From: a virus
Lineage: Duplodnaviria; Heunggongvirae; Uroviricota; Caudoviricetes
IMG/VR virus record: IMGVR_UViG_2740892019_000008
Reading direction: 5' to 3' (one strand)
Length of the DNA: 5,282 bases
In this document: in pieces, positions 1 to 5,282 of the stretch
Numbering within the stretch: the stretch's first letter is position 1
Layout of the letters: every line of letters begins with the position of its first letter
Translations under genes and position numbers: made by a program
The notes under the pieces: generated by a model
The model's input: the letters and a program-made list of their open reading frames with translations, nothing else
Databases searched by the model: none
Told to the model about the DNA's origin: nothing

Positions 1-1383
1 GCAGACCGCGCAGAAGCCGCAGCGGAAGTGACTGCAGAGCCCTGTGCGAATATAGTGCCGCCGCTGCCCGATGTGTGGATACCGTTTAATGATTCACTGG
101 ATATGATTACGGGCTTTTCGCCATCATATAAAAAAATTGTTATTGGCGACGATGAAATAACAATGCCTGGCGACAAGATTGTAAAGTTTAAACGCGCATC
201 GAAAGCAACTTACATTAATAAATCTGGTGTGCTGACAGAGGCTGCCATTGACGAGCCACGATTTGAACGTGATGGCCTGCTTATTGAGGGGCAAAGAACT
301 AACCTGCTAATCAATTCAACAAATCCGACTAAATGGAACAAGTCGTCAAATATGATCTTAAGTGCATCAGGTGTAGATGATTTCGGATTCCAGTACGCAA
401 AATTTACATTAAAACCAGAAATGGTAGGGCAAATTTCAGCGATTAACATAGTAACCGTTTCCGGCAGTAAAGGTTTTGATGTAACAGGCGGAGAAAAGTA
501 TGTAACCATATCATGCAGGGTGCAAAGTGGCACTCCAAATTTAAGATGCCGATTACGATTTGAAAACTATGATGGTTCTACCTACACATTCTTAGGTGAC
601 GCTTACTTAAATACGACAGATTTATCTATTGATAAGACGGGTGGTGCCGCTAATCGCATTACTGCAAGGGCTGTTAAAGATGAAGCAAGCAAATGGATCT
701 TTTTTGAGGCGACAATTAAGGCACTTGATACAGAAAATATGATAGGTGGAATGGTTCAGTATGCCCCGGCAAAAGGAGTGGGCACTGGCGCGGATGATTA
801 TATTTATATTGCGACCCCTCAAGTTGAAGGTGGGGCGTGCGCTTCATCGTTTATTATAACAGGCGCATCCCCTGTAACACGCGCCAGCGATATTGTAACG
901 GTCCCCATTTCTCTAAATTGGTGCAATCCCGCTATTAGTTCATTAGCAGAAGTTAATACCAATTGGGATGAATCGCCAAACAAAGAAGGTAGCGCACGTA
1001 TTCTTAATATTTCCACTACGGGAGATACAACTGAAATTGCAGATGAAAGTTATATGTATTTGGGGTATACATCTTTGGGAGCACGCGCAATCATTACAAA
1101 TGGTAAAGGCACTAAAATAGAATATAAAAGCGTTATAGAACGACCAGAGAGAAAAAGCATTATCGGCTTTAGATTCACAGAAAGTCGAGAATTGTGTGTT
1201 GTGGTTAACGGTAATATTGGTGCTAAGGTAGTTTCTCCTTATAAAAAACACAAATATACAGGAGGCTTCATTAATATTGGTGGTCAATCATCATCCGGCA
1301 ACCGTCACCTATTTGGACACGTTCGAAATCTGCGTATTTGGCACAAGGCATTGACTGATGCTCAGATGGGGGAGTCAATCTAA
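1..1383 (+). CDS. Phage tail fibre / receptor-binding protein, C-terminal part (5'-truncated at window edge), ending in a LamG/concanavalin-A-like domain
   Basis: The frame of the 28..1383 ORF is open back to position 1 with no stop. The GTG at 28 has no usable spacing to a Shine-Dalgarno and the first in-frame ATG (103) has none, so the gene most likely starts upstream of the window. The C-terminus (...GNRHLFGHVRNLRIWHKALTDAQM) resembles the conserved end of LamG-type lectin-like domains common in phage receptor-binding proteins. The stop TAA overlaps the next gene's ATG (TAATG at 1381..1385). Product call is by motif recognition and context only. Confidence 0.6.
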   Translation, partial: ADRAEAAAEVTAEPCANIVPPLPDVWIPFNDSLDMITGFSPSYKKIVIGDDEITMPGDKIVKFKRASKATYINKSGVLTEAAIDEPRFERDGLLIEGQRTNLLINSTNPTKWNKSSNMILSASGVDDFGFQYAKFTLKPEMVGQISAINIVTVSGSKGFDVTGGEKYVTISCRVQSGTPNLRCRLRFENYDGSTYTFLGDAYLNTTDLSIDKTGGAANRITARAVKDEASKWIFFEATIKALDTENMIGGMVQYAPAKGVGTGADDYIYIATPQVEGGACASSFIITGASPVTRASDIVTVPISLNWCNPAISSLAEVNTNWDESPNKEGSARILNISTTGDTTEIADESYMYLGYTSLGARAIITNGKGTKIEYKSVIERPERKSIIGFRFTESRELCVVVNGNIGAKVVSPYKKHKYTGGFINIGGQSSSGNRHLFGHVRNLRIWHKALTDAQMGESI

Positions 1384-1664
1384 TGAAAGATTTAACACTC
1401 AAATTTGCCGACAGGGCCGACTTTTCGGCCTTTATGGGAAGTATTGGCTATTATAATGACGAGTCGATGCAGGATGATATTCTGATTGATGTGATAGGTA
1501 ACGTGTACAAAGAAACCGGAGAGCTGACTGAAGATGGCGAACCGGTATGTGTTAAGGAAGATGGATATTTTGTAAACGTGCGCATCATTAAGGATACGCA
1601 AATATCGTCATTATTCGATGAATACGCGGTTGCTGTTGAGCATAAACTTCGTGGCTGGATGTGA
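1383..1664 (+). CDS. Hypothetical small acidic protein (93 aa), translationally coupled to the tail-fibre gene
   Basis: ATG at 1383 overlaps the upstream stop, with GGAG at 1371..1374 as Shine-Dalgarno. The protein is rich in D/E and has no transmembrane segment. Its position between a fibre gene and an S74-domain gene suggests a fibre assembly or adaptor role, but no recognisable motif supports that. Confidence 0.55.
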   Translation: MKDLTLKFADRADFSAFMGSIGYYNDESMQDDILIDVIGNVYKETGELTEDGEPVCVKEDGYFVNVRIIKDTQISSLFDEYAVAVEHKLRGWM

Positions 1665-1673
1665 GGTAGAGAA

Positions 1674-2378
1674 ATGGCTACATCAACAGTAATTCCGGGA
1701 GACATCACCACGCTGAAGGGAGATGTTAGTAAAGCAAAGGAAGATATTTCCTCTATTAACGGAAAAGTATCAACGCTTCAGACTGATATGGCCAGTGCAA
1801 AGCAGGATATCAGCACCAGATACACAAAAACTGAAGTTGATAATAAGCTGAAAAACAAAGTGGAAGTGAACGATCTGGAAAGTGGTCGTTATGGCGGAGA
1901 TTTTTACCCGCTGACTGGCCGTGAAGCGTTTTATTTATGGGGATTGGGCACAACTACAGCGGCGGCAAATCTTTATCTTAATCCTGACCCTGCAATTTCG
2001 TCTGTGCTGCGGTCAACATCGTCTATCCGCTATAAACATTCAGTAGAGACGATAGATTCAGAGCACGCCGATCTCATTTTCAGGATGCGCCCTGTGTGGT
2101 ACAGGTCGCAATGCGAAAATGACAGGCGTGACTGGGGATTCTATGGATTGATTGCCGAGGAAGTTGGAGAAATTGCCCCTCAGTTTGTTCACTGGCGACC
2201 AGCCAACGAAGATGATGCACCGGAAACCATTTCCAGCAATGGCCTTGTTGCCGAAGGTGTAATGTACGAACGTCTGGTTGTTCCACTGATTCACCATATC
2301 CAGAAGCTGACTGAAAGAGTTGATGAACTTGAGTCAGAATTAAAGTTGTTATCCGTTTCCCGAAGCGATATCGGATAA
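1674..2378 (+). CDS. Short tail-fibre-like protein with C-terminal peptidase S74 intramolecular-chaperone (auto-cleaving) domain
   Basis: GAGG at 1663..1666 lies 7 nt before the ATG at 1674. The N-terminal ~60 aa carry two copies of a K-x-D-[VI]-S-x-AK-x-DIS motif typical of fibre repeats. From about residue 116 the sequence fits the S74 chaperone domain (PF13884-like): S116-S-I-R-Y-K121 matches the S-[DS]-x-R-x-K Ser/Lys dyad motif (codons at 2019..2036), followed by WGFYGLIAEEVGEIAPQFV and a C-terminal coiled coil (ERVDELESELKLL). Confidence 0.75.
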   Translation: MATSTVIPGDITTLKGDVSKAKEDISSINGKVSTLQTDMASAKQDISTRYTKTEVDNKLKNKVEVNDLESGRYGGDFYPLTGREAFYLWGLGTTTAAANLYLNPDPAISSVLRSTSSIRYKHSVETIDSEHADLIFRMRPVWYRSQCENDRRDWGFYGLIAEEVGEIAPQFVHWRPANEDDAPETISSNGLVAEGVMYERLVVPLIHHIQKLTERVDELESELKLLSVSRSDIG

Positions 2379-2388
2379 AGGAGGAGTA

Positions 2389-2676
2389 ATGGATATAACA
2401 CCTTTTCTTCATGCGCTTTGTGCTGTGGCGGCGCAGGTACTGATTGGCCTTTTTACCGGAAACTGGATTTACGGGGCGATAGCCGGTTGTACGTTCTTCA
2501 TTGCGCGGGAACACACCCAAGCAGAATATCGCTGGATTGAAATGTTCGGGCATGGCAAGCGGATTAACATGCCGTGGTGGGGCGGTTTTGATACGCGCGT
2601 GTGGGATATGGCAAGTCTGATGGATTTTGCTGTGCCGGTGGTGGCGTGTTTACTTGTATTTATATTTTTTGAATAA
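2389..2676 (+). CDS. Hypothetical small membrane protein (95 aa, about three predicted transmembrane segments)
   Basis: Strong Shine-Dalgarno AAGGAGGA at 2379..2386, then ATG at 2389. Three hydrophobic stretches (FLHALCAVAAQVLIGLF, WIYGAIAGCTFFIA, FAVPVVACLLVFIFF). It is the last gene of the + strand operon and is followed immediately by a hairpin terminator. No lipobox or signal peptide is evident. Confidence 0.6.
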   Translation: MDITPFLHALCAVAAQVLIGLFTGNWIYGAIAGCTFFIAREHTQAEYRWIEMFGHGKRINMPWWGGFDTRVWDMASLMDFAVPVVACLLVFIFFE

Positions 2677-2681
2677 AATTA

Positions 2682-2708
2682 AGACCCCATCTATAACTGA
2701 TGGGGTCT
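2682..2708. terminator. Bidirectional rho-independent terminator between convergent operons
   Basis: Perfect 10-bp inverted repeat AGACCCCATC (2682..2691) and GATGGGGTCT (2699..2708) with a 7-nt loop. A T-rich tract follows on the + strand (2709..2720), and on the - strand the hairpin is followed by TTAATTTTATTC. It sits 6 nt after the 95-aa gene's stop and 17 nt after the sopB stop. Confidence 0.65.
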
Positions 2709-2724
2709 ATTCTATTTTCTGCTA

Positions 2725-3714
2725 TTAGTTATTTTTTACATCGGAAGAATTTCCAAACGCCTCCTCAAGAATAGATTCAATTTTACTCATTAGGTGCGAT
2801 GGTATTTTTCTGTTATCTAATTTTAATGTTGTGAAATTTTTCCCATATTTCGCCACAACACCGTCTCCATATTTCTTTTCCCTTTTCTCTCCATGTGAAT
2901 TGTTTTTCTCAACAATAATGAAATCATGAAGAGCCTGTATTATTCTTTGCGCATCTAAACTTTCACCTGATTTTTTCATCCTCAGCAACTGAGATGCAGC
3001 ATTTTTCATGGCTGCTTCCTGTCCCTGATATGCTTTAAAAAGAGCGTCTCCTGCTCTGGCTGATAACTCACCAGGATGGTTAAATATTGCCAATATATCT
3101 TTAGGTAAACCGGCTGTATTAATACATCGACTGATAATATTTCTATCCACGCCTTCGGCTTCAGCTAAAGATTTTACGTTACCGTCAAATTCATGGAGCC
3201 TTCGCAGGTATCTTTTCCCCCTTTCATAGGCGCTGATAGGTCTATAGTCGTTGCCTATCTGCGATAACCATTGCATTTGTTCATCATCTAAATCGCCAAT
3301 AAGAACACGATAATCGCATCCAGTTATAATGGCTGCTTTACGTCTTCGAGAACCATCAGCTACTTCAACAATACCTGACACTTTTCTTGCGAAAGCCGGA
3401 TTTTGTTGCCCAGAAGTTAGAAAAGATGGAATTAAATCAGCTAGAGAAGATTCATTTAATAAATCTTGATCGCGCTCATTACCTAGCCATACCATTGTTG
3501 CCATTTCTACTTTATCTGCGGGGATCGTCTCTAACTTAAAGTTAACATTACGTCCGCATACTGGCAAAGTTATGCTATTACCGGTTAATGAACTCAGTTG
3601 ACGTTTTAAATCACCAACCATAGGTGATACCGGCTGATGTTCAGGTGCATGATGATTATTACTCATAATGCGATTAATATCCGGAGCATTTTTTAGAAGA
3701 GAGCGTTGTTTCAT
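2725..3714 (-). CDS. sopB: Partition protein SopB (ParB-family centromere-binding protein)
   Basis: The translation closely resembles F-plasmid SopB as recalled from memory (e.g. ...GNSITLPVCGRNVNF..., WLGNERDQDLL, LIPSFLTSGQQNPAFARKVSGIVEVADGSRRRKAAI). The ParB GSRRRKAA arginine-rich box is encoded at 3331..3354. The start ATG overlaps the sopA stop (ATGA at 3711..3714), indicating translational coupling. Confidence 0.9.
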   Translation of the reverse strand: MKQRSLLKNAPDINRIMSNNHHAPEHQPVSPMVGDLKRQLSSLTGNSITLPVCGRNVNFKLETIPADKVEMATMVWLGNERDQDLLNESSLADLIPSFLTSGQQNPAFARKVSGIVEVADGSRRRKAAIITGCDYRVLIGDLDDEQMQWLSQIGNDYRPISAYERGKRYLRRLHEFDGNVKSLAEAEGVDRNIISRCINTAGLPKDILAIFNHPGELSARAGDALFKAYQGQEAAMKNAASQLLRMKKSGESLDAQRIIQALHDFIIVEKNNSHGEKREKKYGDGVVAKYGKNFTTLKLDNRKIPSHLMSKIESILEEAFGNSSDVKNN

Positions 3715-4880
3715 TCTTCGTTCTCCCAGCGAGGTTTTATTAGATCATCAAAAATTTCTCGACAAACAGGATCCCATATAGAGACGGCATTTCTCCATGC
3801 ATTAAGTGTTGAACGCTGGTTTGCCGCTTGTTCAAATACTGTTCGCATTTTTATCTGACCTTTACCTACTTCATCGGTAACGCGTACAACCTGACGTAAT
3901 ACCATTGATCCCCATGTATTTCTTATTTGCTCTTCCATCCATCGTGATTGATTTCCTGTAGTGAGACTATATTTAGTCAGAAGCAAGCGAACGGTCGGCT
4001 CAAATCCGCCTAGGTCAACGCTTTCTAGGAGATCGAGAAGCATTGTGAAAAACTGTAGAACAGAGGCGTAATCAAATAATTCTGCAGGGGTAGCAACAAC
4101 GATAACGTCAGCTGCGCAAACAACGTTAATGGTTCCTGTACCGAGGTTTGGAGCACTATCTATAACGATAACATCGTAGTTATCCCAAACTGATTCTATA
4201 GCTGCGCGTAGCATCAGGTGAGGAGGGTGAGGCAATTTACCCTGAGCATGATATTGCATGAGATCTGTTTCTATACGGTGTAAAGCTAGGCAGCTAGGAA
4301 TAATGTCCAGTCCAGGCCAGCATGTTGGTTTTATAGCATATTCAGCGTTATCGCGTTCGCCTAAGTAAAATGGCAGTAAAGTATCCTCGGCATGGATATG
4401 TAAATCAGGTACATAACCGTGATACATGGAGGCTGTTCCCTGAGGATCGTTACCTTCAACTAAAAGAACACGATGGCCTTGTAATGCTAGCCATTGTGCC
4501 TGATGTACTGCAGACGATGTTTTATAAACGCCGCCTTTGTGTGACATAACAGCAAGCACAACTGGGTTTTTATCTTGTGGCCGTTGGTTTGGGTTGCCAA
4601 AAACAGCTCGCATACTATTGATTTGATCTATGGTATAACCGGCACGACGTTCAACTCTTCCTCTCATTTCAAAGTCAGGTGCAGGTAAACGCCCGTTCTT
4701 CTCAGCATCTCTTATTGCTTGAGGAGTTACACCAATTAAATCTGCTACTTCAGTTATCCCCCATCTACGCGTGATACGCCGAGCTTCAGGACTATCATCA
4801 CCGAATTGAGCGATAGCAATTGCTTTGGTCATTTCTTGACCACGCGTAACACAATCTTGTAATAACTTTTTCAAAGACAT
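3711..4880 (-). CDS. sopA: Partition ATPase SopA (type Ia ParA with N-terminal HTH extension)
   Basis: The translation closely resembles F-plasmid SopA as recalled from memory (EMTKAIAIAQF.DDSPEAR.ITRRW, VLLVEGNDPQGTASMYHG, DLHIHAEDTLLPFYLGE, IKPTCWPGLDIIPSCLALHRIE). A deviant Walker A KGGVYKT is encoded at 4518..4538. The N-terminal ~100 aa before Walker A are typical of autoregulating type Ia ParA proteins. GGAG Shine-Dalgarno (complement of 4889..4892) lies 8 nt before the ATG at 4880. Confidence 0.92.
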   Translation of the reverse strand: MSLKKLLQDCVTRGQEMTKAIAIAQFGDDSPEARRITRRWGITEVADLIGVTPQAIRDAEKNGRLPAPDFEMRGRVERRAGYTIDQINSMRAVFGNPNQRPQDKNPVVLAVMSHKGGVYKTSSAVHQAQWLALQGHRVLLVEGNDPQGTASMYHGYVPDLHIHAEDTLLPFYLGERDNAEYAIKPTCWPGLDIIPSCLALHRIETDLMQYHAQGKLPHPPHLMLRAAIESVWDNYDVIVIDSAPNLGTGTINVVCAADVIVVATPAELFDYASVLQFFTMLLDLLESVDLGGFEPTVRLLLTKYSLTTGNQSRWMEEQIRNTWGSMVLRQVVRVTDEVGKGQIKMRTVFEQAANQRSTLNAWRNAVSIWDPVCREIFDDLIKPRWENEE

Positions 4881-4901
4881 ACTGTCATCTCCAGCTTATA
4901 A

Positions 4902-4979
4902 CTTTGCTTAATAATTATTTCTTTGCATATTTCTAGCAAATTGACATAGAAAAAGCAAAGTAAAACAAAAAACGCAAAG
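4902..4979 (-). promoter_or_regulatory. Putative sopAB promoter/operator with four SopA-type CTTTGC hexamers in dyad-symmetric arrangement
   Basis: On the + strand CTTTGC occurs at 4902..4907 and 4921..4926, and GCAAAG at 4955..4960 and 4974..4979. Each pair is spaced 19 bp, and inner and outer pairs share the same centre (about 4940.5). F SopA is known to autoregulate by binding four CTTTGC motifs in its promoter. Exact -35/-10 elements were not pinned down. Confidence 0.55.
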
Positions 4980-5167
4980 ACGAAGATTTGAGCAAAATCA
5001 TCTTTTGTTTTATCCCTTAAATGCAAAAACAAACAACGACAAGCACATAACAAATTGATAATAAATGCTTTTTTAAAAGAAAGGAAATCGTATAAAACTA
5101 GGGAAACATGATGAAAATCATCAATGAGATACGTTTCCTCTATTTATTCTCCTAATCCTCACCAACA

Positions 5168-5268
5168 AAAGAACACAATCAAAGATTGTAAAACAACAAT
5201 AATAATGCACACAAAATAAAGAACACAAATACAGAAAGCAACAACACAATAAAAACAAGATAACACAA
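5168..5268 (+). repeat. A/C-rich, strand-asymmetric tract with direct repeats (AAAGAACACAA twice, AACACAA four times)
   Basis: AAAGAACACAA at 5168..5178 and 5218..5228. The core AACACAA starts at 5172, 5222, 5243 and 5262 (spacings 50, 21, 19 bp). The + strand here has almost no G or T. No ORF is listed in any frame. The tract runs to the window edge and may continue beyond it. Confidence 0.4.
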
Positions 5269-5282
5269 GCTATAAATATTAC

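What the first reader, a model, noticed from the sequence alone, without database searches (positions are those of the whole stretch)
1383..1664. Translationally coupled 93-aa acidic protein between the receptor-binding gene and the S74 gene
The start codon overlaps the stop of the fibre gene (TAATG), which implies tight co-expression with the receptor-binding protein. The protein is small, acidic and soluble, with no motif I can recognise. Its placement suggests a fibre chaperone or adaptor, or a linker between the two fibre-like proteins. It is unlike the known Tfa-type fibre assembly proteins I can recall.
Basis: inference. Interest (0 to 1): 0.4.

Follow-up and report, generated by a model that had tools for sequence, protein, structure and literature searches.

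The report
Small partner protein of lateral tail fibre
This is a real 93-residue acidic protein of unknown function that is always encoded right after one widespread type of phage side tail fibre, so it is very probably a helper or small subunit of that fibre rather than a link to the second fibre gene next to it.

Summary
ORF 1383-1664 (+) starts in a TAATG stop/start overlap with the fibre gene and has its own Shine-Dalgarno. It encodes a 93-aa protein (pI 4.3) and is followed by a Peptidase_S74 fibre gene.

The protein belongs to PHROG 1361 (function unknown). It has no Pfam or NCBIfam match and no solved structural relative. It is under purifying selection (dN/dS 0.22) and occurs in 18% of complete E. 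coli genomes, always labelled hypothetical.

Its invariant neighbour is the upstream fibre, not the S74 protein. In 139 of 143 loci it overlaps the stop codon of a fibre. Where inspected, that fibre ends in an RcGTA-head-spike-fibre-like domain plus a LamG-like domain. This holds in lambda-like, N15-like, T1-, T5-, Seurat-, Dhillon- and rV5-like phages, down to 24% fibre identity.

About 50 lambdoid prophages, including the isolated phage Perceval, keep the gene under selection (dN/dS 0.32) with no S74 gene nearby; Perceval has none genome-wide.

The protein is nearly invariant while the fibre's receptor-binding segments vary. It diverges together with the fibre's conserved segments.

Best reading: a fibre-specific assembly factor or small bound subunit, a family unrelated to Tfa-type chaperones. 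The "joint for the second fibre" reading is weakened, not excluded. Biochemistry is untested. Interest is moderate.

The parts
1..1383 (+). 3' part of the lateral (side) tail fibre gene; the ORF is open at the left edge of the window. This is the invariant upstream partner of the small gene.
   Evidence: There is no stop codon in codons 1-9. It matches phrog_1419 'tail protein' at E 1.8e-195, covering profile positions 351-793. The C-terminal ~450 aa are homologous at 36-72% identity to the fibres of eight phages from different families.
187..912 (+). Fibre domain related to the head spike fibre of the Rhodobacter gene transfer agent RcGTA (ORF residues 54-295).
   Evidence: phmmer against the PDB hits 6tb9 'Head spike fiber Rcc01080' at E 5.9e-5. 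NCBIfam NF048003 GTA_spike_fiber scores 63.6 bits against a cut-off of 36.
1192..1365 (+). C-terminal strands of a LamG / concanavalin-A-like domain that ends the fibre. The last ~25-35 aa are the best-conserved part of the distal fibre.
   Evidence: PF13385 Laminin_G_3 matches at E 9.6e-4, below the gathering score. Eight of 11 diverse homologous fibre ends hit PF13385, best E 1.4e-5. In the conservation profile the last 25 columns score 0.86, against 0.36-0.69 for the preceding ~350. PMC11990801 describes a galectin-like C-terminal domain in the homologue IrisVonRoten Gp22.
1369..1374 (+). Shine-Dalgarno sequence (GGGGAG) for the small gene, lying inside the last codons of the fibre gene.
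   Evidence: Read from the sequence. A GGAG-like motif lies 4-18 nt upstream of the start in 139 of 143 related loci.
1381..1385 (+). TAATG stop/start overlap between the fibre gene and the small gene.
   Evidence: Across related loci there are 57 TAATG and 82 ATGA overlaps among 143.
1383..1664 (+). The finding itself: the gene for a 93-aa acidic alpha/beta protein of PHROG 1361.
   Evidence: It matches phrog_1361 at E 5.5e-44 over the full length. There is no Pfam or NCBIfam hit. The AF2 model has pLDDT 90.2 with topology beta-alpha-alpha-beta4-alpha. dN/dS is 0.22.
1674..2378 (+). Second, short fibre-like protein (234 aa) with a conserved N-terminal motif, a coiled coil and a Peptidase_S74 intramolecular chaperone domain. 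It is a frequent but not obligatory neighbour of the small gene.
   Evidence: PF13884 matches at E 4.7e-6, 27.2 bits against a cut-off of 22, residues 116-172. phrog_3299 matches at E 2.3e-140. The gene is absent from about 50 Perceval-type loci and from the nimi and ev243 loci.
1674..1718 (+). Conserved N-terminal motif MATSTVIPGDITTLK of the S74 protein; a presumed docking peptide.
   Evidence: The motif T[VI][IT][PN]xDIxxLK is shared by S74 proteins of N15-like, T1-like, T5-like and Seurat-like phages. The first 25 aa score 0.89 in conservation against 0.41-0.64 for the rest.
2389..2676 (+). Last gene of the operon: a 95-aa hydrophobic protein, probably membrane-located.
   Evidence: phrog_1443 (function unknown) matches at E 7.7e-56. 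It directly follows the small gene in 46 loci that lack the S74 gene.
2682..2708 (.). Bidirectional terminator-like hairpin that closes the fibre operon and the convergent sopB/sopA operon.
   Evidence: No promoter-like or terminator-like site lies between 1383 and 2631 on the + strand.

Best explanation
The ORF encodes a real, soluble, acidic 10.6-kDa alpha/beta protein. It is the dedicated partner of one particular lateral-tail-fibre distal module: an RcGTA-head-spike-fibre-like domain followed by a LamG-like lectin domain.

It is translated from the same late mRNA as the fibre. A ribosome finishing the fibre gene can restart at the overlapping ATG, which also has its own Shine-Dalgarno, so the two proteins are made together.

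It acts on the conserved scaffold of the fibre's distal module, not on the variable receptor-contacting segments. Most likely it helps that module fold or assemble, and it may stay attached as a small subunit. It does this whether or not a second, S74-type fibre is encoded downstream.

Shown: that it is coding, the coupling signals, the obligate pairing with this fibre type, its independence of the S74 gene, and the pattern of conservation.

Inferred: physical binding to the fibre, and an assembly role.
For: Real and selected:
- Full-length match to phrog_1361.
- dN/dS 0.22 in 81 loci of the window's type.
- Present in 988 of 5,426 complete E. coli genomes.

Coupling:
- TAATG here, preceded by GGGGAG.
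- Overlap in 139 of 143 loci and an SD-like motif in 139 of 143.
- No terminator or promoter between the genes.

Obligate pairing with the fibre module:
- The same gene order holds in N15-like, lambdoid, Dhillonvirus, T1-like, Seuratvirus, T5-like and rV5-like phages, whose fibres share only the C-terminal ~450 aa.
- The pairing persists in the most distant family members and with fibres only 24-31% identical.
- It also appears once inside a head-gene cluster.
- 220 phage records carry the fibre module and 181 have a detectable small protein. Three sampled records whose small-protein allele scores weakly (PhiR55_1, AKFV33, HMD-P3) all turned out to hold divergent members.

Independence of the S74 protein:
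- About 50 Perceval-type loci have fibre, small gene and then a membrane protein, with dN/dS 0.32.
- Perceval's 50 kb contain no S74 homologue or motif.

Target is the conserved scaffold:
- Conservation of the small protein is 0.94-0.98 while the distal fibre is 0.36-0.69.
- Its divergence correlates with conserved fibre segments and the last 35 aa (rho 0.65-0.75). It does not correlate with variable segments (0.17-0.37) or with the S74 N-terminus (0.13).

Need for a helper:
- This fibre has no S74 domain of its own, and the window holds no Tfa gene.
- From established knowledge, trimeric fibres of lambda, Mu, P2 and T4 need a chaperone encoded just downstream.
Against: - No experiment and no interface model exist.
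- Known downstream chaperones (Tfa, gp38) co-vary with the fibre tip, whereas this protein does not.
- The conserved island runs from the fibre's last ~25 aa through the small protein to the first 25 aa of the S74 protein. A second fibre follows in 85 of 143 loci. Both facts fit a structural junction equally well.
- The correlation analysis uses only 15 modules, which are phylogenetically non-independent, and physical linkage inflates correlation with neighbouring DNA.
Confidence: 0.45

Rival explanations
1. Structural joint or adaptor. The small protein stays on the end of the proximal fibre and forms, or completes, the socket into which the conserved N-terminal peptide (TVIPxDIxxLK) of the downstream S74 fibre plugs. 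This would give a branched or two-segment fibre, in the way T4 gp35/gp36 join the half-fibres.
For: - The gene lies exactly between the two fibre genes here and in 85 of 143 loci.
- The conserved island covers the fibre's last ~25 aa, the small protein and the first 25 aa of the S74 protein, flanked by two variable cassettes.
- S74 proteins with quite different bodies (227-586 aa) share the N-terminal motif, and in every case inspected they sit 9-12 nt after a family member.
- PMC11990801 proposes that IrisVonRoten Gp24 attaches to the proximal fibre Gp22 but leaves the intervening Gp23 (a family member) unassigned.
Against: - The gene is retained intact under purifying selection in about 50 loci, and in the viable phage Perceval, with no S74 gene or motif. 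The S74 gene is also absent after the small gene in nimi, L090 and L152.
- There is no co-divergence with the S74 N-terminus (rho 0.13).
- PhiR55_1 combines a 28-32%-identical small protein with an S74 gene about 93% identical in DNA to the window's.
- In distant members the following fibre has a different N-terminus.
Confidence: 0.25
2. Transient cap. The protein binds the LamG-like lectin domain of newly made fibres and masks it until assembly or release, limiting premature binding to host glycans or cell debris. This follows the idea proposed for separate fibre chaperones of Alteromonas phages.
For: - It is strictly paired with a fibre ending in a lectin-like domain.
- Its strongly acidic surface is conserved.
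- It is made together with the fibre.
- The concept is described in PMC10579305 and cited in PMC11990801.
Against: - The Alteromonas caps resemble intramolecular chaperone (S74-like) domains. This protein does not.
- It is invariant while the putative glycan-binding segments vary, so it is unlikely to sit on the binding site itself.
- There is no direct evidence of any kind.
Confidence: 0.1
3. Passenger gene. The ORF has a function unrelated to the fibre, for example a host-directed or anti-defence role. It merely travels with the fibre cassette because it sits in the conserved stretch where cassettes recombine.
For: - The small gene is the most conserved stretch between two recombining cassettes, and all four combinations of flanking alleles occur.
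- Accessory genes often sit downstream of tail fibre genes; here a membrane protein does so.
- No fold or family link to any fibre-related protein was found.
Against: - A passenger would not keep its position and overlap behind the same fibre module in strictly lytic T1-, T5-, Seurat- and rV5-like phages as well as in temperate ones, down to 24-31% fibre identity.
- It co-diverges with conserved fibre segments.
Confidence: 0.1
4. Not a gene: a chance ORF, or only a spacer used for translational restart.
For: Nothing beyond its small size and its lack of annotation.
Against: - The full-length protein is conserved at 31-59% identity across phage families.
- dN/dS is 0.22-0.32.
- The predicted fold is confident, with pLDDT 90.
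- N-terminal (MKDLTLKF) and C-terminal (PxRxW) motifs are conserved.
Confidence: 0.01

Closest known systems
Tail fibre assembly proteins of the Tfa / Caudo_TAP type (lambda Tfa, Mu U, P2 G; Pfam PF02413) and T4 gp38
   Same: It is a small protein encoded immediately downstream of the fibre gene and co-expressed with it. It is needed only in connection with that fibre, and the fibre-helper pair moves between unrelated phages as a unit.
   Different: - There is no sequence match and no fold match.
- It is about half the size.
- It does not co-vary with the variable fibre tip.
- It coexists with a true Caudo_TAP gene that serves another fibre in locus L150.
Intramolecular chaperone domain (Peptidase_S74, PF13884), and the separate IMC-like 'cap' chaperones of Alteromonas phages A5/V22 (PMC10579305)
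   Same: It may supply in trans the folding help that the upstream fibre lacks. That fibre has no S74 domain, whereas the neighbouring fibre carries one in cis. The Alteromonas fibre-chaperone module is also shared by morphologically different phages.
   Different: The protein has no similarity to S74 domains, while the Alteromonas chaperones do resemble them.
Joint proteins of segmented or branched fibres: T4 gp35/gp36, and LtfA-LtfB of the T5-like phage DT57C (PMC4728585, PMC10713586)
   Same: It lies between a proximal and a distal fibre gene. T5-like phages with this module (IrisVonRoten, AKFV33) have two-protein lateral fibres.
   Different: - In DT57C the two fibre genes are numbered consecutively (gp108, gp107) and no third protein is described.
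- The small protein is kept where no distal fibre exists.
- It shows no homology to gp35 or gp36: no annotated PHROG was hit.
PHROG 1361, which includes AKFV33 orf136, IrisVonRoten Gp23 and Perceval PERCE_23
   Same: This is the family to which the window's protein belongs. All members seen are annotated 'hypothetical', or once 'tail fiber protein', in public records.
   Different: There is no difference in kind. The family is catalogued, but no paper I could search gives it a function.
RcGTA head spike fibre Rcc01080 (PDB 6TB9, 6TBA, 6TSU, 6TUI); a relative of the partner fibre, not of the small protein
   Same: Residues 54-295 of the window's fibre are homologous to it (NF048003). It is a glycan-binding appendage.
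   Different: The RcGTA protein is 325 aa, so it has no room for a LamG-like end of this size. No family member from Rhodobacter turned up in 1.8 billion representatives. This fits, but does not prove, a link between the small protein and the LamG-like end.

Membership tests
PHROG 1361 (uncharacterised small protein downstream of lateral tail fibre genes) | Full-length match to the family profile | tested here: met
   E 5.5e-44, residues 1-93 against profile positions 1-92 of 92.
PHROG 1361 (uncharacterised small protein downstream of lateral tail fibre genes) | Gene lies directly after a fibre ending in the head-spike-fibre-like plus LamG-like module (a feature derived here, not a published definition) | tested here: met
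   Window. Across the family: 139 of 143 loci overlap the upstream ORF, and distant members keep the arrangement.
Tfa / Caudo_TAP tail fibre assembly proteins (PF02413) | Sequence match to PF02413 or to an annotated tail-fibre-assembly PHROG | tested here: not met
   No Pfam family at E <= 1. The only PHROG hits are 1361 and 18574, both of unknown function.
Tfa / Caudo_TAP tail fibre assembly proteins (PF02413) | Fold resembling solved fibre chaperones | tested here: not met
Tfa / Caudo_TAP tail fibre assembly proteins (PF02413) | Encoded immediately downstream of, and co-expressed with, its fibre | tested here: met
Tfa / Caudo_TAP tail fibre assembly proteins (PF02413) | Required for folding or trimerisation of the fibre tip | not testable with these tools
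   This needs co-expression and solubility assays.
Peptidase_S74 intramolecular chaperone (PF13884) | Presence of the S74 domain | tested here: not met
   There is no hit for the small protein. The neighbouring ORF 1674-2378 does have the domain.
T4 gp57A-type general fibre chaperone | Sequence similarity, and a small all-helical coiled-coil protein (the fold description is from my own knowledge of gp57A) | tested here: not met
   No annotated PHROG was hit. The model is a mixed alpha/beta fold with a five-stranded sheet. Only the small size and acidity are shared.
Fibre joint or adaptor proteins (T4 gp35/gp36; gp10-like branching domains of G7C and CBA120) | Sequence or fold similarity to a known joint or branching domain | tested here: not met
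   No Pfam or PHROG hit and no solved relative.
Fibre joint or adaptor proteins (T4 gp35/gp36; gp10-like branching domains of G7C and CBA120) | Present in the virion at the junction of two fibre segments | not testable with these tools
   No virion proteome covering a 10-kDa protein was found. The AKFV33 study analysed only four gel bands.
Fibre joint or adaptor proteins (T4 gp35/gp36; gp10-like branching domains of G7C and CBA120) | Occurs only together with the distal fibre it joins | tested here: not met
   About 50 loci lack an S74 or other second fibre gene next to it, and the whole Perceval genome has none.
MecA C-terminal (adaptor) domain fold | Significant structural similarity | tested here: inconclusive

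The most novel reading that the evidence does not exclude
The small protein is a permanent structural 'knee' on the end of the proximal fibre. Together with the fibre's invariant last ~30 residues it would form a universal socket for the conserved TVIPxDIxxLK N-terminal peptide. Any distal fibre carrying that peptide could then be plugged in, and the conserved DNA island would double as the homology arm for swapping receptor-binding cassettes on either side. Phages without a distal fibre would simply carry an empty socket.
Probability: 0.2. Interest if true: 0.6.

Novelty: new variant of a known kind. Interest (0 to 1): 0.4.

Why it matters
Lateral fibres of this type decide which O-antigens T1-, T5-, lambda-, Dhillon-, Seurat- and rV5-like coliphages can penetrate. 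They are prime targets for host-range engineering.

A conserved, obligatory 10-kDa partner has so far been annotated 'hypothetical' and left out of published fibre models. If it is needed for folding or assembly, it would have to be co-expressed or co-transferred for engineered or recombinant fibres to work. That would add a new, non-homologous family to the short list of fibre helpers.

If it is instead a structural socket, it would explain how very different distal fibres are exchanged on one proximal fibre.

The gene is common, with 1,529 copies in 988 of 5,426 complete E. coli genomes. It is cheap to test in BASEL collection phages that are already available.

Tried and rejected
1. Complex modelling. 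I fused the fibre's last 260 aa to the small protein through a Gly-Ser linker, using a paired alignment of 11 modules. Structure prediction turned it away because the sequences are not exact window or search sequences.
2. The afdb50 fold library was not installed.
3. A natural fusion of fibre and small protein would have allowed modelling. None was seen among the hits listed; the members listed are 36-150 aa.
4. Two long repetitive adhesins (P0158, P0160) hit query residues 33-63 in several stretches. They carry Ig-like, cadherin-like and LamG repeats. I judged these compositional matches to an acidic Gly/Thr-rich loop, not homology.
5. phmmer against the PDB gave only E > 0.5 hits.
6. Phage N15 itself does not carry the gene; its gene 25 fibre is followed by a UmuD-like gene. 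So 'N15 gp25/26' is not the reference for this module, although the window is from an N15-like linear plasmid prophage.
7. I looked for virion proteomics that might show the protein. The rV5 study concerns fibres that carry an S74 end. The 9g paper has no mass spectrometry. The AKFV33 study analysed only four large gel bands. The DT57C and BF23 papers describe LtfA/LtfB without a small intervening gene.
8. I considered an adhesin-at-the-tip role, as for T2 or S16 gp38. I rejected it because the protein is nearly invariant where host specificity varies.
Full report
**What is in the window**

The window is the right arm of an N15-like linear plasmid prophage with a lambda-type tail module. From position 1269 onward it is 96.8% identical to Escherichia phage PhiR46_1. 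In that phage the same genes are followed by ParB, ParA and the telR end.

On the + strand there is one operon:
- the 3' part of a side tail fibre gene, open at the left edge of the window (1-1383);
- the 93-aa ORF (1383-1664);
- a 234-aa Peptidase_S74 protein (1674-2378);
- a 95-aa hydrophobic protein (2389-2676);
- a bidirectional terminator (2682-2708).

The sopB- and sopA-like genes converge on this terminator from the other strand.

**The observation**

- The fibre's TAA and the ATG share one base (TAATG, 1381-1385), and GGGGAG lies 8 nt upstream.
- The product is 10.6 kDa, pI 4.28, net charge about -10.
- It has no Pfam or NCBIfam match.
- The downstream protein passes the Pfam threshold for Peptidase_S74.

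The ORF is a real gene.
- It matches PHROG 1361 (function unknown) end to end at E 5.5e-44.
- It has 224 homologous 90% clusters in the large protein collection, and 47 clusters at 50% identity among 1.8 billion representatives.
- Alleles with at least 80% DNA identity occur 1,529 times in 988 of 5,426 complete E. coli genomes, labelled 'hypothetical protein' in every row shown.
- Pairwise dN/dS over 38 distinct alleles is 0.22.
- AlphaFold2 with a 21-sequence alignment gives a confident compact alpha/beta model: pLDDT 90.2, a strand, two helices, four strands, a helix, then a less confident C-terminal tail ending in the nearly invariant R-x-W.

**Who its partner is**

I compared the gene's surroundings in public phage genomes, IMG/VR contigs and metagenome contigs. 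The gene directly follows a lateral tail fibre gene in all of these:
- N15-like (PhiR46_1) and lambdoid phages (ev243, Perceval, PhiR55_1);
- a phage with a lambda-type tail module (IdasGreatGrand) and Dhillonvirus records;
- T1-like Drexlerviridae (PeterMerian and many others);
- Seuratvirus (VogelGryff);
- T5-like phages (IrisVonRoten, AKFV33, HMD-P3);
- rV5-like myoviruses (nimi).

These fibres differ in their N-terminal parts. They share a homologous C-terminal ~450 aa at 36-72% identity to the window's. That shared part consists of two domains:
- a domain related to the solved head spike fibre Rcc01080 of the Rhodobacter gene transfer agent (PDB 6TB9, E 5.9e-5; NF048003);
- a LamG / concanavalin-A-like end. 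Pfam PF13385 is sub-threshold here but hit by 8 of 11 diverse homologues. The BASEL authors describe it as 'galectin-like' for IrisVonRoten Gp22.

Across 143 loci with an intact small gene:
- 139 show a stop/start overlap with the long upstream ORF (82 ATGA, 57 TAATG);
- 139 have an SD-like motif in front.

The pairing persists at the edge of detectability.
- Family members only 31-37% identical to the window's protein, from unidentified metagenomic phages, again overlap a gene ending in the LamG-type C-terminal strands.
- The weakest full-length fibre hit in GenBank phages (HMD-P3, 24% identity) is also followed by a family member, this time after a 45-nt spacer.
- In one contig (L152) a 393-aa version of the fibre module plus the small gene sits between the portal and prohead protease genes.

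No fusion of the small protein to any other protein was seen among the hits listed.

**The S74 protein is a frequent neighbour, not the partner**

A fibre-like protein with the conserved N-terminus T[VI][IT][PN]xDIxxLK and a C-terminal S74 domain follows in 85 of 143 loci. Wherever I found that N-terminal motif in phage genomes and inspected its surroundings, it sat just after a family member.

However, about 50 lambdoid E. coli prophage loci have fibre, small gene and then directly the 95-97-aa membrane protein. Perceval belongs to this group. It is an isolated phage with a complete lambda-like structural gene set, and it has no S74 homologue or motif in 50,000 of its 50,143 bp. In this S74-less group the small gene is intact in 49 of 50 loci, with dN/dS 0.32. 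The rV5-like phage nimi and two distant contigs also lack a following fibre gene.

A role that exists only to connect the two fibres therefore cannot be the whole story.

**What it is likely to touch**

I compared 58 distinct haplotypes of the window's clade. Mean pairwise protein identity was:

| Segment | Mean pairwise identity |
|---|---|
| Distal ~350 aa of the fibre | 0.36-0.69 |
| Fibre's last 25 aligned columns | 0.86 |
| Small protein | 0.94-0.98 |
| First 25 aa of the S74 protein | 0.89 |
| Rest of the S74 protein | 0.41-0.64 |

The small gene is thus the core of a conserved island between two hypervariable cassettes. All four combinations of flanking allele types occur.

Over 15 divergent modules, divergence of the small protein correlates as follows:
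- conserved fibre segments and the last 35 aa: Spearman 0.65-0.75;
- variable fibre segments: 0.17-0.37;
- the S74 N-terminus: 0.13.

PhiR55_1 illustrates this. Its small protein is 28-32% identical to the window's and its fibre end has diverged in step, yet its S74 gene is about 93% identical in DNA.

These numbers come from few and related sequences and are confounded by linkage. The direction is nevertheless consistent: the protein goes with the fibre's conserved scaffold. It does not go with the receptor-contacting surface, which argues against an adhesin or a tip-specific Tfa-like chaperone. It does not go with the second fibre either.

**Comparison with what is known**

- There is no sequence relative with a known function. 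Pfam, NCBIfam and annotated PHROGs give nothing, and all source names are 'hypothetical'.
- It is not a Tfa/Caudo_TAP protein, and in locus L150 it coexists with one that serves another fibre.
- It is not S74-like, unlike the separate 'cap' chaperones of Alteromonas phages.
- The searchable literature does not discuss it. The two BASEL papers model IrisVonRoten's proximal fibre Gp22 and T-shaped distal fibre Gp24 and do not assign the intervening Gp23; it is named once, apparently in place of Gp22. The AKFV33 paper names orf137 and orf135 as fibre proteins and passes over orf136.

**Most likely mechanism and rivals**

I think it most likely (about 0.45) that the protein binds the conserved scaffold of the fibre's distal module and assists its folding or assembly, perhaps remaining bound. 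It is made in step with the fibre by translational coupling. The fibre has no intramolecular chaperone of its own, and no Tfa gene lies in the window.

The rivals are:
- a permanent structural joint that offers the docking site for the next fibre (0.25). The conserved island and the gene order favour it; its retention without a second fibre and the lack of co-divergence count against it;
- a transient cap on the lectin-like domain (0.1);
- an unrelated passenger gene at a recombination hub (0.1);
- a non-gene (effectively excluded).

The general statement that this is a dedicated accessory protein of this fibre type I hold at about 0.85-0.9.

**Novelty and value**

The family is already catalogued but has no assigned function. 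The role proposed is of a known kind (fibre helper or subunit), carried out by a family unrelated in sequence and fold to the known ones. I therefore rate it 'new variant of a known kind'.

It would not astonish a phage specialist. Still, it is widespread, systematically ignored in fibre models, directly relevant to fibre engineering, and easy to test. Interest is 0.4.

Noticed in passing
window 2389-2676 (+); also L007 4289-4582, L008 4292-4585, L090 878-1204, L152 6279-6566: A 95-97-aa hydrophobic protein (phrog_1443, function unknown, no Pfam hit) ends the fibre operon. In about 46 prophage loci it follows the small gene directly. In two very distant members the small gene is followed by a different small membrane protein, of family DUF5658. 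A small membrane protein after this module therefore recurs. It could be an exclusion or conversion gene, or something linked to the module.
   Followed up: partly
window 1674-2378 (+): The S74 protein comes in alleles of about 234 aa and about 346 aa in E. coli prophages, and up to 586 aa in T5-like phages. All share the first ~15-25 residues (MATSTVIPxDIxxLK). The 234-aa form is little more than a coiled coil plus the chaperone domain, and BASEL records annotate such short forms as 'putative lateral tail fiber chaperone'. What the mature ~115-residue product does is unclear.
   Followed up: partly
window about 1269: There is a mosaic boundary. PhiR46_1 is 96.8% identical to the window from 1269 to the end, but its fibre is only 52% identical in protein upstream of that point. 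The recombination breakpoint therefore lies ~38 codons before the fibre stop, at the start of the conserved island.
   Followed up: partly
window 2725-4880 (-) and 4880-5282: SopB/ParB-like (PF18090) and SopA/ParA-like partition genes are present. In PhiR46_1 the window's last base corresponds to a position 45 bp before the annotated telR site. The window is thus the right end of an N15-like linear plasmid prophage, but its fibre module is absent from N15 itself. 47 of the 1,529 E. coli copies of the small gene are on plasmids.
   Followed up: partly
L152 4816-6566: A 393-aa stand-alone version of the fibre module, the small gene and a DUF5658 membrane protein sit between the portal and the S49 prohead protease genes of a lambda-like head cluster. 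Given the homology to the RcGTA head spike fibre, this may be a head fibre rather than a tail fibre.
   Followed up: partly
L154 2484-5105 (AKFV33 orf137, orf136): The published virion band of AKFV33 ORF137 runs at 95.8 kDa against a predicted 83.05 kDa. The excess of 12.7 kDa is close to the 10.1 kDa of the family member orf136. Another band in that table lies within about 1 kDa of its prediction (ORF146, 51.7 vs 50.5 kDa). This may be anomalous migration. No orf136 peptides are listed in the supplement.
   Followed up: partly
L155 3743-3787 (HMD-P3): This is an exception to the stop/start overlap. A 45-nt spacer containing an inverted repeat (AGGAGCATTATATAATGCTCC) separates the fibre gene from the small gene, which has its own AAGGA.
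   Followed up: no
window 2682-2708: A perfect 10-bp-stem hairpin with T-runs on both strands lies between the convergent fibre operon and sopB. It looks like a shared bidirectional terminator.
   Followed up: no
phage records listed (e.g. MG065676.1, MG065666.1, MG065654.1, OR848352.1): Several GenBank records named 'Campylobacter phage' (about 135 kb, one of 59.5 kb) and 'Listeria phage' (7.5 kb) carry this coliphage fibre module with the same identities as rV5-like or T5-like E. coli phages. They look like mislabelled or contaminant records.
   Followed up: no

Follow-up and report, generated by a model that had tools for sequence, protein, structure and literature searches.

A short S74-domain protein in a lateral tail fibre cassette as a putative minimal distal fibre subunit

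Gene order and start signals at the fibre locus

The window analysed here, a 5,282-nt stretch of phage DNA (IMG/VR record IMGVR_UViG_2740892019_000008), contains four consecutive genes on one strand: the 3' part of a proximal side (or lateral) tail fibre gene, a gene for a conserved 93-aa protein, the complete gene for a 234-aa protein ending in a Peptidase_S74 domain, and a gene for a 95-aa hydrophobic protein (Table 1). The proximal fibre gene starts upstream of the window, the GTG at position 28 being merely the first start visible to the ORF finder. A sequence-only reading of this DNA had placed a fibre gene two genes upstream of the 234-aa gene, which agrees with the match of this ORF to a PHROGs 'tail protein' family. 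The ORF is 50% identical to residues 353-796 of Gp22 of phage IrisVonRoten, contains an NCBIfam GTA_spike_fiber domain (aa 85-286; 63.6 bits, cut-off 36) and has a weak Pfam match to Laminin_G_3 at its C-terminus. A C-terminal motif (IGGQ..G.RHLFGH.RN.RIWHK.LT) is kept in the T1-like, T5-like, Seuratvirus and lambdoid versions of the proximal fibre, and no S74 domain was detected in it using Pfam.

The 93-aa protein was found by tblastn in 181 phage records, and in all cassettes inspected its gene is flanked by those for the proximal and the distal fibre protein. It has no match in Pfam or NCBIfam, and its AlphaFold2 model, built from 18 homologues which are all at least 81% identical, was unusable (pLDDT 45); the protein may be a joint or an assembly factor. 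The gene for the 95-aa protein occupies the same position in PhiR46_1, PhiR49_1, 2G7b and IdasGreatGrand, and the hairpin downstream is likely to be a bidirectional terminator between the fibre operon and sopB.

The order of proximal fibre, protein of about 93 aa and distal subunit is as in the window in eight annotated phages from five groups, namely PhiR46_1, PhiR49_1, 2G7b and IdasGreatGrand, the T1-like phage KarlJaspers, the T5-like phages BUCT632 and IrisVonRoten, and the Seuratvirus VogelGryff, with the cassette as a whole ranging over lambdoid and N15-like prophages and T1-like, T5-like and Seuratvirus phages. The proteins of about 93 aa from these groups are homologues of one another. 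In JakobBernoulli, which belongs to the same genus as KarlJaspers, a single 741-aa fibre replaces the whole cassette, and this exchange of three genes for one suggests that the three together build one appendage.

The 93-aa and 234-aa ORFs are in the same frame and are separated only by a TGA and 9 nt, and the sequence-only reading had named the possibility that the 234-aa ORF is the 3' part of a longer gene disrupted by a frameshift. We reject this, as the gene has its own Shine-Dalgarno-like sequence and ATG startcodon, and as the stop of the 93-aa ORF is intact, with the next gene starting 9 nt further on, in every related viral locus where the gene is readable (80 loci compared), none of which has the two ORFs fused. 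Furthermore, the two genes are in different frames in KarlJaspers, and the N-terminus of the 234-aa protein is homologous to those of full-length distal fibre proteins. The dN/dS ratio is 0.12-0.17, with both halves of the gene alike. The ORF is thus a genuine phage gene and not a frameshift remnant.

Table 1. Coordinates of genes, protein regions and signals in the window
Feature	Position	Strand	Basis
Proximal side/lateral tail fibre gene (Stf-like), 3' part	28..1383	+	phrog_1419 'tail protein', 1.8e-195, positions 351-793 of 793
Conserved 93-aa protein of the fibre cassette	1383..1664	+	phrog_1361, 5.5e-44; start overlaps fibre-gene stop (TAATG)
Shine-Dalgarno-like GAGG	1663..1666	+	7 nt 5' of the S74-gene ATG; read from sequence
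234-aa distal fibre subunit with S74 chaperone domain, complete gene	1674..2378	+	ATG 1674, stop 2376-2378
N-terminal anchor, aa 1-15 (MATSTVIPGDITTLK); conservation runs to about aa 27	1674..1718	+	Common to distal subunits at the locus
Heptad-repeat alpha-helical shaft, aa 9-60, xD[IV][ST]x[LIA][KQN]	1698..1853	+	AlphaFold2 helices 9-49 and 52-60; heptad register
Linker and small tip, aa 61-115, ending in a generic pre-cleavage element (about aa 85-115)	1854..2018	+	Fixed FYPLT-Ser spacing; match boundaries
Intramolecular chaperone (Peptidase_S74) domain, aa 116-234, including C-terminal helix 198-232	2019..2375	+	Pfam, AlphaFold2, Foldseek
SSIRYK, predicted nucleophile Ser116 and base Lys121; predicted scissile bond before Ser116	2019..2036	+	Invariance; start of Pfam profile
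95-aa hydrophobic protein, last gene of operon	2389..2676	+	phrog_1443, 7.7e-56; strong AGGAGG Shine-Dalgarno
10-bp GC-rich hairpin, T-rich stretches on both strands	2682..2708	.	Between fibre operon and convergent sopB

Architecture and distribution of the 234-aa protein

The C-terminal half of the 234-aa protein is a Peptidase_S74 intramolecular chaperone. Pfam PF13884 matches aa 116-172 over profile positions 1-57 of 58 (E 4.7e-06), with a modest score of 27.2 bits, which is above the curated gathering cut-off of 22 bits, and the KarlJaspers homologue scores 22.4 bits; the profile was above the cut-off in every distal subunit scanned against Pfam (221, 234, 346, 384 and 574 aa). In the AlphaFold2 monomer the block-mean pLDDT for aa 121-230 is 82-96, and a Foldseek search against the PDB returned only intramolecular-chaperone structures at E-values up to 0.1, with the MyRF ICA structure 7dc3 at the top (E 4.6e-05, probability 1.0), followed by matches to the endosialidase (3gw6) and GA-1 (3gud) structures which are weak if taken singly (E 0.02-0.09). 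A sequence search of the PDB recovered just the chaperone region of DT57C LtfA (8hqz, E 1.2e-07) and MyRF, and the NCBIfam search gave no match for the 234-aa protein.

The S74 domain, its half-and-half layout with the N-terminal part and the Ser116/Lys121 dyad had all been proposed in the sequence-only reading, and these assignments held up: the domain covers aa 116-234, SSIRYK is encoded exactly at the position listed in Table 1, and both residues are invariant in an alignment of 40 homologues with identities down to 27%. The Pfam profile begins exactly at Ser116 with the lysine five residues further on, and the other alleles have SDRDLK, SDSRLK or SDSRVK at that profile position in place of SSIRYK. 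Cleavage before Ser116 would convert the 26-kDa protein into products calculated at 115 aa (12.4 kDa) and 119 aa (13.8 kDa), the former being the mature product of roughly 115 aa expected from the first reading. The protein is predicted to cleave itself, to trimerise and to be present in the virion.

With regard to the N-terminal half, full-length distal fibre proteins start with sequence homologous to its first 28 or so residues. Distal subunits of 221 to 579 aa open with the same anchor motif (consensus M[AV]TxT[VN]IPxDITxLK), which is found in the 346-aa allele, IrisVonRoten Gp24, the 579-aa fibre of BUCT632 and KarlJaspers, and in a looser form in VogelGryff. Identity to the 346-aa allele is 74% over aa 1-27, and phrog_4563 and phrog_19752 match aa 1-32 only. 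The shaft which follows is presumed from its heptad register and modelled helices to form a trimeric coiled coil, and has a weak match to the coiled-coil repeats of the P22 gp26 tail needle (4lin). While the number of heptads varies among homologues, FYPLT and the nucleophile Ser are always 39 residues apart in the 25 short homologues.

Confidence of the AlphaFold2 monomer is below 50 at aa 59-103. In most of the best 150 representative hits the match starts at about aa 80-93 of the query and lies at the C-terminal end of longer proteins (median length 485 aa), and we therefore regard the sequence after about aa 85 as a generic module. A variable receptor-binding domain was not found between anchor and chaperone, which are separated only by the heptad coiled coil and this generic pre-cleavage element. 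Since the tip, about 50 residues long, shows fair conservation, it could itself bind a conserved receptor, and if it does, calling the protein 'headless' would overstate the case.

Of 5,426 complete E. coli genomes, 740 (about 14%) carry the S74 gene at a coverage of at least 80%; it is also found in about 45 T1-like phage records, and the 90%-identity cluster of its closest homologue has 2,928 members. The short stand-alone S74 protein noticed in the first reading is thus real, but the arrangement is not unusual: being common in E. coli prophages and T1-like phages, the gene is ordinary rather than exceptional. The 234-aa type of allele occurs at about 31 of the 80 related viral loci and the 346-aa allele at about 40; other alleles at the locus have 190-415 residues of probable receptor-binding domain between anchor and chaperone, and broken versions of 90, 189 and 323 aa occur in some prophages. 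Database labels range from 'hypothetical protein' and 'chaperone of endosialidase' to 'tail fiber domain-containing protein', 'tail fiber protein' and 'putative lateral tail fiber chaperone', and the literature searched contained neither a direct study of the short S74 fibre protein or short allele, nor virion proteomics of T1-like phages.

Proposed role and alternative explanations

We consider it probable that the 234-aa protein is a minimal distal subunit, which uses its chaperone to trimerise, cuts itself at Ser116 and is mounted on the proximal fibre. Its gene and those for the proximal fibre, the 93-aa protein and the 95-aa membrane protein would be translated at the end of the late operon. 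The C-terminal S74 domain would set three chains of the distal subunit in register, nucleate folding of the short beta element just upstream and zip the heptads of the N-terminal half into a coiled coil. Cleavage before Ser116 by the Ser116/Lys121 dyad would then release the 119-aa chaperone and leave a trimer of 115-residue chains, in which an N-terminal peptide of 8 residues is followed by a coiled coil and a small tip, each about 50 residues long. The anchor is predicted to dock this stub onto the end of the proximal fibre, in a joint in which the 93-aa protein may share, and the receptor would be contacted by lectin-like domains in the proximal fibre, by the tip, which is small and conserved, or by both. 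Both this docking partner and a role of the distal subunit in adsorption are putative.

An independent short whisker, in which the N-terminal anchor would fix the mature trimer to the tail tip or baseplate itself and make it an additional appendage apart from the proximal fibre, seems unlikely to us. Coiled-coil stubs with small tips exist elsewhere, and the weak match to the P22 gp26 needle repeats would suit such a structure, but the gene is always found directly behind the proximal fibre and 93-aa genes in five phage groups with unrelated tail tips, a single fibre takes the place of the cassette in JakobBernoulli, and the published model of the IrisVonRoten fibre puts the Gp24 homologue on Gp22. 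The sequence-only reading had offered both a minimal whisker and a separately expressed fibre module, and the gene order of the lateral-fibre cassette favours the module over the whisker. Alternatively, the protein could be an assembly chaperone which helps the upstream fibre protein in trans and does not enter the virion. The BASEL records label the KarlJaspers and PeterMerian homologues 'putative lateral tail fiber chaperone', a receptor-binding domain is not obvious in the window's allele, the proximal fibre itself lacks an S74 domain, and in DT57C, LtfA appeared unstable without LtfB (PMC4728585). Yet this label is also carried by the VogelGryff protein, annotated as 388 aa, which has a sizeable extra domain, and thus the label appears to follow the Pfam name. 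Moreover, an anchor, a variable coiled coil and an exchangeable middle are the layout of a structural fibre, purifying selection on the N-terminal half is the same as on the chaperone half, and the 234-aa protein has no match to families of the lambda Tfa, Mu gpU, T4 gp38 or gp57 type in Pfam, PHROGs or NCBIfam. S74 domains are reportedly intramolecular, folding their own chain before being cut off, and on balance we think a trans-acting role quite improbable. The literature searched for a chaperone acting in trans yielded no relevant passage.

It is also conceivable that the gene is a decaying remnant, derived by internal deletion from a longer distal fibre which lost its receptor-binding domain and kept because side fibres are dispensable. 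Longer proteins (P0186-P0193, 539-1,243 aa) are 52-61% identical to the stretch from about residue 49 to residue 234, phrog_3299 aligns the entire protein to the last 238 of its 1,385 positions (1147-1384), and some prophages carry the broken versions described above. Such decay is very hard to reconcile with the low dN/dS across both halves, the invariant catalytic dyad, and the intact reading frame in the 740 E. coli genomes. Moreover, virulent T1-like phages, which do not keep dead genes long, have proteins of the same short layout at 57-62% identity. We therefore give the remnant explanation very little credence.

Returning to the minimal distal subunit, the 234-aa allele can be described as a 'headless' cap, since it lacks the receptor-binding domain found in the other alleles, and receptor contact would then be made as described above. 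A more specific version, which we put forward tentatively and hold to be possible but doubtful, is that this allele is a functional cap whose only tasks are to finish and stabilise the end of the proximal fibre and to present a small generic tip, rather than a fibre with lost function. If so, the proximal fibre would take over host recognition through its lectin-like domains (GTA-spike-fibre and LamG/galectin-like), and the S74 domain would fold little beyond a coiled-coil stopper. The locus would then be a plug-in socket, consisting of anchor and chaperone, to which recombination adds or from which it removes receptor-binding domains, and phages could switch between O-antigen-specific and receptor-agnostic side fibres.

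Side or lateral tail fibres decide which O-antigen types a siphovirus reaches, and their loci are the main hot spot of host-range change. The analysis provides a cleaner annotation for a variously labelled gene which is widespread in E. coli genomes and many T1-like phages, and establishes which parts of the cassette stay fixed, namely the anchor and chaperone of the distal subunit, the 93-aa protein and the LamG-like end of the proximal fibre; such knowledge is useful for engineering swaps of receptor-binding domains. The minimal allele, with its predicted 12.4-kDa product, could also serve as a handy small model for S74-driven trimerisation and cleavage.

Comparison with known fibre systems

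Among the closest counterparts of the 234-aa protein are the 221-231-aa homologues in T1-like Drexlerviridae (KarlJaspers gp35, PeterMerian, Jahat_MG145, BEBK14, SECphi27 and others), which are 57-62% identical over their full length and have the same layout and cassette. They differ in having fewer heptads, in the position of the cleavage Ser (106 versus 116), and in being carried by virulent phages; no experimentally characterised member was found among them. The 346-aa allele, represented by PhiR46_1, 2G7b and Tritos, has the same locus, flanking genes and first 27 or so residues, and also ends in an S74 domain (SDRDLK, PF13884 at 52 bits), although its chaperone is divergent from that of the 234-aa allele and it contains about 190 residues unrelated to the 234-aa protein, which are probably a receptor-binding domain. 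Nucleotide similarity to relatives with the 346-aa allele breaks at 1733 and returns at 2388.

While the S74 domains of endosialidase K1F (3gw6), the GA-1 neck appendage (3gud), MyRF (7dc3) and DT57C LtfA (8hqz) have the profile match, dyad spacing and predicted fold in common with the domain described here, they end large spikes, large fibres or a transcription factor, whereas in the window the domain makes up half of the protein. By its size, the 234-aa protein does not correspond to a T5 pb1-type single-polypeptide L-shaped fibre, which is a large protein with a collar-binding N-terminal region, a long shaft and a receptor-binding tip ahead of the chaperone, and only its C-terminal module aligns with long fibres. 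T5 pb1 was not retrieved by the PDB sequence search at E-values up to 1, and we therefore claim no direct similarity to the T5 tip. Residues 952-1068 of DT57C LtfA do align to this C-terminal module, and the branched LtfA/LtfB fibres of DT57C also resemble the arrangement proposed here in that one fibre protein carries another and both have a conserved C-terminal domain, although the N-terminus of LtfB resembles phiEco32 gp15 rather than the anchor in the window, and a 93-aa gene is not described for the DT57C system. In a tail-fibre atlas, available as a preprint, one class of fibres combines a coiled coil at the N-terminus with an S74 domain at the C-terminus, and for one such fibre (RBP_11) the S74 domain was not seen in the cryo-EM density (10.1101/2024.10.28.620165).

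The cassette as a whole is mirrored by Gp22-Gp23-Gp24 of the T5-like phage IrisVonRoten, with BUCT632 having the same arrangement: the gene order is the same, the three genes in the window correspond to gp22, gp23 (92 aa) and gp24, and the proximal fibres and the proteins of about 93 aa are homologous. In a preprint, Gp24 is predicted by an AlphaFold-Multimer model to attach to the proximal fibre Gp22, for which a C-terminal galectin-like domain was suggested as a possible extra receptor-binding domain (10.1101/2024.09.12.612763). Like the 234-aa protein, Gp24 starts with the anchor (43% identical over aa 1-28) and ends in an S74 domain with the Ser/Lys dyad, but the chaperone domains are just 27% identical, and Gp24 is 574 aa long with two predicted receptor-binding domains where the 234-aa protein has only about 50 coiled-coil residues. 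The 234-aa gene thus belongs to a known kind of fibre system and does not reveal a new one.

The 234-aa protein and its S74 domain

The product of the S74 gene is best supported as a minimal-form distal subunit of a multi-gene side tail fibre. The SSIRYK motif, in which the sequence-only reading had placed a Ser116/Lys121 dyad, is encoded at exactly 2019-2036, and the claimed S74 domain was confirmed by a Pfam match, the invariant dyad, an AlphaFold2 model and Foldseek matches. Residues 116-172 match PF13884 (Peptidase_S74, 'Chaperone of endosialidase'; profile positions 1-57 of 58) with 27.2 bits (curated cut-off 22 bits). Among 40 aligned sequences with identities as low as 27%, Ser116 and Lys121 never vary, and nor do P140, V141, Y143, R144, S145, G158, I160, A161 and E162. 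The AlphaFold2 monomer has block-mean pLDDT values of 82-96 over residues 121-230, with a long terminal helix predicted at residues 198-232. With Foldseek, all PDB matches at E <= 0.1 were intramolecular-chaperone structures, the best being the MyRF ICA (7dc3, E 4.6e-05, probability 1.0); the endosialidase (3gw6) and GA-1 (3gud) chaperones gave E 0.02-0.09, weak taken singly.

Features of the window and of the 234-aa protein (aa, residues of the 234-aa protein)
Feature	Position	Strand	Description
Proximal fibre gene, 3' part	28-1383	+	gene starts upstream of the window
93-aa protein	1383-1664	+	phrog_1361
S74 gene	1674-2378	+	ATG to TAA, 234 aa; GAGG 7 nt 5' of ATG
Anchor	aa 1-15		MATSTVIPGDITTLK; common to distal subunits at this locus
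Heptad repeats	aa 9-60		GDITTLK GDVSKAK EDISSIN GKVSTLQ TDMASAK QDISTRY ...; predicted helical
FYPLT motif	aa 77-81		39 residues to Ser116, constant in 25/25 short homologues
S74 chaperone domain	aa 116-234
Hydrophobic 95-aa protein	2389-2676		match to phrog_1443 (unknown function); strong AGGAGG ribosome-binding site
Hairpin	2682-2708		perfect 10-bp, GC-rich, AGACCCCATC...GATGGGGTCT; T-rich stretches on both strands; between convergent fibre operon and sopB
SopB	2725-3714	opposite	convergent with late operon; SoPB_HTH, 1.5e-23
ParA/SopA ATPase (sopA)	3711-4880	opposite	convergent with late operon

Heptad number varies among homologues, and thus the cleavage serine falls anywhere from position 99 to 141. 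There were 3,583 relatives of the 234-aa protein among 1.84 billion representative proteins searched; among the best 150 of these, most matches begin at approximately query residue 80-93 and fall at the C-terminus of a longer protein, so that the final ~30 residues ahead of the cleavage site belong to the generic chaperone-associated module. The newly retrieved best matches have a median length of 485 aa, and about 6% are both <=260 aa and dyad-bearing. Nothing resembling a dedicated receptor-binding domain was found in the 234-aa protein, whereas the 346-aa allele, the alternative distal subunit at this locus, has ~190 residues of unrelated sequence at that place, and Gp24 of IrisVonRoten has ~415 residues there between anchor and chaperone. 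Every allele scanned exceeds the PF13884 cut-off, and the main alleles at 80 related viral loci are the 346-aa form (~40) and the 234-aa type (~31).

An intact gene in a three-gene fibre cassette

The sequence-only reading had also considered that the ORF might be the 3' part of a longer, disrupted gene, and this was rejected on the basis of spacer, reading frames, N-terminal homology and dN/dS. The 93-aa and S74 ORFs share a frame and are separated by TGA and GGT AGA GAA; in related viral contigs retrieved via the 93-aa protein, the stop and 9-nt spacer were present, with an own ATG downstream, wherever the gene at the S74 position was readable. In-frame 9-nt spacing is also seen in PhiR46_1, 2G7b, BUCT632 and IrisVonRoten, while the T1-like KarlJaspers has them in different frames, and hence the shared frame is probably incidental. 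Complete fibre proteins of 346-579 aa have N-termini homologous to residues 1 to ~28 of the 234-aa protein. In pairwise comparisons with five close relatives, dN/dS is 0.12-0.17, with residues 1-115 about equal to residues 116-234. Read-through of the TGA ending the 93-aa ORF would give a 330-aa fusion.

The S74 gene is third in a cassette whose order is the same across widely differing phages: a proximal fibre (650-810 aa) comes first, then a ~93-aa protein, then a distal protein with a terminal S74 domain. JakobBernoulli, from the genus of KarlJaspers, has a single 741-aa fibre in place of the cassette, in agreement with the statement from BASEL that one, two or more proteins make up lateral fibres.

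Composition of the fibre cassette in related phages (protein lengths in aa)
Phage	Group	Proximal	Middle	Distal
PhiR46_1	N15-like (telR site)	799	93	346
PhiR49_1	lambdoid	812	93	234
2G7b	lambdoid (Nesevirus)	791	93	345
IdasGreatGrand	lambdoid	731	93	234
KarlJaspers	T1-like	651	92	221
BUCT632	T5-like	797	92	579
IrisVonRoten (Gp22/Gp23/Gp24)	T5-like	796	92	574
VogelGryff	Seuratvirus	708	91	384

The 93-aa protein was found by tblastn in 181 phage records (lambdoid, T1-like, T5-like, Seuratvirus, Dhillonvirus and rV5-like myoviruses), and all cassettes inspected have its gene between those for the proximal and distal fibre proteins. It matched no Pfam or NCBIfam family and its AlphaFold2 model (pLDDT 45) was unusable; possible roles are those of a joint protein or an assembly factor. 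The proximal fibre fragment in the window is 50% identical end to end to residues 353-796 of IrisVonRoten Gp22, and contains an NCBIfam GTA_spike_fiber domain ('phage head spike fiber domain', residues 85-286 of the fragment, 63.6 bits vs cut-off 36) followed by a LamG-like C-terminal segment, both being candidate carbohydrate-binding modules.

The last ~35 residues of the proximal fibre are nearly invariant across all the phage groups tabulated. Compared with relatives carrying the other allele, nucleotide similarity is kept from ~1275 to 1733, a block that takes in the 3' end of the proximal fibre gene, all of the 93-aa gene and ~20 codons at the start of the distal gene, and resumes at 2388; at the sequence level, this is the pattern expected of a structural joint flanking an exchangeable module. 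Within the proximal fibre gene, positions 56-905 show 85-88% nucleotide identity to lateral fibre genes of virulent T1-like/T5-like phages (e.g. EC195, tuinn, BUCT632, VSe12), but only 68-74% to some otherwise closer temperate relatives, which suggests that temperate phage-plasmids and virulent phages have recently swapped fibre segments.

Proposed assembly and competing readings

The S74 mechanism in general is established from endosialidase, GA-1 and T5 fibres. By analogy with these characterised domains, the C-terminal chaperone would register three 234-aa chains, after which the short beta element and coiled coil would fold, and the Ser116/Lys121 dyad would cut before Ser116 to give a trimer of 115-residue (12.4-kDa) chains and a freed 13.8-kDa chaperone. 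For the 234-aa protein itself we infer the cleavage, trimerisation, virion presence and docking partner. Three lines of evidence suggest that the distal subunit would dock onto the proximal fibre: the three genes strictly co-occur, the joint block is conserved, and a published AlphaFold-Multimer model attaches IrisVonRoten Gp24 to Gp22 (10.1101/2024.09.12.612763). The same work puts forward the galectin-like domain at the C-terminus of Gp22 as a possible receptor-binding domain in its own right (10.1101/2024.09.12.612763), and receptor binding by a domain of this type would explain the tolerance of a headless distal subunit. That the short allele is a functional 'cap', or the locus a 'plug-in socket', is a tentative idea which we consider rather unlikely.

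An independent whisker fixed directly to the tail is possible, as the anchor's partner is putative. Some records annotate the protein as a trans-acting chaperone, which is unlikely: this wording was apparently taken from the Pfam name, as the VogelGryff protein annotated as 388 aa bears it too, while the 234-aa protein has the layout of a structural fibre and resembles no tail-fibre-assembly family in Pfam, PHROGs or NCBIfam. A decaying deletion remnant is contradicted by the purifying selection on the gene, and by its conservation in virulent T1-like phages.

Spread, genomic surroundings and known systems

The S74 gene itself is abundant and generically annotated. It is present in 740/5,426 complete E. 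coli genomes (coverage at least 80%), with 927 chromosomal and 8 plasmid copies; the annotation 'tail fiber domain-containing protein' was given in 12/12 among the matches listed, and the closest homologue belongs to a 90%-identity cluster of 2,928 members. A full-length prophage copy (94% identity) lies on the chromosome of the E. coli B laboratory strain BLR(DE3) (NZ_CP020368.1, 1566222-1566926), and the 234-aa protein may thus be encoded in this common expression host.

The window contains, ahead of sopB and sopA on the opposite strand, the late operon's right-hand end from a temperate E. coli phage of lambdoid or N15-like type. The closest phage record, PhiR46_1, is 98.5% identical over 2388-5282 and has a linear 46-kb genome with a telR site just past the partition genes. 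The SopB/SopA partition operon (2725-4880, and 4880-5282) directly adjoins the tail fibre genes, an arrangement shared with linear plasmid prophages of the N15 type, and window-related sequences occur on ~45-kb non-mobilizable E. coli plasmids and far oftener in chromosomal prophages. Since the S74 gene is nearly always chromosomal in complete E. coli genomes despite the sop operon in the window, the fibre cassette moves between integrated lambdoid prophages and phage-plasmids. The hairpin is likely a bidirectional terminator. The 95-aa protein, with two or three membrane-spanning stretches as judged by eye, might be a lysogenic-conversion or superinfection-exclusion protein; its gene is kept directly 3' of the cassette in lambdoid and N15-like relatives regardless of the distal allele.

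In the literature searched, we found no statement of a short allele without any receptor-binding domain, nor of the anchor, 93-aa protein and LamG-like proximal fibre end as one conserved joint. Multi-protein lateral fibres have already been reported (PMC8594841, PMC4728585), as have distal subunits ending in an intramolecular chaperone (10.1101/2024.09.12.612763) and a class of fibres that start with a coiled coil and end in an S74 domain (10.1101/2024.10.28.620165).

Follow-up and report, generated by a model that had tools for sequence, protein, structure and literature searches.

The window, by which the whole analysed stretch of 5,282 nucleotides is meant, combines a phage tail-fibre module on the plus strand with a pair of partition genes on the minus strand, the two sets of genes converging on a common terminator. 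The features assigned in it are as follows (those of sopA and sopB are taken from the ORF list, and the promoter/operator was placed by alignment to F, N15 and phiKO2).

1-1383, plus strand: C-terminal 460 aa of the Stf side tail fibre (PHROG, Pfam and NCBIfam matches)
1383-1664, plus strand: 93-aa gene of the tail-fibre module
1674-2378, plus strand: 234-aa fibre protein with a Peptidase_S74 chaperone domain
2389-2676, plus strand: 95-aa membrane-like protein, convergent to sopB
2682-2708, both strands: bidirectional intrinsic terminator, a hairpin common to sopB and the 95-aa gene
2725-3714, minus strand: sopB, 329 aa, ParB-family centromere-binding protein
3711-4880, minus strand: sopA, 389 aa, type Ia ParA partition ATPase
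4881-5000, minus strand: sop promoter/operator with five putative SopA-binding hexamers
4889-4892, minus strand: GGAG, sopA ribosome-binding site within the promoter/operator region
5100-5282, no strand: AT-rich telomere-adjoining spacer (26-29% GC), outer arm of the telomere-resolution region

The sop operon and its control signals

A first-pass annotation had described an F-type sopAB operon at 2725-4880 beside phage tail genes. These coordinates proved exact, and both ORFs, which are full length and intact and overlap by 4 nt (ATGA) at the sopB start and sopA stop, pass curated thresholds: SopA scores 734 bits against the NCBIfam equivalog NF010259 (cutoff 725; residues 1-387 of 388 aligned) and SopB scores 405 bits against NF010252 (cutoff 274). 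The tail genes include a match to the tail protein family phrog_1419 (E 1.7e-199). SopA carries a deviant Walker A motif (KGGVYKT, residues 115-121), matches the Pfam families AAA_31 and CbiA, and includes at its N-terminus an HTH region, in which residues 42-68 give a weak MerR HTH match. SopB, encoded directly 3′ of sopA, matches Pfam SoPB_HTH over residues 160-231 (E 1.6e-23) and the F SopB structure 3mky in the PDB (E 5.8e-39). In the recognition helix it has DRNIISR where N15 has DRNIVNR and F has SRKIITR, and the Arg equivalent to R219 of F is kept in the alignment (the roles of the F residues are taken from PMC3597684).

The large ParA, with its deviant Walker A motif and HTH region at the N-terminus, and the SopB-type HTH ParB directly following it place the operon in the type Ia ParABS systems, the F SopABC family. 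The label 'F-type' is better stated as 'N15-type', because SopB is 49.5% identical to that of F as against 74% to that of N15. SopA is 93% identical to its N15 counterpart, 74.9% to that of F over the full length, and 99.7% (one residue differs) to that of the phage PhiR46_1, while SopB is 100% identical in PhiR46_1, p19KM1803_4, several ~46-kb E. coli plasmids and many contigs; 2114 index blocks list the exact SopB protein. The identities to characterised proteins are enough to settle what the two genes encode.

A consensus promoter scan of the window did not call the sop promoter, whose position rests on the alignment to the F and N15 promoters. The hexamers of the operator, given on the plus strand, are the following.

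4974-4979: hexamer #1, GCAAAG
4955-4960: hexamer #2, GCAAAG
4936-4941: hexamer #3, GCAAAT
4921-4926: hexamer #2′, CTTTGC
4902-4907: hexamer #4, CTTTGC

Four exact CTTTGC hexamers thus lie inside 78 bp (4902-4979), with direct repeats at 13-bp intervals and inverted pairs with 28-bp spacers, and all hexamer columns are kept in a four-way alignment of the window, F, N15 and phiKO2 promoters. This is the F/N15 spacing of a type Ia promoter, since the F-family Par architecture consists of CTTTGC hexamers with 13-bp intervals and 28-bp inverted spacing (PMC8465637), and by analogy SopA probably binds the hexamers here. A 60-aa ORF on the minus strand (4871-5053) overlies them and is probably no gene; its counterpart in PhiR46_1 is annotated as hypothetical. 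In N15, the protelomerase TelN reportedly represses a second, telomere-proximal sop promoter.

At the other end of the operon, the terminator has a 10-bp stem, six of whose pairs are GC, and a loop of 7 nt, with T-runs on either strand. Folded as RNA it reaches a dG of -21.3 kcal/mol (z = -6.1), a value equalled by 0 of 200 shuffles. The stem starts 16 nt past the sopB stop, in keeping with the earlier description of a hairpin within 17 nt of sopB followed by a convergent phage gene, and 5 nt past the end of that gene.

No centromere within the window

The spot where F has sopC is thus occupied here by the terminator and a convergent phage gene, and the F-type organisation, in which 43-bp tandem repeats with a 16-bp palindrome lie directly 3′ of sopB, is absent from the window. 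The only repeat that Tandem Repeats Finder reports in it is a trivial 14-bp x 2.4 repeat (5196-5229), whereas the same program run on plasmid F as a positive control recovers the sopC array (43-bp x 10.7) 88 bp past sopB, which bears out the first-pass statement that no sopC array adjoins the operon.

That statement had been coupled with a search for the GGGACC/GGTCCC inverted repeats of F, which are indeed missing. The motif searched was F's, and the cognate N15-type motif differs from it at one position per arm, but the window lacks the latter too: palindromes of neither the F type (GGGACC..GGTCCC) nor the N15 type (GCGACC..GGTCGC) occur in it even with 3 mismatches, and GGGACCNNGGTCCC and GCGACCNNGGTCGC have 0 matches each at up to 3 mismatches. 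There are also 0 matches to GACCNNGGTC and no perfect palindromes with arms of at least 7 in the window, and the lone GGGACC hexamer (900-905) is at chance level (0.97 expected). Neither the Rfam scan nor the tRNA scan of the window gave a hit. The window holds no centromere, and the cognate motif with which to search for one is TGCGACCNNGGTCGCA and not F's TGGGACCNNGGTCCCA.

Telomere side, dispersed sites and alternative readings

Contigs identical over the sop region, retrieved through the exact SopA and SopB proteins, extend beyond the right edge of the window. One of them (L021) is 100% identical to positions 2620-5282 and goes on through the telRL core into telN and then repA, so that the protelomerase, telomere and repA that the first-pass annotation had proposed to look for in this direction are all present; another (L018), with no mismatch over ~2300-5282, also runs through telRL into telN and repA. 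The telRL centre, which is the hairpin tip, lies 55 bp past the last base of the window, an end that could conceivably reflect an assembler k-mer effect, and palindromic assemblies have their symmetry point 55 bp beyond base 5282. Among contigs of ~46.5 kb, L022 starts at the telomere, and L016 and L025 fold back on themselves as palindromes, the hallmark of a linear replicon with hairpin ends. The order of sop between tail genes and telRL, with the protelomerase and repA beyond, is the N15-type order, and it is found in both L021 and L018 as well as in PhiR46_1 and N15. No record matching the whole window was found, and an exact 90-mer with four window-specific SNPs has 0 matches in genome and viral contig collections.

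The best complete match, Escherichia phage PhiR46_1 (PV340565), is an N15-like linear genome of 46.3 kb with annotated telomere sites, lambda-like head/tail genes, repA (as 'primase'), cI, and sopAB at one end, and the view that the element is a phage-plasmid is upheld by it. PhiR46_1 has no mention in the literature searched. Each of four complete relatives (PhiR46_1, p19KM1803_4, pEC21Z151-46K and E1 p2) carries five perfect TGCGACCNNGGTCGCA sites at syntenic positions: one inside repA, one past Q, one ahead of the late methylase gene, and a further one or two beyond the lysis/DUF4406 region. SopB is identical to that of the window in three of the four, E1 p2 having a different allele, and in elements encoding the identical SopB the five sites are separated from sop by 25-36 kb of the linear map; the earlier proposal of a centromere elsewhere on the replicon, dispersed as in N15, thereby holds in these elements. 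Contigs whose sop region is identical to that of the window also have one such site, in repA. It is in relatives identical or 99% identical over the sop region that the dispersed single sites of the N15 type have been seen.

N15 and phiKO2 have four TGCGACCNNGGTCGCA sites each, with which those of the relatives are syntenic, and the GenBank record of phiKO2 annotates its four as 'putative plasmid partitioning site'. TGCGACCNNGGTCGCA is the published N15 IR1-4 sequence, N15-type sites being GCGACC/GGTCGC (PMC7205306, Table 4), and the four sites of N15 match the published IR1-IR4 oligonucleotides bar one difference in IR1 (PMC7205306). This concerns its left arm, which reads AGCGACC in the N15 record and TGCGACC in the oligonucleotide. 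The N15 site within repA gives stability when sopAB is supplied in trans (PMC2847241). According to PMC7205306 and PMC2847241, which cite Ravin & Lane 1999, the dispersed sites IR1-IR4 were described in that year, N15 SopB binds its sites, and sopAB is needed for stable inheritance of the linear prophage.

There is nothing unusual about this sopAB plasmid-partition operon, which belongs to an N15-like linear phage-plasmid of E. coli, and we hold with high confidence that the window is the sop-proximal end (the telL end in N15 nomenclature) of such a telomere phage-plasmid, partitioned by SopAB via dispersed TGCGACCNNGGTCGCA sites. By analogy with N15 and F, an autoregulated promoter would supply SopA and SopB, and SopA would repress it through the CTTTGC hexamers. 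Published work on both systems suggests that this SopB binds TGCGACCNNGGTCGCA, in which case its targets would be 16-bp palindromes in the other arm of the replicon, none adjoining the operon. The SopA ATPase would move the SopB complexes apart on the nucleoid, and their separation would lead to stable inheritance of a low-copy linear prophage.

The adjacency of the tail-fibre genes and sopB could arguably be an assembly chimera, with the join falling in the ~260 bp (2388-2649) shared with a chromosomal prophage of the same genome. Positions 56-2649 are 99.1% identical to the tail-fibre regions of many chromosomal prophages, the N15-like contigs identical at 2300-5282 show 56 mismatches within 1339-2300 and do not align at 304-1338, and contig L021 stops at window position 2620 in the way typical of contigs interrupted by a repeat. 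However, a homologous Stf/93-aa/fibre/95-aa cassette is found at the same position and in the same orientation, with several alleles (234-aa or 346-aa fibre proteins), in all N15-like relatives, PhiR46_1 and all related contigs having the gene order of the window, so that the mosaic is accounted for just as well by natural exchange of cassettes. We regard a chimera as rather unlikely, and whether or not there is one, the conclusion on the sop locus is unchanged.

It is very improbable that the window after all contains a centromere in the form of a non-canonical site that loads SopB, such as its AACACAA repeats or a 50-nt imperfect direct repeat (5153-5252). The block upstream of sopA is indeed AT-rich and repeat-rich, with the 50-nt repeat (72% identity), the 14-bp x 2.4 tandem and four outward-pointing AACACAA heptamers (5172, 5222, 5243 and 5262). 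But the telN side of telRL bears the same heptamers in mirror image, in this lineage as well as in N15 and phiKO2, which fits the repeats flanking the telomere-resolution site, mentioned in PMC12624138, better than a Sop centromere. Furthermore, the HTH recognition residues of SopB match those of N15, whose sites are GCGACC palindromes, and perfectly conserved palindromes are present elsewhere in relatives with identical SopB. The assignment of the block as telomere spacer was made by alignment to PhiR46_1, p19KM1803_4 and N15.

Scarcely credible, finally, is a degenerate sop remnant without a partition role in an integrated chromosomal lambdoid prophage: besides the prophage-like segment 56-2649, it could draw on the sop segment occurring twice on one 'chromosome' record (YDC107) and beside chromosomal genes in a 2.7-Mb contig (L006/L007), but these 'chromosomal' cases are sopBA-tip-sopAB palindromes, the YDC107 record opens with one arm that is full of frameshifts, suggesting that a hairpin-ended plasmid was misassembled, 21 of the 23 places of the segment (found in 15 of 5426 complete E. 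coli genomes) are on plasmid records, sequence-identical contigs continue into telRL, telN and repA, and the window itself has full-length ORFs above equivalog cutoffs with operator and terminator intact.

Comparison with N15 and other replicons

As a linear phage-plasmid end of the N15 type, the locus confirms known biology and is no discovery, since a sopAB operon without adjoining sopC, dispersed palindromes and a protelomerase-maintained linear prophage make up the published N15 paradigm, as the first-pass annotation recognised. Its discovery value is also small in view of the phiKO2 record, which already annotates the arrangement, and of the near-identical elements, including a sequenced phage, that are public. 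The value lies rather in annotation, as the window can be confidently labelled the telomere-proximal end of an N15-like phage-plasmid.

With N15 itself, the window shares the order of tail genes, bidirectional terminator, sopB, sopA, promoter and telomere as well as the operator hexamer layout, and relatives with identical SopB share the TGCGACCNNGGTCGCA sites in repA, past Q, ahead of the late methylase gene and beyond the lysis region. In contrast, SopB is 26% diverged, mainly over its first 40 residues and its C-terminal third, and is 13 aa shorter; hexamer #2′ is GTAAAG in N15 and a perfect GCAAAG here, whereas #3 is CTTTGC in N15 and ATTTGC here; the tail-fibre cassette is another one; and N15 has four centromere sites compared with five in the lineage of the window. 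The extra fifth site of the PhiR46_1-type lineage makes up, with a neighbour 220 bp away, a pair located past the DUF4406 gene. It is conceivable, although we offer this tentatively, that the centromere set has grown in this lineage from the four sites of N15 to five, that the close pair, provided both of its sites load SopB, could be an early step from a dispersed to a clustered centromere, and that the pair and the 26%-diverged SopB might jointly make partition efficiency or incompatibility different from those of N15.

The genomes of PhiR46_1, p19KM1803_4 and pEC21Z151-46K are complete and N15-like, each containing telomere sites, telN, repA and five centromere palindromes, and at 2388-5282 they have 98.5-99% nucleotide identity to the window, with identical SopB and SopA one residue off. 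PhiR46_1 and the ~46-kb plasmids differ from it in ~26 SNPs over the sop and promoter region, in a 346-aa fibre protein instead of the 234-aa one, and in another Stf C-terminus.

Plasmid F SopABC (ParABS-F) has in common with the window the type Ia family and the CTTTGC operator architecture, and its centromere unit shares the 16-bp palindromic frame of the N15-type site. It differs in the 43-bp tandem sopC array starting 88 bp past sopB, in the site (TGGGACC..GGTCCCA vs the N15-type TGCGACC..GGTCGCA) and in the recognition-helix residues (SRK in F, DRN here); F SopB is inactive on N15 sites (PMC7205306). The Klebsiella phage-plasmid phiKO2 has the same arrangement, including the four annotated dispersed sites with the identical palindrome, and differs in its HK97-like head genes, its host and a more divergent sop promoter region.

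The sop operon and its tail-fibre neighbour

The sopAB partition operon that the first-pass annotation had placed at 2725-4880 has exactly these coordinates, being formed by two overlapping minus-strand ORFs whose products both score above their equivalog cutoffs, while a tail-fibre module on the plus strand lies upstream in the window.

Features of the window
1-2676 (within), plus strand: side tail fibre, C-terminal 460 aa, part of the tail-fibre module
1-2676 (within), plus strand: 93-aa gene, part of the tail-fibre module
1-2676 (within), plus strand: 234-aa fibre protein with a Peptidase_S74 chaperone domain
1-2676 (within), plus strand: 95-aa gene, converging on sopB
2682-2708, both strands: hairpin with a 10-bp stem
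2725-3714, minus strand: sopB, 329 aa, F-type ParB equivalog (405 bits, cutoff 274)
3711-4880, minus strand: sopA, 389 aa, NCBI SopA equivalog (734 bits, cutoff 725)
5172, 5222, 5243 and 5262: four AACACAA heptamers, pointing away from the telomere

SopA carries the Pfam domains AAA_31 and CbiA, and SopB the SopB HTH domain, to which the solved DNA-binding domain of F SopB can be matched (E 5.8e-39). SopA is 93% identical to its N15 counterpart and 75% to that of F (74% and 49.5%, respectively, for SopB). As had been proposed, sopB is followed by a terminator hairpin, which starts 16 nt past the stop codon, and by a convergent phage gene, the 95-aa gene; the hairpin is regarded as a bidirectional terminator because of its T-runs on both strands and its stability (dG -21.3 kcal/mol, z = -6.1).

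sopA is preceded by five hexamers, three of them direct in the sopA sense (CTTTGC, CTTTGC and ATTTGC, at 13-bp intervals) and two inverted (GCAAAG), with 28 bp between each of the latter and its partner. In alignment the hexamers occupy the same columns as the SopA-binding motifs #1, #2, #3, #2' and #4 of F, N15 and phiKO2 (motif model from PMC8465637), from which we infer that SopA would repress the sop promoter. A 60-aa TTG-start ORF (4871-5053, minus strand) overlaps this operator and is probably an annotation artefact rather than a gene; its counterpart in Escherichia phage PhiR46_1 is annotated as a hypothetical protein (45813-45968).

The tail-fibre module is a mosaic. Positions 56-2649 are 99.1% identical to chromosomal lambdoid prophages of many E. 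coli, N15-like contigs that match the window exactly over 2300-5282 differ from it at 1339-2300 and give no alignment at 304-1338, and the fibre protein alternates among relatives between alleles of 234 and 346 aa. Such a pattern suggests either frequent exchange of host-range cassettes among phage-plasmids, prophages and virulent phages or an assembly chimera joined at the shared 95-aa gene. The chimera is a possibility to which both the prophage identity and the disagreement between otherwise identical contigs point, but natural cassette exchange could equally have produced the mosaic. The conclusion on sop is the same in either case, because every relative has a homologous cassette at that position. 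Over the Stf tip (61-900), virulent T1-like phages share 86-88% identity with the window.

Putative partition sites outside the window

The claim that the window lacks GGGACC/GGTCCC inverted repeats withstood a stricter search, in which neither the F palindrome GGGACCNNGGTCCC nor the N15-type cognate motif had a match in the window with up to three mismatches. The core GACCNNGGTC and perfect palindromes with arms of at least 7 nt are likewise absent from the window, and its single GGGACC hexamer (900-905) is at chance level (0.97 expected). Tandem Repeats Finder reports in the window only a 14-bp unit in 2.4 copies, in an AT-rich stretch near the right edge; on plasmid F, used as a positive control, it recovers the sopC array (43 bp x 10.7, 88 bp past sopB), in which nine perfect TGGGACCNNGGTCCCA sites are present.

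The sites of N15, IR1-IR4, follow TGCGACC-NN-GGTCGCA and not the motif of F (PMC7205306, Table 4). All four could be recovered in the N15 genome, in whose record the left arm of IR1 reads AGCGACC. Perfect TGCGACCNNGGTCGCA palindromes occur at syntenic places in every complete relative examined.

TGCGACCNNGGTCGCA sites in complete relatives
inside repA: one site
after the Q antiterminator gene: one site
just before the late methyltransferase gene: one site
after the lysis/DUF4406 region: one or two sites

PhiR46_1 and the E. coli plasmids p19KM1803_4, pEC21Z151-46K and E1 p2 have five sites each, N15 and phiKO2 four each, those of phiKO2 being labelled 'putative plasmid partitioning site' in its GenBank record. 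All sites map to the telN-repA arm of the linear prophage, at distances of 25.6-36 kb from sopB. Contigs whose sop region is identical to that of the window (found by look-up of the exact SopA and SopB proteins) also carry the repA site, which together with the syntenic sites supports the earlier proposal of a dispersed, N15-like centromere elsewhere on the replicon. Linear vectors derived from N15 are stabilised by the site in repA if sopAB is provided in trans (PMC2847241).

In the E. coli elements of PhiR46_1 type, the fifth site lies 220 bp from another, both being located between the DUF4406 gene and the one that follows it (L001 17795/18015; L009 5495/5715; L012 17753/17973; L013 31994/32214, all public records). 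This additional putative centromere site and a SopB diverged by 26% are the only departures from N15, and small ones.

F SopB functions only on its own site, whereas N15 SopB uses IR1-4 (PMC7205306); the two types of site differ at one position per arm. The recognition helix reads DRNIISR in the window, DRNIVNR in N15 and SRKIITR in F, and the arginine equivalent to F R219 is conserved. With residue roles taken from PMC3597684, the recognition residues fit an N15-type rather than an F-type specificity.

A probable linear element ending at a telomere

The absence of a centromere adjacent to sopAB is thus confirmed as an observation, and its interpretation as that of an N15-like phage-plasmid is supported. 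The best complete match, PhiR46_1, is a linear genome of 46,290 bp with telomere sites annotated at both ends, a protelomerase-sized first gene, a 4-kb replication gene, a cI/cro/Q region and lambda-like head and tail genes, and sopBA are its final genes before the telomere. Over 2388-5282 the window shares 98.5% identity with both PhiR46_1 and p19KM1803_4, whose SopB proteins are 100% identical to its own. Two contigs, L021 (100% identity to 2620-5282) and L018 (zero mismatches from about 2300 to 5282), continue past the right edge for 55 bp to the centre of the telRL palindrome (core CCATTATACGCGCGTATAATGG), followed by the protelomerase gene and repA, the genes anticipated there. The arrangement is the published N15 paradigm, and public sequences nearly identical to the window share it; the N15 group of phage-plasmids, in which the genes for partition, protelomerase and repA are co-localised, has been the subject of a survey (PMC7969092).

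Exactly 55 bp separate the right edge of the window from the inferred hairpin tip, and several public contigs of this element also have an end only a few bases from the telomere, so the hairpin may have terminated the contig at the right edge.

Upstream of the operator, 5100-5282 has only 26-29% GC. In this lineage, as in N15 and phiKO2, the AACACAA heptamers have mirror-image counterparts across telRL, on its telN side, and TTGTGTT heptamers point outward on either side, about 70-165 bp from the centre (L009 23760-24440; L002 24300-25300). Judged by sequence and position, they are most simply the repeats, mentioned in PMC12624138, that flank the telomere-resolution site, and probably the known accessory repeats of that region. 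That they hide a cryptic centromere is unlikely, as telRL is their centre of symmetry and there are conserved palindromes at other places.

A 46.5-kb contig of the same sequence (L022) begins at the telomere, and L003, L005, L016, L025 and plasmid E1 p2 contain fold-back palindromes (sopB-sopA, tip, sopA-sopB); sequencing through a covalently closed hairpin yields both forms. A degenerate sop remnant in an integrated prophage is not supported, since sop genes, operator and terminator are all intact, the sop segment lies on plasmid records in 21 of 23 places in complete E. coli genomes, and the YDC107 'chromosome' record opens with such a palindrome, with frameshifted pseudogenes throughout its first arm, which indicates misassembly.

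Perfect palindromes of this kind occur in many public assemblies (L015, NZ_CP025707.1 1-28255; L003, L005-L008, L013, L016 and L025), the hairpin telomere having been read through, and have the look of a misassembled linear plasmid of ~46 kb rather than of integrations or duplications. The same fold-back has inflated some plasmid records, of 50-75 kb.

Follow-up and report, generated by a model that had tools for sequence, protein, structure and literature searches.

Why should four copies of the hexamer CTTTGC, two on each strand, stand in mirror order within 78 bp directly upstream of a partition operon in the DNA of a tailed phage? The window, by which we mean the whole 5,282-nucleotide stretch analysed here (IMG/VR record IMGVR_UViG_2740892019_000008), carries two of them on the + strand (4902-4907, 4921-4926) and two on the - strand (4955-4960, 4974-4979); coordinate arithmetic gives both pairs a period of 19 bp and one shared centre, 4940.5. 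An earlier note on this DNA had claimed these coordinates, spacings and symmetry, and exact matching bears them out, as the sopA ORF (4880..3711, - strand) bears out the location claimed upstream of this gene: seen from the sopA ATG, the cluster covers 22-99 bp of the sequence ahead of the gene (sopA strand), on the side that faces the hairpin telomere. We argue that 4902-4979 is very probably the sopAB (parAB) promoter-operator of an N15-like linear plasmid-prophage, at which SopA would, by analogy with plasmid F, repress its own transcription by occlusion with SopB as co-repressor.

Since sopA lies on the - strand, the labels of the earlier note change places: its direct copies at 4902 and 4921 become #4 and #2', which are inverted and promoter-distal, and its inverted copies at 4955 and 4974 become #2 and #1, direct and upstream. 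Motif #1 (CTTTGC, 4974..4979), the most upstream, and motif #2 (CTTTGC, 4955..4960), which begins 19 bp later, are both exact and direct; the exact inverted copies, GCAAAG, are #2' (4921..4926, offset 53) and #4 (4902..4907, offset 72). Between them lies a fifth site that the earlier note had missed: motif #3, aTTTGC, a direct 5/6 match (- strand, 4941-4936) that follows #2 by exactly one 19-bp period. The gap from it to #4 is 28 bp, or 34 bp when counted between starts. The - strand order is cgt CTTTGC gttttttgtttta CTTTGC tttttctatgtca aTTTGC tagaaatat GCAAAG aaataattattaa GCAAAG ttataagctGGAGatgacagt ATG, which places five sites at offsets 0/19/38/53/72 in the sopA direction. Three are direct copies at 13-bp intervals (a 19-bp period, with starts at 4979, 4960 and 4941), and the two inverted copies complete two overlapping inverted repeats, #2 with #2' (IR2-2', spacer 4954-4927) and #3 with #4 (IR3-4, spacer 4935-4908), each across a 28-bp spacer. 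The "perfect dyad" of the earlier note follows from this layout, in which #1 and #4 (offsets 0 and 72) and #2 and #2' (19 and 53) share one midpoint. The symmetry of the four copies stands; the global dyad of the outer pair (66-bp spacer) is no binding unit in the current model, which pairs half-sites across 28-bp spacers. Nor do two direct plus two inverted perfect copies match F, which has three direct and one inverted perfect copy; the likeness shows when the degenerate third direct copy is included, and not before.

Counted in this way, the window scores 29/30 against the five-site F/N15 template, the best score in simulated random sequence being 23. This layout, together with the published SopA (ParA_F) motif, 5'-CTTTGC (PMC8465637), and the identity of the adjacent SopA, upholds the proposal of an F-type SopA autoregulatory operator. 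To ask how far the arrangement extends, we compared the 140-nt upstream regions of SopA homologues, namely those of N15, phiKO2, PY54, PhiR46_1 and F, of 39 of 40 IMG/VR loci (L040 is without the 5' end of the gene) and of three further genome loci, which gave 36 distinct promoters. The offsets 0/19/38/53/72 recur in these (about 35) except in the two most divergent, PY54-type promoters (L003, L043); the deviations are F, where #2' is at offset 52, and L012, with one extra base between #1 and #2. Among 11 clade representatives, the motif columns hold 1.80 bits and the other columns 1.07 bits: the hexamers are kept whilst the spacers drift. Motif #1 is invariant in these representatives (2.0 bits), and #2 is invariant in the relatives. 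We distinguish a window clade (the window, PhiR46_1 and L006-L008) from a sister clade (L009-L017) with a 99% identical SopA; all 12 distinct promoters of the two clades carry aTTTGC at #3. The insertion in L012 (IMGVR_UViG_2675903559_000011) lengthens a T-run by 1 bp, making the #1-#2 spacer 14 rather than 13 bp, and is the only spacing variant within these clades. The operator variant is carried by 15 of 5426 complete E. coli genomes.

Could the cluster nonetheless be a chance gathering of T/A-rich hexamers in an AT-rich intergenic region, or a by-product of coding constraint from the small ORF at 4871-5053 on the - strand? The region is indeed AT-rich, and this 60-aa ORF does span the operator and has a counterpart annotated as a CDS in PV340565. 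Against chance, CTTTGC occurs ten times in the whole window where dinucleotide shuffles give 3.6 +/- 1.8, and four exact copies per 78 bp arose in 0/3000 order-1 Markov simulations, whose maxima were 3 (whole-window composition) and 2 (intergenic composition); the layout score of 29/30 against a random maximum of 23 points the same way. Against both versions, it is the hexamers that are conserved and the spacers that vary, and the small-ORF frame is interrupted by stop codons in L009 (sister clade), L023, N15, phiKO2 and F. We consider this explanation scarcely credible, and reject the small ORF as a gene. Its counterpart in PhiR46_1, the "hypothetical protein" XSB42802.1 (L004 323-478), lies across the operator and is probably a spurious gene call, judging by these broken frames.

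Several neighbouring or distant sequences were also considered. An apparent sixth upstream copy, TTTTGC (4997-4992, an 18-bp period), was set aside: its spacing is off by one, and the sister clade has TTTAGC. The region upstream in Aeromonas phiARM81ld has no clear equivalent of the layout. In the Yersinia phage PY54 (L003 900-990, upstream of spyA), the hexamers are fewer and diverged (CTTTTGC, CTTTGC, GCAAAA), and the recognition helix of its protein has diverged too (QTIRNGED vs QAIRDAEK), which hints at co-variation of protein and operator. The Vibrio phage vB_Va_Val-yong3 has a perfect inverted repeat, GTTGCT...AGCAAC, with a 28-bp spacer (L050 339-344 and 373-378) in front of the gene for a ParA with 44% identity; the geometry is that of the SopA repeats and the half-site is a different one. 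As a related operator it is only suggestive, being a single case that could be chance.

How might SopA occupy such a set of sites? In F, motifs #1 to #3 are direct at 13-bp intervals and #4 is inverted 28 bp past #3 (IR3-4), whilst #2' is inverted 27-28 bp past #2 (IR2-2'); motifs #1, #2, #3, #2' and #4 together define the sopAB operator of F, N15 and phiKO2 (Boudsocq et al. 2021, Genes 12:1345; PMC8465637). One ParA dimer is held to bind each inverted repeat via two winged-HTH domains, with a third dimer anchored on #1, and the ParA_F footprint of ~85-87 bp runs from #1 to #4 and includes the -35 and -10 boxes; ParB_F raises the binding of ParA_F to the promoter (PMC8465637). This three-dimer model comes from the SPR, EMSA and modelling of one laboratory and conflicts with an earlier four-monomer model (PMC8465637). 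The window might seem to suit the latter: its four perfect copies fall exactly into mirror positions around 4940.5, as would be expected if one SopA monomer sat on each perfect hexamer, in a functional 2+2 dyad without further sites, and a stoichiometry of 4:1 in monomers had been put forward for F in an earlier EMSA study that PMC8465637 cites. However, the outer pair is 66 bp apart, beyond the reach of the two winged-HTH domains of one dimer (~10 nm, 34 bp centre to centre), and the four-monomer arrangement is a poor fit with the published dimer data (PMC8465637). In addition, the fifth site, aTTTGC at the position of F #3, is kept clade-wide, and the sister clade has a sixth, GCAAAT. We regard the four-monomer operator as unlikely here, and prefer dimers paired across 28-bp spacers.

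The proteins encoded beside the cluster are those that an F-type operator calls for. The gene sopA (3711..4880, - strand) encodes a type Ia ParA of 389 aa, the predicted hexamer-binding repressor, which scores 734.4 bits against the NCBIfam equivalog NF010259 (cut-off 725) with residues 1-387 covered; it shares 75% identity with F SopA and 93% with N15 gp28. Its start codon is preceded at 8 nt by a Shine-Dalgarno sequence, GGAG (4889..4892, - strand), kept in the window and sister clades. The downstream sopB (2725..3714, - strand), which overlaps sopA by 4 nt, encodes a ParB-type centromere-binding protein of 329 aa and the expected co-repressor (405 bits against NF010252, cut-off 274). The N-terminal 110 aa of SopA are 65% identical to F, and an N-terminal HTH lies at about residues 42-68 (nt 4757-4677), with weak Pfam MerR/HTH_3 matches at 42-69. 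F, N15, phiKO2, L023 and the window clade all share one recognition helix, QAIRDAEK, in agreement with an intact HTH in this SopA; that the HTH is also functional, as the earlier note suggested, is a reasonable reading of a conserved helix beside a conserved cognate operator. Could the hexamers instead belong to SopB? A search of the window for a sopC-like SopB centromere, GGGACCnnGGTCCC, with up to 3 mismatches allowed, found none, and the cluster is thus not a ParB site.

As to the promoter that the sites would cover, the window is less explicit. A generic sigma-70/terminator scan of 4700-5282, with a threshold of 9/12, reported neither a sopA-strand promoter nor a + strand promoter using TTGACA. 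In a relaxed scan, TTGCTA-17-AATTAT (8/12) was the only sopA-strand sigma-70-like pair with A2/T6 in the -10 (window, L004, L009). It is kept in both subclades, lies 4-5 bp downstream of the N15 positions and falls under the generic 9/12 threshold. The core promoter is probably this pair, with a candidate -35 of TTGCTA (4939-4934, 4/6) and a candidate -10 of AATTAT (4916-4911, 4/6), both on the - strand. As the F/N15 -35 box (TTGCTT, offset 35) is not conserved here, where TCAATT stands in its place, we infer the geometry of the promoter relative to the sites from the candidate pair: #3 would overlap the -35, #2' would fall within the -35/-10 spacer, and #4 would cover the predicted start (~4904). 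The AT palindrome to which the earlier note drew attention, AATAATTATT, lies at 4910-4919, one base from the 4911-4920 given there, and is the probable seat of the -10 hexamer. In the sister clade the corresponding sequence is ATTTAATTATT, in which the 10-bp palindrome is lost and AATTAT kept; we therefore rejected AATAATTATT as a separate protein-binding site. N15 also has a second, upstream sop promoter, which is repressed by its protelomerase.

The centre of the operator is where the clades part. The -35 box of F, N15 and phiKO2, TTGCTT (within GTTGCTTTGC, offset 35), is missing from the window and sister clades, and in F this box occupies the place where a partner of #1 would be (PMC8465637). 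At the same centre, the window has GTCAATTTGC and the sister clade the palindrome GCAAATTTGC, which yields both a partner of #1, that is #1' (GCAAAT, 5/6), and #3 (ATTTGC, 5/6), so that the sister clade carries all six half-sites. The sites #1' and #3 share 2 bp, at both of which the consensus of one conflicts with that of the other; the A at the first position of #3 can be understood as the outcome, GCAA-AT-TTGC being the symmetric compromise. In the window subclade, #1' (4940..4945, - strand, predicted to pair with #1 across a 28-bp spacer) has drifted to GTCAAT, a degenerate 3/6 match to GCAAAG. In both subclades #2' and #4 are perfect and #3 is ATTTGC without exception, which makes the central IR2-2' the perfect inverted repeat. 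Elsewhere in the window, the 5' end of sopA contains a 10-bp perfect palindrome, AGCAATTGCT (4815-4824), followed by CTTTGG, a 5/6 match to the hexamer; the palindrome resembles the sister-clade centre GCAAATTTGC.

The complement of the drifted #1' is the + strand TTGACA, which the earlier note had placed exactly at the dyad centre. It is present at 4941-4946 as described; its own centre is 4943.5, 3 bp off. Is it a promoter element? A divergent promoter would make it a real -35, driving transcription towards the telomere under the control of the same SopA sites, and a perfect + strand -35 consensus beside the dyad centre, kept throughout the window subclade (window, L004, L006-L008, L041), does invite the idea. 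Yet the + strand lacks a -10-like hexamer at 16-18 bp past TTGACA, and no promoter is reported there by the scanner; no + strand ORF of at least 40 aa lies between 4946 and the window end, and only ~66 further bases separate that end from the hairpin telomere. TTGACA is also absent from the sister clade, which has GCAAATTTGC instead, and from all other clades. A divergent promoter is thus very improbable in our estimation. Nor does TTGACA serve as the sopA -35, since it points away from sopA, is without a -10 partner and is replaced by GCAAATTTGC in the sister clade. On these comparisons, TTGACA most likely arose by accident as #1' decayed.

What, then, of the symmetry itself? We could speculate that the operator of these clades is a nearly fully two-fold set, made of three overlapping inverted repeats with 28-bp spacers, in which the promoter was pushed ~5 bp downstream to make room for #1' and IR2-2' nucleates; the GCAA-AT-TTGC centre of the sister clade would then be the only symmetric solution open to the overlapping #1' and #3. 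This is a tentative proposal, in which our confidence is low. If true, it would lend the support of natural variation to a third (IR1-1') dimer site, one that could not be seen in F as the -35 box covers it, and assembly would start at the centre and spread outward, not begin at the downstream edge.

What replicon carries these sites? The window is 96.8% identical to phage PhiR46_1, in a match that ends 66 bp short of the annotated telR end, and it also matches many E. coli plasmids of ~46 kb; N15 has its telRL site ~490 bp upstream of sopA. Taken together, these identify the element as an N15-like linear plasmid-prophage, a phage-plasmid of E. coli with siphovirus tail genes. The right end of the window (5282; L004 1-22) falls ~66 bp short of the hairpin telomere, placing the sopAB promoter within ~470 bp of the end of a linear plasmid. 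Between the promoter and the telomere, in an AT-rich, A/C-skewed stretch, two tandem 50-bp imperfect direct repeats (5153-5252, 72% identity, core AAAGAACACAA) could be telomere-flanking repeats of the tos type. Some assemblies hold two sop loci head to head, inverted and ~0.9 kb apart (L006 and L041, both IMGVR_UViG_2724679539_000001; L027 and L029, also on one contig; and several plasmid records that match at two places). Such pairs would be expected if a hairpin telomere is read through, or if head-to-head dimers of a linear plasmid stay unresolved. On the other side of the operon, the tail-fibre module adjoining sopB (60-2649) is mosaic: it is 89-93% identical to other temperate Escherichia phages, and the part at ~60-900 shares 86-88% DNA identity with tail-fibre genes of ~50-kb lytic phages (tuinn, swan01, EC195 and others). 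N15 has a UmuD-like gene beside sopB instead of this module.

Returning to the promoter-operator at 4902-4979, we propose the following sequence of events, in which binding, stoichiometry and repression are taken over from the F literature. As apo or ADP-bound protein, SopA dimers would engage five or six predicted half-sites (#1, #2, a degenerate #1', #3, #2' and #4), paired across 28-bp spacers via two N-terminal winged-HTH domains. One dimer would occupy the perfect IR2-2', another IR3-4 (5/6 plus 6/6), and a third would be anchored on #1; nucleation, we infer, would fall to the central IR2-2'. Overlapping one another, the three dimers would build up a cooperative complex over ~85 bp that occludes the core promoter and thereby represses sopAB transcription, with SopB as co-repressor. 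Against this explanation stand the imperfect state of IR3-4 (the primary nucleating repeat in F), a #1' with no more than 3/6 matches, the weakness of the candidate promoter (8/12), the loss of the F/N15 -35 box and the single laboratory behind the three-dimer model. The value of the finding lies mainly in annotation, as it marks the cis-regulatory site of the partition operon in linear phage-plasmids of E. coli, E. albertii and E. fergusonii. It also offers a clade of natural variants that are mildly informative for the three-dimer model of 2021, with a perfect IR2-2', an imperfect IR3-4 and a #1' that is present or destroyed according to subclade.

How does this operator compare with those already described? 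The motif, the layout and the function were established for F and extended in silico to N15 and phiKO2 in 2021, and no new mechanism is involved. Like the window, F has the CTTTGC hexamer, the 19-bp direct period, an inverted copy 28 bp after #3 and a #2' ~28 bp after #2, and its operator lies immediately upstream of sopA, with 22 nt between #4 and the ATG (21 in the window). The differences lie in which sites are perfect. F has CTTTGC at 0, 19 and 38, GCAAGA at 52 and GCAAAG at 72, so that its #2' is degenerate across a 27-bp spacer; in the window, #2' and #4 are both perfect and it is #3 that is degenerate. The perfect inverted repeat is accordingly IR2-2' in the window and IR3-4, the primary nucleating site, in F. 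The F -35, TTGCTT (offset 35, over the position of #1'), has become TCAATT, and the candidate -35/-10 pair of the window lies 4-5 bp further downstream.

N15 and phiKO2 share the replicon type of the window, N15-like with sopBA beside a hairpin telomere, and their offsets are identical to those of the window. In N15, #1 to #3 are perfect CTTTGC, #2' is GTAAAG (53) and #4 is aCAAAG (72), whereas phiKO2 has ATAAAG at both inverted sites (0/19/38/53/72). The promoter DNA of the window is too diverged from theirs for blastn, and a distant-mode search returned only PhiR46_1 among phages. The 2021 survey of 16 promoters (Fig. 5C for N15 and phiKO2) found "no closely related sequence" to that of N15 (PMC8465637), from which it follows that the window clade was absent from the promoters analysed there.

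Further afield, the parAB operators of P1 and P7 share the underlying logic: a type Ia ParA with an N-terminal winged HTH represses its own promoter, through hexamer half-sites paired across 26-29-bp spacers in overlapping inverted repeats. The half-sites themselves differ from those of the window, being TTATGC in P1 and ACGTGC in P7, and the ParA proteins of these plasmids are only ~27% identical to the SopA of the window, yet they provide its closest solved structures (3ez2 and 3ez9, P1 and P7 ParA).

Follow-up and report, generated by a model that had tools for sequence, protein, structure and literature searches.

Oriented repeats in the sopA-side telomere arm of an N15-like phage: probable additional sites for protelomerase

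The locus and its nearest relatives

The DNA analysed here, a stretch of 5,282 nucleotides from IMG/VR virus record IMGVR_UViG_2740892019_000008 and referred to as the window throughout, carries tail-fibre genes on its plus strand, followed by a terminator-like hairpin and by sopB and sopA on the minus strand. An A/C-rich tract occupies its right edge, upstream of the sop operon, as the initial annotation had stated and as the gene coordinates bear out. The principal features are:

2725-3714, minus strand: sopB, of the sop partition operon
3711-4880, minus strand: sopA, encoding a ParA-type partition ATPase (Pfam AAA_31/CbiA); it borders the telomere arm on the inner side and lies outside the repeat array
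5160-5282, plus strand: the tract, outer part of the right (sopA-side) telomere arm, homologous to the right arm of the N15 tos

The SopA of the window is 93% identical to that of N15. The hairpin at 2682-2708, GC-rich with a 10-bp stem and T runs on both sides, stands between the convergent tail-fibre cluster and sopB and looks like a bidirectional intrinsic terminator. The tail-fibre region (window 1-2650) is mosaic: positions 1269-5282 track the phage PhiR46_1 at 97% identity, and 60-2649 give piecewise matches of 85-93% to unrelated lytic and temperate coliphages, among them Tritos, 2G7b, swan01-like phages and T5-like phages of about 108 kb. Just upstream of sopA, four CTTTGC/GCAAAG hexamers, two per strand, are gathered within 80 bp (4902-4979) and form the inverted pairs 4901-4909/4953-4961 and 4920-4932/4968-4980. 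This cluster is kept in N15 and in all relatives, and it is probably the sop promoter-operator; the same CTTTGC hexamer is used by the sopAB operator of the F plasmid. A further block, 5096-5140 (…GGGAAACATGATGAAAATCATCAATGAGATACGTTTCC…), separates this probable operator from the repeats; it holds the imperfect palindrome ATGATGAAAATCATCA and is common to the lineages 97% and 82% identical to the window and partly to N15 (GAACATGCTGATTTTCAC); a related copy, TGAGCAAAATCATC, is found at 4989-5002.

The closest record is Escherichia phage PhiR46_1 (PV340565.1), which is 97% identical across window positions 4700-5282 and was deposited in the linear-plasmid form, with telL annotated at 1-22 and telR at 46269-46290. 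Position 46224 of that record equals window position 5282. Measured via PhiR46_1, the dyad centre of telO lies 55.5 bp past the end of the window, at window-equivalent 5337.5, and the telomere resolution site reads …ATCAGCACATAATTTCCCATTATACGCG|CGTATAATGG… around the dyad. Both telRL and the protelomerase gene are outside the window, and the position of the tract is read from the 97% identical relatives. The protelomerase gene of PhiR46_1 faces the tract across telRL, starting 180 bp further on; in its 633-aa product Pfam recognises the N-terminal domain of TelK together with muzzle, catalytic and stirrup domains. This protein matches the TelK structure PDB 2v6e (E 5e-295) and shares 77% of its residues with N15 TelN, the stirrup domain being nearly the same in both. 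The order sopA, spacer of about 648 bp with telRL, protelomerase gene is found in six plasmid records of E. coli and E. albertii, whose identity to the window is either 97% or about 82%. Judged from its sequence, the source of the window is an N15-like linear plasmid-prophage. It had been proposed at the outset that extension beyond 5282 might reveal a long palindrome or a protelomerase gene, and on the close relatives both came to light, the centre of the telRL palindrome 55 bp on and the gene beyond it.

Some public records of such elements have an unusual make-up. Among L016, L044 and a set of plasmid records 61-92 kb in length with two matching places, several assemblies either have the telO core precisely halfway along the contig or are about twice the unit length and hold the region in two copies, which suggests inverted-duplication artefacts produced by assembler read-through of the hairpin. 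One copy belongs to a chromosomal E. coli record, NZ_CP025707.1, at around 16 kb.

Composition and repeats of the tract

The tract (5160-5282) contains 74 A, 24 C, 9 G and 16 T. Its A+C share of 0.80 is the maximum among all 123-bp stretches of the window (mean 0.495, standard deviation 0.059), in agreement with the strand-asymmetric A/C-rich tract first noticed at this edge; the accompanying description, almost free of G and T, catches the dominance of A and C and is overstated otherwise, G+T amounting to 20%. AACACAA starts at 5172, 5222, 5243 and 5262 and is joined by one CACACAA copy, AAAGAACACAA is found at 5168 and 5218, and GCACACAA occupies 5207-5214, all at the positions given originally. 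Counted from the dyad centre of telO, the copies are arranged as follows:

5168-5180, plus strand: AAAGAACACAATC, the outermost copy, whose AACACAA starts 166 bp from the centre
5205-5215, plus strand: ATGCACACAAA, with CACACAA 130 bp from the centre; the copy closest to the inner R3 motif (GCACACAA)
5218-5230, plus strand: AAAGAACACAAAT, 116 bp from the centre, in the second unit of a 50-nt duplication
5239-5251, plus strand: GCAACAACACAAT, 95 bp from the centre, aligned with N15 ACAGAACACAACAT
5258-5270, plus strand: AGATAACACAAGC, 76 bp from the centre; relatives read GAGAACACAAG at the same place

The start-to-start spacings of 36, 14, 21 and 19 bp contradict the roughly helical spacing that had been claimed, and the two AAAGAACACAA copies stand 50 bp apart as members of a 50-nt tandem duplication (5153-5202/5203-5252, 72% identical). 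Tandem Repeats Finder reported only a weak 14-bp array of 2.4 copies in the tract, at 5196-5229. Over the whole window AACACAA was observed six times against 0.97 expected, a count of at least six being reached in none of 200 shuffles. When dinucleotide shuffling was confined to the tract, at least four AACACAA appeared in 27 of 5000 cases, and some 7-mer was present at least four times in 673 of 5000 (13%). By the sequence of the window alone, the repeats are thus only modestly significant, and the case is carried by the comparative data.

The few positions at which the tract differs from its 97% relatives (5207 and 5260, also 5187 and 5238) sit in or beside repeat copies. G5207 is specific to the window, the 97% relatives having T; it makes GCACACAA, which is nearer to the inner motif of N15. 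T5260 converts AGAACAC to ATAACAC, the phiKO2-type variant.

Several identities considered at the beginning could be discarded. An inverted repeat of the TGGGACC..GGTCCCA type found no match in the window with up to three mismatches allowed, and the missing GGGACC..GGTCCC palindrome rules out a sopC-like SopB centromere. Replication iterons were rejected, as the neighbours of the tract are sopA and the hairpin, with no replication gene or origin next to it; on the linear map of PhiR46_1 the primase/replication gene takes up 4314-8309, some 4 kb away from the other telomere, which does not fit an iteron reading. Folding of the tract as RNA gave z-scores of -1.30 (plus strand) and -0.36 (minus strand), neither strand beating its shuffles, and a search of Rfam at permissive thresholds returned no match below E 0.18, all hits being chance-level snoRNA or miRNA families far under their gathering scores; a structured non-coding RNA was dropped on these grounds. 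Among the interpretations listed by the initial annotation, the centromere, the iterons and the structured RNA therefore fall away, and that of accessory repeats near an N15-type telomere resolution site is retained, with binding by protelomerase as its conditional part.

The tos of N15 and the arms of other telomere phages

In a MAFFT alignment of nine sopA-telN spacers including that of N15, the tract stands opposite the N15 sequence between sopA and telRL. Window and N15 have in common positions 5172-5185 (AACACAATCAAAGA) and 5219-5226 (AAGAACAC). The N15 segment in question belongs to the tos (telomerase occupancy site); primers published by the Ravin laboratory for a 0.4-kb tos fragment stop just outside the outermost repeat pair, at AACACAATCAAAGAACA and TGTTCTTTGATTGTGTT on its two sides. 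According to the sections of a 2025 paper that describe the substrate (PMC12624138), the natural target of TelN spans about 310 bp, and the 56-bp telRL consists of telO with the L3/R3 motifs. The same sections, drawing on Deneke et al. (2000, 2002), treat L1/L2 and R1/R2 of N15 as degenerate copies of L3/R3. Taking the homology to the N15 tos together with its published description, the tract would be the counterpart of the R1/R2 part of tos, an identity that, taken separately from any function, appears practically certain. The copies of the tract match the inner R3 motif CAGCACA(C/T)AAT at 8-9 of 11 positions and in the same orientation; between the inner motif of the window's own lineage, CACATAA, and the AACACAA of the flank there are two mismatches.

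Conservation is unevenly distributed along the alignment. The AACACAA at 5172 and the AAAGA that follows it are invariant in nine of nine aligned elements, N15 included, and the outermost copy is located 166/167 bp from the centre in all lineages examined except phiKO2 and MStein. The AAAGAACACAATC copy is probably the ortholog of the outermost right-arm repeat of N15, R1, the naming being provisional. AAGAACA of the AAAGAACACAAAT copy is likewise kept in all aligned elements including N15. The GCAACAACACAAT copy is kept in the 97% group and lost in the 82% group; the copies at 95 and 76 bp are both absent from the latter, which amounts to turnover between lineages. Overall, motif columns are moderately better conserved than spacers, with values of 0.74 vs 0.67 against the 82% group and 0.71 vs 0.50 against N15.

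The strand asymmetry of the tract is half of a mirror pattern. The A+C share is 0.65-0.90 in right arms and 0.30-0.45 in left arms, and outside the window N15 and the relatives carry mirrored TTGTGTT copies upstream of the protelomerase gene. With both arms oriented toward the dyad and the inner 28 bp left out, the most enriched 7-mer in the arms of PhiR46_1 is AACACAA, with four copies on the right and three, as reverse complement, on the left (0.032 expected, P 7e-15); the same 7-mer ranks first in N15 with 2+2 copies (0.029 expected, P 3e-8). Seven of the nine AACACAA copies in the 46.3-kb genome of PhiR46_1 are less than 180 bp from a telomere, all seven facing the hairpin, and four of the eight copies of N15 lie inside tos. 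The AGATAACACAAGC copy has its mirror 75/76 bp from the centre in the protelomerase-side arm, and the lineage of the window shares with N15 and phiKO2 a set of left-arm copies placed 157, 100 and 75/76 bp out; the arms of phiKO2 cannot be aligned with the others, yet its left-arm copy positions are kept. In relatives, additional right-arm copies are found 45 and 22 bp from the centre, the one at 22 bp being the inner motif itself.

A wider survey started from a telO-core scan of viral contigs, in which 48 loci were reduced to 39 non-redundant arms; four GC-rich arms of two unrelated contigs were set aside, and 35 were used. When the outer part of each of these 35 arms was searched for that arm's own inner 11-mer, with a minimum of 8 matching positions out of 11, 85 forward and 8 reverse matches were obtained, compared with 24.1 expected from composition-preserving shuffles, the forward/reverse bias being partly a consequence of the A/C composition itself. 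An arm holds on average 2.43 sites for its own motif vs 1.19 for foreign motifs taken from lineages differing at four or more positions. Along these lines, divergent inner motifs (CGATACA, CGTCAC, CGACACA, AGATAC; GATACA and CGTAAC types) are accompanied by matching variants in their own flanks. Such co-variation would be expected of an inner motif and flank copies recognised by one and the same protein. No clean period of about 10.5 bp emerged from the analysis of helical phasing over the 35 arms, the peaks being dominated by homologous positions.

The same collection of loci yielded three observations on the telomere sites as such. In the 82% lineage (L006-L009), telRL (alignment columns 465-520) is asymmetric in its outer element, with ACGAAACATAAT on the sopA side and the reverse complement of CAGCACATAAT on the protelomerase side, so that the telRR junction formed on replication would carry another outer recognition motif than telLL. 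In a subtelomeric arm of the divergent telomere phage L046, some 200-215 bp out from the centre of telO, there is a SopB-type palindrome that is perfect, TGTGGGACCATGGTCCCA, and in this lineage a putative centromere-like site thus adjoins the telomere. The palindromic telO (L001 8270-8291, L003 3793-3814) presents a perfect TATAAT facing outward on each strand, which could act as a -10 element, only as long as the junction is uncut.

A probable role of the repeats and the alternatives

The explanation favoured here, to which a probability of roughly 0.7 is assigned as a whole, takes the tract as the outer half of the right tos arm, with R1/R2-type repeats that bind further protelomerase. Its second element, the binding, is likely in view of the oriented, mirrored, nearly telomere-exclusive and co-varying arrays, which form the pattern expected of real binding sites. 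Four other accounts have to be weighed against it. The tract could be a passive, A-rich spacer, easily bent or melted and bound by no protein in a sequence-specific manner, whose repeats arose incidentally from its low complexity and a recent duplication of 50 bp. Two copies are indeed accounted for by the duplication, and the frequency with which shuffled tracts repeat some 7-mer, the missing helical phasing and the turnover of copies between lineages all agree with such a view. The same 7-mer is nevertheless mirrored on the other arm and nearly absent elsewhere in the genome, copy positions are kept in N15 and phiKO2 despite unalignable flanks, and the flank motifs co-vary with the inner motif well above composition-preserving shuffles. 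A purely compositional spacer cannot account for exclusivity, mirroring, positional conservation and co-variation together, and this account is regarded as unlikely. Quite unlikely, too, is a reading in which the repeats are occupied by some other protein, be it SopB or SopA, host IHF or Fis, or another phage regulator. The sequence names no binding protein directly, the tract lies upstream of sopA, and A-rich DNA often attracts nucleoid proteins; against this, the window is devoid of the SopB-type palindrome, the CTTTGC repeats resembling a SopA operator cluster separately at 4902-4979, and the motif recurs upstream of the protelomerase gene at the other telomere, resembles the inner protelomerase site and co-varies with it.

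It has also been considered that the tract mainly serves as a transcribed region, either as the U/G-rich 5' leader of a telomere-proximal sop promoter or as a small RNA. Neither a promoter nor a terminator was predicted in the tract; when it and the whole spacers of one relative and of N15 were scanned for sigma-70 promoters and for terminators, hits were no more frequent than in shuffled sequences, the sole 'terminator' called in the spacers being the telRL palindrome itself. Weak minus-strand promoter-like hexamers beside telRL in N15 and one relative speak in favour of transcription. Dorokhov, Lane and Ravin are said to have described in 2003 a second sop promoter in N15, repressed by protelomerase and located far upstream of sopA, which would lend this account some colour and would equally fit a regulatory role for the right arm. 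As the folding and Rfam results given above point the other way and the mirrored copies on the other arm are left unexplained, mere transcription is very improbable as the main role of the tract; it is compatible with protelomerase binding rather than a replacement for it. A coding function is hardly credible. An open frame of 45 codons is present on the minus strand (5121-5258), but stop codons interrupt it in N15 and frame shifts do so among the 82% relatives, it has no Pfam match, and a product as rich in Cys, Leu and Phe as this one is to be expected from any T/G-rich strand. The non-coding appearance first attributed to the tract is thereby upheld.

Returning to protelomerase, the AACACAA repeats would be degenerate, same-orientation copies of R3/L3, the outer recognition element of telRL, and further enzyme molecules may bind to them. 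In the TelK-DNA structure, going by PMC12624138 and the Pfam domain names, it is the stirrup domain that contacts the core site at its outer element. With the stirrup of TelK on the equivalent inner element in the DNA complex, the stirrup/CTD1 is the candidate domain for reading the flank copies; where the 2025 paper (PMC12624138) addresses binding of CTD1 to L1/L2 and R1/R2, it is called merely 'conceivable'. Several enzyme molecules could in this way occupy about 170 bp beside the hairpin. After replication, both sides of the palindromic telRR junction, at which the arm is exactly mirrored, would be occupied. An assembly of this kind may raise the local enzyme concentration for telomere resolution and possibly allow faster location of the site; it could help to cap the end or cover it with protein; and it could repress the promoters of the neighbouring sop and protelomerase genes, the two outward-facing operons. 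It can be rationalized that, since the right arm faces its own mirror in telRR, each arm is free to evolve its own copy number and spacing with the array still symmetric for a dimeric enzyme, which would explain the differences between right and left arms.

In this context one should recall that in N15 the 56-bp telRL is by itself sufficient for resolution, and that TelN deprived of its C-terminal domains still protected hairpins from SbcCD, near wild-type transformation then requiring induction. The flanking repeats would accordingly be non-essential for these two known functions of TelN. A more far-reaching and at present tentative proposal, rather doubtful in its full extent, is that oriented subtelomeric arrays of half-site-like repeats, co-evolving with the protelomerase motif, are general in telO-type phages and nucleate an assembly of several protelomerase molecules, comparable to a telomere cap, by which the terminal ~170 bp are folded or looped; transcription of the partition and protelomerase genes might then be coupled to whether the end exists as a circular junction, a replicated junction or a hairpin, and the denser array of the window would be a stronger version of the same device.

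A comparison with known systems places the array closest to N15, whose R1/R2 (L1/L2) occupy the same place between sopA and telRL and are directly alignable; in both cases R3-type degenerate copies face the dyad and are mirrored on the protelomerase-side arm, and the 77% identity between TelN and the PhiR46_1 enzyme, the cognate protelomerase of the window's lineage, fits this relation. The array of the window is denser, with five copies 76-166 bp from the centre vs two or three in N15, partly because of the 50-nt tandem duplication; A+C per 40 bp rises to 0.90 in the window's lineage vs 0.75 in N15, and the inner motif of N15 is CACACAA rather than CACATAA. The flanks of phiKO2 (TelK) likewise bear oriented arrays in both arms, with the left-arm positions given above (157, 100 and 76 bp), but the flank motif is CATAACAC in place of AGAACAC and the arms are otherwise unalignable with the window. 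PY54 and vB_YenS_P840 also possess, beyond the minimal target of their protelomerase, one more symmetric element of debated role in vivo, though as a single inverted repeat pair of 10-15 bp rather than an array; in vB_YenS_P840, this inverted repeat is dispensable for processing in vivo. An analogy may be drawn with the arm-type sites of lambda attP, where extra recognition motifs flank the core cleavage site of a tyrosine-recombinase-like enzyme. Such additional copies around a core are common to both systems, and the difference is that the N15 core alone suffices, in vitro and in vivo.

Repeats flanking telRL of N15 have been known since 2000, and to the specialist the present finding will not come as a surprise; the window adds a lineage with a denser array. 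Telomere elements of N15 serve in linear cloning vectors and in linearised chromosomes, and for such constructs it may be of consequence whether the 56-bp core or the complete arms are used.
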